In this document: positions 1 through 64,000 of the stretch, one piece after another | Layout: every line of letters begins with the position of its first letter | How positions within the stretch are numbered: position 1 is the stretch's first letter | Source: a virus | Taxonomy: Duplodnaviria > Caudoviricetes | Virus record (IMG/VR): IMGVR_UViG_3300012344_000001 | Location: 1 to 64,000 of that record | Direction: 5' to 3' (one strand) | DNA length: 64,000 bases | The notes under the pieces: generated by a model | Database searches by the model: none | Seen by the model: only the letters and a program-made list of their open reading frames with translations | What the model was told of the DNA's origin: nothing | Position numbers and translations under genes: made by a program

Positions 1-671
1 AGCACCGACTGCAAATCGCTGGGCAACGCTGCCTTGACAACGGGTAACGTGTTGTTGCGCATATTGCAGGATGCCCAACCACCGGTCGTGCTATTTTTAT
101 TGTTCATATTAAACCACTGACCGCTGCTTTTGCTCGAACTATATCCGCTGTCGCACAGCGCAACATCTGTTCCACTTGTCTGCGCAGTCTTGAAGCCACC
201 GAACGCGATACCAGTTCCTTCAACGGAACTATTGTGGTCGAAACCAATAATATACACCCACGTCTGATAGTTCGTCAGCGTCAAACCATCAGACACTTTA
301 CCGTTGATGGTAATTTCCTTGGTATCGCCCACCGCCCAATAGTTCGCACCTTCGCTTGCATCCGCGATGTCGCGAATTGTTGCCCAATCGTTGTCGTTCA
401 GCGTCGCGCTGATATACTTCAGCGTAACTTCATACATCCCCGCCTTCGTCACCGAAACGGTCGCCGTCGCCGTGTTCGCGCCCTTTGTCGCAGTCACGAC
501 CCAATCGCCAAACGCAGGCACATCAATCACGTACACGCCCTGACTATACACGGCGTTTCGCGTCATCGTGTCCATAGTCGCCGTCACGGTGCTGCCAGCT
601 TCGACCGTCACATAAATCAACGCTCCGAGTCCGCCGCCACCACCGCCACGTGCATATCTGTTAAAAATCAC
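1..671 (-). CDS. Second DGR-target paralog (DUF6273-like tail/receptor-binding protein), 3' part truncated by window edge
   Basis: Not in the ORF track. Hand translation from GTG at 671 gives MIFNRYARGGGGGG...NYWAVGDTKEITINGKVSDGLTL...IIGFDHNSSVEGTGIAFGGFKT...GGWASCNMRNNTLPVVKAALPSDLQSV, collinear with 12889..13908. Bases 1-76 are identical to 13238-13313. Confidence 0.9.
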   Translation of the reverse strand, partial: MIFNRYARGGGGGGLGALIYVTVEAGSTVTATMDTMTRNAVYSQGVYVIDVPAFGDWVVTATKGANTATATVSVTKAGMYEVTLKYISATLNDNDWATIRDIADASEGANYWAVGDTKEITINGKVSDGLTLTNYQTWVYIIGFDHNSSVEGTGIAFGGFKTAQTSGTDVALCDSGYSSSKSSGQWFNMNNKNSTTGGWASCNMRNNTLPVVKAALPSDLQSV

Positions 672-683
672 ACGACCACCGCC

Positions 684-1103
684 TTATTCAGCAATATAGA
701 CGTTGACGGTGATGTTCGCAGTCGGGTCGGACGTGCAAGTAAACTTCAGCGTTCCCGCCGCCTGTTCCGTGCAAAGAATGCCAGCAGAACTATAGGCGTC
801 CTGATGCGCAGGAATGGGCGACACAACAACAGAATTCGTCGCTGTGACGTGCGTCGCGCTAACGGTCTGCGCGCCGCCAGACCAACCAGCTACCGTCAGC
901 GTCACCTGAATCGCGTAGCTGACAGTCTTCTTGCCAACTTCGGTGGTCAGCGCGGTCACGTTGCTATTGGTCGTGTCAATTCTGCCGTTCGCGGCAGTAA
1001 CGCCCGCGTCCGTGTCAAAAATGCCCTGTTCAATCTTGTTAAGATTGTCCGCGTTGATTGCAGGCGCCTGATTATTCACCCATACAGTTTTCGTATATGC
1101 CAT
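684..1103 (-). CDS. Small tail/fibre-associated structural protein
   Basis: N-terminal YTKTVWVN..PAINADNLNKIEQGI motif typical of tail-fibre N-termini; GGAGG RBS. Confidence 0.6.
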   Translation of the reverse strand: MAYTKTVWVNNQAPAINADNLNKIEQGIFDTDAGVTAANGRIDTTNSNVTALTTEVGKKTVSYAIQVTLTVAGWSGGAQTVSATHVTATNSVVVSPIPAHQDAYSSAGILCTEQAAGTLKFTCTSDPTANITVNVYIAE

Positions 1104-1115
1104 GATTATACCTCC

Positions 1116-1505
1116 TCACGCCTGATTTGTCAAGGCTTTATTCATATTGTTGAAAATGTTGCACAGCTTGTCATAAGCGTCCTTCAGATACTTACAAGAC
1201 GGAATAACAGCCGCGCCAATAATTGTCAGGTTGCTGAAGACGTCGATATATTCGTCGGGAATCGGGAACCCAACGTTGTTGCAGAATACGGGCATCACCG
1301 TGACCACAAGCACCATCAGAATAATACTAACGACCAGACAGCCAGTCTTAAGACCCGTGTCAATCAGCCGTTGCTTGTCAAACGGCTGCATCAGAATCTT
1401 GATGTTGTTATATAAGCCAAGAAGTGTGTTGGCAGCAACAGAACCGACAAACAGCCCCATCGCAATGCCAACCAGTTCTAAATTTTCGATAATAATAGAA
1501 AGCAT
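1116..1505 (-). CDS. Holin-like membrane protein
   Basis: About three hydrophobic segments; directly downstream of the endolysin. Confidence 0.65.
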   Translation of the reverse strand: MLSIIIENLELVGIAMGLFVGSVAANTLLGLYNNIKILMQPFDKQRLIDTGLKTGCLVVSIILMVLVVTVMPVFCNNVGFPIPDEYIDVFSNLTIIGAAVIPSCKYLKDAYDKLCNIFNNMNKALTNQA

Positions 1506-2219
1506 TTAATCACCCCGCAATAATTTTTCCCACGTATTCTTATCCATCTTGCCCGACTGCGCAATTTTAGAAGCCTTTTGTAGCGCCTTCACAGCCGCTA
1601 CAGTGTTGTTTCCGAACGACCCGTCTAAGTTATCGGAATAGTAGCCACGCGCCTTCAGGGCGTACTGTAGGACGTCTACGGGGTATCCTACGTCGCCATT
1701 CTTCAATATTGGCGCAAACGTAGAAACATAGGTGCGCGACGGCGTTGCTTTCCACCAGCGAATGGCACACGCCACATACTTCAAAGCGCGTTCACGGATG
1801 TTTACAGTTCCGCCATTATCTTCGCTTTTACTGCTGGTGTTGCCGTCAAGCGACTTCACCGTCTTGCCATTGTTTTCAAGGCAGATGCCGATATGCTGCG
1901 TGCGTTTCTTCTTGCCGTCAAAATCAAACAGCAGAAGGTCGCCGCGCTGATAGTCGCCATAGACCACTTGTCCAACAGCTTCGTGATATTTTCTGGCGGC
2001 AGAACAGCTTGCAACTTTCGCGCCGTTGAAGAAATACTTGGACAGCCCAGTTTCGCGGAAAATATACCACTGAAACACAACACACCACGCATAGTCCGCA
2101 CCAGAAACTTCACGTCCGTAGTATTCCGTGTTAAAAACCACATTGTTGTTGTTGCTGGCGGTTCCGATATACTTCATGCCAGCCGCGATTACTTTTTCGA
2201 TATCAGCTTTTGTCGCCAT
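1506..2219 (-). CDS. Endolysin: CHAP amidase domain plus C-terminal peptidoglycan-binding domain
   Basis: AWC catalytic Cys motif, HIGI His, DGNT; C-terminal LKNGDVG..V..LQ..L...DG.FG..T..AVKALQ PG_binding_1 pattern. Confidence 0.9.
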   Translation of the reverse strand: MATKADIEKVIAAGMKYIGTASNNNNVVFNTEYYGREVSGADYAWCVVFQWYIFRETGLSKYFFNGAKVASCSAARKYHEAVGQVVYGDYQRGDLLLFDFDGKKKRTQHIGICLENNGKTVKSLDGNTSSKSEDNGGTVNIRERALKYVACAIRWWKATPSRTYVSTFAPILKNGDVGYPVDVLQYALKARGYYSDNLDGSFGNNTVAAVKALQKASKIAQSGKMDKNTWEKLLRGD

Positions 2220-2228
2220 GACATCACC

Positions 2229-2516
2229 TTAATCCTGGATAATCGCCTGAACAAGTGGCGCAACGTTTTCGATGCCGTATTCGGCAGACAGGTCTTTCAC
2301 CATGCCGACGGCAATCTTCTTCTTGTTTTCCGCACGTTCCTTGAACGCATAGGCGCCAGTAAATACGCCGGTATCAGCCCAAGCAAGGGCGCAAATCTGC
2401 ATCAGAATGTTGGCGTCGCCATTCCCGCTGAACACGGAATACATAGTGATTGCAGAAATAATAATAGTGAGACCCCATGACAGGATGCCCCACTTTTTCA
2501 TCGTAGAAATCTTCAT
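2229..2516 (-). CDS. Small two-TM protein, holin/antiholin candidate
   Basis: Two hydrophobic helices; directly upstream of the endolysin. Confidence 0.55.
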   Translation of the reverse strand: MKISTMKKWGILSWGLTIIISAITMYSVFSGNGDANILMQICALAWADTGVFTGAYAFKERAENKKKIAVGMVKDLSAEYGIENVAPLVQAIIQD

Positions 2517-2534
2517 GGGAACCCTCCTAAAATA

Positions 2535-2568
2535 AGAAAGAGGGACAGATTTATCTGTCCCTTTTTTG
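2535..2568 (-). terminator. Intrinsic terminator
   Basis: AGGGACAGA-4 nt loop-TCTGTCCCT hairpin with T-rich tails on both strands. Confidence 0.75.
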
Positions 2569-2584
2569 AACTTTGGTCTAACCC

Positions 2585-3085
2585 TTAGTGCAGATAAGCC
2601 TTCAGGAAGGCTTCGCCATAGGAAGACATATACTCGACATGCTTCTTGTCAGTGGGGTCACCAACGTTAGGAACAACTTCCTTAGTGACGGTGTTCGCCA
2701 GACAGACGAAGTTGGTCGCACCATCATAAATGGTGAACAGGATGCCGTCGTCAGAAGACGCGGTGCAGTCCTTGTAGTAGACATCCATGCCGGGAACCTT
2801 GACGTCGCCAGCCGCCTCGTTGATAAAGGCGAAGTTGTGCTTGGGTGCAGCGACCTTACCACCAGTGTTCTTCATGGAAGCGAAGTAGCCACGGTCGTCA
2901 TAGGTAATCTCCCAGCAGGGGTCAACCGTAATAGTCTTGCCAGCGCGCTCGGGATAGCGCTTATAGGTCGGGGCGATAATAGCCAGCTTGGTGTGCGCCT
3001 TGTCCATAGTGCAGTCAGTCATTTCGATAGGCATACCATCGGACGCGATACGAGTAAGAATAGCCATGTTTAGAATCTCCTTCAA
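2585..3085 (-). CDS. Hypothetical protein, independently transcribed (moron-like)
   Basis: Has its own consensus promoter (3120-3148) and terminator. Probable start MAILTRI at 3067, after a GGAG RBS. Confidence 0.7.
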   Translation of the reverse strand: MKEILNMAILTRIASDGMPIEMTDCTMDKAHTKLAIIAPTYKRYPERAGKTITVDPCWEITYDDRGYFASMKNTGGKVAAPKHNFAFINEAAGDVKVPGMDVYYKDCTASSDDGILFTIYDGATNFVCLANTVTKEVVPNVGDPTDKKHVEYMSSYGEAFLKAYLH

Positions 3086-3119
3086 AATATAATTTCAGTG
3101 GACTACCACCATTGTTTGT

Positions 3120-3148
3120 ATTATAACACAGACTTTAACATTTGTCAA
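3120..3148 (-). promoter_or_regulatory. sigma70/sigmaA promoter
   Basis: Exact TTGACA-N17-TATAAT. Confidence 0.85.
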
Positions 3149-3513
3149 GTCTTCATGATATAACAAAGCGCGTAGTACGGCGGAAGTGCCGAAGTCGAAG
3201 CCGTCACCTGTGGGCCAGCTTCAACATCGCCAATCTGCGCAGTCGAAGAACCGCCACCAGTCGCGCCAACGGCATAGGTGTTCCCTGCGCCAATCACAAA
3301 GCGATTGCGAAGGTCGGGCGTTCCATTCGTGCCGTCGCACAGCGAAAAACCGTCGGGAATGGTTGCAACAGAACCCGACCACATAATAATTGCACCGTTC
3401 GGGACACTGCTGCCGCTACCGCCAGAAAGGGCAGCGATAAGCAAATCCATCTTTGCTTCGAAAGACGAATTTTTCAGTAAATCAATCGTTGTTGCCATCG
3501 TTAATCCTCCCAA
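3145..3513 (-). CDS. Tail collar domain protein
   Basis: GAIIMWSG...IPDGFSLCDGTNGTPDLRNRFVIGAG and LPPYYALCYIMK motifs. Confidence 0.8.
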   Translation of the reverse strand: MGGLTMATTIDLLKNSSFEAKMDLLIAALSGGSGSSVPNGAIIMWSGSVATIPDGFSLCDGTNGTPDLRNRFVIGAGNTYAVGATGGGSSTAQIGDVEAGPQVTASTSALPPYYALCYIMKT

Positions 3514-3779
3514 ACAAGACTTAGGCTGTTGTCAGCGTTTTTGACAAGCGAATAAGGAACAGCGTCCGCCTTGCCGGAAATAAGGGTTAGCATGGCTTCG
3601 TCGGTAAACGGAAGCTGCGAATACTTCTTCGTTCCATCGCCAACCTTATAACGAACTTCGCCTGCGGACGTATCGACAATGATAATTTCACCGTCTAAAA
3701 GAACTGGGTCATTTTTAGTCCAGTTTGCGCTTGTGTCACGCTTATTTTGAATACGCGCATTGTATGTTTTTGTAGCCAC
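3501..3779 (-). CDS. Short tail-fibre protein (Mtd_N/hyaluronidase-type N-terminal domain only)
   Basis: RIQNKRDTSANW..NDPVLLDGE...KVGDG..YSQLPF motif. Confidence 0.75.
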   Translation of the reverse strand: MATKTYNARIQNKRDTSANWTKNDPVLLDGEIIIVDTSAGEVRYKVGDGTKKYSQLPFTDEAMLTLISGKADAVPYSLVKNADNSLSLVWED

Positions 3780-3840
3780 AATAACCCTTCCTTTCTTTGG
3801 AATTGGGCGCCATCAAGAGACGACGCCCATTCCGTCAAAA

Positions 3841-5412
3841 TCAGATAACAGTGTTGGAAGTGCCGCAGTTGAAGATGATGTAGTCGCCGGTGGACTGAAT
3901 GGCATCATTGATGTTGCCAGACTTACCAATGGCGCTGACAGCAGTCTCATCAATCTTCTTGGCGATTTCGGTAGCATTGGCGTTAGCCTTAGCCTGCGCG
4001 GCAGCAGCAGCCTTGTTCGCGCCATAGACCGTAGCATCGCCAGCAGCATCAGCATCACTACCAAGCACGCCAGCAGCAGCACCAGCAGCATCAAACGCGC
4101 TGGTAGCAGCATAGGCGGCAGAACCAAGACCCTTAACAGCGACATCGTCGCCACCGACAGCAATAGTGCCGTTAGCAGAACCCGTGGCGATGTCAGCCTT
4201 CTGGAGCGCGGTGCCAGCCTTGCCAATCGCAGTCTGAACGTCGTCGGCAAGCTTCGCAAGGGTGATGCCCTTGTCGGTCACGGTCACGCTAATCTTGTTG
4301 TCGCTGGAAATAGCAATCTTGACGGCGTCGTTCGCACCAGAACCAGAAGTATAGACGTCGACAAGGTCAGCAACGTTCAGGTAGATGTGGCTTTCGGTAC
4401 CAGAACCAGCCTGCGTGTCGTAAGTGTTGACGGTAAAGTCGATATACTTGGTGCCAGCGGGGAACCCAGACGGGTCTTCGTCGCCAGTAGAAGTCTTAAC
4501 TTCCGCAGACTTCACAAGGTAGTCCTTCGGAATGTTAATCTTTTCACCAACGCCCGTGCCATCCTTCTGAAGCTGATAGGTAGCCAGATAGCCAGCAGTA
4601 GCGGTTTCAAGCTTGGCAATAGTGTATTCAGCGGCGGCGGGAACGGTCACAAGCAGACCAGCGGCAGACAGGGATGCGGCGTTGCCAGCGGCGGGGTCAA
4701 GCTTGATGCCAACAGTGGGCGCGGTCGCAGTACCAGCGACTTCGATACCCTTATTGGCAGTAGCAGCAACGGAAGCGACCTTAGAATCAGCAAGCGCACG
4801 CGCACCGTAAACCGTGGCTTCAGTGGAAGCATCTGCGGCAGTGCCCTTGACCGCATCAGCAGCACCAGAAACATCATAGGCGCTGGATTCAGTGTATGCG
4901 GCAGAACCGAGACCTTTAACAGCAACATCAGCGCCGTTGAACTTAACGGTACCATTGGTGTCGCCAGTCACAAGCGTACTGGCAGGAATTTCGATGGGGT
5001 CACCAACGTTAGTCCAAGTAGTCGTACCCTTTTCCTGCGACTGAAGCTGGAACTTGCGCGGATTGGTTTCGTCGACAACAATCTGATACTGGGTGTTGGT
5101 GTCCTGAATCTGACCGGAAATATAGGCGTCAAGACCAGTGATTTCGTCGGCGGAATAGGTCGGCTTCGTAGCCGCCTTCGCCCAGTCATAGATGTCAGCA
5201 GCAAGACCGCTAACAAACGGAAGCGCACTATACTTGCTGGTGCCGTCGCCAACTTTCATAATGACGGCAGGAACCTGCTCAATACCGTCCTTTTTGGTGG
5301 GAATAGTCGCAATAGCAACTTCACCCACCAGAAGAACGGGGTCGTTAGCTGTCCAATTTGCGTAACTGTCGTATTTCAGCGAAATACGAGCATTAAAATT
5401 CTTAGTAGCCAT
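3841..5412 (-). CDS. Tail/head fibre protein with Mtd_N-type N-terminus
   Basis: Same NW..DPVLL.GE..KVGDG motif; internal repeat NGT...G.DVAVKGLGSAAY twice. Confidence 0.75.
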   Translation of the reverse strand: MATKNFNARISLKYDSYANWTANDPVLLVGEVAIATIPTKKDGIEQVPAVIMKVGDGTSKYSALPFVSGLAADIYDWAKAATKPTYSADEITGLDAYISGQIQDTNTQYQIVVDETNPRKFQLQSQEKGTTTWTNVGDPIEIPASTLVTGDTNGTVKFNGADVAVKGLGSAAYTESSAYDVSGAADAVKGTAADASTEATVYGARALADSKVASVAATANKGIEVAGTATAPTVGIKLDPAAGNAASLSAAGLLVTVPAAAEYTIAKLETATAGYLATYQLQKDGTGVGEKINIPKDYLVKSAEVKTSTGDEDPSGFPAGTKYIDFTVNTYDTQAGSGTESHIYLNVADLVDVYTSGSGANDAVKIAISSDNKISVTVTDKGITLAKLADDVQTAIGKAGTALQKADIATGSANGTIAVGGDDVAVKGLGSAAYAATSAFDAAGAAAGVLGSDADAAGDATVYGANKAAAAAQAKANANATEIAKKIDETAVSAIGKSGNINDAIQSTGDYIIFNCGTSNTVI

Positions 5413-5428
5413 GTTTATTTACCTCCAA

Positions 5429-6922
5429 TTAAAGGGAAGCGCCGCCACCGTTCCAAACAATGGTATCGGAACCCTGTTCAAGCTTATCGGTAGAAATGGT
5501 GTTGACGGACATAACGCCATCAGCGCCAACGGCAATCTTGTTGATTTCAGCAGAACTCTTAACAACACCAAGAAGCGTGTCGGTCGCAATAGGAATGTTG
5601 ACGCCCTTGTCGGTGACTTCAAGCGCCGTACCGGCAATAGAAACACTTTCAAGCTTGGCGTTCAGCGCGTCGGGCAAACCAGTAATCTTATCCTGCGCAA
5701 TAGCGGCGATAGACAGTTCCTTAGTTTCGCTAAGGGTGAATTCGTCGCTGACGGTGTCAATCGCGTTGACCTGCGCACCAGCGGGAAGCGCGTTCAGCTT
5801 TTCAAGCAGCGGGGTCGTGAAGTCGTTGGTCGACAAACCCTTACCGGCTTCCTTATCGACCTTGCCAGCAAGCGCGGTGTCAAGACCAGTCACCTTATCC
5901 TGTGCAACAGCAACAATGGAAAGTTCCTTCGCGTCACTGATAGCCAGTTCGCCAGCAGCAACAGACGCAATGTTGTTGGCCTGCGCGCCTTCTTCAATGC
6001 CAGCCAGCTTGGTGCCTTCGGCGTCGGTCATAAGACGAGAACCTTCAACCTTGTCAACCTTGCCATTCAGACCAGTCGTAACTTCCGTCTTGGTGGCATA
6101 GGTTTCAGCAATTTCATCCGTGGTGGAATAGTTGCTAAGGTCGACCATGCCAGAAAGAACGTCGTACTTGTAGTCTTCACCAGAAAGAACAACAGCGACA
6201 TTGGTGCCAGCGGGATAGGTCTTGCCAGCGCCTTCAACGAAGCTGTCGGTCGTGGTGAACGAGTCGGTCACATTGTAGACGTTGCCAAGCGTGTCGGCAG
6301 AAGCGGCAGGCAGGTCGGCGAACGCGGTGCTACCAGCGGGCTTATAGACAGCAGAAATAGCAGCACTAATCTTGTCGTCGGTCTGCTGCTTAGTGTAAAC
6401 GTCCGCGCTATTCGCCTTATCGGCAAGCGTGGTGTTGATGGTCGTGATGTCGCCCTGAACAGTAGCCATCTGTTCATTCAGGGTGGAAATCTGCTGGGTG
6501 TGCTGACCAACCGTCTGGCTCAGACCTTCAACCGTGGACGTATCGGGCGTATACCATTCGATAGTGCCATCAGCCTTCTTACGCGGCTGCTGATTTTCGG
6601 TCGCATCCGCAAAACCAAGAATGCTGATAACGCCTTCGTCGGAAACGGAAATGGACTTCGAATCGCCAACGGGAATAGTGCCAGCAGCTTTCAGCGTCTT
6701 GTCGGGCTGAATGATGTACAGGTCGGCAGAAGTTTCGCTAACAACAACAATCTTCTGACCGTAGTAGTAGACCGTAGTAGTACTGCCGGAGACGTCCGCA
6801 GTAGCGGCGGCGGCAACAGCAGCGTCATAGCTGTCGAAATAAGCGTTATACTCAAGGGGGAGTGCCGCAGTCATTGCAAACGGCACACTAAAGTTAAGCT
6901 TGGGCAGATTAGAAATAGCCAT
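5429..6922 (-). CDS. Fibre-like structural protein
   Basis: KVDKVEGSRL and KVDKEAGKGLSTNDFT repeats, common in Bacillota phage fibres. Confidence 0.65.
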   Translation of the reverse strand: MAISNLPKLNFSVPFAMTAALPLEYNAYFDSYDAAVAAAATADVSGSTTTVYYYGQKIVVVSETSADLYIIQPDKTLKAAGTIPVGDSKSISVSDEGVISILGFADATENQQPRKKADGTIEWYTPDTSTVEGLSQTVGQHTQQISTLNEQMATVQGDITTINTTLADKANSADVYTKQQTDDKISAAISAVYKPAGSTAFADLPAASADTLGNVYNVTDSFTTTDSFVEGAGKTYPAGTNVAVVLSGEDYKYDVLSGMVDLSNYSTTDEIAETYATKTEVTTGLNGKVDKVEGSRLMTDAEGTKLAGIEEGAQANNIASVAAGELAISDAKELSIVAVAQDKVTGLDTALAGKVDKEAGKGLSTNDFTTPLLEKLNALPAGAQVNAIDTVSDEFTLSETKELSIAAIAQDKITGLPDALNAKLESVSIAGTALEVTDKGVNIPIATDTLLGVVKSSAEINKIAVGADGVMSVNTISTDKLEQGSDTIVWNGGGASL

Positions 6923-6941
6923 TATATATGTCCTCCCTTCC

Positions 6942-7997
6942 TTAGATAGTCACCGAATAGGTGTTAGCCGTATCGTTGGGCTTCGCATAATCCTGCGTAT
7001 AGACGCGATATTCAATCGGGCTATAGCCATTAGCACCAGCAACAGAAACGGTGGAAGAAGCAAATGCAGAAGTAATATCGGCATTCAGACCGTTAACGTC
7101 CTTAATAGAAGTCACAGCACGCAGGGTCGCGGGGTACGCGATAATGACACGCTGTGCGCCAACGGGAATGTTGACGGTAAAGGTGTTGCCATTAGCAAGC
7201 GCCTTGTTAGACTTCTGAGAAAGACCGCGAATAACATCGCTCGTGGTTTCAGCAGCCACATCAGTAGTCGTACCATAGAAGCTGTTACGATAGCCGCTAA
7301 TGTTGCCACTGGTCTTACTGATAGTCTTGCCAACAATCTTGCCCGCGTCATAATCTGCGCCAAGGGCGGTCTTGGGAACAGCGCCGTCGCCATAGGTGAT
7401 AGCAAGCGTGATGTTGTAGTTGGAACCATCAACAACCTGATATTCGGCGAACGTACCGGTCGCGGTGTCAGCCGTTTCTTCGGTCTTGTTGTTGGATGCC
7501 GCATAGGTCGTGGCGGTAACGCCAGTCGGATTGGGGCCATACTCGTAGCTACCAGCGTTGAAGGAACTGGAATAGGCGGGCGTCACGTTCGTACCAACTT
7601 CATATGCCTTCGCAGTAGAACTGGAAATGGTCATGCTGGGCTGGGTAATGGTCGGGTTCTTATCTTCGGAATACGCGTCAATAAGAACTTCGTACAGAGA
7701 CTTGTTGTTGGACGGGATAGTGACCTTGCCGTCAGTCGGCTTATACTTACCGAACTGTTCGGTGAACACCATGTCGCTATCGAACATAACACTCTTAGCG
7801 AGCAAGGTGTCCTCGCCGCCAAGATAGTCAAGCGCACTCCACTTGGAAGTGCCGTCGCCAATCTTGATTCTACCCTTGTTGTCGCCATCAAGGGTTACAG
7901 CAGCTTCGCCAGCCAGAAGTACAGGGTCGACCGTAGTCCAATTAGCTTCTGTGTCGTGACGAAGTTGAATTCTGACATTCAAAACTTTGTCTGCCAT
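6942..7997 (-). CDS. Fibre protein with Mtd_N-type N-terminus
   Basis: RIQLRHDTEANW..DPVLLAGE...KIGDG motif followed by a beta-rich C-terminus. Confidence 0.7.
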   Translation of the reverse strand: MADKVLNVRIQLRHDTEANWTTVDPVLLAGEAAVTLDGDNKGRIKIGDGTSKWSALDYLGGEDTLLAKSVMFDSDMVFTEQFGKYKPTDGKVTIPSNNKSLYEVLIDAYSEDKNPTITQPSMTISSSTAKAYEVGTNVTPAYSSSFNAGSYEYGPNPTGVTATTYAASNNKTEETADTATGTFAEYQVVDGSNYNITLAITYGDGAVPKTALGADYDAGKIVGKTISKTSGNISGYRNSFYGTTTDVAAETTSDVIRGLSQKSNKALANGNTFTVNIPVGAQRVIIAYPATLRAVTSIKDVNGLNADITSAFASSTVSVAGANGYSPIEYRVYTQDYAKPNDTANTYSVTI

Positions 7998-8016
7998 ATT
8001 ATACCTCCATCATAAT

Positions 8017-8562
8017 TTAATCAATCGCAGCGCCGCCGCCGCTAATGATGTCATAGGAAATAGGTGAAACATTAGACACGGGAATATCACTAAGTTCATA
8101 TTCCTGCTTTTCGGGATTCCAAATATCCCAATAGCCAGTCGGGTCTGGCTTGGGCGGATGATTATTAAGGTCGTCCGCTTCTTTTGCAATCGCGTTAATA
8201 CGCGCTTCCATCTGCGAAAATTCGCTTGGGACAAGAGGCCACTGGTCGTCACCAGAAAGCGACTTCGGCACTTCGACCTGAATCGCGTTACTGTGTCGCA
8301 CCGTTCCGTCTTTTGTACCACGCAACTGAATGATATAGGTGCCACTATTCGAAAGGTCGTGCTTCGTCAGAAGCGTGGAAATACCACCTTCAACAGCTTC
8401 AAGGCGGATAATGTTCAGTTCGCGCTTATAGCGACAAAGAACGTCCCACGTATAGCCTTCAGGAATATCACCAGAAATATACAGTTCGCGCGTCATGTGG
8501 TCGTATTGCATTGCCAACGGGTAACCAACATTCTTGATTACCCAATTATCGAATGTAATCAC
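8017..8562 (-). CDS. Baseplate/fibre-associated protein (BppU-like N-terminus possible)
   Basis: Position in the tail module; beta-sandwich-like N-terminus. Confidence 0.45.
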   Translation of the reverse strand: MITFDNWVIKNVGYPLAMQYDHMTRELYISGDIPEGYTWDVLCRYKRELNIIRLEAVEGGISTLLTKHDLSNSGTYIIQLRGTKDGTVRHSNAIQVEVPKSLSGDDQWPLVPSEFSQMEARINAIAKEADDLNNHPPKPDPTGYWDIWNPEKQEYELSDIPVSNVSPISYDIISGGGAAID

Positions 8563-8574
8563 ATAACCACCACC

Positions 8575-9921
8575 TTAATACGCAGAACCAGCGCCAATAG
8601 CAACAATATAGACTTCAAGCGCAGCCGCATCGGATTTGTTGTTGATGTAAAGACTATTGTCAACAGCGCCCTTACTGATTTCCCAGCCAGCCATGCCGCT
8701 AAGGGCAGAAAACGTGGTCGTGGAACCGCACATATATACCACGGAAAGACCGCGATGAATGCTATCGCAGGCAGATACGAAGTAGACGCCGTCGGACATG
8801 CCAATCGTGATTGCTGCGTTCTTTTCAACGGTCACATGGTTCTTGGTGGCAGAATCGTCCTTGACTTCCTGCGTAAGATACGCCAGATTAACAGCGTGGT
8901 TGGGCGCGGTGGGCGTGCCAACATAGACAGGAATGTAATCCGCCTGTGTGTCAGCCTTCACGAACGCCGCATCGCCAGAAGTCGTGCCAGTCAGTCGAGC
9001 CCCAGCCGTACCAGAAGCTTCGATGGTGGAACCGATATAAAGCGGCGCAGCGCCATCAACATGAACCTTCTGCGCGTTGATAAGGTTCTGTCCGCCCATA
9101 TCAAGGTTGCCAGTCATGGTGCCACCAGAAGTGGGAAGAAGCGAAACGGTCGTCTGCGTCCACGCACCATCAGCATAAATGATTTCGGTGGAAATGCTGC
9201 CGGTCGAACCGCTGAAAATCATTTCGGCTTCAGCCGCATACGTCAGCGGATATTCGTTGTTATCAAGCACGGCGACAACATCCTTGTTGTCAGTAACAGC
9301 AGCAGAAATATCAGCAAAGGAGTGGTCGGCGTTCAATCCAGCAACGGGGTCGCGCTGGAACGTCACCTTGAAACGGCGGTCGTCCACATATTTCTTGGTC
9401 GCCGCACCAGTATCAGAAACAGGGTCGGCGGCAAGAAGAAGAGCGCCCGCCATAGTGCCGCCAGAAACAGGAAGATATTCGCCTTCTGCGTCAGCGTCTT
9501 CCCAAGTTTCAACAGAATCGGTGTATAAGTAGTGAATTGCCCGCGTGTGAACAGCAGTTCCGCCTGCAATGATATTGGTGTAGCCAAACGTGAACCCCGC
9601 CGCGCCATCGGAAATCTGCCCGTTAATCATCGGCAATTCGCTGCTGCCAATATGGACGGAAAGCACCTTATTGCCTTCATATGCTGCTTTAATCTGCGCC
9701 CATGTCTTGTCGGCGGTATAAACGCCGTTTTCGGCATCTTCGGTCAGATTGATAACGAACTTCGCAGCGGAACCAGCAGGTTCCGCACCAACGTCTGCGG
9801 CAGTAAGATTGACCTTTCCTGTCTTGCCATTGACGGATTCAACGGGGTGTTCGCCACCGCCAGCAACAGCAACAGAAAGGGCGTGCGCAGCTAAACCGCG
9901 CGCTACATTATCAGTCGCCAT
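8575..9921 (-). CDS. Tail fibre protein
   Basis: VESVNGKTGKV.L, YLPVSGGTM.G and P....AATKKYVD fibre repeats. Confidence 0.7.
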   Translation of the reverse strand: MATDNVARGLAAHALSVAVAGGGEHPVESVNGKTGKVNLTAADVGAEPAGSAAKFVINLTEDAENGVYTADKTWAQIKAAYEGNKVLSVHIGSSELPMINGQISDGAAGFTFGYTNIIAGGTAVHTRAIHYLYTDSVETWEDADAEGEYLPVSGGTMAGALLLAADPVSDTGAATKKYVDDRRFKVTFQRDPVAGLNADHSFADISAAVTDNKDVVAVLDNNEYPLTYAAEAEMIFSGSTGSISTEIIYADGAWTQTTVSLLPTSGGTMTGNLDMGGQNLINAQKVHVDGAAPLYIGSTIEASGTAGARLTGTTSGDAAFVKADTQADYIPVYVGTPTAPNHAVNLAYLTQEVKDDSATKNHVTVEKNAAITIGMSDGVYFVSACDSIHRGLSVVYMCGSTTTFSALSGMAGWEISKGAVDNSLYINNKSDAAALEVYIVAIGAGSAY

Positions 9922-10251
9922 TTACTCACCCAGCTTTCCAAACACAGTGACGTTACCACCAGCAACAGCGTTAATCTTCGCCTTGATTTTCACGATACCA
10001 TCGGCGGGCACAGCATAAATGCCAATGGCGGCAATCTTGCTATCGACATCAAAGTTGGTCATATTGATGCAAGAAAGCGCAACGAAATCGGCGTTGATGT
10101 CGGTTTGCCCAAGAATCTGCACGTCGATATTGGTCGCGGTTCCGCTTACCTGCACGATAATTTGCGAACCAAGATTGGGGTTGGAAAGCACGTTGCTTTC
10201 ACCAGCCGCAGTTGCGTCACTAAAAAAGATAAAATCATTCAAAACTTTCAT
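9922..10251 (-). CDS. Small beta-rich virion protein
   Basis: ORF with RBS in the tail module. Confidence 0.5.
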   Translation of the reverse strand: MKVLNDFIFFSDATAAGESNVLSNPNLGSQIIVQVSGTATNIDVQILGQTDINADFVALSCINMTNFDVDSKIAAIGIYAVPADGIVKIKAKINAVAGGNVTVFGKLGE

Positions 10252-10268
10252 ATTATCACCCTAAAAAG

Positions 10269-10412
10269 TTATTCACCAAGAATTTCAGCGGCTTCTTCTG
10301 TGGTAATCCACGGGCTGGACTTCGGAAACTTGGTTGCGTTAAGAACCATGGTTTTGTTCCAATACCCCGCATCATAATAACGCTTAACGAGTTCAAATTT
10401 CGGACTGTGCAT
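10269..10412 (-). CDS. XkdX-family small protein (47 aa)
   Basis: Hand translation MHSPKFELVKRYYDAGYWNKTMVLNA...WITTEEAAEILGE; TAATG overlap with the upstream gene. Confidence 0.75.
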   Translation of the reverse strand: MHSPKFELVKRYYDAGYWNKTMVLNATKFPKSSPWITTEEAAEILGE

Positions 10413-10723
10413 TATTCAGACACCTCCTCGGCAACGGTTTCATCAGCCGGAATGACAGTATCGGTCATCATTATAACATAATCAAGGTCAGCGCGCGCGG
10501 CGTTGATGCGCTCATTGATTTCGTCAATGCCCGCTTCGGAAATCACAACCTTCGGGCAACCCTTCAGCTTGCCAGCGTCAAAGCTATAAGCAACCGACTT
10601 AAAGGCAACACCCTGCGCGTCTTCCTTATTGGTGGGAACAAAACAGCCATTAGAACTGCGCTTGATATAGTTGAGTTCTTCGGCGTAGCCAAGGAAGTTT
10701 CCGTCAGAAAACAACTTATACAT
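10412..10723 (-). CDS. XkdW-like tail fibre assembly protein
   Basis: ADLDYVIMMTD C-terminal motif; precedes the XkdX-like gene. Confidence 0.55.
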   Translation of the reverse strand: MYKLFSDGNFLGYAEELNYIKRSSNGCFVPTNKEDAQGVAFKSVAYSFDAGKLKGCPKVVISEAGIDEINERINAARADLDYVIMMTDTVIPADETVAEEVSE

Positions 10724-11885
10724 TATAGAAATCCCTCCTTCTAATTGTCAATAAGTCATCATATCTAAAACCAAACGTTTTAACAAACAGCCGTTTCAGT
10801 CTAAAAGAACGGTTGTTATCATTAAAGTTGTCAAAATATGATATTATAGAATTCATCGAACAGTAAACATCTTCATATTTCATCTGCCCGCTATCCACCA
10901 TGCGCTTAAAGGCGCGAATTTTCCTTGCGGCGCGTCTATACGCCGGCTTACTTCCAAGCGTTTTAACGCCGCCAGTTTCAGTAAGCCGGTAGCGTATTTT
11001 ACAATACCGGAAAGATTTTGTAAGCTTTACATAATACGATTTGTCGCGGTTTACCTTTATTCCAAGTGATTCAGCAAAAGATAAAACCTTCATACGAATA
11101 TCCTGCGGATTCATCGTCGGTGGTATTATGATATAATAATCGTCCATATAATGACCACAGCCCTTAAATCCACATTGACACGTTAAATAACAATCGAGTT
11201 TCCATGGAAAGAAAATCATTTCCGCTTGACTTGGTTCTACGCCAAGCGGCATACCGAATCCAGAATTGTTGTTAAATCCAACAACATAATCACATAGTTT
11301 TCGCAGTCTTTCGTCAAAAATCAATTCTTTGTGATTTTCGTATATATTTTCGTGCTTTGCATTTGGGAAAAATTTCTTAAAATCAATTAGAAGCACCCAA
11401 CCTTCACGACCGTACTTCTTGAAATGTTCGCGCAAATCTTTCTTCAACTCATTTGAACTGAAGTGGAAACCTTTTCCTTTTTGACTTGCTCCGTTATTAT
11501 AAATCATCATTGGCGTATACAACGGCAAAAGAATATTCTGCGTGATAGCTTTATGTATTTGCCTATCAACAATTTTAGGAGCATCGATATCGCGCGTCTT
11601 TCCGCGTTCGGTCAGGACAAATCTGAAGTAGTCACCGCTTTTCCATTCGTCGTTTCTAACATTCGCCAAAGATTTTGCGGTAGTAGAAAACAAGTGCAAT
11701 TCAAAGTTTTGCACACTATGTTTCCACCGAACGCCATTACAACATTCTTTGCCACATTTATACATATCACCAAACGTAAACGCGCCATCAATTCCACCAA
11801 TGGATTCACAGCGCTTAATTTTGTTTAACAGACGTTTTTCTTGGCGTCTCTGATAGCGCGCTTCGCGCCTTTGCATACTGTTCAT
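10716..11885 (-). CDS. DGR reverse transcriptase
   Basis: ERGK.R, DFKKFF, GMPLGVEPSQ and YMDD motifs; no maturase/HNH extension. Likely start MNSMQRREARYQRR at 11885 (ORF track extends to 11957). Adjacent to TR and avd. Confidence 0.95.
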   Translation of the reverse strand: MNSMQRREARYQRRQEKRLLNKIKRCESIGGIDGAFTFGDMYKCGKECCNGVRWKHSVQNFELHLFSTTAKSLANVRNDEWKSGDYFRFVLTERGKTRDIDAPKIVDRQIHKAITQNILLPLYTPMMIYNNGASQKGKGFHFSSNELKKDLREHFKKYGREGWVLLIDFKKFFPNAKHENIYENHKELIFDERLRKLCDYVVGFNNNSGFGMPLGVEPSQAEMIFFPWKLDCYLTCQCGFKGCGHYMDDYYIIIPPTMNPQDIRMKVLSFAESLGIKVNRDKSYYVKLTKSFRYCKIRYRLTETGGVKTLGSKPAYRRAARKIRAFKRMVDSGQMKYEDVYCSMNSIISYFDNFNDNNRSFRLKRLFVKTFGFRYDDLLTIRRRDFYNV

Positions 11886-12109
11886 AAATAAAATACCCCG
11901 CGTACAAGACTTGGAATAACCAATCCCGCATAGAACACTTGCATAATCGTTACACATGAAATCGGATTTGCCTTCCGACCATGCAAGAAGCGTCCGTGCA
12001 ACGATATCGCGGGGTTGTTTTGGAAGGAATACACCTTCACGGGAAATGTTTCTCCTTTAATAAGGGTCGTAAAACTTTCAAGAAGTTTTTGATTAACCCA
12101 ATGCTATCG

Positions 12110-12231
12110 AATCCACTGCGAGCCCATTCGAATTATTAGCGTTGTTATTGTTGGCAGTACCGTTGGTGTTCACATTGCAGAAATTGTTGGTGTTCGTCGC
12201 ATTCACGGAACGCTCCCACCAATACACGGCA
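12110..12231 (-). repeat. DGR template repeat (TR)
   Basis: Aligns without gaps to 12900-13021. All 30 mismatches are at TR adenines (36 A in the TR). Rich in AAC/AAT codons. Confidence 0.97.
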
Positions 12232-12277
12232 AACACGCCCACGGGCACAGAGATACAGAAACATACCCAAATAAGTC

Positions 12278-12832
12278 TTAAATACTTAATTCAAATTCAA
12301 AATCAGATATACGCATTTGACCTTCAAGTTCTTCTGAAAGTTCAATATACTTCTTTTCTTCTTTTTCAAATGTGCGCACCTTGTCGTGCGCAGTCTTCTT
12401 TACTTTCAAAAGAATGGCAACTTCCTTATTAAACACTTCACTGACCGCCACACACATTTTATCCAATTTTTCAACAGCTTCAGTTTCAGAAACTGATCTA
12501 CCGTTAGACTTAGAAAACGCACCTTGCGGATTAAGTCTTAGAATGCCATAAATATGTGAATACATAACATCCAAAGCATTTAACGAACCAAGCGCCTTTA
12601 TTAAATAAAATTCGCGCATCTTTGCATATTCGTAACAACTTGGATAGGCATTATGCGCCTTAATGCAACATTCCAAAACTTCAGATGCCAGACTTATTGT
12701 TCGTTCTGATAGAAGACGCGAATATCTGGCAGACAACCGCGATACAAAATTAACAGTCCACGAAAACAGGTCGTCGGCAAGTTTAATATATTCTATGGTA
12801 CTTTCGTTTCTTTTAGGTCTTAAAACAGACAT
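12278..12832 (-). CDS. avd: DGR accessory variability determinant (Avd-like four-helix bundle)
   Basis: MSVLRPKRNES N-terminus, helical, lies between the target gene and TR/RT. Confidence 0.8.
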   Translation of the reverse strand: MSVLRPKRNESTIEYIKLADDLFSWTVNFVSRLSARYSRLLSERTISLASEVLECCIKAHNAYPSCYEYAKMREFYLIKALGSLNALDVMYSHIYGILRLNPQGAFSKSNGRSVSETEAVEKLDKMCVAVSEVFNKEVAILLKVKKTAHDKVRTFEKEEKKYIELSEELEGQMRISDFEFELSI

Positions 12833-12846
12833 GTAAGAATCCTTTC

Positions 12847-12862
12847 GCGCGCTTTCGCGCGC
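12847..12862 (-). promoter_or_regulatory. DGR target-recognition hairpin downstream of VR
   Basis: GCGCGC-GAAA-GCGCGC on the coding strand about 27 nt after the target stop codon; a GC stem with GRNA loop as described for phage DGRs. Confidence 0.75.
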
Positions 12863-12888
12863 TGTGTATTAAGTGTTGTTTGACTTCG

Positions 12889-13908
12889 TCAAACTTTGAA
12901 AGCCACTGCGAGCCCAAACGAAAGATAAGCGTAGGCAAAGGAGGCAGCACCGGAGGCGGCCACAAAGCAGAAAAGGCTGGAGGTCGCCGCAAACACGGAA
13001 CGCTCCCACCAACACACGGCAGTCGCCGTCGAATCGTGACGGTACTTGACCTTCGAATTACCGGCGACATAGTAAGCGTACTGCTGTTGCTTGGTCTGTT
13101 CGGCTGCGTTTGCATAGCTACGCGCGCCAAAAATTTCAAATTCAGCAAGCAGATAAAGTTCATCCTGCGTGGCGGTGACATAGCTTGCAGCAGTAGATGA
13201 GCCACCGGTATTGTCTGTATAAATGGTCGTAGTTTTCAGCACCGACTGCAAATCGCTGGGCAACGCTGCCTTGACAACGGGTAACGTGTTGTTGCGCATA
13301 TTGCAGGATGCCCAGCCGCCGGTCGTACTATTGTTATTGTTCATATTAAACCACTGACCGCTGGATTTTTGCGAATTATATCCGCTGTCGCACAGCGCAA
13401 CATCAATACCACTGGAAGCGGCAGTCTTGAATCCACCAAAAGCGATACCAGTACCTTCAACAGAACTGTTGTGGTCAAAACCAATAATATAAACATAGGT
13501 AGAATAGTTGCTTAACGTTAATCCATCGGACACTTTACCGTTAATCGTAATTTGTTTAGTGTCACCGACCGCCCAATAGTTGGATGCGACACCAGAATCA
13601 GATGCCTGTTTAACCTGCGCCCACGTTGCATTATTGAGAACGGCAGGAATAAACTCAAGCGCAATAAAGTAAACTTCGATAGCGGTCACTTCAACCGTCT
13701 TTTCAACGGTCGTTCCGGCGCTCACACCAGTAACCGTCCACGTTCCATACGCTGGGATAGCAAACGACCACGTGCCAGAAGATTCTTCCGCAGTCAGAAC
13801 AGTAGAACCCTTCTTGCAGGTAACAGTGCTTCCTGTTGGCGCAGAAACAACAATAATGGGTGACAGGCTTGCGCCGCCACCACCAGTACCCTGATTAAAG
13901 ATAGGCAT
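12889..13908 (-). CDS. DGR target protein (DUF6273/CLec-like C-terminal domain; tail receptor-binding candidate)
   Basis: C-terminal VR encoding AVCWWERSVFAATSSLFCFVAASGAASFAYAYLSFGLAVA; located in the tail module. Confidence 0.92.
   Translation of the reverse strand: MPIFNQGTGGGGASLSPIIVVSAPTGSTVTCKKGSTVLTAEESSGTWSFAIPAYGTWTVTGVSAGTTVEKTVEVTAIEVYFIALEFIPAVLNNATWAQVKQASDSGVASNYWAVGDTKQITINGKVSDGLTLSNYSTYVYIIGFDHNSSVEGTGIAFGGFKTAASSGIDVALCDSGYNSQKSSGQWFNMNNNNSTTGGWASCNMRNNTLPVVKAALPSDLQSVLKTTTIYTDNTGGSSTAASYVTATQDELYLLAEFEIFGARSYANAAEQTKQQQYAYYVAGNSKVKYRHDSTATAVCWWERSVFAATSSLFCFVAASGAASFAYAYLSFGLAVAFKV
12900..13021 (-). repeat. DGR variable repeat (VR)
   Basis: Adenine-specific divergence from TR 12110-12231. 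Confidence 0.97.
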
Positions 13909-13931
13909 TTTAATAAACTCCTTCTTAAAAT

Positions 13932-14240
13932 TTACGTACCGCTAACATTTGACAAGACAATGGCAGTAGACAGGTTGCACCAATATGCAACATTTACCAC
14001 GTCGCCAGCCTTAACGGTTTGCCCCGTCACAATATATGCGGTAAAATCACTTGACGCATCTTCCGCAAAGGGCATACGAACAGTTGCTACCTTGTTATTA
14101 ACAGATACGACGTTTGCGGTAATAACGCGCAAATAGTTTTTAAGCGCAGAATCCAGTTCTGCGTGAACAATTTTCTGGATTTCTGCAATCAGTAAATTAG
14201 GATTCTCCACTGGATTCCGCACCCCCGAAATCAAATTCAT
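13932..14240 (-). CDS. Small OB-fold-like tail/baseplate protein
   Basis: Synteny; A.VVSV...ATV...KAGDVV.V pattern. Confidence 0.5.
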   Translation of the reverse strand: MNLISGVRNPVENPNLLIAEIQKIVHAELDSALKNYLRVITANVVSVNNKVATVRMPFAEDASSDFTAYIVTGQTVKAGDVVNVAYWCNLSTAIVLSNVSGT

Positions 14241-15462
14241 TTACAGAAGTCGCCGTAATTGACATTGTACCCGTCGAACCAATCGGTAGGTCAATGCCAC
14301 TAATCAGCAGCGCTTCTTTGTTGTTCGTATACGGACGGACACATTCAATCAAACGATTTTCACGCAAATGGAACATTGGCGCAGACGTAATCACAACGCT
14401 ACGTTGCTTAATCGTCTGGCGTTTTAGGTAGTATTGCGCAAGTTCATTACACTGGTCGTCCGTATAGTAGGCAGTATCTTCGTATGGCGGATACGTCTTA
14501 ATGCCGACAATCTGAATTGCAGTCGGCGACGCTGTATTCTTATTTTGTGCCCGCCCCTTCGCCTGCTTGCCGTTCGTAGTGTACCCAATCACGATAATAT
14601 CATTGTAGAATGTACCGAAGTCGTGCGTGGAATCTTCCGATAAGAATTCCTGTTCGTTCGGCGTAAAAGTCCACAGAATGGGCTTCGAACTATCAACAAT
14701 ATCGTCCTGTGTGGGTTCAATCGTCAGACGCCCGTCAACGTCATAGTAGATATATGCACCAAGCATGGTCGCAAATTCCAACAGCACGTCAGCATACGTT
14801 TTGCCATATTCCATACGAATTTCATACGGCGTATTGATTGCTTTCCATTTAGACCCTGCTTCTTCATATTCCTTAGTAATATAATAAGACGCAAGGTTTG
14901 GCTGAATCGGGTCGACAGCGTTCGTTTGCGGTTCGCCCTTTTCGTCCACATTTTCACCAGTAAAACGCGAAGTCTTCAACAGTTTTGTCAGCGCATCATA
15001 GATGTTGGAACCTACGGGCACAAGATAGATTCCATCAAGATTTCCCCACATCGTGCCATCAAGAAAACACCACTTATCAATCAAATGCAGCGCGACAGTT
15101 CGCTGTGCTGGAGCATTTGTTTCTTCAACAGAATTGACATAGAACACGCCCTGCGGGAAATAATATGGTTCGCCGTCAGACAGGTATACGCCCATCCATA
15201 GTTTTACCATCTTGCCGTACCACATCCCGTAGACATCAACAGAAAACTGTCCGTCGCTGTTGTCAAGTTCAATATCGGCAGTTCGACGCGTTCCATTTTC
15301 CATGCCAACAGAAAGCGTGCCAGACATATCCACATACGAACTTGTAATTTCTGCATAGGCGGTGCCATCGTTGTTCACCCATTCAAGCTTGATGGCGTAC
15401 CTACAATTTGTTTTCAGTATAGCAAGATATTCGCTATACTTATCAGGGAATACCAATGGCAC
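14197..15462 (-). CDS. Tail/baseplate hub protein (DUF5048-like)
   Basis: RRTADIEL, PQGVF, L.DK, YYDVDGRL motifs; second gene after the TMP. Confidence 0.7.
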   Translation of the reverse strand: MPLVFPDKYSEYLAILKTNCRYAIKLEWVNNDGTAYAEITSSYVDMSGTLSVGMENGTRRTADIELDNSDGQFSVDVYGMWYGKMVKLWMGVYLSDGEPYYFPQGVFYVNSVEETNAPAQRTVALHLIDKWCFLDGTMWGNLDGIYLVPVGSNIYDALTKLLKTSRFTGENVDEKGEPQTNAVDPIQPNLASYYITKEYEEAGSKWKAINTPYEIRMEYGKTYADVLLEFATMLGAYIYYDVDGRLTIEPTQDDIVDSSKPILWTFTPNEQEFLSEDSTHDFGTFYNDIIVIGYTTNGKQAKGRAQNKNTASPTAIQIVGIKTYPPYEDTAYYTDDQCNELAQYYLKRQTIKQRSVVITSAPMFHLRENRLIECVRPYTNNKEALLISGIDLPIGSTGTMSITATSVNEFDFGGAESSGES

Positions 15463-15469
15463 TCACCCC

Positions 15470-17530
15470 TTACATTTTATTAGTGATAACCGCGTTAGAC
15501 GCATCGCCAATTTCCATCCAACCAAGAGTAACAACAACAGCCTGTTCAACATATTCGTCGGTTGTCTTTTCACTGACGGCAGAATTTAGGCGCACCTTCC
15601 ACATGTTGCCCTTGCGGTCTTTCAAGAATTTGTCGCGATTGTCCGTGGTTAGTGCTTTTAATTCATCCATCTGTTCAACGGTATCCTTATAGGTTACACC
15701 GCAGTTGCCAATAAACGCAGAAAGCGTTCCAGACCAGTAATTAGACGAAGAATTCTGCACTTTTGCGTACCTTGTAAAGTTTTGCAATTCGTTGAACGTT
15801 GTGTTGTTGGACATGCTACCAGAACTAACATCAAGGTCGAAACGATATGTCTTGTTCTGATAATACGTGTCATCATTAACCTTATCACAAACAATAAGCG
15901 ACCAATCCCACCAGTTGGGCGTCACTACGTTAGACGACGCGGACGCACCAATCTTGTCACCAAATACAGGAAATACATAGTACATCATGCCGGTCTGATT
16001 CCTTACGGTGTAGTCTGTAAAACCATTGACGGTTGCGCCGACAGAAACAACTGGCTTTAAGAAGGACGAACCTGCTTCTATACTATACACAATCCAGCCG
16101 GTAACAGGAACTTCAGAATCAATATTGCCCGCGCGGAAGTTACCATTAAAAACCGCAAGCAAAAGCGTTTCATTATCCCAGACAGGAAGGTTGTTAATAT
16201 TGCTAAGATATTCCACATCGGCATCCGTTATGGCACGGTCTTCGACCCAAATATAACGCATTAAAACATCACCAGAAGTAGCAATGGAATTCCACACGCC
16301 ACCATCGTCGATATCCACATCGGTATATATCTTGGCGAACGGGCTAATCACATAACGCGGATACAATTCGTCATTTGGATAAAGGCCATTGCGTGGATAA
16401 ACTGGCGCATCTTCAGACCATTCAATTCCATAAACGCGATGCGGTTCTATTACTACGGTAAGCCACTTTTGAACGATTGTCTTCAAAAACAATGGCGTAT
16501 CAACACCATTGATGCTTAGAATGATTTCATCGGCAGTAGACTTCAGTTCAATATAATAGGGCGCACCACTGGAATCTTTTCCGGTCGCCTTATAAATACT
16601 TCTATTAACACCGTCAACCCAGAATCCGATGACGTGAGACACCGAAGATGGGAACGCCATCTGTGCTGTATTAACCGTGTCGAACTTAATGGTTTCACCC
16701 GTTTTAATATGGATATATTTATTTTCATATCCTTCGCGACCGTCTTGAACATATTCATAGTTGTCACCCGTAGCAGAACCATCAATATAGTTAAGTTTAT
16801 TCCACCTTACGTCAACGCCAGAATCGCTTCTAACTTCTGTATTAACAAGGTTTTCAAACGTAACAAGCTGGTAGTTTACGGTGAACTGCTGAAATTCTGT
16901 TTCTACACTTGTGCCGTCGTTCAACCAGCATTTAACCTTGATTTCTTCGGTGGTTCCGCTAAGGAATCCATCGTAAGACACGCGGATATCAGACGAATAG
17001 ATGTTGTTTTCGTCAATAGTATTCACTGTTTCTTCGCCTGTGTCTTTGTTGCGGATAATCCAGCCGAATCGTTCCACGCCAATACCCTGTGCCTGTGTTA
17101 CAGACGCAGTAAACGTGTACGAACGGGTTGTCATCACATCAACAAAGTTGGTGATTGAAATAGTCGCTGCGGCATACGCCTTAAACACGTTTTCATACGA
17201 TTCGTATTTATCGTCGTCAGACCAATACGAAGTCATAGTCCATTTGTATTCGTTGCCGTTTTCCATTGTGGAACTGGCAGGGACGCTTACGACCAGTTCG
17301 TTCTGCGTCCCGTCATAGTTCACGGGGTAAAGCGGGGAATCTAAAGTAACGACGCCGCTATCATACACGGCGGTAGATGCGGCGTCATTCTTCATAATCT
17401 TTAACTGATATTTAGTTGTAGGGCTTGTGCCATTGATTCTACAGCGGAAGTCATTGGCAACAGTCGCGTCAATGGTGTAGTCCGACGTCAGCGTCGAAGG
17501 GATAAGCCCTGACGGGCGATACTGTCCCAT
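15470..17530 (-). CDS. Distal tail/minor tail protein
   Basis: Directly follows the TMP; beta-rich; KFLKDRKG C-terminal motif. Confidence 0.65.
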   Translation of the reverse strand: MGQYRPSGLIPSTLTSDYTIDATVANDFRCRINGTSPTTKYQLKIMKNDAASTAVYDSGVVTLDSPLYPVNYDGTQNELVVSVPASSTMENGNEYKWTMTSYWSDDDKYESYENVFKAYAAATISITNFVDVMTTRSYTFTASVTQAQGIGVERFGWIIRNKDTGEETVNTIDENNIYSSDIRVSYDGFLSGTTEEIKVKCWLNDGTSVETEFQQFTVNYQLVTFENLVNTEVRSDSGVDVRWNKLNYIDGSATGDNYEYVQDGREGYENKYIHIKTGETIKFDTVNTAQMAFPSSVSHVIGFWVDGVNRSIYKATGKDSSGAPYYIELKSTADEIILSINGVDTPLFLKTIVQKWLTVVIEPHRVYGIEWSEDAPVYPRNGLYPNDELYPRYVISPFAKIYTDVDIDDGGVWNSIATSGDVLMRYIWVEDRAITDADVEYLSNINNLPVWDNETLLLAVFNGNFRAGNIDSEVPVTGWIVYSIEAGSSFLKPVVSVGATVNGFTDYTVRNQTGMMYYVFPVFGDKIGASASSNVVTPNWWDWSLIVCDKVNDDTYYQNKTYRFDLDVSSGSMSNNTTFNELQNFTRYAKVQNSSSNYWSGTLSAFIGNCGVTYKDTVEQMDELKALTTDNRDKFLKDRKGNMWKVRLNSAVSEKTTDEYVEQAVVVTLGWMEIGDASNAVITNKM

Positions 17531-20500
17531 TATCTTCCACCTCCACTAATCGGAATATATCTGCGCAGAATCGAAGTCAGCGCAACAGAATCAGCGCGTG
17601 TCATGCCGCCGAGCGGATTGCCGTTAAAGTAGACGTCGTGGCTGTCGTTCGCAACAGAATTATTTCCACCGACAATGCCCGCGAAGCGATTCAACATCGC
17701 GTTAAGCGCGCCAGAATTATCAAGAATCTTAGTAAGCGCGGTCGCAGAATTAAGGAATTCCTTAGACTTCTGTGGGGAAAGCAGCTTAGACGACAATTCG
17801 GGGCCAAAAACGGTTTCGTCCTTGGCTGTCGCTTTGATTCCGCCCATTCCTTCCAGAATGCCACCAGAATCATACAGACCCTTGTTCAGTTGGTCTTTCG
17901 CCCATTCTTTCTGACCGTAGCTGCCAGATTCAACAAGGCTTTCAAGATAGCGCTGCTGATTAGACTTGCCACTATCAGAAGAACTGGACGAACTGGAAGA
18001 ACTTCCCTTGGACGAAGAACCGCCAGAAGACGAACTTCCGCCGCCAGATGAGCCGCCAGACGAAGAACTGCCGGTAGACGTACCCATCTTGGCAAGTTCA
18101 GCTTTCGCCCATTCGCGCTGACCATACGTACCAGACTTGACAAGGTTTTCAAGATAGCGACGCTGGTTCAGGTCACTGCTGGGCGTACCACCAACATAGT
18201 TCGGGTTGCTTTCATCCCAATAGATAGTATCGTCAACGGTGTCACTGGTAGAATAGTAGTAGCCGCGACCAGTGTTAGACGACCACATACCCGACTTGCT
18301 ATACATAATGTTGCCATCTGCGTCAACGCGCGGATACTTGTTAGCAAGATTTTCATTGCGCGAACCAGCGCGAACGTTGATTGCGCTACGGGCGTAGCCA
18401 TCTTCGTCGTAGCTGATAACATAGCCGTTCTTTTCAACAGTCTGACCAGCCCACTTGCTATCGCGGCGCATATCGGCGCCCTTAATAGACGGCGACGTGC
18501 CGGGTGAATAAACACCCGTGTCTTTATAAGTAAGATTCGGCGGCGAACCGTCCGCAAGCACCCATTGGTCATAGGCTGTACCAGCAGGCGACGTGCCGCT
18601 TGTGCCGGGAAGCGTTTCACCGGGCGTCCAACCGTCAGTTCGCGGCGCCACATAATCATCGCCATAACCGCCACTATAATGCGGCTGACCGCCGGAATAA
18701 GCAGGGACAAGACCACTGCCAGAAGCCGCGTTGCTGATTGTACCAATGGTATTTTTGCCGCCAGAAGAACCGGCGACGTAGCCACTTCCGCTGACCATAG
18801 TGCCACCAGCACCAAACGACCAGCCACCTGCGGTCGTTCCACCAGCGGGGTTGTAGATACTGCCAGTGCCGTAGTTGATGTTGCTTCCGCCACCAAAGGA
18901 AAAGCTGCCTCCGCCATAGCTGGGCGCGGGAACATAGTAGACCTTGCCTTTCTTGGTAATCATGGTGCTACCATCAGCAAGCTTAGTCCACTGCGAACCA
19001 TCGCCACCAGTCATGGTGCTACCAGCGGGCGCGTTTTCAATAAAGTCCTTACCCTTGTCTGTGCCAATAGGATACAATTCGCCAGACGCAGATTCGCCAT
19101 AATACTTTTCATCAGTGCCAATAAGGCTACCCATGCCGGTTCCGGTGCCAATCCCGTTAATCAGGTCAATAAGCCCCTTGCCAACGGAATTGATAATCTG
19201 GCGGAACTGCGGAATATCGGTGTTGTTAATCGCGTTCAGAAGACGCTGCATTGCACTTTCTTCGGTGGTCAACTGCTTCTGTACGCGTTCCCAATAGTCC
19301 TTCAGGCGGTCAAATTCGTTCTGCGCGGCGTCCTTCTGCAAGTTAAGCGCGGAAATAATTCCGGCGTACTTGTCAAGAACTTCCTGTTGCTTCAGCTTGA
19401 TTTCAGCATCGCGGTATTCGTATTCAGCGTCGCGGACTTCCTTCTTCGCTTCCTGAACGGCGGAATAATCCGCAGTCCAAATCCACTGTCCGTTCTTATA
19501 CATACGGACGTTGCGATTCATGAGCGTGTTCTGAAGCTTGGTTTGCGCCTTCGCCAACGCCAGTTCCTTTTCGGCGATGTTGTATTCAAGTTCCTTATAC
19601 TGATACTGTCGCTCGAATTCGTCAGTGATGTAGTCCGCCTTATACATTTCATCTTCGGTCAGCATTTCAAGCTGATTCAGATAATCCTTGAACAGAACGC
19701 GGCTTTCGTCAGCAATCTGATTCAATTTGGCAGACATCTTGTTGTAGTCGTCTTCGTTGAACATCGCCTGACGAAGCTGTTCGTCAAGATAGTCGGCGGT
19801 CGACAGCGACACTTCAAGTTCCTTGTCGATTTCGTGGATGCCATCAGCGACGTCGTTTAAGATTCCGAAGAACACTTCGTGAAGCTTCTTGATGGCTTCG
19901 TTCTTGTCAATCTTCGCCTGAAGTGCATCAAGCTTGTCGTTCAGACGGTCTTCGGCTTCGTCGAGAAGGTCGTTGATTGCATCTTTGACGTCGTTCAGCG
20001 CGTCTTCGGTCGTCTGCTTTTCCCAATCTGCAAGACCAGAAGCAAGGTCGCGCTTCGCGTTGTAGTAGCCCCACCACGCCTGCTGCAAGTCTTGAATTTC
20101 CTGCGACGTCTCGGCGTAGCCCAACTTGCGAAGTCGTTCGGCTTCGGCGTGGGCGGCTTCCATCAGCTTGATGTAAATTGCCATCTGCTTGTTGACTTCG
20201 GCACGGTAGTTTGCTTCGTCATTTTCGCCATCGTAAAGGTCTGCTAACTGTTGCGACAGATACAGTTCGTGTTCAAGAAGACGGATTTCGCGTTCATAGG
20301 CGGTTTCGGCGTCGGACTTCTTGGAAGAAGACGACGACGTGCGAAGATATGCAAGGGTCTTCAGCAGATTATCGTAATTTTCTTGCGCTGTTTCAAGGTC
20401 TTTCGCAGCCTGCCCAATTTCATCCCAACCTTCGGGAAGTCCGCGAGCACCTCTGCCGGTGTAGTGTTCCATCAACATCTGCTGCTTCAACGCATTGATG

Positions 20501-22446
20501 TTTTCAAGAATCGCAGACGTTTCCATGTTCCAAGACGTCGCTTTACCGGCGTTAGCCGTAATTATAGAAGCTGCTGCCTGCTTGGCTTCATTAAGTGCAA
20601 GAACGTAACTTTCCTTTTCCTTTTCGATTAGCGCTTCAAGTTCGCTGCGGCTAATCTTGTAGCCCTTGGACGTCCACACCATCGCGTCGTATACGTCGTC
20701 GCCATAGGCTTCAGCAAGGTCGGCGGCAGCGTCAGCAGAAACGTAGCCAGATTCGGCAAGTTCTTCCTCGGCGGCTACGACGGATTTTACCTTGTCTTTG
20801 AATTTGGTGATTTGGGACGCGGGCGTTTCAAGATTGATAGAATCAGAAAAATCTTCGCCAGCCCTTGCGGCATTAAGCAGAATGCGAACAAGTTCCATAA
20901 ACGGAATGCCGGCTTCCTGCGCTGCTTGAACCATTTCGCGAATCGCGGGCGACACGCCATTTAAGACGGTTTCTATAAATGTATCAAGGTCTTCGCCACC
21001 ATCTTCAAGATACTGCTTAAAGACATCTGCGTTTTCAGCAACGATTTTACCAAGTTCAGAATAGGCGTCGGAATATTCATCTTTGATATCTTCCACCTTG
21101 TCGGAATAAGACATTAAAGAATCGTAATAAGCGTCAAGAACGGCCGCGATTTCGGGGTAGTATTCGCGCAGAAGCTCGAGCTGCGGAACAACGGTGTTCG
21201 TCAGTTCGCTTTCAAGCTCGTTAATTTTGGCTTCGATTGTGCTTGCAAGCTTTTCATTGCCGTCGTCGGCAGCTTTTTCGTATTCCTTGCGAAGATTGTC
21301 AATCTGCTTCTGATATGCGTCGATGACTTCTTCGGGGGCAACGCTAATAGACGTACCTTCAACAACGGTACGTTCAGAACGACTGCTACGATTAGAACGA
21401 CCAATTCGATACTGCCCAACACTAAAAGTTTTGCCGTGCAATTCATCTGCGGTCTGCTTGCGCTGTTCCTTGATAAGTTCAAGACGCTTTTCTTCAAGCG
21501 CGATTTGGCGTTCAAGCTGCTTATTTTCTTCTTTCAGCCGGTCAAGTTCGTCTTGTTCGACAAGACCACCTACGCCTTTGTTGATGGTGTCTTGAAGTTC
21601 TTGAATCTTTTCGTCGTTTTCAGCAATCTTGGATTTGTATTCGTCAATTTCGCCCTGCGACGTGTCGATTTCATTACCAAGGCTTTGTAATTCCTGCGAC
21701 AATTCGGCGGCAGAATGGTGTAGTTTTTCAATGATGTACACAAGCCCAGTAATCGCGATGGTAAGCGCGGCAACAACGGGAAGGATAGTCCCAAGACCAG
21801 CCGCGCCAAGAATTTGCGTTAAAAGTTTGCCGGTAGTCACAAGACCACGCATTTCCATAAACAACTTGCCCATCAGAACAAGCGACCTACCCGCCTTAAT
21901 GAACGCAAGAATTGCAGCCGTAGCCATTCCAGCCTGTACAACGAGTTCGTTACTGAAAACCTTCATAAAGGCTTCGCCAAGATTAAGAAGTTGACCGATT
22001 GCCCATTCGAAGTTCATATTTTGAACCCAAGTCTGGGCAAGGGCGTTAATTCGGTCTTGCTTGGCGGCAATGCTATCTTGATAGACAGCGTATTTTTGCA
22101 TAGCTTTGCCATTGCTATTAAGCGCGGAATTTTCAAGTTCAAGCGCTTTATCATACGAACTCATGAGTGCCAGGAAATTTTCCCGCTGTCGTGTACCCGC
22201 AATGGCGGTCGCCAAACTTTGTTTAGTTAAATCATCATATGTTTCCCAACCTTTTGCAACATCGTCAAGGACGTCTTGCGCGTCGCGAAAATCCTTATTG
22301 GTGTCACGGAGGCGAATACCAACCTTTGATAGAACCTTTTCAACATCATTAACATACGTGGTAATATCTGTATATTCACTTTCAAGGTCTTCAGACAAAA
22401 AAGTTCCTGCCTTAACAGAACCCATTCTGGAAAGAATTGTCTTCAT
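17530..22446 (-). CDS. Tape measure protein, exon 2
   Basis: Continues the TP901-type TMP core (KTILSRM...AGTRQRENFLALM); long coiled coil; Gly/Ser-rich C-terminus. Spliced product is 2244 aa. Confidence 0.9.
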   Translation of the reverse strand: MKTILSRMGSVKAGTFLSEDLESEYTDITTYVNDVEKVLSKVGIRLRDTNKDFRDAQDVLDDVAKGWETYDDLTKQSLATAIAGTRQRENFLALMSSYDKALELENSALNSNGKAMQKYAVYQDSIAAKQDRINALAQTWVQNMNFEWAIGQLLNLGEAFMKVFSNELVVQAGMATAAILAFIKAGRSLVLMGKLFMEMRGLVTTGKLLTQILGAAGLGTILPVVAALTIAITGLVYIIEKLHHSAAELSQELQSLGNEIDTSQGEIDEYKSKIAENDEKIQELQDTINKGVGGLVEQDELDRLKEENKQLERQIALEEKRLELIKEQRKQTADELHGKTFSVGQYRIGRSNRSSRSERTVVEGTSISVAPEEVIDAYQKQIDNLRKEYEKAADDGNEKLASTIEAKINELESELTNTVVPQLELLREYYPEIAAVLDAYYDSLMSYSDKVEDIKDEYSDAYSELGKIVAENADVFKQYLEDGGEDLDTFIETVLNGVSPAIREMVQAAQEAGIPFMELVRILLNAARAGEDFSDSINLETPASQITKFKDKVKSVVAAEEELAESGYVSADAAADLAEAYGDDVYDAMVWTSKGYKISRSELEALIEKEKESYVLALNEAKQAAASIITANAGKATSWNMETSAILENINALKQQMLMEHYTGRGARGLPEGWDEIGQAAKDLETAQENYDNLLKTLAYLRTSSSSSKKSDAETAYEREIRLLEHELYLSQQLADLYDGENDEANYRAEVNKQMAIYIKLMEAAHAEAERLRKLGYAETSQEIQDLQQAWWGYYNAKRDLASGLADWEKQTTEDALNDVKDAINDLLDEAEDRLNDKLDALQAKIDKNEAIKKLHEVFFGILNDVADGIHEIDKELEVSLSTADYLDEQLRQAMFNEDDYNKMSAKLNQIADESRVLFKDYLNQLEMLTEDEMYKADYITDEFERQYQYKELEYNIAEKELALAKAQTKLQNTLMNRNVRMYKNGQWIWTADYSAVQEAKKEVRDAEYEYRDAEIKLKQQEVLDKYAGIISALNLQKDAAQNEFDRLKDYWERVQKQLTTEESAMQRLLNAINNTDIPQFRQIINSVGKGLIDLINGIGTGTGMGSLIGTDEKYYGESASGELYPIGTDKGKDFIENAPAGSTMTGGDGSQWTKLADGSTMITKKGKVYYVPAPSYGGGSFSFGGGSNINYGTGSIYNPAGGTTAGGWSFGAGGTMVSGSGYVAGSSGGKNTIGTISNAASGSGLVPAYSGGQPHYSGGYGDDYVAPRTDGWTPGETLPGTSGTSPAGTAYDQWVLADGSPPNLTYKDTGVYSPGTSPSIKGADMRRDSKWAGQTVEKNGYVISYDEDGYARSAINVRAGSRNENLANKYPRVDADGNIMYSKSGMWSSNTGRGYYYSTSDTVDDTIYWDESNPNYVGGTPSSDLNQRRYLENLVKSGTYGQREWAKAELAKMGTSTGSSSSGGSSGGGSSSSGGSSSKGSSSSSSSSSDSGKSNQQRYLESLVESGSYGQKEWAKDQLNKGLYDSGGILEGMGGIKATAKDETVFGPELSSKLLSPQKSKEFLNSATALTKILDNSGALNAMLNRFAGIVGGNNSVANDSHDVYFNGNPLGGMTRADSVALTSILRRYIPISGGGR

Positions 22447-22601
22447 CACTAACTGTTACTTTAATGACCACTTTCGTGGCGGGAACGGAACTTCCAAGGT
22501 AATTATTTCATACCGCCCATTCCTCTCACACTTGGTTCTTCGCGAAACTTATCAGTGTGAGGTCAGACTGTCGCATCCGCACCTAAGTGCAGTTTCTTCA
22601 T

Positions 22602-23528
22602 TCAGTCGTTCATCGTGGATTCCATTAGTTGCAAATCTGCATATTCATTATATAACAATCCGCTCAAATCGTTATACACATAAGAAGAAGAATGATATGA
22701 CATAAGTGCCAATGGTGTTTTAATAAATTCGTCTATAAGGCAAGAAATCAATTCCGGGCTTTCGTCAATGTCTTTTTCCCACAAATACAATATCTTTGTA
22801 TTTTCTCTATTTTCAACATCTTCTTTCTTTTTTCTATCTTTTTCAACAACACCATCTGTTATTTTAGAATCGCTTGGACTTATATGCCTTCTTACGTCAC
22901 AATGGAAAAATCCGCCCATAATTTCTATAAAAAGATTATATTTTGGCAAATATATGTCCATCGAATATCTTCCGCTTTTCTTTTCTGGTTCATATTCTAT
23001 CTTATTATCTTTTAATATGTTAAGGACTTTAATGTGTGGTTTAGTCATTGTTGCCTTATATACACCATCGTGTATGTTTTTAATTGTATTTTCAGAACGC
23101 AATATGCTAAAGCAGTCGTCTGAACAAGTTTTAACATTAGCATAATATGTGTGATACTTTTTTCCGCACACAACACAAACACGCTCCTTTTTTATATTTA
23201 CATTCATGGTTTTACAATCCTTGGAACAACAGACATGATTGCTTTTCAAAGACATAAATTCCTTGCCACATATAACACAATTTCTTGGCGTTCTATGCTT
23301 GTCCGCATAATCCCACCTACAATCAGTCGAACAGAACTTTAGTTCGCCGTCGTGCTGTAATCTTGTTCCCATATATTCTTTCCCACAGTTCGCACAAACA
23401 TTTTTGTAATATCGTTTCGGACGCCTTTCTTCGTGATATTTTTGATTGCATTTTTCGCTGCAAAATCTTGTTTTATTTTCATCTTCAACATGCTTCCCGC
23501 AATAAGCACAATTAAATCTATGAATCAT
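22602..23528 (-). CDS. Intron-encoded homing endonuclease: tandem CxxC..CS..C zinc fingers plus Vsr/DUF559-like (EDxHD-type) nuclease domain
   Basis: Four zinc-finger repeats; YSMDIYLPKYNLFIEIMGGFFHCD; low GC; stop codon overlaps the intron P7 strand. Confidence 0.8.
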   Translation of the reverse strand: MIHRFNCAYCGKHVEDENKTRFCSEKCNQKYHEERRPKRYYKNVCANCGKEYMGTRLQHDGELKFCSTDCRWDYADKHRTPRNCVICGKEFMSLKSNHVCCSKDCKTMNVNIKKERVCVVCGKKYHTYYANVKTCSDDCFSILRSENTIKNIHDGVYKATMTKPHIKVLNILKDNKIEYEPEKKSGRYSMDIYLPKYNLFIEIMGGFFHCDVRRHISPSDSKITDGVVEKDRKKKEDVENRENTKILYLWEKDIDESPELISCLIDEFIKTPLALMSYHSSSYVYNDLSGLLYNEYADLQLMESTMND

Positions 23529-23548
23529 ATTATCCTCCTTTCTATTGT

Positions 23549-23577
23549 ATTATAACATAAAAAACAATATTTGTCAA
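23549..23577 (-). promoter_or_regulatory. sigma70 promoter inside TMP intron driving the endonuclease
   Basis: Exact TTGACA-N17-TATAAT followed by an AAGGAGG RBS. Confidence 0.85.
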
Positions 23578-23713
23578 TAGTGAGCGTATAATGAAATCCT
23601 TCGACCCTGTTACCCCTTTCGCGTGGGGCGTCCAAGCATCCCTTTCGGGAATCATTAGAAGAAATTTTTCTAAAGCGGTTTATTTATTATGCCGCTTCGA
23701 GAGCATAAAGTTC

Positions 23714-25531
23714 ACTCTCGCCAACAACAGATGCGCTTCTTTGCGTGACTTCGCGCACCGTAGCAACATAGCCAAGTAAGCGTTCAAAAGATACGCCAGA
23801 CTGGGCCGCGACATTCGCAGACCTCTGAAGCGCAATCGCCAAATCGTCAACGCTTGAAGCAGATTCAATATCGACCTGCGACATGGCATCAACAACGTGC
23901 ATGACGTCCTGCGTTTCCATCTTATAGCCGTTCAGAACAGACGTCAAATATTCAGTTGCTTCCGCCGATTCAATAACGCCAATTCTGGACATAACCATAG
24001 ACGCCCTAATCAGTTGCGTTGCTTCTTCTGCGCTTTTACCCTGACGAAGCCAAGCGTCTGCACCTTCTGCAACATCTGTCACCGTAGCCGACATTTCGAC
24101 CGCCAAATCAGCATATTCATTGCGCAACTTTTCGGTCGCTTCAGCGGTTCCAAGCGTAACAAGCTGGATGCTTGTAAACGCCTTATTAAGTTCCTCCGCT
24201 GTTTGTATAGACTGCTTAAATTTGCTTACGGCAAACCACATTGCACGATAAACGGACGTATAGTTAATGATACGCGCAGTAGCGTCAGCAAAACCGGCAG
24301 AAATGTTGCTTAAAAGACTGTTTTTCTTCTTCCACGCCTTTTCGGTTTTATCCAGCGACTGTTTAAGCGCTTCTTCGCTTTTCGTATACGCGACGTTAGC
24401 ATCATTCAGTTTATCGGTATTTACAAGAAGTCGTTTTGTTTCTTCCGCTTCTTGCCGCTTTTCTTCCACCACGGCTTCCGCCTGAATAACGGCGGTGGTG
24501 CGCAATCCATGCGATTCCAACTGTGCAAGTTTCAGTGCGACTTCGGCATCACGAACATCCTTAAGCTGTTCTTTATACTTGCTTAAATTATTGCCCGCAT
24601 TTCCAAGTTCGCCTTTAGTCCTTGACAGCACTTCCTGCCAACGTTCAAGATTCTGTCTTGCGTCTGGCATTTCCGCATTGAACGATTCCATTTCATAGGT
24701 CATGTTCTTCCATTCCTGTGCATAAGAAGAACCTGCCTGTGATAACTGATATCTATTTTCTAAGTCTCTTACTTGTTTTTCAAACTTCTTAAATTCATCA
24801 CGAAGCCTTTGCGTTCTATCTTGAATCTGCGTGGATGTATCAACCCATTGTTTGCCGTCCCATTCTTGGAACACGCGAACCAGACGTTCGCCTTCGCCCG
24901 CAAGTTCAACAACACGTGTCCTTACGCCCGAAATAGATTCCGCATATTCCTGAATGCCAACGACCTGCGCAGAACCCTTTCCGCCCAGTTCGCCCATCGT
25001 GCGATTGAAATGTTCAAGTTCATCAGAACTAAATGTGCGTTTAATCTGTTCACCCAAGTCTCGAACCTTTGCTTCGAGTTCATCAATAGCATTCGTCTTC
25101 GCTTCGCCTTCAAGCGTCTGCGCGGCTTCACGCATCTTCGCCTTCAAGTTGACATATTCGCTTTCAAGCTGTCGAACCTGCGCCGCGTGCTTTTCAGCCG
25201 CCTGTGTGAGCGATTCAATGGTGTTGCCAGTCTTAGCCAAGTCCGCCTTAAACTGGTCGGTAATACCAGTCATGTCGAACGCCTTGCCATACTGCTGACG
25301 CAAGCCGGCAATATCCTTGCCGACGTCCAACGTAGTCTTGCCAAGGTCGTTCATAATCTGCGCGTACTGGTTACGCAGCTTGGTTAGCGTCTGCTTAGGG
25401 ATTTCGGCATCCACCGCAAGCTTACCAACCACCTGATTTTGAAAGCGCTGTTCCCATTGCTTTCTAAGGTCTTTGTCCGCGTCCTGTTTAATTTCAGGAG
25501 CCGCTACAAATCTAAGTTCAAAATCCGGCAA
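23714..25531 (-). CDS. Tape measure protein, exon 1
   Basis: Coiled coil followed by the TMP core (LRQG, VD.ESASS..DLA.ALQRS, VTQRSASVVGES). Confidence 0.9.
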
Positions 25532-25542
25532 ATGCGTTCACC

Positions 25543-26124
25543 TCACTTATATCGTGTAATAGTTAAGCCGCCATGGCGTTCGCTAAATTCAGCTTCTATA
25601 ATAGTTTCTATTCCTGTACTATTAAGGTAGCTTTCAATATCTTGTATTGTCTTTTCCATAAACTTTGCGCCTTTTCTTTCAAACATCTTCATCTTACTGT
25701 CGTCTTGGTATTTACCTTCAGTACCTTCTTCGAGTATACCGACAAGATAATTTCCATCAAGCCCGTTATTCTTCACATCAACATATCTACCAAGATATTC
25801 ACGCGTTACATCGGTAGCCATGTCTTCAATTTCGTTCGAATCAAAATAAGCCATGTTTGAAAAAGCGTCACCCAAATTTTCTGTTCTTGAATCATACTTT
25901 ACGGTACTTGCGAATTTACCGTTTCCGCTTTGGTATGGCTTCTTTGCTATACGGTCTTTATTTGTAAGATATGAATGCCCGGGCGCAAAAGCCGCTTCAG
26001 CATTTTTTTGAAGCCTATTAGCCGCTATTTTTGCAAGTTCGGTGACAAATCCTTTGCAGCCCTTCTGCATCAATATATTAAGTTCCGATTCATTCATTAT
26101 ATATTTACTATTTGCCTTTGGCAT
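25543..26124 (-). CDS. Hypothetical (head-tail/tail completion-like) protein
   Basis: ORF with RBS upstream of the TMP. Confidence 0.45.
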   Translation of the reverse strand: MPKANSKYIMNESELNILMQKGCKGFVTELAKIAANRLQKNAEAAFAPGHSYLTNKDRIAKKPYQSGNGKFASTVKYDSRTENLGDAFSNMAYFDSNEIEDMATDVTREYLGRYVDVKNNGLDGNYLVGILEEGTEGKYQDDSKMKMFERKGAKFMEKTIQDIESYLNSTGIETIIEAEFSERHGGLTITRYK

Positions 26125-26170
26125 AAGGATTCACCACCCAACCCACAAAATGACAAAAAGAAGGCTGCGC

Positions 26171-26680
26171 TTAACGCACAGCCCCCTCATTGTAACCAAT
26201 AATATAGTTAAGATTTTTAATTACATCCTGATTCTCACCAAGAATTTTCATGGACGCTTCAAGGTCTTTCGCCATGTCAGTTGTTCCGACATCCAGCAGT
26301 ACCTTGCGAAGCATTGCAGAATCGCCCATGTCGAAAGCTTCGTCAAACATTCTGCAAAGGCGGTCATAGTCGTTCTTCACATAATGCTTGATAAACAAGT
26401 CAAAATTTGCCGCCATGCAGCGGTCATACATTTCTTCGCTGTCGTCGTCAACTTCCACGTCGACATATGCCAACAGCAGAACGAAGAACTTTGCTAATTC
26501 CTTCATTTTTGCGATTGCAGTCGTGTTACTGATATCAAGTTCAGCCGCAACAAACTTCTTGTCGCAAGAATTGATAAGGTCGACCTTCGCGTTAATCGGC
26601 ATATAACGCGAAATCTTAACATCATTAAGCGTCTTCGCATCTTCGCGCGTAAAGGCTTCAAACATTTCACTAAGCTTCAT
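26171..26680 (-). CDS. Putative tail assembly chaperone
   Basis: Helical acidic protein upstream of the TMP (synteny only). Confidence 0.45.
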   Translation of the reverse strand: MKLSEMFEAFTREDAKTLNDVKISRYMPINAKVDLINSCDKKFVAAELDISNTTAIAKMKELAKFFVLLLAYVDVEVDDDSEEMYDRCMAANFDLFIKHYVKNDYDRLCRMFDEAFDMGDSAMLRKVLLDVGTTDMAKDLEASMKILGENQDVIKNLNYIIGYNEGAVR

Positions 26681-26692
26681 AAAATAACCCCT

Positions 26693-27199
26693 TTACTTAT
26701 TCAATAGTTTAGTACCAGCCAGTCCGATTAAGATTCCTTCTGCTTCGTCGCTATCGCCGGTAGTTTTGTCGTATTTTTCATCAATCCAACTAAAATTTAA
26801 TCCGTGAAGTTCATTCACAAGCTCGATTGCTGCCTTCTTCTGGAATTCGCGACGCGGTTTTTCAGGCTTAACACCTGCCAGCCTTCGCCATTCAGACGGT
26901 TCCATCTGATAGAACGCACAATCGTTGTTGATACAGTGGCTATAAATGGTTCCTTGCAACAACAAAAGAAGTTCACAGATGCGCTTATTCATTGCACTTG
27001 AAAGCGGAACGTCTTCGACAAACACTACGTTGATATCATACGCCTTGAACAAGTCGCCAACCATATGATAGATTTCGTCGATTCTGTCGAACGCATTCTT
27101 CTTGTCAGACCTAAACCGACCATGATTTATAAGCGCGCCATCTTGATAGACAGAAAAGCCCGTGCTTGTCGTGCTTAGGTCAAGTCCAACAACAATCAT
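26693..27199 (-). CDS. ruvC: RuvC-like Holliday junction resolvase
   Basis: GLDLSTTSTG, VFVED, PSEWR and D.AEG motifs; probable start at 27199. Confidence 0.8.
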   Translation of the reverse strand: MIVVGLDLSTTSTGFSVYQDGALINHGRFRSDKKNAFDRIDEIYHMVGDLFKAYDINVVFVEDVPLSSAMNKRICELLLLLQGTIYSHCINNDCAFYQMEPSEWRRLAGVKPEKPRREFQKKAAIELVNELHGLNFSWIDEKYDKTTGDSDEAEGILIGLAGTKLLNK

Positions 27200-27633
27200 T
27201 AAATCACACCACTTGTAATTAAATAGTAAAGAACACCAAAGCAACCGCCGCCAATAAGGAAGTCAATAACGACGCGCTTCACAATATCAATGACATCAAT
27301 CTTGCTTCTTTCGTCAACGGCATGGATTCTATTGTCCATGTCCGTGCGAACCCCGTCCACTTTTCTATCCACTTCGTTAATTTTAGTTGTAAGAGCGCCA
27401 ACATTCTGAGTCAAATCTGCGACAGTTCTTCCATTTTCCGTTGTCGCAGTCGATATCTGCACCATCGTATCCTTGATGGCTTCAAGGGTGGCGGCGAACT
27501 GTTCCGACACCTTTGTATTACGTTCAGTTAAAACATTATTGCGTTCCAACGCAATTTCCGTGTGCCTAAGACGACCGTCGAATTCGTCTTGGCGCTTTTC
27601 AATCATTGCAATTTCGTCCATACGAACCTCCAC
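27199..27633 (-). CDS. Coiled-coil protein with C-terminal TM helix (XhlA/BhlA-like)
   Basis: Heptad region plus a hydrophobic C-terminus. Confidence 0.5.
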   Translation of the reverse strand: MEVRMDEIAMIEKRQDEFDGRLRHTEIALERNNVLTERNTKVSEQFAATLEAIKDTMVQISTATTENGRTVADLTQNVGALTTKINEVDRKVDGVRTDMDNRIHAVDERSKIDVIDIVKRVVIDFLIGGGCFGVLYYLITSGVI

Positions 27634-27690
27634 CTATCATTCTGTCTGATTGAAAGACGAATATAAGCGGACTTACATTCGTTTGTAGCA

Positions 27691-27752
27691 AGGGAAAGCT
27701 GGTCTTGCACCAAGCATCTTTGTAAAAATATTCTTCTTTGAACTACTTCCCT
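27691..27752 (-). ncRNA. Degenerate tRNA-like structure
   Basis: AGGGAAG/UUUCCCU acceptor-like stem, UAGUUCAA..GAAU D-arm-like segment, UGG-UGCAAGA-CCA T-arm-like segment; anticodon arm rudimentary. Confidence 0.35.
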
Positions 27753-27760
27753 ATATGAAA

Positions 27761-27782
27761 GGTGGGGCATTAAAGCCCCACC
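27761..27782 (-). terminator. Hairpin/terminator after tail tube operon segment
   Basis: GGTGGGGC-6 nt loop-GCCCCACC followed by TTT. Confidence 0.6.
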
Positions 27783-27785
27783 ATA

Positions 27786-28000
27786 TCAATCGACCACAGT
27801 GGGTTCGTTTTCCTTCTTGGTCTTTTCCGGCTTGACAAACAAGACCTTCAAAAATTCAGCAGGAAGACCGATGAAATAGTCTACGTCGTCATACGAATAG
27901 ACGTCGGCGCCACCGTAGAATTCGCCAGTCTTAAAATTAAAACTGTAGATGAAGTCGGTTTTGCCATCGCCCTTACGCACAACTGTGAAAAGAGGTTTCA
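27786..28000 (-). CDS. Hypothetical small protein
   Basis: Start MKPLFTVV at 28000 after a GGAG RBS. Confidence 0.55.
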
Positions 28001-28015
28001 TAAAAAGAATCTCCC

Positions 28016-28843
28016 TTACGCGGTAATGTCGTCGGTATCGTAAATGAAAATATCCCACAGAACAGGGGACTCGCAGGACTTCAGCGCTTCGAAGCTAATC
28101 GCGTGAACGGCGGGGTCGCCATCTGCGGACAGGTCGATAGACCATTCCTCACTGGCCTTAGCCTTGTAGATAACCAGCATACCAACGTAGTCCTTGCCAG
28201 AACAAGTGTCGCGGAACAGGGTCTTGCAGTGCAGACGAACGTTCTTCGCGAAGACTTCGGTGGAGTTGGAAATCTGCTTGGCGGAACTGATGGCAGGGTG
28301 GTAGACAACAAGAATCTTGCTGCCCTGCGGAACTTCACCAGCATTGAACGCAAGTGTCTTGGTTGCAGAAGCATAGGTGAACTTGCCAGCGGCGATAGTG
28401 CTGTCCTGCTCGAAGGTCTTGGCAACAGTGCCATCTTCGTTCAGGAGATAAGCAAAGCCAATTTCCTTACCAGCGTCACCCTTGGCGGTGTAGGTCGTGT
28501 TGACTTCATCGGCCTTAGCAGAAGCGACAAGAACTTCGTCAAACGGAATATCCTGAGTGTTGGTCAGCGTAACAACGCCAGAACCGGTCTGGATACCCAT
28601 AGCGCCTTCGGTAATGACGGCGTTTTCAATGCTAAGGGTGGACTCCTTAGAATGACTGAAGCCAATAATCTTGGGGTTGCCAACGCCGCCCTGCGCATAG
28701 ACCACAGTACCATTGTTGGACAGATTGGAGCTTTTCAGGTCTTCAAGACGCGCCTGGAGGCTACCATCTTCGAGACTGAAAGCATCAACAACGAAAATCT
28801 GCTGAACAGCAAACTTGGAAGTGTCGATTGCCAATGTAATCAT
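28016..28843 (-). CDS. Major tail tube protein
   Basis: VYAQGGVGNPKII.F.H.K and LSADGDPAVH motifs of SPbeta-like tail tubes; highly expressed codon usage. Confidence 0.8.
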   Translation of the reverse strand: MITLAIDTSKFAVQQIFVVDAFSLEDGSLQARLEDLKSSNLSNNGTVVYAQGGVGNPKIIGFSHSKESTLSIENAVITEGAMGIQTGSGVVTLTNTQDIPFDEVLVASAKADEVNTTYTAKGDAGKEIGFAYLLNEDGTVAKTFEQDSTIAAGKFTYASATKTLAFNAGEVPQGSKILVVYHPAISSAKQISNSTEVFAKNVRLHCKTLFRDTCSGKDYVGMLVIYKAKASEEWSIDLSADGDPAVHAISFEALKSCESPVLWDIFIYDTDDITA

Positions 28844-28858
28844 CCTCCTTGAAAGTAT

Positions 28859-29617
28859 TTAGGACATCCAGTTCAAATCTTCTTTGATTTTATTAAAGCT
28901 GGATGATTCAATGTTACCGGCATAGTAGCCGAAACATACATTGTCGTAAGATTTTATCTTGTTGATACGCAACAAGCCGTCGAAGAACTGATACAAGTAC
29001 AAGTTATAGACATCTTCAAATGTTCTTCCCGTTGCCCACACAAGGCTGGAAATTTGCGGAGCAAGAAAGCTTTTGTGCCCACGCTTCAATTCGCGCTTAC
29101 GTTTCTTTCTTTCTTCATTCACAAGAAACTTCATTGTCGTGTCGTTACCCGGATTGTATTCATCTTTTTCAGACTTGTTGTTCATATCCATAAGATATTT
29201 ACGAATTTGCGTATAAACGCCAATATCTATCTTTGCACCAGTAGACGGGCTGATAAGCAGTAGGTCTTCACCTTCTGCCGACAACATGAAATCTTCTATG
29301 CCAGTAAGCCAGCCTATCTGCTTACTTACTTGGCTTTCGGGGTTCCACATTATGTTGCCATCATCGTCCCTTGTCAAAGTTTCACCACAAAGCATTATGA
29401 ATACGTCATAAGCCTTTGTGTTTCTATAATCAATTCCGCTGTCATATAGCTCGACCATTAGGTCTGACGGCTTCAGTGTAAAAATATTTATCGCTGAAAA
29501 AACAAAGCTTTCGCCAAGTTCAATCACGTCGCTGATTTTAGGATGTCTGACCGTCAGATTGCCAAGCACAAGCGGCTTGCCAAGAAGAAGGTCAAGATTA
29601 TCCACAGTCGACACCAC
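28859..29617 (-). CDS. Tail assembly protein (SPbeta YomV-like)
   Basis: P.ISDV, YNPGND and L.LYQFFD...RI motifs; synteny. Confidence 0.55.
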   Translation of the reverse strand: MVSTVDNLDLLLGKPLVLGNLTVRHPKISDVIELGESFVFSAINIFTLKPSDLMVELYDSGIDYRNTKAYDVFIMLCGETLTRDDDGNIMWNPESQVSKQIGWLTGIEDFMLSAEGEDLLLISPSTGAKIDIGVYTQIRKYLMDMNNKSEKDEYNPGNDTTMKFLVNEERKKRKRELKRGHKSFLAPQISSLVWATGRTFEDVYNLYLYQFFDGLLRINKIKSYDNVCFGYYAGNIESSSFNKIKEDLNWMS

Positions 29618-30095
29618 CCATGTTACTAAGACTATAAATCATTCTATAGCCGTAGTACATATCACCAAAACGAAGCACCTTCGTACTAAGCGGCGTTACC
29701 TTCTTGATTGACATATCGCCAATCGTCTTGTTGTCAATCATCGCGTCAATCATGCTGCACACCGAATATGGACGAACTTCGCCATTTTCAAGAGGCCAGC
29801 AATCAAGATAGCAACCGACTTCAACATAAAGGAAGTCTTCCGAATAATACGGGTTATTTTCGGGTGGATTCGAATATCCCATATAGACATTTACAAATGT
29901 CTTCTGTTCGCCGACAGAATCAGCTTCGCGCGGCATCGGAAACACATTGTGCAAATAAATGTCAGACCATTCACTTGCCACTTCGTCGTATGGATTTGGG
30001 GCAGCATTGCTAATATAACGAAGAAGTTTGTCGTTGCCGCGAATCAGCTCAAAAATCTTATTGACAATGGAATTCCACTGCTTATAATAAGCCAT
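29598..30095 (-). CDS. Tail terminator-like protein
   Basis: Synteny between the head closure and tail tube genes. Confidence 0.5.
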   Translation of the reverse strand: MAYYKQWNSIVNKIFELIRGNDKLLRYISNAAPNPYDEVASEWSDIYLHNVFPMPREADSVGEQKTFVNVYMGYSNPPENNPYYSEDFLYVEVGCYLDCWPLENGEVRPYSVCSMIDAMIDNKTIGDMSIKKVTPLSTKVLRFGDMYYGYRMIYSLSNMGGVDCG

Positions 30096-30098
30096 TCA

Positions 30099-31433
30099 TC
30101 ACCACGCACCCTTCAACTTAATATTAGCGACAAATTCATGTTCGCCACTTCTACACACAACAAAGACAGTTCCGTCAGCGCGGCGGACGTTCTTTACACT
30201 GAACGAATTTCCATCAACGACGTTGAACTTGTAGCACGCATCGGGCACAGTCGTATCATCAGACACGGCGAAAGTAAACACGTCAGGTTCGACAAAGCCA
30301 TTCTTATACAAATAGCAGTCAAACGTGGTCGTGTCCCCCTGAAGAATACCATAGCTGTTTTCCGCATAAGGCGAAACAACAACCGTGTACACGTCGTCGG
30401 AAATCGCGGGAATATTTATAGCAATAGAATCGCGAACTTCGCGGTTGTCGTCAAGACATGCCGTGACCGTTACGAATCCATTATTCAAAATCGTGACGAT
30501 ACCACCATCAACAGTTGCAACATTTTCATCGCTGGAATACCAGACGATGGGTCTATCAACAATGGTTTTACCATTCTTCAAAACAGTCGCAGTAAGAACA
30601 ATACTATCACCGACAGAAGCAGAAATGTCGCCAACATCAATCTTAATAGAATATCTATTGGCATCTGCAATACCATTTACAAGGTCGTCAGTGTCTTCGT
30701 TCACATAGGACGCTTCCATAGTGACTTCCAGAAGACCAGCGGTCGTATTATCCCAATAAATTTCATTCATGAAATTATTGACACCAACCGAAACGATCTT
30801 GAATGCCGTCCACATGCCCGGTCTGCCAAAAAGAAGTCTTTGGTTCGGCCTTAACTGTTCGGATTCAATGTTATCCTGCATATATAATGTAGTGATACCA
30901 TTGATATACTTCAAACCAGTAAGCGCAACGTCCTTTTCACTGTTGATTTTATCGTCAAAAACACAAGGGATTTTGATTAACTGTCCGTGCGTATTATAGA
31001 AACGAATTTCGTTTGTACATCTGCGAATCTTTCCCTTCTGCTGATACAGCGTGGAAGAATCAAGTGCAATGCAAAGCCAAACGCTTCTAAGATTATCGTC
31101 GTGGTAGTCAAATGTAATGTAATCCCCTTGTTTCAAAACTGGTTCGCCATAAGGATACATTTGAACATACTTGTGTCCAACAATCTGTTCTTCTTCCGTA
31201 CCATCAAAAATCCACGCCTTGTACTGCTTCATCCCATAGGATTGACTGTGGTCAAGTTCGTGAAGGAAGTCTTGATGTTTAGACGAATCGTGAACGATGT
31301 ATATCGGCTTATAGTCGGGACTAATTTCAAACGTATCTTTCACATTATCAATTACGGTTTCTTCAAATCCGTTTCTTCCAATGCTTGCGTAGCAACCATC
31401 GACATTGCTGTGCGATTTAGGTCTTAGCGCCAT
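30099..31433 (-). CDS. Head closure protein with Ig-like (Big_2) domain
   Basis: WYSSDENVATVD.G.VT..G..TVTA Ig motif; synteny. Confidence 0.7.
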   Translation of the reverse strand: MALRPKSHSNVDGCYASIGRNGFEETVIDNVKDTFEISPDYKPIYIVHDSSKHQDFLHELDHSQSYGMKQYKAWIFDGTEEEQIVGHKYVQMYPYGEPVLKQGDYITFDYHDDNLRSVWLCIALDSSTLYQQKGKIRRCTNEIRFYNTHGQLIKIPCVFDDKINSEKDVALTGLKYINGITTLYMQDNIESEQLRPNQRLLFGRPGMWTAFKIVSVGVNNFMNEIYWDNTTAGLLEVTMEASYVNEDTDDLVNGIADANRYSIKIDVGDISASVGDSIVLTATVLKNGKTIVDRPIVWYSSDENVATVDGGIVTILNNGFVTVTACLDDNREVRDSIAINIPAISDDVYTVVVSPYAENSYGILQGDTTTFDCYLYKNGFVEPDVFTFAVSDDTTVPDACYKFNVVDGNSFSVKNVRRADGTVFVVCRSGEHEFVANIKLKGAW

Positions 31434-32098
31434 TAACTACCACCCCTGCCAGACAAGCCCATATAGTTATCTTCGCTTCCCTTATAGCTGTATTCAGATA
31501 TAAGAGAATCGACCATATGATACTTTTGATTTTCCCAGTTTTCATTCTGGGCAGTAAGGTGATTTGCCTGTGAAAAGAAACGCAATGACTTTCCCGTAAC
31601 GATGTACTTCATGGCGTTTTCGTCATTCTTCGATTCGGAAATATAGGGGACATTCATGCCTTCCGCAAGAATGTTAATTTCACGAACGTCCAAATCTGTA
31701 TTGAATTCGCCATAAGTATATGCCTTGATAATAAGACCAGAACCTGCTTCCGGTACGAAGTCTAATTTGACGGTCGTCCCATCAAAAGAAGAAGACGGCG
31801 TCATATCCATCTTTTCTTCATCTTCGATATACCAGCACACGTATTCAGAACCAGCGGGCGGCGCGGGGTCAAGAATAAATTCGTCTTCCTTGCCGTCGCA
31901 TTCAAATACGTATACGTTGGTTTCAGGGTCGGTCTTATCAGAAAGGTCTTTCCTGCAATCGTACATGAAGTACGAAATTGCAAACTTTAGATAGCCAAAA
32001 CGAATGGTGTTTAATTCGCAACCATCTAAATTCTTGAGCCTTGGGTCATTCTTTATCAGGTTGTTGGCTTTGTAAACTTCAAGAAAGCTTGTAGCCAT
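31433..32098 (-). CDS. Head-tail adaptor protein
   Basis: MATSF.EVY, DL...EINILA..M and FSQANHL motifs; synteny. Confidence 0.65.
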   Translation of the reverse strand: MATSFLEVYKANNLIKNDPRLKNLDGCELNTIRFGYLKFAISYFMYDCRKDLSDKTDPETNVYVFECDGKEDEFILDPAPPAGSEYVCWYIEDEEKMDMTPSSSFDGTTVKLDFVPEAGSGLIIKAYTYGEFNTDLDVREINILAEGMNVPYISESKNDENAMKYIVTGKSLRFFSQANHLTAQNENWENQKYHMVDSLISEYSYKGSEDNYMGLSGRGGS

Positions 32099-32121
32099 TA
32101 CACACCTCCGTTCTAAACATT

Positions 32122-32754
32122 TTAGCCAATGACAGAAATCATCGCCTTGTACAGACGAGTCGCCATATCAATTTCCATGTTGAAATACTTTTCAATCACC
32201 TTGCGGTTTTCGTATTTCATATTACCGAACGCGCCATTCATATTCATAATGACAATCTTATAGAAAAGCGCATTGACCACATCGGACTGGAACTTCTTAG
32301 AAGTAGAATCGTCAAAATAGTCAAGAAGCTGCTTTTCGGTGCCATTGCAGACAATGTCAACAAGCTTTTCATCACTCATATCAACACGCGAACGAATACC
32401 AAAGTTTTCATATTCGACAGGGTCAACAAAATAAATAATGTTGTTTGCAAGCAACTGCCTGTTGGTGTTGCTTTTCAGCAGAATATTCATATCTTCGGAA
32501 GAAATCGAAATAACGTCGCCAAACTTGATATCAATTTCGATATCACCAGAAGCAGAAGTCAGCGTAACGCCCATACAGGCATTGCAACCTACTTCAACAT
32601 TCCTACGACCATCCTTGTTAGAAGAAACCTTCCGGCGAAGACTTTCGTTCTCCGCCAGAAGGGTTTCGTTCATCTTAATCACAGCGTCAAGCTTTGCAAG
32701 GATGTCGCTATCAACAGTAGACTTCACAGTATTAGCCATTTCATAAAACCTCAA
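32122..32754 (-). CDS. Conserved protein downstream of the capsid (YonA-like position)
   Basis: Synteny only. Confidence 0.5.
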   Translation of the reverse strand: MRFYEMANTVKSTVDSDILAKLDAVIKMNETLLAENESLRRKVSSNKDGRRNVEVGCNACMGVTLTSASGDIEIDIKFGDVISISSEDMNILLKSNTNRQLLANNIIYFVDPVEYENFGIRSRVDMSDEKLVDIVCNGTEKQLLDYFDDSTSKKFQSDVVNALFYKIVIMNMNGAFGNMKYENRKVIEKYFNMEIDMATRLYKAMISVIG

Positions 32755-32774
32755 TTCTAAAAGTGTAGTCTAAA

Positions 32775-33896
32775 TTAGACCTTCTGAATACCGAAGTGCG
32801 CCTGAGTAGCAATAGCGGCGTCGAACGCCATGAAATACTGATACTCGCGACGATTGATGCTGTTGTTGGAAGCGGGGGTATTCATGACGCGGATGTAGTT
32901 TTCGCGAACCAGCTTCACGGGCTTGTCGCCAACATCGGGCATCAGGAAAATCTTGTCGTTGGGAACCAGCATGTTGACATTACCATCAGCATCACCAAGC
33001 GGCGCGGAACCGTCGGTAGCCTGATTCAGAACAACGTGAGGAATACCATAGGCGACAGGCAGGAAGCCAAGACGAAGAACTTCGTCCTGAGAAGCGAAGC
33101 CGTAGCCGGTGGTAGCGGTAGCACCCATCTTGTTAAGGGCGGGAAGCGTACCATAAGCCTTAACACCAGCATTGTTCAGAGCCTGAAGATAGGAAATGGT
33201 CAGGGTGTAGTTGTTGGCATTGAAGGTGGAACGATACAGCGGGGTGTTGGTGATAAGGTCGGTATTGGCGACCAGACCAACGCACAGCTTGTACTGCGCA
33301 TAAAGCAAAGACATAACGACGCGGGCACTTTCCTTACCCATGTCAATGTCACCCTTCAGCATACGGATAACGTCGATGGCGGAACCGGTGCTGTAAACCT
33401 TCGGGGTAACAGTGATGGCGGTCTTCGCAACACCCTCAAGGAAGGTGACATTGCTCATGTAGCTGTTACGCTGCGCAATGGGCAGACCCTTGGTCTCAAT
33501 GTCATAGGTCAGAGAACCACCGATGTCAACAGTATCGACATTGGCGAAAACGTTCATAGCCTGCGAATCGGTCTTGACCATGATACCAAGCAGAGATTCG
33601 GTAAAGATGGCGTTATACATAGACTCAAAGGTGGGATTATCGAAAGCATTCAGGATGTGACGAGTCTCGGTAATCTCGGAAATGCCAGCCTTGGCGCCAC
33701 AGTAAGAAAGAATAGCCTTGCGGGTTTCATCATTCTTCTGATTGTAGGCAGCAGAGTCATAGGAGAACTTGGTGACAAGACCGCTGGAAGCGTAGTCACG
33801 CGACATCGCAGAAAGACCCAGTTCGGTCAGATTGTCGATGATATTCTTGGCGTCGACATCCTTAGAGATGCCAGCGAAATAACGAAGTTCGTTCAT
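32775..33896 (-). CDS. Major capsid protein
   Basis: 373 aa, strongly biased codons, GDKPVKLV.E motif, located after the scaffold and decoration genes. Confidence 0.8.
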   Translation of the reverse strand: MNELRYFAGISKDVDAKNIIDNLTELGLSAMSRDYASSGLVTKFSYDSAAYNQKNDETRKAILSYCGAKAGISEITETRHILNAFDNPTFESMYNAIFTESLLGIMVKTDSQAMNVFANVDTVDIGGSLTYDIETKGLPIAQRNSYMSNVTFLEGVAKTAITVTPKVYSTGSAIDVIRMLKGDIDMGKESARVVMSLLYAQYKLCVGLVANTDLITNTPLYRSTFNANNYTLTISYLQALNNAGVKAYGTLPALNKMGATATTGYGFASQDEVLRLGFLPVAYGIPHVVLNQATDGSAPLGDADGNVNMLVPNDKIFLMPDVGDKPVKLVRENYIRVMNTPASNNSINRREYQYFMAFDAAIATQAHFGIQKV

Positions 33897-33918
33897 TATA
33901 GTGAATCCCCCTTTCTAA

Positions 33919-34449
33919 TTAGTCAACAACGGTCGCGACAACCGTGTCGATGAACTGGTAGCCGAACATACCGCCCATGCGGAAATGCTTCTGCGCCAGC
34001 ATCATAAGAGCAGACTTGGTGGTAGCAGTACGGGTCGCAGCAACCTTACCGGTATAAGCGCCGTCAACGGGCTCAATGTAGCTACCAGCAGCGAAAGCGC
34101 CGTCAATAACGTCAGTAGACAGTTCGAAATCAAGACCAGGAACCAGCATGATAGCAGTCACGACCTCGCCAGCCTGATAAACATACTGGGTGTAGTCGGG
34201 CCGACCCTCGGGACGACGACCGTCGGGAAGAGTCTCAAAACCGTCATTGATGATGATAGCCGCACGCAGACCAAGGTCGGCGGTAGCAGGCTGGGAACCA
34301 GTGTAGACCTGATAGTTGTCGGCGATGCTGGAATCAAGCGCCTTCAGCATGACGATATCGCCAGCGTGCAGGGTCTTGCCAGTGGGGACAGAAACCTTCT
34401 TGACAAGGTAATCAGGAACGCGAGGATTAGTCGCGCGGCAAAGATAATT
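33919..34449 (-). CDS. Capsid decoration/head protein (YonC-like position), exon 2
   Basis: Frame open from 34449 (NYLCRATNPRVPDYLVKK...) with no own RBS/start. Joins exon 1 ATG GCT to give 178 aa MANYLCRATNP... Confidence 0.85.
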   Translation of the reverse strand, partial: NYLCRATNPRVPDYLVKKVSVPTGKTLHAGDIVMLKALDSSIADNYQVYTGSQPATADLGLRAAIIINDGFETLPDGRRPEGRPDYTQYVYQAGEVVTAIMLVPGLDFELSTDVIDGAFAAGSYIEPVDGAYTGKVAATRTATTKSALMMLAQKHFRMGGMFGYQFIDTVVATVVD

Positions 34450-34580
34450 CCGTTGTGTTAGTCAAACTAACTTACTGCTTCATCGAGCTCTTTTTCGCAA
34501 AAGCTACTAAAGTCTTACAGCCCTTCACAGCATAGAGGTGCAACGACACCTTTAGACTGCAATCTTTTAACTTAGATTGC
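34450..34580 (-). ncRNA. Putative TnpB omega-RNA scaffold; guide would be the first ~16-20 nt of exon 2
   Basis: About 120-nt non-coding tract after the tnpB stop (contains AGGTG..CACCT hairpin), ending ...ACAACGG at the splice site. Position is as established for TnpB omega-RNAs. Confidence 0.65.
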
Positions 34581-35717
34581 ATATCTACTCAGGTTGATAG
34601 CAGCATTGTAATCACGGTCGATTGTAAAGCCACACACTTCACATTCGTACACGCGGTCGCCAAGTTTCAAGCTTTGCTTTATGTTTCCACAGCAAGAACA
34701 AGTCTTACTGCTTGGATAGAAACGGTCAGCTTGAACAAATTCAATCCCGCGCCATTCGCATTTATATCGCATCTGTCTGACAAATTCATGAAAACACTGT
34801 TCCTTAATTGCCACACCCAAATGCTTATTTTTCATCATGTCGACAACATCTAAGTCTTCCATTACCACCCTTGCCGGTAGTTTAGTAACCAAAAAATGCG
34901 TCGCTTGGTGAATATAATTCATGCGAATATTTGAAACGCGTGCATACAACTTACGAAGTTTTGCTTCTTCTTTCATAATATTATTCGTCTTTACAAACTT
35001 GTTCCCAACTCTGTTCTGTTCATATTTGCGCGAAATTGAACGCTGTATACGAACTATTTCCTTCTTCAACTTGCGTATCCGACAAGATTTGTTAATATTA
35101 TGAAATACGATTTGGTCTTCGTTAAATTCTGCCACCGCTAAATCTTTCAATCCAAGGTCTATGCCCATGCTTACATCCGTTAATTTAAGTGCTTGATTTT
35201 CGCACATCATGCCAAAGGACAGCATCCACTTACCATTCTTATTTGATATTCGTGGGTTTGTGAACTTGTGTCCTTTCCCCAAAGGCAATTCAAAGTCTGT
35301 TTTATAACGAACCTTACCAATTTTTTCTATTGAAACTTTCATATCTGAAAACCAGATATTTTCACGAATTGGAAATCTTAGCCCGTTCGACTTTCGACTT
35401 TTGAACTTTGGGTAACCGGATTTTTTATTAAAGAAATTTTGGTATGCTTTATCAAGGTCAAGACATATATAGCTAAGGCTTTTATTAGAAACGTCATATA
35501 ACCAATCGTGCAGACCATCGTTCTTTAATGGTTTAAGTAAGCTTATCATTGAAAATCCAGACAGATATTTCCCGCCATTTTTATACAGTTCTTGCTGGTA
35601 TGCCAACATATAGTTCCAGACGAACCTACAAGCACCCGCATGGCTTAACATCTTCTGTTCTTGTTCTTTTGTTGGGTATAACCTTATCTTATAAGATTTA
35701 ATATACATCGTTATCAC
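34572..35717 (-). CDS. tnpB: RNA-guided endonuclease TnpB (IS200/IS605/IS607 OrfB)
   Basis: KIRLYPT..Q HTH, RuvC-I GIDLG, RuvC-II MEDL, Zn finger CSCCG/CEVCG, RuvC-III DRDYNAAINL; catalytic triad intact. Confidence 0.95.
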   Translation of the reverse strand: MITMYIKSYKIRLYPTKEQEQKMLSHAGACRFVWNYMLAYQQELYKNGGKYLSGFSMISLLKPLKNDGLHDWLYDVSNKSLSYICLDLDKAYQNFFNKKSGYPKFKSRKSNGLRFPIRENIWFSDMKVSIEKIGKVRYKTDFELPLGKGHKFTNPRISNKNGKWMLSFGMMCENQALKLTDVSMGIDLGLKDLAVAEFNEDQIVFHNINKSCRIRKLKKEIVRIQRSISRKYEQNRVGNKFVKTNNIMKEEAKLRKLYARVSNIRMNYIHQATHFLVTKLPARVVMEDLDVVDMMKNKHLGVAIKEQCFHEFVRQMRYKCEWRGIEFVQADRFYPSSKTCSCCGNIKQSLKLGDRVYECEVCGFTIDRDYNAAINLSRYAI

Positions 35718-35924
35718 CTCCTCTTATTAGTTATAAGAGGAGACGGTGGGAACATACCCCACCATGCTTCTTCTCCTTTATCGGGTCGCTACCCCGTGAC
35801 ACTCCGTTTCGGAGTCTTTGCCTTTCGGCAAAGCGCAGACTATATCTTCATCCTTTCGGATGCCCACCACAGTCTTCGCCAATCGCTTGCGAAGCACTTA
35901 GTCGTTGAACCTTCTGCATTTTGC

Positions 35925-35981
35925 ATTATAGCATATTTTACAACGCTTGTCAATACTTTAGTTGTAAATATTTTATGAACA
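35925..35981 (-). promoter_or_regulatory. sigma70 promoter plus upstream direct-repeat operator inside the intron P6 loop
   Basis: Exact TTGACA-N17-TATAAT (35925-35953); TGTTCATAAAATATTTACAA at 35962-35981. Confidence 0.85.
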
Positions 35982-36195
35982 AAATACAGCTTGGCTGCTG
36001 ATTGCCCATTACGGGAAGCGTTTAGGGTTTAACCTTGCGCCATCCGGTATATTTTTTCTACTTTCGTCGCCATCACGCTTAGGATTTAACCTTACGTTGT
36101 GGCTATACCGGCTTTAGGGGTTTCCAGCAATTCAATGGGTATTTTTATCGAACACATTTCTGTGAACGTGACCTATCGAACACGATGGTTCATTA

Positions 36196-36201
36196 AGCCA
36201 T
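36196..36201 (-). CDS. Two-codon exon 1 (ATG GCT) of the decoration gene
   Basis: Preceded by a GAAAGGA RBS just after the scaffold stop; followed by TAA, the first intron bases. Confidence 0.85.
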
Positions 36202-36225
36202 AATAATTCAACATCCTTTCTTTAA

Positions 36226-38070
36226 TTAGCGTACAATAGTATTGTACTTCTTAGCAATCTTAGCAAGTTCGCTATCGTTGCTTTCAGAACCGGCAAAACC
36301 GGTATTAACGCCCGGAAGACCATACGAGAACTTAAATTCGTTCTGCGCAGCCATCTCGGCGAATTCCATAGCGCATTTCGCAATGGCGTTGTCCATTTCT
36401 TCGCAAGTGCAAGTTTCCGCAAGCTTCTTCAGTTCGGCAATCTTTTCCTCGCTGAAGCACTTAGCGTACTTCTCAACGGAAGCCATGTTCTTGGCGCAAA
36501 CTTCCTTCTTTTCGTACTCGGCAAGAGCCGCGCACTTTTCTTCAAGTTCGGCACACTTGGCATCAAGCTCTGCACACTTAGCATCATAGTCAGCGCACTT
36601 CGCATCCAGTTCAGCGCACTTGCCATCAAGGTCAGCCTGAAGACCAGCGCACTTTTCTTCTGCCGCTGCACAAGCTTCCTCGGAGGCCGTCAGACTGGCA
36701 CACTTTTCGTCGAATTCAGCACACTTCGCAGTATACTGTTCCTCAAGCTCTGCATACTTCTGCTCAAAGTTTTCCATAGACAGACCAAGTTCGCGATAGT
36801 GACGTTCAAGATGCTTCTTAACGTCGCCACTTACAATTCCCATCTGAGATGCACGGGCAAAAGCAGCCTTAACGCCAGCCACATTAAGAACAAGCTTACC
36901 GTCCTTCACCTGATGGTGGGGATACTTCAGTTTTTCGCTTGGGGCATCTTTGTATCCATCTTCAACAACAAGATACGCTTCTTTCACAAGACTTTCGGCG
37001 TTACTTGCTTCAAGAAGCTTGCCGTAAAGCGCTTTGCCGGGATTATCCCAAGAAGTGCCTTCAACAGCCGCTTCCTTATCGTTGTCGATAGTAATGTTCA
37101 CTTCGCGATTTCCTCCTTCTTCAGAATTATTTATTGCTACGGCAGAACCGTTGCAAACAATAGAATTGACCCATTCACGACCAGCTTCGCCACCATACAT
37201 ATTATATAAAATGTATTTGCCGGTGGGCGGCGTGCTTTCTTTGACGGGTTCAGGGTTGGCGGCGAAGTATTCCTTCATTTCGTCAATGGAACCTTCATAC
37301 ATAGCGCCAATTTCGCAGTTGTTTCTAAGGCTGTTGTATACAACCTTGTTTCCACCACGATTAGCTTCTTGCCGCATTTCAATACCATGCTTCATAATGT
37401 CAAGAACATTTTCTGGAATTTCGTAAGCCTTCTGTGAAGCAAAACAGAAATACTTATCATTAGATTCCTTGGCATAGTCGTCATAGGAAAATCTAAGGGA
37501 CTTCAGTCTGGCGCCCTGCATGATTTCCCTAAACTTTTCACCAAGCGCGGTAATGGCGGTAATGTTGAATCTTTTAAGCTTCAACGCGCCATCTTCAAGC
37601 TGTTCCGCATCCTTAATAGCAAATTCAACAGAAACCTTAACATCGCCATCACGACGTTTCAGGATTTCAGCAACGTGCGGCAGAAGATTCTTCCACACAA
37701 CAACGTTGATTCGAAGATACTGCTTGCCGTCGCGTTCAACAAGCTTTGCGTCTTTTAAGCCACTTTCAGGGACACAGCCAAAAGGAAGAATACGGTCGCG
37801 CGTAATGCGGTCGGGATATTCTTCACGGAAATGTTCCATAAAGTCATTGTGTTCACCATCAAGCGGATTCCACTTGTTATCAATTACGCCATACAGCGGC
37901 TTATTAGCAAAGCTGGGAAGCGATTCCCAAACACAATCTTCGTCAATGATACATTCATTAGGATTCCAACCAGTATGAAGTGCATCAAGTTCAAAAACAG
38001 ACACATAAGGGTCTTCGTACAATAACTTCATATAGTCAACTTCATGGGTGAAGTTATCCATTTTGAACAC
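36226..38070 (-). CDS. Prohead protease/scaffold protein (YonD-like)
   Basis: NKPL, D..EH, PFGCVPES, VSVE and ITALG protease-like N-terminus; C-terminal coiled coil with KCAEL heptads. Confidence 0.75.
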   Translation of the reverse strand: MFKMDNFTHEVDYMKLLYEDPYVSVFELDALHTGWNPNECIIDEDCVWESLPSFANKPLYGVIDNKWNPLDGEHNDFMEHFREEYPDRITRDRILPFGCVPESGLKDAKLVERDGKQYLRINVVVWKNLLPHVAEILKRRDGDVKVSVEFAIKDAEQLEDGALKLKRFNITAITALGEKFREIMQGARLKSLRFSYDDYAKESNDKYFCFASQKAYEIPENVLDIMKHGIEMRQEANRGGNKVVYNSLRNNCEIGAMYEGSIDEMKEYFAANPEPVKESTPPTGKYILYNMYGGEAGREWVNSIVCNGSAVAINNSEEGGNREVNITIDNDKEAAVEGTSWDNPGKALYGKLLEASNAESLVKEAYLVVEDGYKDAPSEKLKYPHHQVKDGKLVLNVAGVKAAFARASQMGIVSGDVKKHLERHYRELGLSMENFEQKYAELEEQYTAKCAEFDEKCASLTASEEACAAAEEKCAGLQADLDGKCAELDAKCADYDAKCAELDAKCAELEEKCAALAEYEKKEVCAKNMASVEKYAKCFSEEKIAELKKLAETCTCEEMDNAIAKCAMEFAEMAAQNEFKFSYGLPGVNTGFAGSESNDSELAKIAKKYNTIVR

Positions 38071-38293
38071 CCCCAGTCGGTTTATTCATAGTCCAAACGT
38101 CAAGCAGCTTCTGAAGCCTGTCGGTAAGAATAAAAACCCAAACCACACGGTCTGTCTTAGACGAACGATACGAATACACGTATTCAATTCCGTTTTCAGT
38201 CAAGAACGCCTTCTGGTTCGGGCTTCCGCACCGATAAAACTTGAACTTTTCCGAAAGTTCGCCAATGTTTTCAATCCTCATAGCACCCACCAA
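38054..38293 (-). CDS. DUF5659-like small protein
   Basis: FYRC.S....FL.ENGI.Y...WVF...L..LL..W pattern. Confidence 0.55.
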   Translation of the reverse strand: MVGAMRIENIGELSEKFKFYRCGSPNQKAFLTENGIEYVYSYRSSKTDRVVWVFILTDRLQKLLDVWTMNKPTGGVQNG

Positions 38294-38772
38294 TCCTGCG
38301 CCTGCGCGTCCATATCGTAAAGGTGGTTGCCATACTGCTTCTTCTTATCAACAAGAAGAATGGCGTTGGCTACATATTTGGAATATTCGCGGGAAATCGG
38401 CGTCAAAAGGTCGTAGACGTTATGATTGCCCGCGTCTTTTGCGTCAAGCTTCACCTTTTGCAAGAAATCGTTCGTTTCAAGCGTCCATTCGTAAAGCTGA
38501 TTGATAAGCGAATCAACGTCTTCGTAGTCTTCGTTTGCGCCTTCAACGCCAAGATAATTGACGTCATAGTTGAAGTTTTCTTCAATATCATTCACTTGGT
38601 CTGCCAGAAGCGGATATGCGTGTGCAAGCTGGTGATGTACCAGTTCTGCAAGTTTCGGCATAGCAAACTTAACATTAAGAACAGACTTCATTCTGTCAAG
38701 CTTCTTGTTCATCCAAAAGAACTTCTGACCAAGCTGATCGAGTTCAATTTTGACTTCATTTGAAATAAGCAT
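38278..38772 (-). CDS. Hypothetical all-helical protein (possible ferritin-like fold)
   Basis: 164 aa, four long amphipathic helices, HHQLAH cluster. Confidence 0.4.
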   Translation of the reverse strand: MLISNEVKIELDQLGQKFFWMNKKLDRMKSVLNVKFAMPKLAELVHHQLAHAYPLLADQVNDIEENFNYDVNYLGVEGANEDYEDVDSLINQLYEWTLETNDFLQKVKLDAKDAGNHNVYDLLTPISREYSKYVANAILLVDKKKQYGNHLYDMDAQAQDWWVL

Positions 38773-38787
38773 TATACATCACCACCT

Positions 38788-40407
38788 TTATTCACCAGCA
38801 TCAATAGATTCGTCGCGCGATTCAGAGCGCTTGCTATCAATTTCTTCCTTCGGTCTGCCGCCTTCGTTGGAACTCATTGTGCTGCCAAGCTGCAACGGCT
38901 TCATCTTATCCTTGATGTTCGTAAGGAAGTTTTCGATAATGTATTCGTTTTCGATTTCGAAAGGTTCAAAACCATAATGCGACATTACATAAGAAATGGG
39001 CGCGTTAGCACCAGAAAGCATCTTCAAAACGCGGTCTTGTTCTTCGTCTTCGTACAGCTTGTTGCCGTGGAACTTAACAACCCAGTCAAACTGCGTACCG
39101 CATTCAATACGGATAAGCCAGTTGACAAGATTCTGCGCGCCTGCATACATGCCATTGCTGGCATAGGCAAACAACGCACCAGTCGCAAGCTTCAGCGCAG
39201 CAGCAGATTTCTGATCAGAATTGAACAGCGCGTTAGGAATACCGGAATAGTCATAGAACGACTTGTTCGAAATGTTTTCCAGCCCTTCCATGACGCTTGT
39301 CTGGTCTGCATTGATGGGCGCTTCGGTATCAAACGGGCTTGCGAATGCAACGAAGTTTTCAGGAAGAACGCTTCTGATACTATCAATGATAGAAGACGCT
39401 TCTTTGTAGGTAATCTGCATCTTGCCCGTCGTGCTATCCGTAGGAATCTTAAAGGCAAGCACGCGCCAAAGGTCTACAACCGCTTTCTGTTTAATCAAAT
39501 CACGATAGCCGATTGCGTCAAGCGCAACACCGGCAGCACCAACCATAGGCGGAACCTTAATCGGGCGATTTACGTCAAACAGGAAACACCAGCCGTCATA
39601 CGGCGACACCGGCATATACTGATAGGGTGCAATCGCAGCGCGCGAATATTTGTGACTTGCCACCAGTTCTTCACGTTTTCTGCAAAACGCTTCGTATGCC
39701 GCCCACAGTTCGGGAACTTGCGTCTGCTGGAAAGCAAACCTATCAAAATAGGTCAAGTCAATAGAAAACAGGTAGCCGAATGTCCACGGCGCCGTAATAT
39801 AGCAGAATTCAGACGGAAGGTCAATCATGTCAAATGTGTCGCGCGTTCTATTGAACCACACAAATGCCACGCCGTCCTTACACGCCTTGTTATCAATCTT
39901 GCGAATCTGATATGGAATGTTCAGCTTCCGAAGGAAACTAAGAACCTTGTTGTAGCTTGCCCTGAATTCAGGCGACTTCGCCTTTTCCGCAAGGTTGGGC
40001 GTTGCACAACGCAAATCATAGTGATATGACTTGATGTCTGACAACAGGCTTGCCGCCCTGCCATACTGCAAGTTCGCGTTTTCAAGATAGTGTGAAAGCA
40101 GTCTAAGGTTTTCTGCATTCTGTTCTGGGTGCTGAAGCCAATCTTGAAGATTATCACTTGTCGCAGAACCAGACGTGAACGCAAGGTTTTGCATTAAACT
40201 TTCGCTGAAAATGGGATTATAGATACCTTTTTCAGAAAGGGAATATGCAACTGCTTCAAGGTCTTTAATATTAGTGCTGATTTTGTTCGCGAAATACATC
40301 GACCCACGGTCACTTCGCATGAAGTCACAGAACTGCTGAATTGATTCAAGCTGTTCTGGCGTTGCGTTTTTGCGCGGTCGACCACGCGAACGCTTTTCAT
40401 CTGCCAA
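38788..40407 (-). CDS. Portal protein
   Basis: 539 aa directly after the terminase; C-terminal GGRP motif. Confidence 0.8.
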   Translation of the reverse strand: MADEKRSRGRPRKNATPEQLESIQQFCDFMRSDRGSMYFANKISTNIKDLEAVAYSLSEKGIYNPIFSESLMQNLAFTSGSATSDNLQDWLQHPEQNAENLRLLSHYLENANLQYGRAASLLSDIKSYHYDLRCATPNLAEKAKSPEFRASYNKVLSFLRKLNIPYQIRKIDNKACKDGVAFVWFNRTRDTFDMIDLPSEFCYITAPWTFGYLFSIDLTYFDRFAFQQTQVPELWAAYEAFCRKREELVASHKYSRAAIAPYQYMPVSPYDGWCFLFDVNRPIKVPPMVGAAGVALDAIGYRDLIKQKAVVDLWRVLAFKIPTDSTTGKMQITYKEASSIIDSIRSVLPENFVAFASPFDTEAPINADQTSVMEGLENISNKSFYDYSGIPNALFNSDQKSAAALKLATGALFAYASNGMYAGAQNLVNWLIRIECGTQFDWVVKFHGNKLYEDEEQDRVLKMLSGANAPISYVMSHYGFEPFEIENEYIIENFLTNIKDKMKPLQLGSTMSSNEGGRPKEEIDSKRSESRDESIDAGE

Positions 40408-40422
40408 GCAGATTCACCCCTT

Positions 40423-41790
40423 TCATCTAAAGATTCGTCCGAATTTGTTCCCGACACGCACATTAGAAGAAAGGCTTCTGTTCATGCTTGAAATGGCGGA
40501 ATACATATCGTCGTCATTTAGTCCCTTCAGCAGTTCAGTGTCAAGAAGGGACGCGTAATAGTTTAAGTAAATCAGAGAAACAATTCGGTCTTTTGTCAAA
40601 CGTTTCGGTTCAACAAGTCGGAAATTACCACCGACAACATACACGGTAAGCGAAAGTGCTTCGTTGATAAGCTGCGTAGTTTGTTCAAACGGAGCAAGCA
40701 ACCAAGGCCTTCCGCCCCAATCGCCAACTTCGTCAGTGTAGAATCTGAAACCAATGTCCTTTGCGAAATCCTTTTCAACTTCGTCTGGCTGTTCAAGAAG
40801 TTTAATCATGCCGGTCTTCAATTTATCCTTAAAGATAACAGCCATCTTACTGTTTAATTCAGCGGTACCATAAATGGGATAAATGCAAGGAATCGCATTC
40901 GGATTGATGGTCTGTTGCATATACTCTTCATACTTGTGTGCGATTGTTTCATGATATGCAACCGTAATCGGCGGGTAATCAACACCACGGATGTTATCAT
41001 GAATGACGTCTGTCATGATATTGAAAATAGCATTGCCAAGATTTCGGAAGTCCATTACAAGCGTATCCGCTTCGAAATCCGTCATAATTTGACGGATACG
41101 AAGCGCCTGCGCAGGAGCGCCAACACCATTGGAGATTTCAGAATACACAATCTGCCGTTCGTATCCTTTTCCACGCTTCGGAATAAGTCTTGCAACATTG
41201 ATTGCAGTGTTATCCGAACCACGCGCAGCAGAAGAAGCCAAGTCGACACCAACCAGTCGTATTTCGCCCGGAAGCTTTGGCATACGATACTTTTGCTTTC
41301 CAGAAGCGACTTCTTCTGGGCGCTTTGGATAGAACGCTTGCTTCAATACACGCGCTTTATCAAAGTCTTCATAAGAAAAGAAGGCGTTTTCATCAATACC
41401 GTAGGGTATATTTTGATACTCGCATTGGAAGGATATTAGGTCAGAACTTTTTCGCTCCGATGCAATTTCACGCGGTGACTTGATTCCATGTTCCAAGCTT
41501 GTCAAATAGTCAAACGCCATAAACACAGTGCTGTCCTTAGACTGAATGCCAGTTTTATCACCATAAATACTAATAACAATCTGTTGAATCGTATAAGGGA
41601 ACCACCAGTTTATTTTAAGACCGGCAGAACTAATAGAAATCATTTTTGATTCTTCGGTTAAGTGACTATATTGCGGCAACCGTCGGAACGGAGCAGGTCT
41701 AACATAACGCATGGGGGAAACAACAGAATCAAGAAGGTCTTTGCGCTTCATACTGTTGCATTCTTCACGGATAATACAAGTTGCTCGATT
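40423..41790 (-). CDS. terL: Terminase large subunit, exon 2
   Basis: Walker B CIIREE, ISISSA, FQCEY, nuclease GVDLA..SD, KDR motifs. Confidence 0.9.
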   Translation of the reverse strand, partial: NRATCIIREECNSMKRKDLLDSVVSPMRYVRPAPFRRLPQYSHLTEESKMISISSAGLKINWWFPYTIQQIVISIYGDKTGIQSKDSTVFMAFDYLTSLEHGIKSPREIASERKSSDLISFQCEYQNIPYGIDENAFFSYEDFDKARVLKQAFYPKRPEEVASGKQKYRMPKLPGEIRLVGVDLASSAARGSDNTAINVARLIPKRGKGYERQIVYSEISNGVGAPAQALRIRQIMTDFEADTLVMDFRNLGNAIFNIMTDVIHDNIRGVDYPPITVAYHETIAHKYEEYMQQTINPNAIPCIYPIYGTAELNSKMAVIFKDKLKTGMIKLLEQPDEVEKDFAKDIGFRFYTDEVGDWGGRPWLLAPFEQTTQLINEALSLTVYVVGGNFRLVEPKRLTKDRIVSLIYLNYYASLLDTELLKGLNDDDMYSAISSMNRSLSSNVRVGNKFGRIFR

Positions 41791-42932
41791 CATATGTTAT
41801 CCTATTGGCTTTTTATCCAATAGTTCTTATAGTTGTAGTTCCTATAAGGTCGGCGTACCTTTTCACCTGAATGTCAGGGGCGGGGACTCTTGGTTGCATT
41901 ATATTCTGAATATCAGTTTCAGCAACTACGCTCTGCGTGTGAACACACTTTTAGATGCGTCCTTCCACTCGGATTAGCATTTCAGCCTTCCCGATTTCTT
42001 CCCCACTTTAGAAAAACTAAGTGTCACCACTTAGCGAGGCAATCGTTCAAGTACATTGTATTTTCCGTAAATATCAGCAAATCTGTTTCGCTTCCTATCT
42101 AAGAATATAGTAGAATCGTCGTATAGGAAGTGCATAAACATGTCTACATTCTTCATTCCACCAATCACAAGCCGAAGCGCAGCCTGTGTTCCGTTTAATC
42201 CGCAAATATATGAGCTAATACCAAATTCATATAGCTTGGTTCGCAAAGCTTCGATGAATTTTACAGAGGCGCAGCAGAAGTCGCACCGCGGGCACTTCCT
42301 TTGTTTGTTTTCACAAACACATCCGTCCCCGTCAAAAAATCCTCTAATGAAATGTCTAACCAAATCTTCACGAAGCGTTGGGAATTCTATGCACTTGCTT
42401 TTTCGTTCAATACATCCGTTTTTTATAAGGTCTTCAACCATTTTTGTGCAATATATGCGGATAAGACAGAATTTTGCAGGATTTCCACTAATAGCACAAA
42501 TAGTGTCGCCCAAAAAGACGGGAATATTGCCATCTATGCTTTTAACGAATTTGCGTAGATGGTCGCTATCTGATTGTTGTAGTTGAATACCAAGTTCACC
42601 TTGTCTTACATTCCCAGTTTCCGTTTTTTGAACACAAACCCATCCGTCGGCATACATAAATCCAAGCCAGTACGCTTTTTCTTCCGTATCTATAGTTTCA
42701 AAAAAGTCTTTATTATAATGATACTTGCTTTTCTTCAAACCAAGGCGATTAACCTTCAAGTCGATTGCCGTCTTCGTTCTTCCAAGCTTTTCACCCATTT
42801 CACGATAAGTCATCGTCTTATAATTTTCTTTAATGAAGTCTAATTCTTCATTTGTCCATTCGCCATTACGCATAACGAGTTCCTTTCATAAATGAAATTT
42901 AATTTCGTTGGCGAAGTAAATTAAATAAAATT
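41791..42932 (-). mobile_element. Group I intron in terL (1142 nt)
   Basis: IGS CGAUUGCCUC (42036-42045) is complementary to the ligated junction GAGGU|AAUCG with the U.G wobble. P3 GUGGGGA/UCCCCGC, P7 GCGUA/UACGC, terminal G at 41791. Restores DNSRG|NRATCIIREE. Confidence 0.92.
42031..42873 (-). CDS. Intron-encoded LAGLIDADG homing endonuclease
   Basis: Two motifs AYWLGFMYADG and HFIRGFFDGDG, plus an N-terminal HTH. Confidence 0.92.
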   Translation of the reverse strand: MRNGEWTNEELDFIKENYKTMTYREMGEKLGRTKTAIDLKVNRLGLKKSKYHYNKDFFETIDTEEKAYWLGFMYADGWVCVQKTETGNVRQGELGIQLQQSDSDHLRKFVKSIDGNIPVFLGDTICAISGNPAKFCLIRIYCTKMVEDLIKNGCIERKSKCIEFPTLREDLVRHFIRGFFDGDGCVCENKQRKCPRCDFCCASVKFIEALRTKLYEFGISSYICGLNGTQAALRLVIGGMKNVDMFMHFLYDDSTIFLDRKRNRFADIYGKYNVLERLPR

Positions 42933-43475
42933 ACCTCTTGAATTGTCTGACAATGATATAACCGTAATCTTCGAACCGTTGACAAACTCAACAATTCTAT
43001 TGTTTTCGTTCATCGTTATCTTTGTAATTTCACGCTGAACGTTCGGATAATCATCGTAAAACCCTTGAATCTTACCAAGGATAACACCTGCCTGCCCCTT
43101 GGTTGACGAAACAACAACAATTTCGCTTTTAGGATAAAGTGACGCTATGCAAATAGCACCAAGACCAACAATCCACGACTTTGCCGTTGCACGAGATGCG
43201 GAAATTGTAATTTCGTCCTTCGCACCAATTTCGTACAGCATCATCTTCTGATAGTCATGAAGCGTTTTAATCTGAAAGTAGTGTTCGGCGTATAACTGAA
43301 TGTTTCGCCGATATAGCGTAGCCCAGTCTTTAATTCGCTTCAAGCGGCTTTCGCTGATTTCCGTTTTCTTGATAATACCGCGTGGTCTTTTGCGGATGTC
43401 CGCAGACTTTTCGTTGCTACCAAACGGATTATAGTTAGTCGTGTTTCTCGCCATCGTCATCACCATCAACATCAA
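42933..43475 (-). CDS. terL: Terminase large subunit, exon 1
   Basis: L.DYQ adenine motif, Walker A ASRATAKS, F.NGS.I motif. Confidence 0.9.
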
Positions 43476-44556
43476 GATAGACGCCGCTGATATCTTCAGG
43501 TTTGAAGTCTTCAGCTTCCTTGTCCATCTTGTCCATTACGACGCGGAAATCACGCGACATGCCAATATAGTTACGAACAGCGCGGTCATAAGTGCGCTTA
43601 ACGTATTCGTCAATACCTTCAACGTCTTTGAACAGCTTCTTGTTTTCAAGCCATTCGGCAGGCGACATTGTTTCAACGTCCTTAAGCCAGACGCCAAACG
43701 CAGCAGTAGACTTGCTACTGGTGCTTTCCTTCAGCTTATCAGGCGTAATTGAACACTTATCCATCAGCATGGTAAGCGTTTCGTAGTCGGACTTCTTAAG
43801 CTCGCCGCCTTCTTCGCGCGTCTTACGCATCTTTAGCTGTTGAAGACAAACTTCTTTAATGAGCATATCAACACCCTTTTCGTCGGTGTCTTTTGTCTTC
43901 GCCCATTCGTTGTATTCGTTTTCAAGGAACACATAGTCATCGTCTTCAAAACCAATGCCCCACTTCTTTTCAAGCGCGGACATCTTCTTGTTGTATGCCT
44001 GTTCAATAACTTCCGTCACGGGCTTGTCGGTCGTCTTATCTTCATAGCCTTCGGGACGGTCATTCTTGTAAACATCAAACGTTAAGTCTGCTTCTTCGTT
44101 GGTGCGATAGACACCTTGCAGGATTGTAAGATACTTACCAAACAGCGAAGTCTTCGTATTGACAGCAATCTTATCAATGTCACTTTCGGTTTCTTCTTCT
44201 TCAACACCGTTGATTGCGTTTACAGTCGCTTGCATACCATTCTTTTCAAGCGCCTTCATCAGCATACTATATGCCTTACTGTCGTAGCGGTAGTTCAAGC
44301 AGCGACACACTTCATAGATTGCAATATCAATGCGACCGTGCATCTGATAGAAGTAATTAAATAGGTATGTGCAACAGTCGATACACACGCTAAGGCGTCC
44401 CGACGTGTCTAAGAAATCGTAGCTTTTGTAAAACCGCCTAATATCCTTTTCGTTCGTGCAATAACGGCACTTTGCCTTTCGGATATCGCGGTCTTTTGTT
44501 TTTGCTTCGGCGATGGTCAGCGGTGCCGACCTGTCCATAGCCTTGGTCTTTCTCAT
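43435..44556 (-). CDS. Terminase small subunit candidate (YonG-like)
   Basis: N-terminal CxxC..FYKS..CxxC; WG.GF..DY..L..EY.EW and FGVW motifs; directly upstream of terL. Confidence 0.65.
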   Translation of the reverse strand: MRKTKAMDRSAPLTIAEAKTKDRDIRKAKCRYCTNEKDIRRFYKSYDFLDTSGRLSVCIDCCTYLFNYFYQMHGRIDIAIYEVCRCLNYRYDSKAYSMLMKALEKNGMQATVNAINGVEEEETESDIDKIAVNTKTSLFGKYLTILQGVYRTNEEADLTFDVYKNDRPEGYEDKTTDKPVTEVIEQAYNKKMSALEKKWGIGFEDDDYVFLENEYNEWAKTKDTDEKGVDMLIKEVCLQQLKMRKTREEGGELKKSDYETLTMLMDKCSITPDKLKESTSSKSTAAFGVWLKDVETMSPAEWLENKKLFKDVEGIDEYVKRTYDRAVRNYIGMSRDFRVVMDKMDKEAEDFKPEDISGVYLDVDGDDDGEKHD

Positions 44557-44579
44557 GCGACCACCTTCCCAAAATAGTA

Positions 44580-44601
44580 AAAGCCACCCGAAGGTGGCTT
44601 T
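44580..44601 (-). terminator. Intrinsic terminator
   Basis: AAAGCCACC-TTCG-GGTGGCTTT hairpin. Confidence 0.7.
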
Positions 44602-44610
44602 CGTCTAAAA

Positions 44611-45810
44611 TTAAGTCAAATCAATAAAGTATTCAGCCGTCTTACCATGACCGGGCGTAAGTTCAATAATCATAGCACCCGGGTTAGACCCCTTACTAAG
44701 CGACATGGCAAAATCGTCAATACCAATAATAGAAGGACATCTGGAAACAAACTTCTTTACACCAACGTCTTCGCTATAGTGGTGATGAAGGTGTGCTGCA
44801 ACAACACCGTCAACGGCAACGCCATACATATTAGAAAGGTCTTTGATAGCCTTTTCCATATCCTTCATTTCGCCATGAACACCAAGGATATTATATCCAG
44901 CGATATTATCGAAGATGTTGCCGGACGGGTTTTCAATCAGTTCAAAGTTAGGATTATACTTCATGCGCGCCTTAATATAGGCAATCACAATCTTAGACAT
45001 GTTTTCGTCTTTGAACGTGCCGCGCGGCTGATTAAACATACGAAGTTCGGAATGATTGCCAGCAACCATGTGGTAACGAACATTCACAACAGACGTAAGT
45101 TCGTTAAGCCATTCACTGATGAACTCCATATACTTAACAGTGCCGTCAACAACACCATATCGAAGCTTTGTCAACTGACCAATACGAAGGACGCCATCGG
45201 TAAAGTCGCCCATCGAAAACACGTGAAGCGTTCCAATATCGTGTTCATGACAAAACTGCTTAACATAATCAAGAAGCTTTGCCATGCGTTCTGCGAAAAT
45301 TTCGGGGCTGTAGGCATTGATGATTTCGCCCATTAACCCCTTGATTTCAAATTCCGATCCAAAATGGTCGTCCCCCGCCACAAGGATATATTCCTTGTTA
45401 CCGTTTCGTCCATCATAAGCGACTTCGGGGATGGGAAGCGGCTCAAGATTTTCAATCGCGCCAAGAAGCTTTTCGACAATCAGTTCGTCACGAGCATTTT
45501 CGCGAAGCCAACTGTTGTACTCCATCTTTTCGGTCTGAAGACGAATACGTTCCTTCTTCAGTTCATTGCTTGCGACACGAATGCTTTCAAGCTGTTCCTG
45601 TCCGTCAATAAGCTTTGCGCGGTTTGCTTCAAACAGCTTCTTAAAGGAAGTGTAGTCTTTACGATACTTACTTTCGGTATATTCATAATTAAGTTCTTTG
45701 TTCAGAAGCTTTGCGACTTCATCCCAAGAACCAATCAGGTCTTTGTTCTCGCAGATTCTAAAAATGTATTCAACCTCGCCTTCAGCGGGGTTTCTATGGA
45801 AGTTAGGCAT
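44611..45810 (-). CDS. Calcineurin-like metallophosphoesterase (YonJ-like)
   Basis: DDH, GDFTDG, GNH, HG and HLHH motifs. Confidence 0.85.
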   Translation of the reverse strand: MPNFHRNPAEGEVEYIFRICENKDLIGSWDEVAKLLNKELNYEYTESKYRKDYTSFKKLFEANRAKLIDGQEQLESIRVASNELKKERIRLQTEKMEYNSWLRENARDELIVEKLLGAIENLEPLPIPEVAYDGRNGNKEYILVAGDDHFGSEFEIKGLMGEIINAYSPEIFAERMAKLLDYVKQFCHEHDIGTLHVFSMGDFTDGVLRIGQLTKLRYGVVDGTVKYMEFISEWLNELTSVVNVRYHMVAGNHSELRMFNQPRGTFKDENMSKIVIAYIKARMKYNPNFELIENPSGNIFDNIAGYNILGVHGEMKDMEKAIKDLSNMYGVAVDGVVAAHLHHHYSEDVGVKKFVSRCPSIIGIDDFAMSLSKGSNPGAMIIELTPGHGKTAEYFIDLT

Positions 45811-46591
45811 TTTCGTCTTCCTCCGGTTCTAAAATTTCTTCGTCAGAATCATTTGTGGTCTTGTCATGGAACCAGTTTCCATACCCAGCTTCACGCAACT
45901 TCTTCCCAAAGAAGTGACCCATAGTCGGGTATTCTTCATTCGGATAAATTCCATCTTCAACACCCTTGCGGTATTCGTTTGCAAGGGCACCCTTCTTCAT
46001 CATGAACCGACGACGTTCAAGAATATCAGGGTGAAAGTTTTCGCGGAACCACCGCACTTTCTTAAAGCGACTACCTTCTGGATAGATGATTGTATTGTCG
46101 TCACGCACAACCATACTTTTACCAAGCTGTGCCGTTTCCTTTGCGGCGGCGTTAGAAGAATTGATAAGGTCTTCCAGTGTCTTTTCGCCATTCGACATGT
46201 ACGGCGTGACAGATTCAACAAATCCTTCCGGAACAACTGTGTCCACGCCATAGTACAGCATGTGCCAAGGCTTTTCGAAGTCAATCATTGGCTTGAAATA
46301 GCCGAACTGCCAAATTTCTTCATCTTGGACATAGCGCGGAAAGTCAAGTCGCTGCCACTTGCTACGAATGTTTACGCCATTGAAGTCAACAGTCTTTCTT
46401 TGTAAAAGCTGTGCATAGATTGCAGGCCCAACTTCTTCAAGCACTTCCTTGACGTCCCACACACGAAACTTCGTCTTTCTTGCAATCATTAGCGAAAGGT
46501 CATATATGCCAACCGACTTAGCAATCGGTTCGTTAGACGACGGTTTGGGCTTTCGCAAATAACTAAAATATTCGCGCTTAGATACGCGCAT
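45803..46591 (-). CDS. Protein with divergent HU/IHF-like N-terminal region
   Basis: L..MIA.KT.F...DVKEVL...I...L....V pattern; position matches the HU gene of SPbeta-like phages. Confidence 0.45.
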   Translation of the reverse strand: MRVSKREYFSYLRKPKPSSNEPIAKSVGIYDLSLMIARKTKFRVWDVKEVLEEVGPAIYAQLLQRKTVDFNGVNIRSKWQRLDFPRYVQDEEIWQFGYFKPMIDFEKPWHMLYYGVDTVVPEGFVESVTPYMSNGEKTLEDLINSSNAAAKETAQLGKSMVVRDDNTIIYPEGSRFKKVRWFRENFHPDILERRRFMMKKGALANEYRKGVEDGIYPNEEYPTMGHFFGKKLREAGYGNWFHDKTTNDSDEEILEPEEDENA

Positions 46592-46612
46592 TCAATCACC
46601 CACTTCTAAAAA

Positions 46613-47224
46613 TCAACCAAAGATATCGTGATACAACTTGTCGAAATCTTCGTTCCGTTCAATAACATAATCACCCGTGTTCGAAAGTTCGTATGTGATA
46701 CGAAGATGTGCGAACCTTCCGTCGGCGGTGTTCTTTGCGTAGTCCTTGTCCTTGTCGGTCTTTTCGATGAAACCGAAACTAAGCAACTCCTTCAAATGTC
46801 GCGAATACAGATGCGAACGGTCAATACCAAGCCATTCAGCAACCATCGGAAGCCGAATTCTAAAATTGCCGTCGTGGTCTGCGTGAATCTTGGCGTAGAT
46901 TAGAAGAAACAATGCAAGCCGTCTTGACCGGATGTAGTCAGCAGCATACTTGATTCGTTCAATGTCTTCGTTGTTGATTCGAACACAGAAGTTCCGCTTC
47001 ATTTTGCCGCGTTTGTCATAAGCGTTCATAATCGTCAAGTTGTAATTAGCAAACTTGTAACCAAGTTCGTTCAACCAGTTCGCAACAAAGTCTTTCGCAT
47101 AGTGCGCCGATTTGCCTTCTTCTTTAAGGTATCGGGCAATCTTGAAGATGTATTCATCAAGACAATATTTGGTAACCTTTCGCCCAGCGATGTATTCTTG
47201 AACTTCTTCAAATTCGTTAAACAA
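46613..47224 (-). CDS. Winged-helix-like DNA-binding protein
   Basis: VAEWLGIDRSHL...LKELLSFGFIE pattern; next to the RNAP gene. Confidence 0.5.
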   Translation of the reverse strand: MFNEFEEVQEYIAGRKVTKYCLDEYIFKIARYLKEEGKSAHYAKDFVANWLNELGYKFANYNLTIMNAYDKRGKMKRNFCVRINNEDIERIKYAADYIRSRRLALFLLIYAKIHADHDGNFRIRLPMVAEWLGIDRSHLYSRHLKELLSFGFIEKTDKDKDYAKNTADGRFAHLRITYELSNTGDYVIERNEDFDKLYHDIFG

Positions 47225-47328
47225 TAAAAGCCGTCCTTTCAGTGGGCGAAAAATGGCACCTTTTGGTCGTCCTACTTTTGCAGTATCTATAAAGTATTAT
47301 ATTCAATTATATCTGACGGCGGTTGGCA

Positions 47329-49860
47329 TTATTCACCAACCGCTTCGCCAGTATAACTAATCATACTATACCGCTTACCAAGGTAGGCATATTCGCCAGT
47401 CGGATTTTTTACAGGCAGTGCAATTTCCACCTGTTTGATATTTTCAAGTACGCCTTCAGAAGCACACGACCAAATGAACTTCTTGCCGCGCTTCGGATAC
47501 TTTTCGTAGCACAGCTTAACAGCAATGTTCGCAAGTTCCTTTTTGTCTGGACAAAGCTTCAAGCATTCATTCCTATACTTCGAATACACGGAATCCCAGT
47601 TCACATAGTAGTTCATCGCCGATTCCTTATCCCATGCCTTCAGTTCGTCTTTGAATTCATCGTAGCGATGAAGCTTGTTTTCGAATGTGACAAGGTACTT
47701 CATTTCCTTGTTGAAGTCCTTATACACGCCTTCGATTGCTTCGAAGTGTTCAGGCGAAACTTCTACGCTGTCATCAACCATGATTGTGTAGTCAAAAGCA
47801 TCAGCGCGTTTCCACTTGATTTCACGGTCGTGGAACTTTTCAATCATGAACGCAAGCTGATTCATGTTACTACGGGCGCGGCTAAAGCGATATGTGCTTT
47901 TAGTGCGTTCCATTGATTCAAATAGCCTATTGTAGTATTCACCAACATACCGCATGAAGTATGGATACGGTTTTGAATACTTAGCAATCTCGAACGGAAT
48001 CTGCATGATATACCCAGTCTTCGCGAAGTCGATTGCGAACGAATTAACGATTGAAAGAATGTCGACGTAGGTTTCGTATCGCTTCTGTTGTGTTTCCTTC
48101 TTCGTGATTTTGTTGTGATAGCACGTTGCCGCATTTGAATCTTCGCCAATCAGCGAAACAAGTGTCCGTTCAACGAGGCTTGCAATGTTTTCGATTGTGA
48201 TATCTTCTGCAAGCGCAGTAAGCTTTTCGTCGAGATTAAGGACGATTGCACAATCCTTGTCAGCGCCTTCAAGAAATAGTGGTTCGTCCATCAGCAGAAC
48301 CAAATCTCCGTCATAGTCAGCTCCGTTCATTCGCTGTGGACTTGGGCTTTTGCCATTAAGCATACAAGTGTTCACCAAGTGACCACAATATCGTTCAAGT
48401 TCTTCTGTGTTTTTTGCCTTCAGAATAAGATGTTCGCTTTTGCAAATGTGCGGATTTCGTTCAATCGCGTGTTCGCCTTCATAGCCCCTTGCCCAAAATT
48501 CATCGGCTTCAAGCGCGCCCTTTGGATTCTTGTCTCCACCAATCCATTCAAGCATCATGATGATGTCTGGAATCAAAAACTTGTAGCAAGCGCGAAGATA
48601 AATCTTGCCACACTTCATGCTGTCAATGTACTTCTTAACTTGACGCTTCAAGAAGTCGCGGACACTTTGTTCCTTCATCATTTCAGGATTCTTCATAATG
48701 GCGCGCGCATAATTATTAAGCGGCTTAGGATTGTCATTCGCCAAACCAAGGAAGCAATACGTGTAGAACGTGTCGCCATTAACAATCTTTTCAGCCCAGT
48801 TCATCGACTTAGACGCAAGCTTTTGGAATTCTTCGAAGGGCAAATCGAGGTCTTGCAGAATCTGATAGTTGCCGCGCGTATACACCGGTTCCTGTTCTTC
48901 TGTGAAATTCCACTTTGCAACGCCCCAGCAGTGTCCATACTTCTGGAACTTGCTCCAGTAGTTGTCCCAATCTTGGTATGTGCCAGTCTGTTTGAAATAC
49001 TTGAAACCCTTGTACATACTGACCGTCAGCACAATCATTGGTTCGTCAACGGAATGCCACTTTCCCCAGACGTCTTGAATGAATTCAATGTCGTGGTCGT
49101 GATAGTATGTCGTGTAGTCAATTTCGCAGACAAGCCCCTTGATGAACGGAGCGCGTAGCATCATCGTTGTCGGACGTTCTTCCATTCCAATGCGGTCGCG
49201 AACTTCATCAACAAGCGCGGGGTGTATGAAGCCGTGTCCGTCAAAAACATTGATTGGAACGTCTTTATACCCTTCTTCAATGCCGTGTGTCTTCCAAACG
49301 CGCTTTTCGCCAGTTTCCTTGTCGGCGTATTCGCGTTCTTCTTCCACCAACCAACGAAGTTTCTGGTGCGGCACCACCGTTTCGTAGTCGGGCACGACGA
49401 TTGTTTTGGGATACCACCCGTCAAGACAATGACACGAACTAAACATAAGACCGCGATACGCGCACCACTTCGAAAGGACTGTCTTTTTCATTTCCAAGTC
49501 CATGGTGATATGCCTGTCGACTTCTTCAGCAACAGAAGCATCAATGAAACCAAGGATTGCGTTTCTTGTCATGCTGGCGCTTCGTTCGCTCATGACAAAC
49601 TTCACGCCGTTAAGCATGAAGCCGTCAATGACCATGTGTTTGATTTCTTCCTTCTTGCTTTTAGAACCGTTACAGTCGATAAACACAATATATGGCACGA
49701 AGATACCGATTCTTCCGGTAATGTTTCGCAAAAGGCGAAACATCATGTTGTCACCCTGCGAAACGGTATAGTCGGCGTTATTTATGCGCGCGTCATAACC
49801 ACTGTTGATTATTACGCTTGCGGGCAGCTTTCTGACTTTGTAGAGCTTTGGTGCGAACAA
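47329..49860 (-). CDS. yonO: YonO-like single-subunit DNA-dependent RNA polymerase (cellular RdRP/double-psi-barrel family)
   Basis: 843 aa; DG.G, R.PFIKG, RNPH and catalytic GADYDGD motifs; AIDFAKTG; upstream of the virion genes as in SPbeta. Confidence 0.9.
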   Translation of the reverse strand: MFAPKLYKVRKLPASVIINSGYDARINNADYTVSQGDNMMFRLLRNITGRIGIFVPYIVFIDCNGSKSKKEEIKHMVIDGFMLNGVKFVMSERSASMTRNAILGFIDASVAEEVDRHITMDLEMKKTVLSKWCAYRGLMFSSCHCLDGWYPKTIVVPDYETVVPHQKLRWLVEEEREYADKETGEKRVWKTHGIEEGYKDVPINVFDGHGFIHPALVDEVRDRIGMEERPTTMMLRAPFIKGLVCEIDYTTYYHDHDIEFIQDVWGKWHSVDEPMIVLTVSMYKGFKYFKQTGTYQDWDNYWSKFQKYGHCWGVAKWNFTEEQEPVYTRGNYQILQDLDLPFEEFQKLASKSMNWAEKIVNGDTFYTYCFLGLANDNPKPLNNYARAIMKNPEMMKEQSVRDFLKRQVKKYIDSMKCGKIYLRACYKFLIPDIIMMLEWIGGDKNPKGALEADEFWARGYEGEHAIERNPHICKSEHLILKAKNTEELERYCGHLVNTCMLNGKSPSPQRMNGADYDGDLVLLMDEPLFLEGADKDCAIVLNLDEKLTALAEDITIENIASLVERTLVSLIGEDSNAATCYHNKITKKETQQKRYETYVDILSIVNSFAIDFAKTGYIMQIPFEIAKYSKPYPYFMRYVGEYYNRLFESMERTKSTYRFSRARSNMNQLAFMIEKFHDREIKWKRADAFDYTIMVDDSVEVSPEHFEAIEGVYKDFNKEMKYLVTFENKLHRYDEFKDELKAWDKESAMNYYVNWDSVYSKYRNECLKLCPDKKELANIAVKLCYEKYPKRGKKFIWSCASEGVLENIKQVEIALPVKNPTGEYAYLGKRYSMISYTGEAVGE

Positions 49861-50237
49861 TCAACCACATCCTTAACGCATCTAAGAATTTCGGTAACAG
49901 CGGGCCAAACGTCTTCGCCTTCATTTTCAACAGTGAAGTCCACATGGATTGAATCATACTTCTGCGCTTCTGTCATAATTTCAGCAAAAACGGCTTTTTC
50001 ATCCATGCCAGAATCAATGCAATGTCTGAACCGCTTATACGTTCCACGCGAAACAAAAAACGAAACGAAGTCCATATCCTTGTCCGTCTGCATCTTTCGC
50101 AAGCCATACGGGCTTGAAACAAATACCTTTAGGTCGTTCGCGTCACCATCTGCCGCTTCATAGCGAAAGTAGTCCATCAGCCGCTTTGCGATGTCGTCCA
50201 CGCCACTTCCGATTTTACCAATAAGAACAATGTTCAA
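49812..50237 (-). CDS. Short guanylate-kinase-like P-loop protein
   Basis: IVLIGKIGSG P-loop-like motif (canonical Lys absent); shortened. Confidence 0.5.
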   Translation of the reverse strand: MNIVLIGKIGSGVDDIAKRLMDYFRYEAADGDANDLKVFVSSPYGLRKMQTDKDMDFVSFFVSRGTYKRFRHCIDSGMDEKAVFAEIMTEAQKYDSIHVDFTVENEGEDVWPAVTEILRCVKDVVDCSHQSSTKSESCPQA

Positions 50238-50804
50238 TTAACCACGACCTTCCAAATACTTCTGAATTTCACGACCGAACGCATCAGACTTGTTATAGTG
50301 ACAGGACTTGTCACATTCGGGACAGATGCCACCGCGATAAACGCATTCACGAACGCAGCAACTTGCAAGATTATGGTCAACAGCGTCAAGCGTTCTAATC
50401 ACCTGCTTCCATACTTCGCGCGTTTCGGGATGCGCCATGTTGCAAAGCCGCTTTCGACTAACGTTAATGAGCGCCTGCGCATTAAGCACAATGTCCATGT
50501 TTACAAGTGCGCCTTGCGGCAGTTCGTCACGCGGAATATCCGACTTATGCCTATCGTCGCGCTGCGTGCTGACATACGGCGTATACCCTTCGTGGTGCCG
50601 CACAAGGTGCGTAGCTACCCAAGACTTAATTCCACGGATTTCGATAAGGAACGTCTTGGCACGAATTGGGGAATGTTCCTTGAAGTAAATGTCCTTCATA
50701 AACCTTTCGGAAGGAAGCTTTTCCGCGTCGTCTTTCCACACCGTTACCCGCGCCGTATTAAGAACAGCAGAATCATCTGTCAGCGGGAAAATCTGGATTA
50801 TCAT
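50238..50804 (-). CDS. thyX: ThyX-like (flavin-dependent thymidylate synthase family) protein
   Basis: EHSP, HLVRHH, STQR and RLC..A..ETR motifs. Confidence 0.75.
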   Translation of the reverse strand: MIIQIFPLTDDSAVLNTARVTVWKDDAEKLPSERFMKDIYFKEHSPIRAKTFLIEIRGIKSWVATHLVRHHEGYTPYVSTQRDDRHKSDIPRDELPQGALVNMDIVLNAQALINVSRKRLCNMAHPETREVWKQVIRTLDAVDHNLASCCVRECVYRGGICPECDKSCHYNKSDAFGREIQKYLEGRG

Positions 50805-51357
50805 TAAACCACCTCAACAGTTCTTCAATTTCTTGCCACGTGTCAACTACATAAATATCTGCACCAGCAGGAATCTTCTGCCATGTATGACTGTTGCCGT
50901 TCTTGAACAGAATCTTCACAGCGGCGTTCGTGTATAGAAGCGAATCAACCCTGTCGTCGATTTGGACTGCACCAGCCATATCAAATTCGCACTTATCACG
51001 ACCGCTTTTCCTTCCGCCTTGCGTGTCAATGAATGCAATTCCATAGCCAAGCGCACTTTCGGATATAAACTGCGCCTTCCTGCGAAGATTCTCAGAACAG
51101 CCGCAACTGCACACAGTCACATCGTGTCCGCGAAGAATGTCAACGGCGTCACGAAATAGAGCCACATTGTTCCAGAAGTAGTCACCTGCATAGACATCTT
51201 CTACCATCTTGGGTGTCATGTGCCGATAGACGGAGCGGTAGCACCAGTCATGGACGTCATTCACGGTCTTGCTTAACCCGTACTTTTCGTTCAAATAGTT
51301 AACTACGGTCGCGCTCGACATGGCAAGCGTGTCGTCGAAATCAACGAAAATTTTCAA
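50773..51357 (-). CDS. HAD-family 5'(3')-deoxyribonucleotidase
   Basis: VDFDDTL and IDD motifs; probable TTG start near 51357. Confidence 0.8.
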   Translation of the reverse strand: MKIFVDFDDTLAMSSATVVNYLNEKYGLSKTVNDVHDWCYRSVYRHMTPKMVEDVYAGDYFWNNVALFRDAVDILRGHDVTVCSCGCSENLRRKAQFISESALGYGIAFIDTQGGRKSGRDKCEFDMAGAVQIDDRVDSLLYTNAAVKILFKNGNSHTWQKIPAGADIYVVDTWQEIEELLRWFNDNPDFPADR

Positions 51358-51384
51358 ATCATCACTTCCTTCATTGCAATCGTG

Positions 51385-51739
51385 ATTATACCACAAAATG
51401 CAGCATTTGTCAAGCCCTTTTCGCAAATGTTCACAAAATGTTTACAATTACAAATCGCGCAGAAAAGAAAGAAAAAAGAAACAAAGAAAACTGATGTTCC
51501 CCCCTATAACCCCCTTCTTAGTAAAGAAATAAATAAAAAAGAAAGAAAAGAATATAACAGGGAATATTTATATACTTCGTTATTGTTCAAGAATAATAAA
51601 TTATTCTTTCTCAATAACTTCGTATATAAATATATATTATATATTATAGCAAACAGCAAACGATTTGTCAAGTCTTTCAAAATGTTCACAAAATGTTTAC
51701 AATTTACCTATTGACAAATCGAGAAAAATGTGTTATAAT
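51385..51739. promoter_or_regulatory. Divergent promoter region
   Basis: Exact TTGACA-N17-TATAAT at 51385-51413 (-), 51643-51671 (-) and 51711-51739 (+); two identical TGTTCACAAAATGTTTACAA boxes (51428, 51683); coding strand switches here. Confidence 0.88.
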
Positions 51740-52291
51740 ACGCACATAAAGGTGGTGATAGAACTGAAAGTTATCGTGATTAGCGGAAAGGCTGGAAGCG
51801 GCAAAAACTTCGTTGCAGACGTGATGCGGCACAAACTTGAGGACGATGGGCATCATGTTCTTACTGTTGCTTTTGGCGACTATGTTAAGTTCCTTTGTAA
51901 AACCTATTTCGACTGGAACGGCGAAAAGGATGAAAAGGGAAGAACGCTTCTACAGCACATTGGGACAGGTGTTTTTCGGCAGTATGACGAGGATTACTTT
52001 GCAAATCGCGTTGTAGACTTAATCAAGGCTGTGGATATCTGGGACTACGTTATCATACCAGACTTGCGGTTTGAAAATGAACTTCATGTAATTCACAGCA
52101 ACTTCGATGCTGTTGCCGTTCGTGTAGAACGCGAAGGTTTCGAGAACGGTCTTACAGCTACACAGAAGTTGAATCAGTCAGAAACCGAACTTGATAATCA
52201 TCCGGGCTTTGACTACACTATCAACACTAATGATGCTGCTGAAAAGAAGCGGCAAGCACTTATGATTCTGGAGGAAATTGTAAATGGCTAA
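51665..52291 (+). CDS. Deoxynucleoside monophosphate kinase
   Basis: SGKAGSGK, R.LLQ..G, IPDLRF.NE and SET motifs; true start is probably downstream of the promoter (~51755-51765). Confidence 0.85.
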   Translation: MSSLSKCSQNVYNLPIDKSRKMCYNTHIKVVIELKVIVISGKAGSGKNFVADVMRHKLEDDGHHVLTVAFGDYVKFLCKTYFDWNGEKDEKGRTLLQHIGTGVFRQYDEDYFANRVVDLIKAVDIWDYVIIPDLRFENELHVIHSNFDAVAVRVEREGFENGLTATQKLNQSETELDNHPGFDYTINTNDAAEKKRQALMILEEIVNG

Positions 52292-52550
52292 TAAGAAAAC
52301 AACTACTGCTGCTGTCGACGCGTCTCCCGAGATTGCGAACGACATTCCCACGCCGACCTATCACAAGGTAGAAGAAAAGATTCCTTCTAAGCTGTGGTAC
52401 TGCGTGGAAGACGCTACTGGTATTGGAACTATGGCGCTGAATCTTCCTTCTGGCTGTCTGATTATGGCTGTTGTTGACAAGAACCAGCCGGCACTTCAGT
52501 ACATTCCGGGAATCCACTACGATGAAACAAACAAGCGATTTTCCGTATAA
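52284..52550 (+). CDS. Hypothetical protein
   Basis: GGAGG RBS; overlaps the upstream stop. Confidence 0.6.
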   Translation: MANKKTTTAAVDASPEIANDIPTPTYHKVEEKIPSKLWYCVEDATGIGTMALNLPSGCLIMAVVDKNQPALQYIPGIHYDETNKRFSV

Positions 52551-53235
52551 CCCATACGGACGACAAAAGGCTATCATTCTTGGCACTTCTGATGATGGAC
52601 GCGTGTTACTGAAGGTAGACGACCTTTCACTTATTGACAAATGCAAATCGGTCTTCATATCACCAAACGACACGCGTCAAATCACAGCAAACCAACGAAG
52701 AATGGTATGGGCGTTAATCGGCTATATAGCGGAATGGCAGGGTGAATCTAAGGCATCTGCAATGAAGACAATGGTTAATGAAGCCATGAAGTATGACTTC
52801 CTTTCGTTGGCAGGTGAAGATATCGGAGAATCATTCTCGTTGTCGAATGCGCCAATGTCGCTTGTATGCGAGTATCAAAAGTTTTTAATTGACTTCATTA
52901 TCGAAAACGACATTCAGACGGACAGACCGCTTTACGAATACGTTGATGACAACGACCGCTACGTATACAGTTGCCTTGTGAAGCAACGCTGCTGCATCTG
53001 CGGGCTGAAGTCGGATTTACATCACTGCAACATTGACGGTTCGCGTGTAGGCATGGGACGCGATAGAAGGGCGATTATACATGAAGGGCTGTCCGTTCTT
53101 CCACTTTGCCGCGAACACCACAACGAAATACATACCATGCCAGAAAACGAATTTTTCGCAAAATACCACATCAGTCCAATAAAGTTAGACAAAAATCTAT
53201 GCAGGAGGTACGGTTTGCACACCTATGCTGAATGA
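52471..53235 (+). CDS. DUF968-like putative HNH nuclease
   Basis: CCICG...DLHH...VGMGR.R...LPLCREHH.E.H motif; likely start at 52522. Confidence 0.8.
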   Translation: MLTRTSRHFSTFRESTTMKQTSDFPYNPYGRQKAIILGTSDDGRVLLKVDDLSLIDKCKSVFISPNDTRQITANQRRMVWALIGYIAEWQGESKASAMKTMVNEAMKYDFLSLAGEDIGESFSLSNAPMSLVCEYQKFLIDFIIENDIQTDRPLYEYVDDNDRYVYSCLVKQRCCICGLKSDLHHCNIDGSRVGMGRDRRAIIHEGLSVLPLCREHHNEIHTMPENEFFAKYHISPIKLDKNLCRRYGLHTYAE

Positions 53236-53432
53236 TGCACACTATCAGATTTTTTGACGACGGCGGCATCTTCTTAGAAGAATTCGCCTACAACAACGTG
53301 ATTGTTCCACATCTTGGTTCCGACGTTGTTGTGAATGATATGCGATACTTCGTCACAGATGTCCTTATTACTTACGAAGGAGACCAGCAGTGCGTTGACG
53401 TTACTGTTGAACGAATCAATGAATTGGATTAA
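53232..53432 (+). CDS. Hypothetical protein
   Basis: ATGA coupling with the upstream gene. Confidence 0.55.
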   Translation: MMHTIRFFDDGGIFLEEFAYNNVIVPHLGSDVVVNDMRYFVTDVLITYEGDQQCVDVTVERINELD

Positions 53433-53640
53433 AACCGAAGACCGCCTACCGAATGAAGGCGAAAAGGTCTGCGTAATGACCTATGACGCAAACGGCTTCA
53501 ATGCAACCTTTGTTGGCGGCAACTTTATTGCAGACGGCACCAACGAATCCGTCAAGCCAGACGGCGTGGCTTATTGGTGCGTTGGCGAAAACTTTAACGC
53601 GCAGATTAAGAAGAAGTGCGGAATGTGCGGGAGGATTTAA
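53419..53640 (+). CDS. DUF551-like small protein
   Basis: MNWIKTEDRLP...V.YW motif. Confidence 0.6.
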   Translation: MNWIKTEDRLPNEGEKVCVMTYDANGFNATFVGGNFIADGTNESVKPDGVAYWCVGENFNAQIKKKCGMCGRI

Positions 53641-53642
53641 CT

Positions 53643-54266
53643 ATGCTTGACGATATTGTGATTGACCTTAGCGGAATTGAGGGGCTGTTCGATAAGCACC
53701 TACCCGACCCCGACCTGCTTGAGTTTTATCGCAACTGCAACGACCGAATCGTTATCTGGAATAACGGAATCGACGATTCGTTCTGTAGCATTGGTTATCA
53801 GATTATGCGTTACAACATGGAAGACAAGGGCAAGCCGGTCGAAGACCGCATTCCCATCAAGCTGTTCATCAACAGCAACGGTGGTGAAATTGACGCAACC
53901 TTCTACGTCATGGACATCATCGCGGCTTCTAAGACGCCGGTCTACACGATTGGCATGAGCCGCTGCTATAGCGCAGGCGGACTGATTCTTATGGGCGGGC
54001 ACAAACGCTTCATCTTCAAGAACACGAAGTTCCTGCTTCATGACGGCGCAGTTGGCGACGTAAATTCGATGGGTAAGTTCTCTGACCACGCGGACTTCGT
54101 CAAGGAAAGCGAAAAGCGCATGATGGCTTACGTCACCAGCCACACCAACATCACCGAAAAGGAATATTCCGACAACTACCGTCGCGACTGGTATATGTTC
54201 GCCGATGAAATCATTGCGCGTGGCGTCGCCGACAAAATTATCGAAAGCGTGGACGAAATCATCTAA
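53643..54266 (+). CDS. clpP: ClpP-like serine protease
   Basis: PIKLFINSNGG, CYSAG (Ser), LLHDG (His), RDWY (Asp). Confidence 0.88.
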   Translation: MLDDIVIDLSGIEGLFDKHLPDPDLLEFYRNCNDRIVIWNNGIDDSFCSIGYQIMRYNMEDKGKPVEDRIPIKLFINSNGGEIDATFYVMDIIAASKTPVYTIGMSRCYSAGGLILMGGHKRFIFKNTKFLLHDGAVGDVNSMGKFSDHADFVKESEKRMMAYVTSHTNITEKEYSDNYRRDWYMFADEIIARGVADKIIESVDEII

Positions 54267-54277
54267 GGAGACTGGTT

Positions 54278-54985
54278 ATGGCGGCAAGAAAGACACCTAC
54301 AATGCAAGTTCACAAAAAGGACTGCCCTGAAACTTTGAAAGACCACCCCTTCTACGGAATGGTCTTAGACGAAGAACAGGAGGCCTTTCGTGACGCGATT
54401 TGGGACAAAGACAAATTGATTGTCTTCTGTAATTCAAAGGCGGGAACCGGCAAGTCGACCGTGGCGGTTGGTACAGCCAACCTTTTGTATGAATACGGTC
54501 GCTACGATGGCATTATCGTCGTCATGTTTCCCTGTGAAGAAAATCGCCAAGGTTATCTTCCCGGGTCAATTACCGAAAAGTCTGAAGTGTACTTTGAACC
54601 AATCAATCAGGCAATTATCAAGTGCAACCTTGACCCGATGCACGTCGTGAATGACGAAAGCCTTGTGAACCTAAAGAACGGCGACGGTTACATCAAGCTT
54701 CTGACAAGCACATTCCTTCGCGGCACCAACTTTGAAAACAAGGTGGTTATCGTCGAGGAGTCGCAAAACGGGACGGTTGACGAATTAAAGAAAGTCCTTA
54801 CGCGTTGTGCAGACACCTGCAAGGTGGTCGTCATTGGACACACGGGGCAGTGCGACCTGCGCGGTAGCACCAGAAGCGGGTTCGCGCAGTACATCGACCA
54901 TTTCAAGGGCGAAGACAAGGCGGCGATTTGCGAACTGAAGACTAATCATCGCGGCTGGATTTCGACCAAAGCTGACGAAATCTGA
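54278..54985 (+). CDS. phoH: PhoH-family ATPase
   Basis: AGTGKS, GYLPG, FLRG.NF, EESQN, LTR and G..Q.D motifs. Confidence 0.9.
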   Translation: MAARKTPTMQVHKKDCPETLKDHPFYGMVLDEEQEAFRDAIWDKDKLIVFCNSKAGTGKSTVAVGTANLLYEYGRYDGIIVVMFPCEENRQGYLPGSITEKSEVYFEPINQAIIKCNLDPMHVVNDESLVNLKNGDGYIKLLTSTFLRGTNFENKVVIVEESQNGTVDELKKVLTRCADTCKVVVIGHTGQCDLRGSTRSGFAQYIDHFKGEDKAAICELKTNHRGWISTKADEI

Positions 54986-54991
54986 AAAGAC

Positions 54992-55020
54992 TTGACAAAA
55001 TGCAAAAAGCGTGCTATGAT
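54992..55020 (+). promoter_or_regulatory. sigma70 promoter
   Basis: TTGACA-N17-TATGAT. Confidence 0.75.
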
Positions 55021-55086
55021 ATAAGCACGATAGGGAAAGGGGCTGGCAACAGCCCCGCCCAATAAAAATGAAACGAGGAAATAAAA

Positions 55087-55221
55087 ATGATTGAACTTAT
55101 CTTCTGCCTGCTTATCAATGCTATCTTCTTCCCGAACGGCTACAACGATTCGCAGTCGCGCGCGGCAAGCTACGGCGCCTACTGCGGCGCTAAGAAGGCC
55201 ATTCGTCGCAGTTGCCGTTGA
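55087..55221 (+). CDS. Small protein (44 aa) with hydrophobic N-terminus
   Basis: Hand translation MIELIFCLLINAIFFPNG...KKAIRRSCR; GAGG RBS. Confidence 0.55.
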   Translation: MIELIFCLLINAIFFPNGYNDSQSRAASYGAYCGAKKAIRRSCR

Positions 55222-55236
55222 ACGGGAGGTGTGAAC

Positions 55237-55389
55237 ATGGGAATGATTTTAGTTTTCATCATTGTTCCGATTCTGCTGTTCCGCGAAATCGACAAACAAC
55301 AGCAGGTTGACGAAACCATCTTGAAGGCGCGCATGGCAGACGAAGAATTCAGAAAGCGCCTTCGCACAGAAGGCAAAACTCTGCTTTAA
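55237..55389 (+). CDS. Small membrane protein (50 aa)
   Basis: Hand translation MGMILVFIIVPILLFREID...; GGAGGT RBS. Confidence 0.6.
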   Translation: MGMILVFIIVPILLFREIDKQQQVDETILKARMADEEFRKRLRTEGKTLL

Positions 55390-55402
55390 GGAGGATTCGC
55401 GC

Positions 55403-55993
55403 ATGTGGCTTATTACAAATGGCGCGGGCTACATACTACAAGACGAACGCGGCGTTTCGACCGTGGCTAATCCCGAGTTGGCACTCAAGTTTTCGGAACG
55501 GAGCAAAGCCGAGAACTTCTACGCCAATTTGTCGAAGTCGTTCAAGAACATCGGCTACGCAGTTCAGGAGGCTACTGACCGCGAACGCTACAGCGACATC
55601 AACTTTGACGAATATCTCGACGAGGGCTGCTTGGACAACATCAAGTCGGACATCGCGGGCATTCAAACGCTACTTCGCAAGGTGCTGCGTATGCGTGAAC
55701 ATGCACAGTCGGAACTGGCAAAGGCAGACGCGGCGCTACTCGACATCGAACACGCGGCGGAGTTCTATTCGCTGAATGCGGCACAGGGCTATCGCCTTTA
55801 TCGGATGCTGCACGAAACGCGTCTGGAACGCAGACGTCGCAAAGACCAAATCGCGGTCTGCAATATCATTATCGACAGCGGCTTCGACGGGCTTCTGGAT
55901 GGGACGACGCTGAAACGAATCGCAGGCATGGACAGCCGCGAATATAAGCCGCGCATACTTCAGGAACTGTTCACGGAGGAAAGAAATGTCTGA
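55403..55993 (+). CDS. Hypothetical phage protein
   Basis: AAGGAGG RBS, 196-aa ORF. Confidence 0.7.
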   Translation: MWLITNGAGYILQDERGVSTVANPELALKFSERSKAENFYANLSKSFKNIGYAVQEATDRERYSDINFDEYLDEGCLDNIKSDIAGIQTLLRKVLRMREHAQSELAKADAALLDIEHAAEFYSLNAAQGYRLYRMLHETRLERRRRKDQIAVCNIIIDSGFDGLLDGTTLKRIAGMDSREYKPRILQELFTEERNV

Positions 55994-57002
55994 CGCCGTA
56001 TACCAAAACCACCCCATATCAACAGAAGTCGCGGTGGTACTTCAAAATCAAACACTTGAAGAAAAAGAATTCATGTCGTTCGAAAAGATACTCGAATGGT
56101 ATCGCGCATGGGGGGGGGCGTTGCTATGTGTCTTTCAGCGGCGGCAAAGATTCGACCGTGCTCGCCTACTTGGTTGCAGACACGCTTACCGAAATCGGCG
56201 CGACCTGCCCGCTACACTTGGCGTTCTGCGACACGGGTCTTGAATATCCCGAAAACCGCGAATTCGTGCGCTACTACGCCGACTGGCTGAAAGATCGTTT
56301 CACAACAATCAGCATCGAACTGCACATCCTTAAGCCCGAAATGAATTTCAAACAGGTCGTCACGCATTACGGCTATCCAGTCATCAGCAAGGAAGTTGCG
56401 CACCTTATCAAAGACGCGCGAAGCTGTCCGGGCGGCAAGTGCTATCAACGCCTTTTCGACAATAACAATACATCAATGATAGACTGGCGCAAATATGCCT
56501 ACCTGCTTGACGCGCCGTTCAAGATTAGCCACCAGTGTTGCGACGTCATGAAGAAGCGTCCTTCAAAACGCTTCGAAAAAGAAACGGTCTACATCCCATT
56601 GTCGGAACGATGGCTTGCGAAAGCGTGATGCGCAAACAGAAGTGGAAGCGCGAAGGCTGCAACGCCTTCGAAGGGAAACGCCCAATATCTTCGCCAATGT
56701 CGTTTTGGAACGAACAGGATGTGCTAACGTTCATTCGCAAGTACAACATCCCAATCAGCGCCGCCTATGGTGACGTGGTTGAAGAAGACGGCAAGCTTCG
56801 CACCACCGGCGCGGATAGGACGGGCTGCATGTTCTGCGCATTCGGCGCTACGAAGGACGACCGCTTCTGCCGACTGGCGCACACGCACCCGACGCAGTTT
56901 GCTTGGATGATGAAGCCGGTGGAACAGGGCGGGCTTGGAATGAAAGCGGTTCTTGACTATATAGGCGCGAAATATGAAGAAAGTGACGGGGACGGACACT
57001 AA
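55986..57002 (+). pseudogene. PAPS-reductase-family protein interrupted by two single-base frameshifts
   Basis: SFSGGKDS, DTGLEYPE, CC.VMKK.P, P.SFW and RTGCMFC motifs spread over three frames. One extra G in the G9 run (56110-56118); one G missing near 56586. Confidence 0.8.
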
Positions 57003-57345
57003 AACCCGCCCCCCCTACGGCGATGAAGATTATCATTGGGAAGTTTGACGAAGCTGGCGAACCGGTCTGGTTCGAAGTGGAAACGGATGTTTGGAAGGAC
57101 AAAGAAGGACGGTGGAAGGAATTTGAAGTATTACAAGAAGTCTGAACTGGTTGTTGCGCATCGTTGCGACACGTATAATGGCGTCGATGAAAACGGTGGT
57201 CGTTGATGGATGTGTTGTGAAATATGGCGACTTTATCGTTATGAAAGAATTCGGAACAGACTTTCGTACAGGATGGTCTAAGTGGAATAATTGGAATGGC
57301 ATGTGAAAATTAGCCCAGTGTGTGAAAAAAATTACCCCTACCCTT

Positions 57346-57372
57346 CAAACGTACCAAACGTACCAAACATTC
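57346..57372 (+). repeat. 9-bp tandem repeat (CAAACGTAC-type) x3
   Basis: caaacgtac caaacgtac caaacattc. Confidence 0.7.
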
Positions 57373-57502
57373 CATAACCGCCCCCTGCATAAAAATACAC
57401 GCGCCATGCATATACACGGCGCGTGCATAATTATTCAGCCGTCGAGCTTGTGCAAAATGCACATAACGCCATAGGCAAAGCCCGCCGAAATGATCCACAC
57501 CA

Positions 57503-57829
57503 TCATAATACCACCTCGGGAAACGTTGCGCTAAAATGCGCTTGCAAGCGTTGCCAAAGTTCCGCGCCGTCATCGTGACGGCGGATAAACAGCGCGAACA
57601 AAAGCGGAACGGCGCGATACTGTGCCATGCGATAAGCTACCACATCAAGCGGCTTGCTTCGCGCCGTGATGGTCACGCCGTCACGCGTTGCCGTCAGCGT
57701 TTGCCCCGCTTTGCCTTGCGTCATCTGGAACCAATCAAAAATAATGCGACTTGCAATTAACTGTTGTTCTTTGACGGTCAGCGCGGGCATTAAAGCCCGC
57801 GCCGCCGTTTTAACCGTGCTACAATCCAT
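57503..57829 (-). CDS. Hypothetical protein
   Basis: Likely start MDCSTVK, downstream of the DUF262 gene. Confidence 0.45.
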   Translation of the reverse strand: MDCSTVKTAARALMPALTVKEQQLIASRIIFDWFQMTQGKAGQTLTATRDGVTITARSKPLDVVAYRMAQYRAVPLLFALFIRRHDDGAELWQRLQAHFSATFPEVVL

Positions 57830-57846
57830 TTTGCACCGTCCCCGCG

Positions 57847-59028
57847 TTACATACCTAACGCCGCTGCAAGTGCGCTTGTATCGCATCCTAACGCCTTTTC
57901 CGTGGCATTGTCGCTTGCCTTTGTCGCGGCATCCTTTTCAGCGTCCGCGAAAATGTCGCGGTTATAATCGCCTTCGCCGTCAAGAAAATATTTGACAGCG
58001 TCAAAGCGTCGCGCCGTATCAATCAGCGAACCGGACGAACCCGCACCAGTGGGAATTGCGACCGCCTTTTTCAAGCGTCCTTTGCCATCTTCGCGGCTCG
58101 GCTGATAGGTACCGCCTTTAGTCCAGACAAGCGCATCTGCAAATAGCGCAATAACATCCATCGCGTCATAGTCATCGGCGACCGCTTGCACAAGGCTAAT
58201 GAAATTGTTTTTCTTGCGAACCGTGCCGAGCGCACGCCGTGCCGCCTTTGCGCGTGCCTTTGCGACCTTTGCCGCCGTCTTTTCATCCGCGAAAACTTCC
58301 GCGCCATCAATGCCATGCGTGCCATCCTTTGCGATATCGTCAAGCACTAACAACGCCGCCGCGATACGGTCAAGAACGTTTAACGCCTTTGCCTTTGCTT
58401 CATCATCGACCGCTTCGGCGTTGTCCTTGAGCCATTTTTCTGTTGCCTTGGTGGATGATTCGACAAACGACCAACCCGCGCAAATCGCAAGCGCAGATGC
58501 CGCAAACGCGGCTTTTTCCGTTCTGCCGTTCTGAATGGCTGACCATGGAATAAGGTTGAGCGCGTTATGTTCCGCACACGCAAGCAACGCCCTACCCGCT
58601 ACGCCGTCAAGACTAACCGCCGTCACAAGCGCGCTACCAACGGGACATCCGATATTCAGCACGCGAAACGCATCTTCGCCCGTGCGCCCGTTGTCAACCG
58701 CCGTTATAATCGGCGTATCTTTCGGCATCGTGCCATTTGCGACCGCATCGCGGATACTACGCCCGCGCTGTTGACCGTCAATAATAACAAGCCGCTTTTC
58801 GCCCGTTTCGGGGTCAACTTCGACCGCAAACACGATAGGCGGCACATACAAGCCGCTCAGGATGTCCGCTACAAGCGCATCGCGCTTTTCCTGTGACCAT
58901 TGATCACACCCGCGGATGGATTGATAGATGGGCAAACTGTCCATTGCTTTTGCGACCATTTCCGCGCTATTGACTTCGATTGTAAAATTCTTGTTTTCAA
59001 TTTTCATTTTTTTTGTTCCCCTTTTCAA
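57847..59028 (-). CDS. DUF262 (ParB/Srx-superfamily) domain protein
   Basis: W...K...L...IL.G..VPPI.F...IIDGQQR motif; novel-looking Ala-rich C-terminus. Confidence 0.75.
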   Translation of the reverse strand: MKRGTKKMKIENKNFTIEVNSAEMVAKAMDSLPIYQSIRGCDQWSQEKRDALVADILSGLYVPPIVFAVEVDPETGEKRLVIIDGQQRGRSIRDAVANGTMPKDTPIITAVDNGRTGEDAFRVLNIGCPVGSALVTAVSLDGVAGRALLACAEHNALNLIPWSAIQNGRTEKAAFAASALAICAGWSFVESSTKATEKWLKDNAEAVDDEAKAKALNVLDRIAAALLVLDDIAKDGTHGIDGAEVFADEKTAAKVAKARAKAARRALGTVRKKNNFISLVQAVADDYDAMDVIALFADALVWTKGGTYQPSREDGKGRLKKAVAIPTGAGSSGSLIDTARRFDAVKYFLDGEGDYNRDIFADAEKDAATKASDNATEKALGCDTSALAAALGM

Positions 59029-59042
59029 TTTTAATTTTTAAT

Positions 59043-59058
59043 TGTTTCACGTGAAACA
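59043..59058. promoter_or_regulatory. parS centromere site
   Basis: Perfect palindrome TGTTTCACGTGAAACA, matching the bacterial parS consensus. Confidence 0.85.
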
Positions 59059-59147
59059 TTTTTTGTTGCCCTTGCCTATTTCCTCCGATGCAAGTACTTG
59101 ACGCGCGTCATGCACATTTAACCGCGCTTGCATCGGATTCTGCGAGG

Positions 59148-59165
59148 ATTCAGTTTTCAAGGTTC
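59148..59165 (-). promoter_or_regulatory. boxA-like antitermination signal followed by an 11-bp inverted repeat (59084-59137)
   Basis: GAACCTTGAAAACTGAAT resembles the Bacillota rrn boxA (CTTTGAAAAC). Confidence 0.5.
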
Positions 59166-59246
59166 ACGCGCCTGACCTACGCACGGCACTTTACTTGACT
59201 AAAGCACCCTATCATTCAGCCGTCCCCTTCCTGTTCGGCTACGCCG

Positions 59247-59303
59247 ATTTTACCATACCAATTATGAACAAGTCATGAACAAACTGTGAACAAATTGTGA
59301 ACA
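59247..59303 (-). promoter_or_regulatory. Four TGTTCA direct repeats at 11-bp period upstream of an extended -10 (TG-n-TAAAAT)
   Basis: TGAACA at 59265, 59276, 59287 and 59298 on the + strand. Confidence 0.7.
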
Positions 59304-59420
59304 TTTTCAAGCGTGGAAAAACCGCGCTATATACATTATATATATAAAACGTCCCGCACGCCGCGCTTGCCATGTCCAGCGTTGCTATTAAAAAAACTAA
59401 TCGTTTTCCCTTATGCTATT

Positions 59421-59449
59421 ATTATATCGCATCCATGTAGTTTTGTCAA
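59421..59449 (-). promoter_or_regulatory. sigma70 promoter
   Basis: Exact TTGACA-N17-TATAAT. Confidence 0.8.
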
Positions 59450-59499
59450 GCATTTCAGGAATCGTTCACTTTTCCGAATATGACGGATTGCACAAATAC

Positions 59500-59567
59500 C
59501 AAACGTATGGTACATTCCGAATGTTCCGAATGTCCGGCACGTTCCAAACGTTCCAAACATTCCAGAC
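59500..59567 (+). repeat. Degenerate 9-bp tandem repeat, about 7 units
   Basis: caaacgtat ggtacattc cgaatgttc cgaatgtcc ggcacgttc caaacgttc caaacattc. Confidence 0.7.
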
Positions 59568-59895
59568 AACCCCGATGCCTGGTTTTTTCCGCCGCCGTCC
59601 CTATATTCCAGCGCCAAAAAGTTGACCATCGGCGCTATATTGCGTCTGCGAAAAGTTGACAGCAGCAGAAGAAGGAACATTGTTGCCGCCGCGAAGCAAG
59701 GCAACATACATATTATATATATAATGTATAGTTACCGTTCGGGGCGAATCAGTTCAGCCCAGAAGCAAGCGAAGGCGCAGCCAAACAGGAACACCACAAG
59801 CCAAATCACAGGGTCATTCGTGGGCGCAACACGCAATACCCAGCCGCCCGCAAATGCGCTTAGAAGCGCGCCTAACGCACACAACACACGCACCA

Positions 59896-60195
59896 TTACA
59901 GGTTACCTCCAGCCAGCTCGAACGCCGTTGTGGGGCGTTCCTGCGCCTTGTAGACGCCTTCTACGACGTCTAACATATACAGATAGCGGTCACCAGCAGC
60001 AGTTTCGGCATAGCCGTGTTCAATCAGCACACGGTCGTGCGCACATTCAGCAAGGTCTTGCGGAACACACTTCCACCAGCCGACAATCTTCACATCAAGT
60101 GTGCCAGCAGCATTGGTACGAATGGTGAACCCAGCGTGAAGCAGGTTCAGGGCAAGAACGTCAATCGGGTTCTTATCAGCAGCATTGTAAATCAT
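59896..60195 (-). CDS. Hypothetical protein
   Basis: Likely start MIYNAAD after an AAGGAG RBS. Confidence 0.5.
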   Translation of the reverse strand: MIYNAADKNPIDVLALNLLHAGFTIRTNAAGTLDVKIVGWWKCVPQDLAECAHDRVLIEHGYAETAAGDRYLYMLDVVEGVYKAQERPTTAFELAGGNL

Positions 60196-60232
60196 ATTAG
60201 CACTCCTTATATATATAATGTATATCACCGCG

Positions 60233-60442
60233 TTAACTGCGATATGTATTCGGCTTGAACTGGTAGCTACGATGATGTTCAAACACTACCTTGCCATTGG
60301 TCATGTCCAGCACTTCGCAGTAGGTTACACCCTTCTGCTTTATAATGCTGGCGGCAATACACTTTGCCATCACGTCGCCGTAGTATTCGCTTGTTGTTGT
60401 TTGTCCGTCTTGGTAGACGGTCAGCAGCCTATAACGCTTCAT
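60233..60442 (-). CDS. Hypothetical protein
   Basis: AAGGAG RBS; promoter-like TTGACA-N17-TACTAT near 60566-60594. Confidence 0.55.
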   Translation of the reverse strand: MKRYRLLTVYQDGQTTTSEYYGDVMAKCIAASIIKQKGVTYCEVLDMTNGKVVFEHHRSYQFKPNTYRS

Positions 60443-60600
60443 ATTGCACTCCTTCTGTTGGGAAGAATCTTTGTTCCGTTAGGAATAAATGGTTCTTTCC
60501 AACCATTTTGTCAACCAACAGTTGCATTTCACCAGAAGAAGAAGTATTTCCCCTTCGTTAGTATTATAGTAGCATATTTATCATAATTTGTCAAGAAAAT

Positions 60601-60772
60601 TATAGATTTATTGTAGATTTTCTATAATTACAGGGAAAAATCATAAATATTTCATCTTTTTTTCAAGACCCATAGATTTTCCCATAGATTTTTCACCAAC
60701 ATTCCAACCTACTACGATTGTCGTAGAAAATCCCTATAGATTATTTCCCTTTATATTTCACCCATAGATTAT
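60601..60772. repeat. Dispersed (CCC)ATAGATT repeats in an AT-rich non-coding region
   Basis: About six TAGATT copies, including tandem cccatagatttt twice. Confidence 0.6.
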
Positions 60773-60895
60773 TCTGTCAAATTCTTCTATTGTTGTCTTT
60801 CCCCGCAACGATTTTTCAATTCCCGCCAACAACGTCTGGAAGTCCGTCATAATCTACTTGCCAGCGAAAATCAATCCACCGCCAACACCCTAATT

Positions 60896-61092
60896 GAATC
60901 ATTCAACCCTATTAAAGTATAGCATAGAATCATTCTGTTAAGAATGATTGTATGCCAACAGTAAGTTACTACCTGAATAATTCCACACTATACAAAAGTA
61001 CATAAAAGTAGATAAAAGTATAGCCTTGAATCATTCGGGTAGGTACACCCCGAATGATTCGGGTAGCACCTACTTGAATTATTCGGGTAGGG
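60896..61092. repeat. Iteron-like GAATNATTC array
   Basis: Copies at 60896, 60927, 60942 (1 mismatch), 60975, 61028, 61052 and 61076. The last three are GAATNATTCGGGTAG at an exact 24-bp period. Also AAAAGTA x3 at 10-bp period. Confidence 0.8.
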
Positions 61093-61093
61093 A

Positions 61094-61768
61094 TTATCCA
61101 AAATCATCAAATAAATGCTTGTATTTTGCGTACTTGCCGTCCTTGTTTAAGCGGTCAAGTTCATCATACATCGCTATTGTTGTTCTTTGTCCTTTTAGGC
61201 GGTTATGTAATTCATTCATCAACAATTCGACTTCTTCATCGTTCAATTTCCTGATGATTGCTTTCTTTTCGTCTATATTTCGCGCGCCAATATATTCATC
61301 AACGGGAATCTTGGGCTTAAATGAATCAAGATATTTTTCACGTTCTTCTTTGAAGTTCGGATATAGATTCTTTGGATTTTTTAGCTTGCCGCTTTTTAAT
61401 TCCACGTCGTTTATAATATATACGCTTGGTCTGACAGTCCCCTTCTTGACATCTTTCCCGCCTTTTTGTAGGCACGTTAAATAGCCAGCGATAGAAAGCA
61501 TATCAAGACAGTTGCCGATCGTATCTTCGCCGATGCCAGTTTCGCGAGAAAGTAGGTTGTGCGTTATTGTTGATGTTTTTTGTTGGTTGTTTCTGTGCGC
61601 GACCGTCATGATATAGACTAAGGCGCACGTTGCGCTATATTCATTTGAAATACGCCTGACCGCATTAAGCGCAGGACGCGCTTCACCAGAATTAAATCCG
61701 GTGTGGTCGATTTCATCAAACTTCTTATACTTTTCGCCATACTCGTAACGAAACTTTCCTATTGCCAT
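61094..61768 (-). CDS. Winged-HTH protein, replication-initiator-like
   Basis: ITHNLLSRETGIGEDTIGNCLDMLSIAGYL wHTH plus wing with SVY; adjacent to the iteron-like array. Confidence 0.55.
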   Translation of the reverse strand: MAIGKFRYEYGEKYKKFDEIDHTGFNSGEARPALNAVRRISNEYSATCALVYIMTVAHRNNQQKTSTITHNLLSRETGIGEDTIGNCLDMLSIAGYLTCLQKGGKDVKKGTVRPSVYIINDVELKSGKLKNPKNLYPNFKEEREKYLDSFKPKIPVDEYIGARNIDEKKAIIRKLNDEEVELLMNELHNRLKGQRTTIAMYDELDRLNKDGKYAKYKHLFDDFG

Positions 61769-61800
61769 AATAAAAACCTCATTTCAAGAAATATATAACA

Positions 61801-61965
61801 TCAAGAACGTTTCTTCCATTCTTCCCAAACGGTTTTCGTTTCGTCGATGTTAAACACAAATCCAATCTTGTCATATCTGTCAGAATAGATAATTCTAAGA
61901 GGCCAGACGCCATTCTTCATGTAAAATTTCGCCTGTTCGACATAATAGATAATGATTGTTTTCAT
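61801..61965 (-). CDS. Small protein (54 aa), DUF5659-like
   Basis: Hand translation MKTIIIYYVEQAKFYMKNGVWP...FVFNIDETKTVWEEWKKRS. Confidence 0.55.
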   Translation of the reverse strand: MKTIIIYYVEQAKFYMKNGVWPLRIIYSDRYDKIGFVFNIDETKTVWEEWKKRS

Positions 61966-62009
61966 TGTTGTACCCCTATAAAATTATTGGTGTTTTCCAC
62001 CTTGCTTAT

Positions 62010-62066
62010 ATTATAGCATATTCCCGCGCTGTTGTCAACCAGTGAATTGTAAACATTTTATTAACA
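62010..62066 (-). promoter_or_regulatory. sigma70 promoter with upstream direct-repeat operator
   Basis: Exact TTGACA-N17-TATAAT (62010-62038); TGTTAATAAAATGTTTACAA at 62047-62066. Confidence 0.85.
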
Positions 62067-62102
62067 ATAGCGGGCAAACTTTCGTCCACCCGCCATGTTT
62101 GT

Positions 62103-62522
62103 TTAGCTGAACAGCTTGCTGAAAAAGCCTTTCTTTTTACCAGCGTTCTTTGCAATGGCTACATAATTCTTTCGCCATCTTTCATAACGGCTAAAGTCGT
62201 CGCAAAGCCGTTCAATTTCTTTTTCATCCCAAGCAACATCAAAATAAAGAGTGCAATATTCGTCGCTTGTTATCGAAACAAAAAATCCAAGGTTTTCAAA
62301 GTAGTGTTTCAAGAAGTCCCAATCAATATCGTCCGCGTCGTTCGCGTCATCCGTGTACCAATATCCCCTTCCGTGTTCTGCCGCTTCTTTGATTTTGCCT
62401 TCAAAGTACGGAATCTTTTCTTCGGTACGCTTCCTGCGTTCTTCGCGCCGCGCGGCATTTTTTGCGTTTTCAGCTTTAACGCCATCTTCCTGAATACTGC
62501 GAATTTCATCAATGTTAATCAT
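62103..62522 (-). CDS. Hypothetical protein
   Basis: Likely start MINIDEIR after an AAGGGG RBS. Confidence 0.55.
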   Translation of the reverse strand: MINIDEIRSIQEDGVKAENAKNAARREERRKRTEEKIPYFEGKIKEAAEHGRGYWYTDDANDADDIDWDFLKHYFENLGFFVSITSDEYCTLYFDVAWDEKEIERLCDDFSRYERWRKNYVAIAKNAGKKKGFFSKLFS

Positions 62523-62535
62523 GATTGTACCCCTT

Positions 62536-62748
62536 TTAGAAATATAGATAATCAAAGATAAGAACAATAAGTGGCAGTATAAGAATGGAATACAAAACAA
62601 CAATCGCGATGTTGATGTATTTCATGATTTTTGGTGTTTCCCGACCAAGCATGGCGCATACGAACTTGAAGATAAAGCTTGCAACGGCCAATGCCACTAC
62701 ACACATAACGGCTGGTGCATAATACGGGTTGCTAACAATATTGGCCAT
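62536..62748 (-). CDS. Small two-TM membrane protein
   Basis: Two hydrophobic helices. Confidence 0.55.
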   Translation of the reverse strand: MANIVSNPYYAPAVMCVVALAVASFIFKFVCAMLGRETPKIMKYINIAIVVLYSILILPLIVLIFDYLYF

Positions 62749-62749
62749 G

Positions 62750-62992
62750 TTACACCACCCTTGCTTTTTCCGTCATAAATTCCTTGGCGTAGTTTTCGCC
62801 ATATTCGTTCTTCATAATGTCGTCGTAGACTCTGAACGCTGGCGTAAGTTTCATGTATTTATAGTGCTTTCGTGCTTCTTTCAACAGCATGTCTGCTGGT
62901 GCTAAACTACAGCCATATTCTTCAAGCGGACAGTCCGCGCATCGCCGTCTAAGACAAGCCGCTTCAAACAGAAGGTGCTTGTTCATATTCAC
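62750..62992 (-). CDS. Small Cys-rich protein
   Basis: C...C..CPL...C motif. Confidence 0.55.
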   Translation of the reverse strand: MNMNKHLLFEAACLRRRCADCPLEEYGCSLAPADMLLKEARKHYKYMKLTPAFRVYDDIMKNEYGENYAKEFMTEKARVV

Positions 62993-63240
62993 ACCACCTT
63001 CGCCTGCTTGATGATTGCCCGAACCACTTCTTCGGGAAACAGCTTTGGATTTTCGCGCACCACCCGTTCAATCGCCGCTTCTGCCGCCTTGTGTGTCGGG
63101 TCGTGATGCGATAGGCATAGAAAATTCGACGTGCCATCTTCTGCGAATTTCAGCTTGTAAAGCGGACAGCCGTAGCAGGTTGCGTCTTTAGACATTTTAC
63201 AACACGTCCACAGCGCCTTGTTAAAAATTCTATCTTTCAT
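62989..63240 (-). CDS. Small Cys-rich protein
   Basis: C...C.GCPL...C motif. Confidence 0.55.
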   Translation of the reverse strand: MKDRIFNKALWTCCKMSKDATCYGCPLYKLKFAEDGTSNFLCLSHHDPTHKAAEAAIERVVRENPKLFPEEVVRAIIKQAKVV

Positions 63241-63242
63241 GG

Positions 63243-63536
63243 CTATACCACCGTTGCATCGGTGCGATGCCATTCCATATCGGTCGTGTAATGCGGTCTA
63301 TGAACGCGTAAAATGATTTCGCCCGTGTACGGATTGGGATATAAATATCCGGCGGTGAAATGCTGACAGGTGTGATAAATCACTTTGTAACCCCATCCAT
63401 TGCAATTCTTCATTTCTTGCAGAATCATGCGTTCGACAGTTTTCTTTGCGACGGAAGGTTTCTTGTAGGTATCACACACCCTCTGTTCTGGTGCGCGATT
63501 GTATGCAGAAATAAAATGATTTTCAAAAGTGTTCAT
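63243..63536 (-). CDS. Hypothetical phage protein
   Basis: GGAGG RBS; YKKPS..K and FTAG motifs. Confidence 0.6.
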   Translation of the reverse strand: MNTFENHFISAYNRAPEQRVCDTYKKPSVAKKTVERMILQEMKNCNGWGYKVIYHTCQHFTAGYLYPNPYTGEIILRVHRPHYTTDMEWHRTDATVV

Positions 63537-63554
63537 ATTATATACCTCCAGCCT

Positions 63555-63731
63555 TCAGCACGCGATAAATTCGACCGCGCACAGGCACTCAAAGGATTCT
63601 TTCATCTGAAGTGCGTGGCGCATAGCCGCCATATACATTTCATCTTCGGGTCTGTCATCGTGAAGTTTGATGGTCGCCGTGCGTTCGTTGCCGTTGTCCA
63701 TGTTCTGATACTTCGCTTCAAAAATATACAT
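63555..63731 (-). CDS. Hypothetical protein
   Basis: Start MYIFEAK after a GGAG RBS; promoter TTGACA-N17-TATACT at 63785-63813. Confidence 0.55.
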   Translation of the reverse strand: MYIFEAKYQNMDNGNERTATIKLHDDRPEDEMYMAAMRHALQMKESFECLCAVEFIAC

Positions 63732-64000
63732 ATTGTACTCCAACAGCAGATAGATTAAAGGCTTCCCTTCCCTGCTGTAATTATAGTATAGCACGCCCAT
63801 ATAAAATTGTCAAGCTGGACAGAAGTGAATCCGCCCAGCTTGCATATTAAATTACTTCCTTATGGACGGCGCAGTAGATAATCGCCAGCATAAACACTGG
63901 GTACCACGTCCAGCGCGGCATAACCCAATCACGATAGCCGCCGTCGGTATAATAACCGATTCCAGTCAAAGTGTCAACATCAAACACCTTGTTTCTTTTC

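Follow-up and report, generated by a model that had tools for sequence, protein, structure and literature searches.

What does TnpB, an RNA-guided nuclease, do when it sits inside a self-splicing intron of a phage head gene with no transposase beside it? TnpB is the ancestor of Cas12, and to our knowledge the only natural role demonstrated for it is that of a transposase partner, restoring the element after excision; at the locus described here, the transposase has been lost and the nuclease has been kept under selection inside a viral self-splicing intron. The locus belongs to a gut phage and lies in a stretch of 64,000 nucleotides, termed here the window (IMG/VR record IMGVR_UViG_3300012344_000001, positions 1 to 64,000). 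A preliminary description of this stretch had drawn attention to the intron and its tnpB; that observation is confirmed, and each of its sequence-level predictions that could be tested held. The reading that we favor as probable is that the element descends from a group B (IS607-type) IStron, lacks TnpA, and now lives as a homing intron in the head gene.

All parts of the element lie on the minus strand (Table 1), and the intron splits a 178-aa head gene directly after codon 2. The Rfam Intron_gpI model is matched in full (model positions 1-253, 85 bits, 36205..35816), the ribozyme having as relatives the introns of the Clostridium botulinum phage c-st IStrons and of Enterocloster phages, and in the Rfam P1 alignment the exon 1 end UGGCU pairs with the internal guide UAGGUCA, the pair at the splice site being a U.G wobble. 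Joining of the exons yields ATGGCT followed by AATTATCTT... (34449 downward), in frame with the open reading frame at 33919..34350. Intron-free relatives, whose flanks are 88-99.7% identical, lack exactly 34450..36195, and 28 of them carry an uninterrupted site at precisely the predicted junction: 27 read ATGGCTAATTATCTT, i.e. ATGGCT|AATTATCTT (the bar marks the junction), and are identical over a junction sequence of 49 nt, while the remaining one shows two synonymous changes; the proteins of all 28 begin MANYL. The full-model match and these uninterrupted sites bear out the earlier claim that a complete ribozyme core interrupts the head gene after codon 2, and the proposed search of sibling phages for empty sites thus recovered the predicted ATGGCT|AATTAT junction. 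The end of exon 1 (UGGCU in RNA, TGGCT in DNA) is also the presumed TAM, and the corresponding flank of sister elements is YGGCT. When 5' splice sites were called automatically over 80 loci, the output proved too noisy, and about a dozen junctions were read by eye instead; the motif TGGC, which had seemed common to the 5' ends of two loci (L018 and L019), was discarded upon finding that it lies inside the intron, the true 5' splice sites being further upstream as judged from P1 pairing.

Table 1. Features of the intron-borne element and its exons, in positions of the window
Feature	Position	Strand	Remarks
Exon 2 of the 178-aa head protein (decoration/cement-like)	33919..34449	-	In frame with exon 1
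First 20 nt of exon 2, AAUUAUCUUUGCCGCGCGAC	34430..34449	-	Predicted guide; directly 3' of the scaffold end
Whole element, group I intron	34450..36195	-	1,746 nt; first bases UAAUGA, last ACAACGG
Guide-RNA (omega/reRNA) scaffold	34450..34571	-	Rfam RF03064 and covariation
Final scaffold base G	34450	-	Last intron base
PK2 strand CAACG	34455..34451	-	Pairs with loop CGUUG; stem-loop SL2 precedes
RAGATH-18 motif	34531..34472	-	RF03064, 46.3 bits (cut-off 44.9)
Scaffold 5' hairpin loop CGUUG	34545..34541	-	
tnpB, IS607-type (ISFba1-like) RNA-guided nuclease	34572..35708	-	378 aa; ATG start after AGGAGG
Group I ribozyme core P1-P9	35816..36195	-	Rfam RF00028 (Intron_gpI)
Sigma-70-type promoter	35925..35953	-	TTGACA, 17 nt, TG-extended TATAAT
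Exon 1 of the head gene	36196..36201	-	ATGGCT

The tnpB product matches the Pfam families HTH_OrfB_IS605, OrfB_IS605 and Cas12f1-like_TNB, and is homologous over its full length to PDB 8iaz_A (E 1.1e-70), with the catalytic D/E/D present. That a tnpB with an intact D/E/D triad and zinc finger lies 3' of P9 is evident from this alignment, in which both the RuvC triad and the CxxC..CxxC finger are preserved, and from the invariance of these columns across the family. In a second phage lineage, 88% identical, the intron occupies the same site and tnpB is intact, having diverged as much as its flanks; comparison of the two tnpB genes gives a dN/dS of 0.096 over a dS of 0.84, the corresponding values in the sister clade being 0.10-0.16, and tnpB is under purifying selection. 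It is hence very improbable that the element is merely a relic, still spliced out but with a TnpB and a guide RNA that are no longer active: such a relic might be expected to show a scaffold without the stem-loop SL3, as here, and decay in related copies, as in the sister element L033 (first intron base G, mismatch in PK2), but low dN/dS, invariant catalytic and zinc-binding residues, compensatory changes in the scaffold and conservation of the internal promoter all speak against it.

An active homing intron, as we favor, would need a guide, and the 122 nt that follow the tnpB stop codon, ending ...ACAACGG at 34450, have the hallmarks of a guide-RNA scaffold. Across 23 sequences, 97.5% of the cells pair, versus 31-49% in slid controls; compensatory changes are seen at 18 of the 28 scaffold pairs, and in PK2, where pairing reaches 100%, two pairs covary. 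Because PK2 covaries across the family, the 3' end of the scaffold is fixed at the 3' splice site, and the earlier remark that the ~120 nt after tnpB end exactly there now has its last base pinned by the pseudoknot. Since the scaffold ends at the splice site, the guide can be exon 2 only. The first 20 nt of exon 2 are accordingly predicted to serve as RNA guide and, in intron-free DNA, as target, in the context ...ATGGCT|AATTATCTTTGCC... (in longer form ...TTATGGCT|AATTATCTTTGCCGCGCGAC); these 20 nt are identical in 27 intron-free alleles.

A structural reference is ISFba1 (PDB 8iaz; PMC11061315), with which the element shares the RuvC triad, the zinc finger, full-length homology, a RAGATH-18 motif after the gene, and a PK2 formed between a 5'-flank hairpin loop and the 5 nt that precede the final scaffold base. 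Unlike the ISFba1 gene, this tnpB is embedded in an intron, its RAGATH-18 measures 60 nt rather than 73 with a shorter apical stem, and its flank TGGCT differs from the ISFba1 TAM (AGGAG or GAGGG); G-rich TAMs of ISFba1-like TnpBs also include TGGG. Additionally, the SL3 stem-loop of the ISFba1 and c-st scaffolds is missing here and throughout the sub-clade, with 22 nt between RAGATH-18 and the scaffold end, and the ISFba1 TAM-contact residues are not kept (K83 is replaced by S, N121 by E, and N61/N62 are deleted). As SL3 is contacted by the TAM-interacting domain of ISFba1 (PMC11061315), these two departures count against homing. Deduction of the TAM from the ISFba1 contact residues (K80, K83, N121, N122) was abandoned, given that relatives sharing T at -1 differ freely in these columns and that the alignment to c-st TnpB is ambiguous there.

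The element most closely resembles the group B IStrons (CbISt3/CbISt4 of c-st and D-1873; CboIStron, Zedaveinyte et al.; PMC4227781, PMC10690162), in which a 5' group I intron is likewise followed by an IS607-type tnpB after P9 and by a scaffold that finishes ...CAACGG, such that splice site and element boundary coincide and exon 2 provides the guide. The c-st/D-1873 IStron is the best DNA match of the element among phage records, and the two have in common a PK2-type pseudoknot at the 3' splice site. In contrast to group B IStrons, the element lacks tnpA and any remnant of it (the spacer from P9 to tnpB is too short for an open reading frame), its 5' exon ends in U, forming the canonical U.G pair, rather than in GG, its two ends share no matching core dinucleotide, its scaffold has dispensed with the ~42-nt SL3 (22 nt after RAGATH-18 vs ~64), and it has a promoter inside P6. 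Whereas those IStrons are multi-copy, this element is present once in its genome, occupies a single site among the placements listed, and has a population signature of the homing type. The absence of tnpA reported for the intron and the window extends to the entire genome: in the complete 107,954-bp phage genome with terminal repeats, searches with Resolvase and Y1_Tnp (E<=1) revealed neither a Y1 nor a serine TnpA. Likewise, no small IS607-type TnpA was found in five related phage genomes of 100-114 kb, each of which carries 1-5 tnpB genes.

These comparisons bear on whether the element is instead an ordinary non-autonomous IStron, moved by an IS607-type TnpA supplied in trans by the host or another element, with TnpB acting only to restore it after excision. 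Known IStrons often have no intact tnpA (PMC4227781, PMC10690162), the TnpA searches covered phage genomes and a bacterial host may supply the enzyme, and sister elements (91-94% identical to each other) reside at at least four different phage sites, indicating that the family also reaches new sites by some route. However, we judge this explanation unlikely. The identical core dinucleotides of IS607 elements are missing (left flank ...GGCT, right end ...CGG), and excision at a GG core would leave ATGG+AATT; with a left end of ATGGCT and a right end of ACAACGG, the observed empty site ATGGCTAATT is incompatible with such excision. In the dozen or so junctions read, moreover, the 5' exon ends in U opposite the ribozyme guide and not in GG, and a small serine recombinase is absent from all six phage genomes. 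The exact TnpB is encoded on at least 24 contigs, and 10 of the 10 placements listed fall at one single site, and relatives at least 59% identical are confined to phage-sized contigs; the clade as a whole is large, comprising 486 IMG/VR loci, here only on phage or phage-sized contigs. The question posed earlier of one site versus scattered sites thus has a divided answer: the exact element keeps to one site among the placements listed, and its sisters do not. For one sister element (L039), a strict pattern search of IMG/VR found no empty site.

Evidence that bears more directly on homing from a fixed site comes from variation among sibling phages. Across this phage and 10 intron-bearing contigs, 0 of 1,746 intron positions vary versus 184 of 4,391 flank positions, such that the flanks of 11 phage backgrounds are variable at 4.2% of sites. 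The variable sites nearest to the intron are at -29 and +111, and the identical tracts end between -29 and -268 upstream and between +111 and +248 downstream. The contigs were picked by exact TnpB protein identity, and the unbiased test is therefore confined to 609 non-coding nt and synonymous sites; in the former, ~25 variable sites would be expected and 0 were seen. The TnpB 90% cluster holds this single sequence only, and lineage 2 repeats the pattern of an invariant intron in variable flanks. With the caveat of how contigs were ascertained, the pattern indicates that the intron has spread horizontally at one site and that flanking exon sequence was converted along with it, and the comparison of siblings suggests that intron-free phages acquire the intron through the action of the nuclease. 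A recent sweep by ordinary recombination and selection could also leave an invariant insertion.

In lineage 1 the sole intron-free sibling is L014, 99.72% identical, and just two of its differences are private to it, both synonymous T>C substitutions, at -1 and +9 of the exons; when IMG/VR and the JGI metagenomes were scanned by pattern for further intron-free siblings of this lineage, no contig other than L014 emerged. Single mismatches at guide positions 1-13 inactivate ISFba1 TnpB (PMC11061315), and L014, a single contig, possibly carries an escape allele. The invariant intron in variable flanks, together with this variant target allele, would fit RNA-guided homing between co-infecting phages. 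Differences of L014 near the junction had also been considered as repair-linked mutations; this idea was dropped, the upstream ones being standing polymorphisms also found in intron-bearing contigs. Lineage 2 includes many siblings that lack the intron, share 99.7% identity with its intron-bearing phage and retain a perfect target; the persistence of such susceptible siblings implies that any drive is incomplete.

That persistence can equally be cited for the view that TnpB is kept for another purpose, be it harm to or exclusion of intron-free competitors without conversion or some other RNA-guided role, the uniformity of the intron then reflecting ordinary recombination and selection. A part for an intron endonuclease in phage competition is documented (PMC11620839), and several TnpA-less tnpB genes lie outside introns in this genome and its relatives. 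We nevertheless think such a purpose a doubtful explanation, because a scaffold ending at the splice site restricts the guide to exon 2, because the identical tracts extend into both exons over variable lengths (at least 29 nt upstream and 110 nt downstream), as repair from a template gives, and because the catalytic residues are intact, unlike those of domesticated TldR-type relatives.

Returning to the homing intron, how could one RNA both splice and guide? The P6 promoter offers a possible answer. Its hexamers match the consensus at 12 of 12 positions, and it sits in a ~63-nt insertion of P6 that is absent from four aligned relatives; in two other loci (L112 and L127) the hexamers are kept while the spacer has diverged. 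A transcript from this promoter would lack P1-P5 and therefore could not splice, leaving scaffold and guide joined. As to cleavage, the TAM, the length of the guide, use of the promoter and TnpB (not ordinary recombination) as the driver, we infer the following course of events. Late head-gene transcripts would span the element, and the ribozyme would splice them to ATGGCU|AAUUAU, allowing the decoration-like protein to be made. A second transcript, predicted to be early and to begin near 35917 from the host-type P6 promoter, would be unspliceable for want of half of the ribozyme, and would encode TnpB and carry the scaffold joined to exon 2. TnpB would bind the scaffold, with ~16-20 nt from the start of exon 2 acting as guide. 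The phage's own copy would be spared because beside its target the presumed TAM, the exon 1 end ...TGGCT, is replaced by ...ACAACGG. In an intron-free sibling genome in the same cell, TAM and target would adjoin, so that this genome would be cut and repaired from the intron-bearing one, copying in the intron and nearby exon sequence.

Several elements of this scheme have precedents. TnpB 'transposon homing' is known for IS605 elements (PMC10055086), where, as proposed here, the empty TAM and target are cut and repair copies the element in. As in phage homing introns (T4 td/I-TevI; PhiPA3 gp210, PMC11620839; CB457P2), an endonuclease gene lies inside an intron of a conserved phage gene, siblings carry intron-free cognate alleles, and identical exon tracts flank the intron. 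Related introns of Enterocloster phages encode a GIY-YIG endonuclease instead of TnpB; that of phage CB457P2 has a core 81.7% identical to the present one over ~150 nt. Unlike in introns with protein endonucleases, the target would be read via an RNA guide that is the downstream exon, so that specificity would reset automatically at each new insertion site, and splicing and guide production compete for one 3' end. IStrons, some without intact tnpA, have been described in C. botulinum phages (PMC4227781), and a 2026 review proposed that TnpA-less IStrons could spread by intron homing ('non-restorative homing') with co-infecting phages as targets (PMC13565253). To the earlier question of whether the arrangement is already described in phages, the answer is thus partly yes; homing was a prediction in that review, whereas the evidence given here is comparative and population-level, from a natural phage clade.

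If confirmed, the element would constitute a natural RNA-programmed gene drive in viruses, its promoter inside the ribozyme would be one solution to the known conflict between splicing and guide-RNA production, and the clade would be a source of compact TnpB proteins whose guide scaffold is short, lacking SL3, and whose TAM is probably new. More broadly, it seems to us an even bet that in a clade of group I introns, seen here only on phage or phage-sized contigs, a TnpB guided by the downstream exon has taken the place of the protein homing endonuclease, with drive-like consequences. If so, a chance insertion beside a suitable 5' motif would make an instantly working homing site; this would explain the presence of close relatives in many phage genes and of several TnpA-less tnpB genes per 100-kb phage, as well as the gene-drive-like behavior of the intron among wild phages, to which resistant target alleles would be a response.

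Finally, the host gene and its surroundings deserve mention. Homologs of the head protein are 178 aa long with the N-terminus MANYL; the cluster of this gene comprises roughly 375 members, and the closest capsid relatives in culture infect Thomasclavelia ramosa. Searches of PHROGs and Pfam yielded no match to the head gene; an AF2 model (pLDDT 86.6) submitted to Foldseek gave top matches that are all auxiliary capsid proteins (best E 1.2e-3), such that the capsid-decoration label given earlier is backed by fold, with PHROGs and Pfam adding nothing to it. Two more tnpB genes, unrelated to this one, lie in the phage genome outside the window. Elsewhere within the window, the LAGLIDADG enzyme attributed to another intron was verified as an open reading frame that splits the terminase gene.

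A full-length Rfam match and empty sites at the predicted junction uphold the preliminary description in its proposal that a group I ribozyme interrupts a phage head gene after codon 2. The tnpB open reading frame lies between the group I core and the RAGATH-18 guide-RNA motif (see table), exon UGGCU plus intron UA pair with UAGGUCA to form P1, with the usual U.G wobble at the splice site in the Rfam alignment, and the last intron base is G. Joining ATGGCT to AATTAT... restores a 178-aa ORF, and homologous host-gene proteins are 178 aa long and start MANYL. The uninterrupted site, ...TTATGGCT joined directly to AATTATCTTTGCCGCGCGAC, occurs with no insert in related IMG/VR phages (L011-L013), and a 49-nt junction sequence is identical in 27 intron-free alleles from at least six protein variants, sampled from human or pig gut where the sample name states a source. 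Because these intron-free alleles have the same junction uninterrupted, sequence comparison places the exact bounds of the element at 34450..36195 (1,746 nt).

Features of the intron, its exons and other parts of the phage genome
Feature	Coordinates	Strand	Remarks
Group I intron	36205..35816	-	Rfam, 85 bits, full-length, model 1-253
Exon 1, ATGGCT	36201..36196	-	exon 2 AATTAT... from 34449 downward
Promoter TTGACA-17-TATAAT	35953..35925	-	perfect, TG-extended; in roughly 63-nt P6 insertion
tnpB ORF, 378 aa	35708..34572	-	ATG preceded by AGGAGG; HTH_OrfB_IS605, OrfB_IS605, Cas12f1-like_TNB
RAGATH-18 motif	34531..34472	-	Rfam, 46.3 bits, cut-off 44.9
RT-2 RNA	11875-12101	-	Rfam, 110 bits; adjoins 413-aa ORF 10716-11957; region 10716-13908
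Weak group I intron match	23478-23723	-	15.5 bits, below cut-off
Terminase large-subunit gene, apparently split	40423-43475	-	pieces around LAGLIDADG ORF
Terminase N-terminal piece	42921-43475	-	weak Terminase_6N match
LAGLIDADG endonuclease ORF	42031-42873	-	LAGLIDADG_3, E 5e-11
456-aa ORF after LAGLIDADG ORF	40423-41793	-	split terminase region
Further TnpA-less tnpB	genome 79059-80117 (L008:15059-16117)	-	outside window
Further TnpA-less tnpB	genome 85157-86269 (L009:1157-2269)	-	outside window

The host gene, which lies between genes for a YonD_N-like and a YonB-like protein, with the portal gene upstream, had been called a capsid-decoration gene. Pfam and PHROG searches returned no match for it, and for an AlphaFold model (pLDDT 86.6) made from P0188, an intron-free homolog with 12 differences over 178 aa, and 31 further homologs, the top Foldseek hits were all auxiliary capsid proteins, led by the TW1 capsid-stabilising protein (E 1.2e-3) and then T1, FCWL1, HFTV1 and Pam3. 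"Decoration protein" is accordingly a reasonable, though only moderately supported, name for the predicted product.

The best solved relative of TnpB is 8iaz_A (E 1.1e-70), the ISFba1 IS607 TnpB, as residue offsets agree with the numbering in PMC11061315 and D371A is visible in the alignment; that enzyme works with a RAGATH-18-derived guide RNA (PMC11061315). The RuvC residues GIDLG, MEDL and DRDYNAA and two CxxC pairs are all present, and invariant across 32 relatives, as expected of the intact D/E/D triad and Zn finger first noted. Downstream of tnpB, a 122-nt scaffold comprises a hairpin AGGUG-UCGUUG-CACCU, the RAGATH-18 motif, the short hairpin SL2 and ACAACGG. The loop CGUUG is complementary to CAACG immediately 5' of the final G, a pairing with the same geometry as the pseudoknot PK2 reported for ISFba1 (PMC11061315), and the two strands co-vary among relatives (CGUUA/UAACG, UGUUG/CAACA, UGAUG/CAUCA, UGGUG/CACCA). 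On a 23-sequence scaffold alignment 97.5% of cells pair, vs 31-49% with slid partners; compensatory changes occur in 18 of the 28 scaffold pairs, and PK2 is 100% paired. Since the covarying PK2 places the scaffold end at the last intron base, in line with the claim that the sequence after tnpB ends at the 3' splice site, the predicted guide must be exon 2. The roughly 42-nt stem-loop SL3 of ISFba1 and of the Clostridium botulinum phage c-st element is missing in our sub-clade.

Among phage records, the best DNA match, extending across ribozyme and tnpB, is the IStron of C. botulinum phages c-st and D-1873; these elements are classed as group B (IS607) IStrons CbISt3 and CbISt4 (PMC4227781). 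The right end ...GCAACGG and PK2 of the c-st IStron are shared with our element. Unlike group B IStrons, however, ours has neither tnpA nor a tnpA remnant, its 5' exon ends in U rather than GG, and its two ends have no common core dinucleotide. The product of a GG crossover would be ATGG+AATT, and the observed sequence is ATGGCTAATT. The absence of a Y1 or serine tnpA from the window extends to the complete 107,954-bp record with terminal repeats, in which Y1_Tnp and Resolvase had no match at E<=1 and the element has a single copy. The element is a compact derivative of IStrons that is free of TnpA, with a 5' exon ending in U, a scaffold lacking SL3 and, within this branch, a promoter inside the intron.

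The TnpB family comprises 6,958 proteins at E<=1e-60 and 486 IMG/VR loci. In a set of 185,579 species-representative genomes, every relative at 59% identity or more sits on a MAG contig; the contigs of the two best are phage-sized, at about 103 and 108 kb, and chromosomal relatives reach 55% identity at most. Relatives with both junctions readable have introns starting UAA or UAG and ending ...AAC(G/A)G, with a 5' exon pentamer complementary to the internal guide and T at -1 (exon positions are negative upstream and positive downstream of the intron), and they split different phage genes, e.g. the terminase 3' end in L018/L043. Enterocloster phage CB457P2 (OP172754.1) has, at L016 2946-4195, a group I intron with 81.7% core identity to ours across about 150 nt; the position of tnpB is taken there by a gene annotated as "intron-associated endonuclease 1", so related ribozymes bear differing nuclease cargo.

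Homing is suggested by both the comparative and the population data. At least 24 contigs encode exactly this TnpB protein, and the 10 matches listed, each from another sample, all place it at this site. Across ours and these 10 contigs the intron has no variable site over its 1,746 nt, vs 184 (4.2%) over 4,391 nt of flank; 73 would be expected at flank density, and every intron-length flank window has at least 35. Because an identical TnpB was the criterion for choosing the contigs, only ribozyme, scaffold and synonymous sites are unbiased, and the 609 non-coding intron nt show none of about 25 expected variable sites. The 90% cluster of the TnpB protein is a single sequence, so close TnpB variants are absent from the collection. 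The closest variable sites lie at -29 and +111, and the edges of the identical tract vary by contig (-29 to -268 upstream, +111 to +248 downstream). Three contigs of a second lineage (L112-L114), retrieved via the exon-2 protein, have no intron differences and 31-37 differences downstream. An invariant intron in variable flanks is the pattern to be expected if the insertion has spread recently, with co-conversion. In L024-L026 and L028, the identical intron is followed at +111 to +441 by a decoration-gene segment with roughly 15% divergence from our phage (~50 differences in 330 nt); the exon-2 body is a mosaic of very different alleles inside one phage population.

An intron-free sibling, L014, aligns with ours over 3,228 nt at 99.72% identity and without gaps. 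Its upstream differences (-241, -187, -70, -43, -29) also occur in intron-bearing contigs, and its two private differences, both synonymous, are T>C at -1 (GCT to GCC) and T>C at +9 (CTT to CTC), in a stretch over which the 27 other intron-free alleles are mutually identical. At -1, one base serves both as the U of the splice site and as the final base of the presumed TAM (the motif 5' of the TnpB target), and +9 falls in the region matching guide positions 1-13, which are mismatch-sensitive in ISFba1 (PMC11061315). This single contig fits a candidate escape allele. Any drive does not sweep all siblings, because lineage 2 siblings that are intron-free and 99.7% identical to L112 retain a perfect target.

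Lineage 2, about 88% identical, carries the intron at the same site as ours; its flanks match ours at 85-91%, its ribozyme at 93%, its tnpB at 84% and its scaffold at 88.5%. The tnpB reading frame of lineage 2 is unbroken and shows dN/dS 0.096 (dS 0.84), and sister-clade values are 0.10-0.16; such conservation is evidence for a nuclease in use. The P6 promoter hexamers are kept in L112, where the spacer has diverged, and in L127 (TnpB 66% identical, other site), and were not found in 29 other relatives. The predicted transcript would lack P1-P5 and therefore be unable to splice, keeping scaffold and guide joined. If used, as we infer, the promoter would sidestep the conflict between splicing and guide production in IStrons (PMC10690162).

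The family also colonizes new sites, since five sister elements (L032, L033, L034, L037, L039), 91-94% identical to each other, sit at four or more different sites. The four with a readable 5' junction have YGGCT before the intron and the internal guide UAGGUC(A/G); since this pentamer must pair with the ribozyme, its conservation is not attributable to the TAM by itself. Candidate routes are reverse splicing via the internal guide, illegitimate repair, or TnpA in trans. In L033 (2000-3760), the first intron base is G, not U, and the right end ACAGCGG breaks one PK2 pair, both signs of decay. L032 and L039, 93% identical, have a common 5' exon flank, …CCTTGGCT, and after the 3' end read TCCAGTCTAA… and ACGACCCTGA…, respectively, which suggests a rearrangement or divergent allele 3' of the intron.

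Whether this arrangement was already described has a divided answer. IStrons, including elements with truncated or missing ORF A, are known from C. botulinum phages (PMC4227781). Earlier work also describes RAGATH-18-guided IS607 TnpBs (PMC11061315), TnpB as RNA-guided homing nuclease and a guide scaffold overlapping the 3' splice site (PMC10055086, PMC10690162), and a review proposed that intron homing could spread TnpA-less IStrons, co-infecting phages being one of the targets (PMC13565253). Our literature search found no paper on this phage clade or on natural evidence for such homing.

The two further tnpB genes of the genome are about 30% identical to the intron tnpB and 44% to each other, and Rfam, at its gathering scores, gives no group I intron or RAGATH-18 match for either. 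The copy at genome 79059-80117 lies almost immediately behind the stop codon that ends a 220-aa ORF; no ATG, GTG or TTG start is present in the conserved N-terminal region of this copy. Five related 100-114 kb phages (IMG/VR genomes holding L011, L033, L039, L044 and L047) have 1-5 tnpB genes each, with four strong matches in that of L044; a small serine recombinase is absent from all five, and in one, an open frame of 563 aa contains a Resolvase domain and has the size of a large serine recombinase. Phages of this group thus seem to share a tendency to accumulate tnpB genes without tnpA. The LAGLIDADG ORF in the terminase gene would mark a second intron, which Rfam did not detect at gathering score. 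The weak intron match lies between ORFs 22602-23528 and 23687-25531, the 308-aa one of which has an N-terminal treble-clef-like match, and may be the third intron, with a Vsr-like enzyme, named in the preliminary description.

Follow-up and report, generated by a model that had tools for sequence, protein, structure and literature searches.

An interrupted head gene and its intron-less alleles

The window, the whole stretch of 64,000 nucleotides that was analysed, is the first 64 kb of an IMG/VR record of 107,954 bp, a phage genome with direct terminal repeats to which a near-identity search of GenBank phages returned no near-identical match. The locus considered here is a head gene that is split after codon 2 by an intron carrying tnpB. 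All features of the locus lie on the minus strand, and their coordinates are given in its direction. In this order, a 614-aa ORF (38070–36226) is followed by a ribosome-binding site (RBS), the codons ATG GCT that make up the coding part of exon 1 (36201–36196), the intron (36195–34450, 1746 nt), and exon 2 of the head gene (34449–33919), which was recognized by its homology to gp16 of Thomasclavelia phage TR-TP1 (46% identity for the exon 2 product). The predicted spliced head protein has 178 aa and an N-terminus reading MANYLCRATNPRVPDYLV... TR-TP1 gp16 has 185 aa with the N-terminus MAIKHFYC.., and its gene lies between a portal/large scaffold-like block and a capsid-like gene.

The bounds of the intron were set from intron-less alleles and from the N-terminus of TR-TP1 gp16. 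Contigs of close and of more distant relatives from the four public runs that were compared include alleles in which 36197/36196 is joined straight to 34449 (..ATGGCT|AATTAT..), so that the intron corresponds to 36195–34450, with the 5′ splice site after U36196 (ATG GCU|) and the 3′ splice site after G34450 (..CACAACGG|). Some intron-less alleles are near-identical to the phage and others are diverged by ~12%, diverged copies also being present among the contigs. The public-run material at the locus consists of assembled contigs, which cannot reveal transcript starts, ends or levels. No RNA reads spanning an exon–exon junction of this phage were found, and the joined exon forms may be DNA alleles. 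Because intron-less alleles circulate, natural targets for TnpB-guided homing exist; the predicted target sequence is ..TATGGCT|AATTATCTTTGCCGCG. The right end CACAACGG is kept in the relative L005, whose flanks differ. Across the TnpB-intron clade of L005, L006, L012 and the window, the 5′ exons end in GGCT, ATCT, ATCT and TGCT, and the right end is ..CACAACGG; with 5′ exons ending in ..CT and this right end, the clade thus has a target-adjacent motif unlike both published IStron groups. Two other placements of the bounds were rejected. IS607-style GG/GG bounds (ATGG|...CGG|) leave the empty site out of frame and are contradicted by the intron-less alleles, and a left end after ..ATTAT, a group A target, is excluded by these alleles together with the MA.. 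N-terminus of the homologue.

The TnpB cargo, the omega-RNA and the predicted guide

The tnpB gene (35708–34572) encodes 378 aa from the ATG at 35708, with the Pfam domains HTH_OrfB_IS605, OrfB_IS605 and Cas12f1-like TNB (PF12323, PF01385 and PF07282). The protein contains the RuvC motifs GIDLG, MEDL and DRDYNAA along with a zinc ribbon, and its top solved-structure match is TnpB 8iaz (E = 1e-70). Upstream of the start codon, a perfect 10-bp hairpin (35742–35718; CUCCUCUUAU-AACUA-AUAAGAGGAG) masks the tnpB Shine-Dalgarno (SD) sequence AAGAGGAGG. The hairpin region folds with -37.4 kcal/mol (z = -4.15), L161 (73% identity) has one like it, and TnpB translation may be restrained by the structure. 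At E <= 1e-50, this TnpB has over 5,800 protein matches, of which many come from contigs of 80–160 kb, suggesting that introns with TnpB are common among large phages of the gut and rumen.

Downstream of tnpB lies the omega-RNA scaffold (34531–34450), which begins with a RAGATH-18 match (34531–34472; Rfam RF03064, 46.3 bits), continues with the terminal hairpin GUUAGUUUGACUAAC, and closes with the end ..CACAACGG, a layout common to L004–L006. The end of the scaffold coincides with the 3′ splice site. The predicted guide (34449–34430; AAUUAUCUUUGCCGCG..) is therefore directly past the scaffold end, comprises the initial ~20 nt of exon 2, and would be severed from the scaffold upon splicing. There is no tnpA, as no ORF lies between the ribozyme and tnpB or beyond tnpB, and the 108-kb genome has just one copy of the intron/tnpB element; the element behaves as a TnpB-only intron.

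The group I ribozyme and its expanded P6 hairpin

The 5′ part of the intron is an IA2-like ribozyme, with P1 to P9 spanning 36205–35816 (Rfam RF00028, 85 bits, E = 3e-20). It has the features of a group I intron, namely the core P3–P9 with the Q and R elements, a U at the 5′ splice site and a G at the 3′ splice site. In the alignment to the Rfam model, the Q element is AAUCAGCAGCC and the R element is GUUCAACGACUA, and the intervening P6 loop contains a promoter motif. By RNA folding and comparison with relatives, P6 is an expanded hairpin (35989–35914), where the expansion amounts to 63 nt and the P6 of relatives at the same place is 20 nt. Its outer stem of 10 bp pairs CUGUAUUUUG with CAAAAUGCAG, the latter being the 3′ strand at 35923–35914, and its inner stem of 8 bp pairs UUUACAAC with GUUGUAAA, which leaves the -35 element in the terminal loop. 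The fold energy of the hairpin is -21.8 kcal/mol (z = -2.4). Because the expanded P6 still forms a hairpin, it does not conflict with folding of the ribozyme in long transcripts. The P5 region (36021–36111, minus strand) likewise holds an insertion, of ~90 nt, composed of two similar units (AAGGUUAAAUCCUAAGCG / AAGGUUAAACCCUAAACG) and kept in L005 and L006.

A consensus promoter in P6

The core promoter (35953–35925) comprises the -35 hexamer TTGACA (35953–35948), a 17-nt spacer, a TG at 35933–35932 and the -10 hexamer TATAAT (35930–35925). It thus combines a 12/12 hexamer match with a TGn extended -10 and is the sole site of such quality in 33500–38500. The initial annotation had reported an exact TTGACA-N17-TATAAT between Q and R, and the RF00028 alignment agrees, placing the full 12/12 motif in P6. 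An upstream box, AAAATATTTACAA (35974–35962), ends 8 bp before the -35 and may be an UP element or a regulator site. From promoter geometry, transcription is predicted to start 6–8 nt past the -10, at 35919–35917, which falls within the 3′ strand of P6.

A transcript from ~35918 would omit the 5′ exon, P1, P2, the 5′ strand of P3, P4, P5 and the 5′ strand of P6. Given established group I structure, an RNA without these parts would neither splice nor assemble the core alone, and the earlier claim that such a transcript lacks P1–P5 and cannot form the ribozyme follows from the start position. A ribozyme-less, unspliceable transcript carrying tnpB, the omega-RNA and the guide is therefore a logical consequence of the predicted start, to which a purpose can be ascribed as a hypothesis. 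The SD-sequestering hairpin lies ~175 nt downstream of the predicted start and is present in long and short transcripts alike, so that the short transcript would give no obvious translation gain. A contig from an RNA library, derived from a 92% relative, covers 35984–35605 and, as an assembled contig only, reaches upstream of the predicted start.

The P6 promoter is very likely real. We judge it almost certainly functional from its consensus quality, the upstream box that it shares with the phage's own promoters, its conservation in a copy with 85% TnpB identity, and the recurrence of such promoters in other introns. From the consensus, we assume that it would be read by the primary-sigma polymerase of the host.

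The same promoter type and box across the phage genome

Consensus promoters of this kind are frequent in the phage. The whole 108-kb genome has 17 exact sites (16–18 nt spacer) and 16 with one mismatch, and 29 of these 33 are on the minus strand; most start with TTGACAA and most have the TGn. Within the window, the motif with at most one mismatch gives 13 matches against 0.40 expected, and 9 copies of the consensus are exact, the P6 site included. Chance is thus no explanation for these matches, and the consensus represents the regular promoter type of the phage. Between ~51.4 and 23.6 kb, the minus strand has just two such sites with no more than one mismatch, the P6 promoter and a site at 29377 with a single mismatch.

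The box AAAATnTTTACAA stands exactly 8 bp before the -35 at the P6 promoter, at 51711(+) and at 62038(-). Its exact form occurs four times in the genome, and nine copies are found when one mismatch is allowed, as opposed to 0–3 in shuffles. Across 51385–51739, 59265–59310 and 62038–62066, a divergent promoter cluster has repeated AAAATGTT(T/C)ACAA boxes, and a TTGTTCA repeat array lies near 59.3 kb. This set of boxes and repeats looks like the operators for a regulator of the phage, and the box recurs in P6 of the intron. The exact 29-nt promoter string of P6 was found in no other IMG/VR record.

Distribution of the P6 module among TnpB introns

A relative with the same P6 expansion is L158 (85% TnpB identity), which was retrieved via its TnpB and hence independently of the promoter. 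Fourteen of the 78 P6 columns (18%) differ between the two; both hexamers and the TG are spared, and so are the box, its 8-bp distance from the -35 and the length of the spacer. The probability of sparing these columns is P = 0.0075 for the 21 promoter and box columns and P = 0.047 for the 14 core columns. The elements of a primary-sigma promoter are thus conserved in L158 against a diverging background. In comparison, the introns with 60–72% TnpB identity (L004–L006, L009, L011–L013, L159, L160 and L162) all have the minimal P6 of 20 nt, and in the two that were scanned, L005 and L006, no comparable promoter was found elsewhere. The short P6 of these relatives indicates that the expansion is recent in this TnpB lineage. 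TnpB introns lacking the module are also far more numerous, which argues that it is dispensable for the life cycle of the element.

Recurrence of the P6 promoter in endonuclease introns

An exact TTGACA-N17-TATAAT located 4–20 nt before the R element was found in 25 IMG/VR stretches belonging to at least nine sequence classes. These loci, as well as the intron L027, were picked on the hexamers, so that hexamer conservation among them is not independent evidence. A second IMG/VR sample was therefore drawn on P6 length alone (36–66 nt between Q and R), with only new loci being counted. On the sense strand of this sample, a score of 11/12 or more is reached by 12 of the 84 distinct P6 inserts, and five of them are perfect; at the same threshold, the antisense strand gives 0/84 and shuffles give 0.05%. 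In the introns that bear the promoter, the cargo ORF begins 70–260 nt past the R element and encodes LAGLIDADG, GIY-YIG/NUMOD3, I-HmuI-like (HNH-type) or treble-clef proteins, with no guide RNA. Since the same module occurs in these guide-less endonuclease introns, it is best read as a cargo promoter and not as TnpB-specific. Promoters in P6 are a recurrent feature of phage IA2-type introns with cargo after the core and would most likely be a general device.

The closest module outside the TnpB lineage is that of L027, a GIY-YIG intron, at 75% identity. The arrangement TTTACAA-N8-TTGACAA is kept in L158 and L027, the core promoter positions are invariant in both, and the P6 stem of L027 has a compensatory change from U-A to C-G. 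Ribozyme elements P3–P8 are 72–75% identical to those of L027 and L028, and the intron aligns with these two unbroken through P6, whereas its alignment with the short-P6 TnpB introns falls into two pieces that skip P6. Judged from these sequences, the module predates its association with TnpB. The near-invariant flanks at Q and R would permit exchange of P6 modules by recombination. The P6-promoter endonuclease introns L028, L030 and L045 lie within genes homologous to structural genes of the phage, namely its capsid-like gene and one other.

Relation to known introns and IStrons

Promoters inside group I introns have a precedent in T4, whose introns contain internal promoters for their endonuclease genes (1988 work, reviewed in PMC2988022, PMC3073962). 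In the td intron, the ORF and its control elements are located in the P6 loop (PMC2988022, PMC3073962). As in T4, the intron described here has a promoter that would give the nuclease a separate transcript inside the unit of the interrupted gene and with different timing, here by sequence only. The T4 promoters, however, are phage-specific middle or late types that stand in early genes and beside a loop-borne ORF, whereas here a host-consensus promoter stands in a late gene. In T4, transcription starts inside the hairpin that sequesters the RBS and thereby unlocks translation, while here the hairpin is downstream of the start and would not be bypassed. Also unlike T4, P6 contains only the promoter, and the cargo beyond P9 is an RNA-guided nuclease with its guide RNA.

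The element also resembles the IStrons CdISt1, BcISt1 and CboIStron (Tourasse 2014, PMC4227781; Zedaveinyte et al., bioRxiv 10.1101/2023.11.20.567912; NAR 2026, PMC13521648). It has the combination that characterizes an IStron, a group I intron with an IS200/IS605- or IS607-type tnpB and a 3′ omega-RNA. More specifically, it shares the 5′ IA2-like ribozyme, the tnpB, the omega-RNA ending at the 3′ splice site so that splicing removes the guide, and a CGG right end as in group B (IS607-type). It differs in having no tnpA and no multicopy spread, with one copy in the genome and a phage late gene as host, and in a 5′ exon ending ..GCU, which is neither GG nor a T-rich pentamer (group A, TTGAT/ATTAT/TTTAT; group B, ..GG). 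IStrons are described as balancing splicing against guide production by RNA structure and TnpB binding on a single transcript (IStron literature), and tnpA and tnpB are natively under one promoter in the NAR 2026 study (PMC13521648). A P6 internal promoter is not mentioned in PMC4227781, 10.1101/2023.11.20.567912, PMC13521648 or the 2026 OMEGA review PMC13565253.

Closest in architecture are the phage IA2 introns of the Twort/SPO1-like kind (L024–L048), which share the ribozyme family, the placement and direction of the promoter within P6, and a cargo located shortly past R. Their cargo is a protein-only endonuclease (LAGLIDADG, GIY-YIG, HNH or treble-clef), by which a short transcript is irrelevant to any guide. 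In the literature searched, which stopped short of the older SPO1/Twort intron papers, no description of a host-consensus P6 promoter arrangement was found. Internal endonuclease promoters are thus known from T4; what appears new is the host-consensus promoter in P6, its presence in many introns, and the ribozyme-less guide precursor that it would provide for a TnpB.

A probable promoter cassette for intron cargo

We consider it probable that the P6 expansion is a host primary-sigma promoter cassette that expresses the cargo independently of the late head operon. At the DNA level, the upstream box, the 8-bp distance, TTGACAA, the 17-nt spacer ending in TGn, and TATAAT would together act as a full-consensus promoter. 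At the RNA level, the cassette would refold as an extended P6 hairpin that the ribozyme in long transcripts could tolerate. The short RNA would open with the 3′ third of the ribozyme and continue through tnpB, the scaffold of the omega-RNA and the guide, and it would probably take in the downstream capsid-like gene as well. In this way, the mobility gene would be expressed independently of a late head operon that is presumably transcribed by a YonO-like polymerase. Such a polymerase is encoded upstream of the virion genes (843 aa, 47329–49860, minus strand; phrog_8308), the label YonO-like resting on its Pfam RdRP domain (PF05183), as no solved-structure match was found for this protein. In SPbeta, the late genes are transcribed by YonO. 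The host polymerase would then transcribe the cargo of a late-gene intron on its own schedule, from which a nuclease that cuts co-infecting intron-less genomes before packaging would gain. The module would have been acquired recently by this TnpB lineage, probably via recombination across Q and R. A benefit specific to TnpB would come in addition, as the short RNA would be unspliceable and its guide would stay on the scaffold, with full-length late transcripts still being able to splice. We infer promoter activity from the sequence of the motif, its structural context, its recurrence and its conservation; its timing and its effect on omega-RNA yield are expectations.

How far this TnpB-specific benefit explains the promoter is a separate question. 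The initial annotation proposed that it was selected to part the RNA fates in time, with TnpB and an unspliceable omega-RNA made early by the host polymerase and the head protein spliced late. Several features fit this proposal, including the predicted start downstream of P1–P5, the coincidence of the scaffold end with the 3′ splice site, the encoded YonO-like polymerase, the retention of the module in the 85% copy and the circulation of intron-less targets, and the competition between splicing and guide that it presupposes is documented for IStrons in the literature. However, the same module serves introns whose endonucleases are protein-only, where no guide needs protection, and the introns with 60–72% TnpB identity, members of a family with thousands of related TnpB proteins, manage without the module. 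In addition, published IStrons balance the two fates on one transcript, and the early and late timing would here be a matter of expectation. We therefore regard selection for temporal separation as rather doubtful. What stands of the proposal is a promoter that is very likely functional, while its purpose of resolving the conflict is called into question by the guide-less endonuclease introns and by the relatives that lack the module. Similarly, the split between host and YonO polymerases is plausible given the encoded YonO-like gene, its early/late schedule being presumptive. A further view, which we put forward tentatively as one possibility, is that the general P6 device was captured by the TnpB intron and is now its main source of intact guide. 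In that case, RNA-guided homing (early, by the host polymerase) and splicing (late, by the YonO-like polymerase) would each have a transcript physically separate from the other, with no competition on one.

The promoter could also mainly aid the phage, or retention of the intron, by driving host-polymerase transcription of the head/tail operon from the capsid-like gene onward. On the minus strand, no terminator-like site was found between the guide and the capsid-like gene, which has its own RBS, so the P6 promoter may equally serve downstream phage genes, and embedded promoters in T4 are reviewed as making endonuclease genes hard to delete. Yet intron-less alleles of this and related phages evidently persist without the promoter, and the module moves with introns sited in different genes, so that we consider this explanation unlikely. 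Least probable, and to our minds very improbable, is that the motif has no promoter activity today, having arisen incidentally in an AT-rich structural extension of P6 or survived from an earlier endonuclease intron. Group I introns do often have extended P6 regions, the RNA does fold as a hairpin, and P6 modules appear to have been swapped between introns. Nevertheless, a 12/12 match with TGn and a phage-specific box at the exact spacing is far above what composition yields in shuffles or on the antisense strand, and the 85% copy is free of any promoter substitution even though 18% of its P6 columns differ.

If a host-read cargo promoter in P6 does operate as proposed, the consequences reach beyond this element. 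Where the published view has one IStron transcript balancing its fates, an unspliceable transcript from an internal promoter would be a second, transcriptional solution. Given the recurring consensus promoters, the ribozyme helix P6 would also be selected as a DNA regulatory element, and it may be routine for the host polymerase to express, with a timing of its own, the cargo that introns carry in late structural genes. The short transcript that occurs naturally (5′ UTR, tnpB, omega-RNA and guide) would also define a compact expression unit for TnpB engineering.

Other elements in the window

Two further insertions, at 22.4–23.7 kb and 41.8–42.9 kb, were considered as introns and are not counted as confirmed, since a search of Rfam (E <= 0.01) detected no intron at either. 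The former is an insertion of 1.2 kb (22450–23690, minus strand) between ORFs of 614 aa and 1639 aa that together resemble one tape-measure gene, and it contains an exact consensus promoter (23577–23549) just before an ORF of 308 aa whose treble-clef match is weak. In the tail region, an RT-2 RNA (11875–12101, minus strand, 110 bits) adjoins a reverse transcriptase ORF (10716–11957, minus strand, phrog_1423), a pairing that is consistent with a diversity-generating retroelement.
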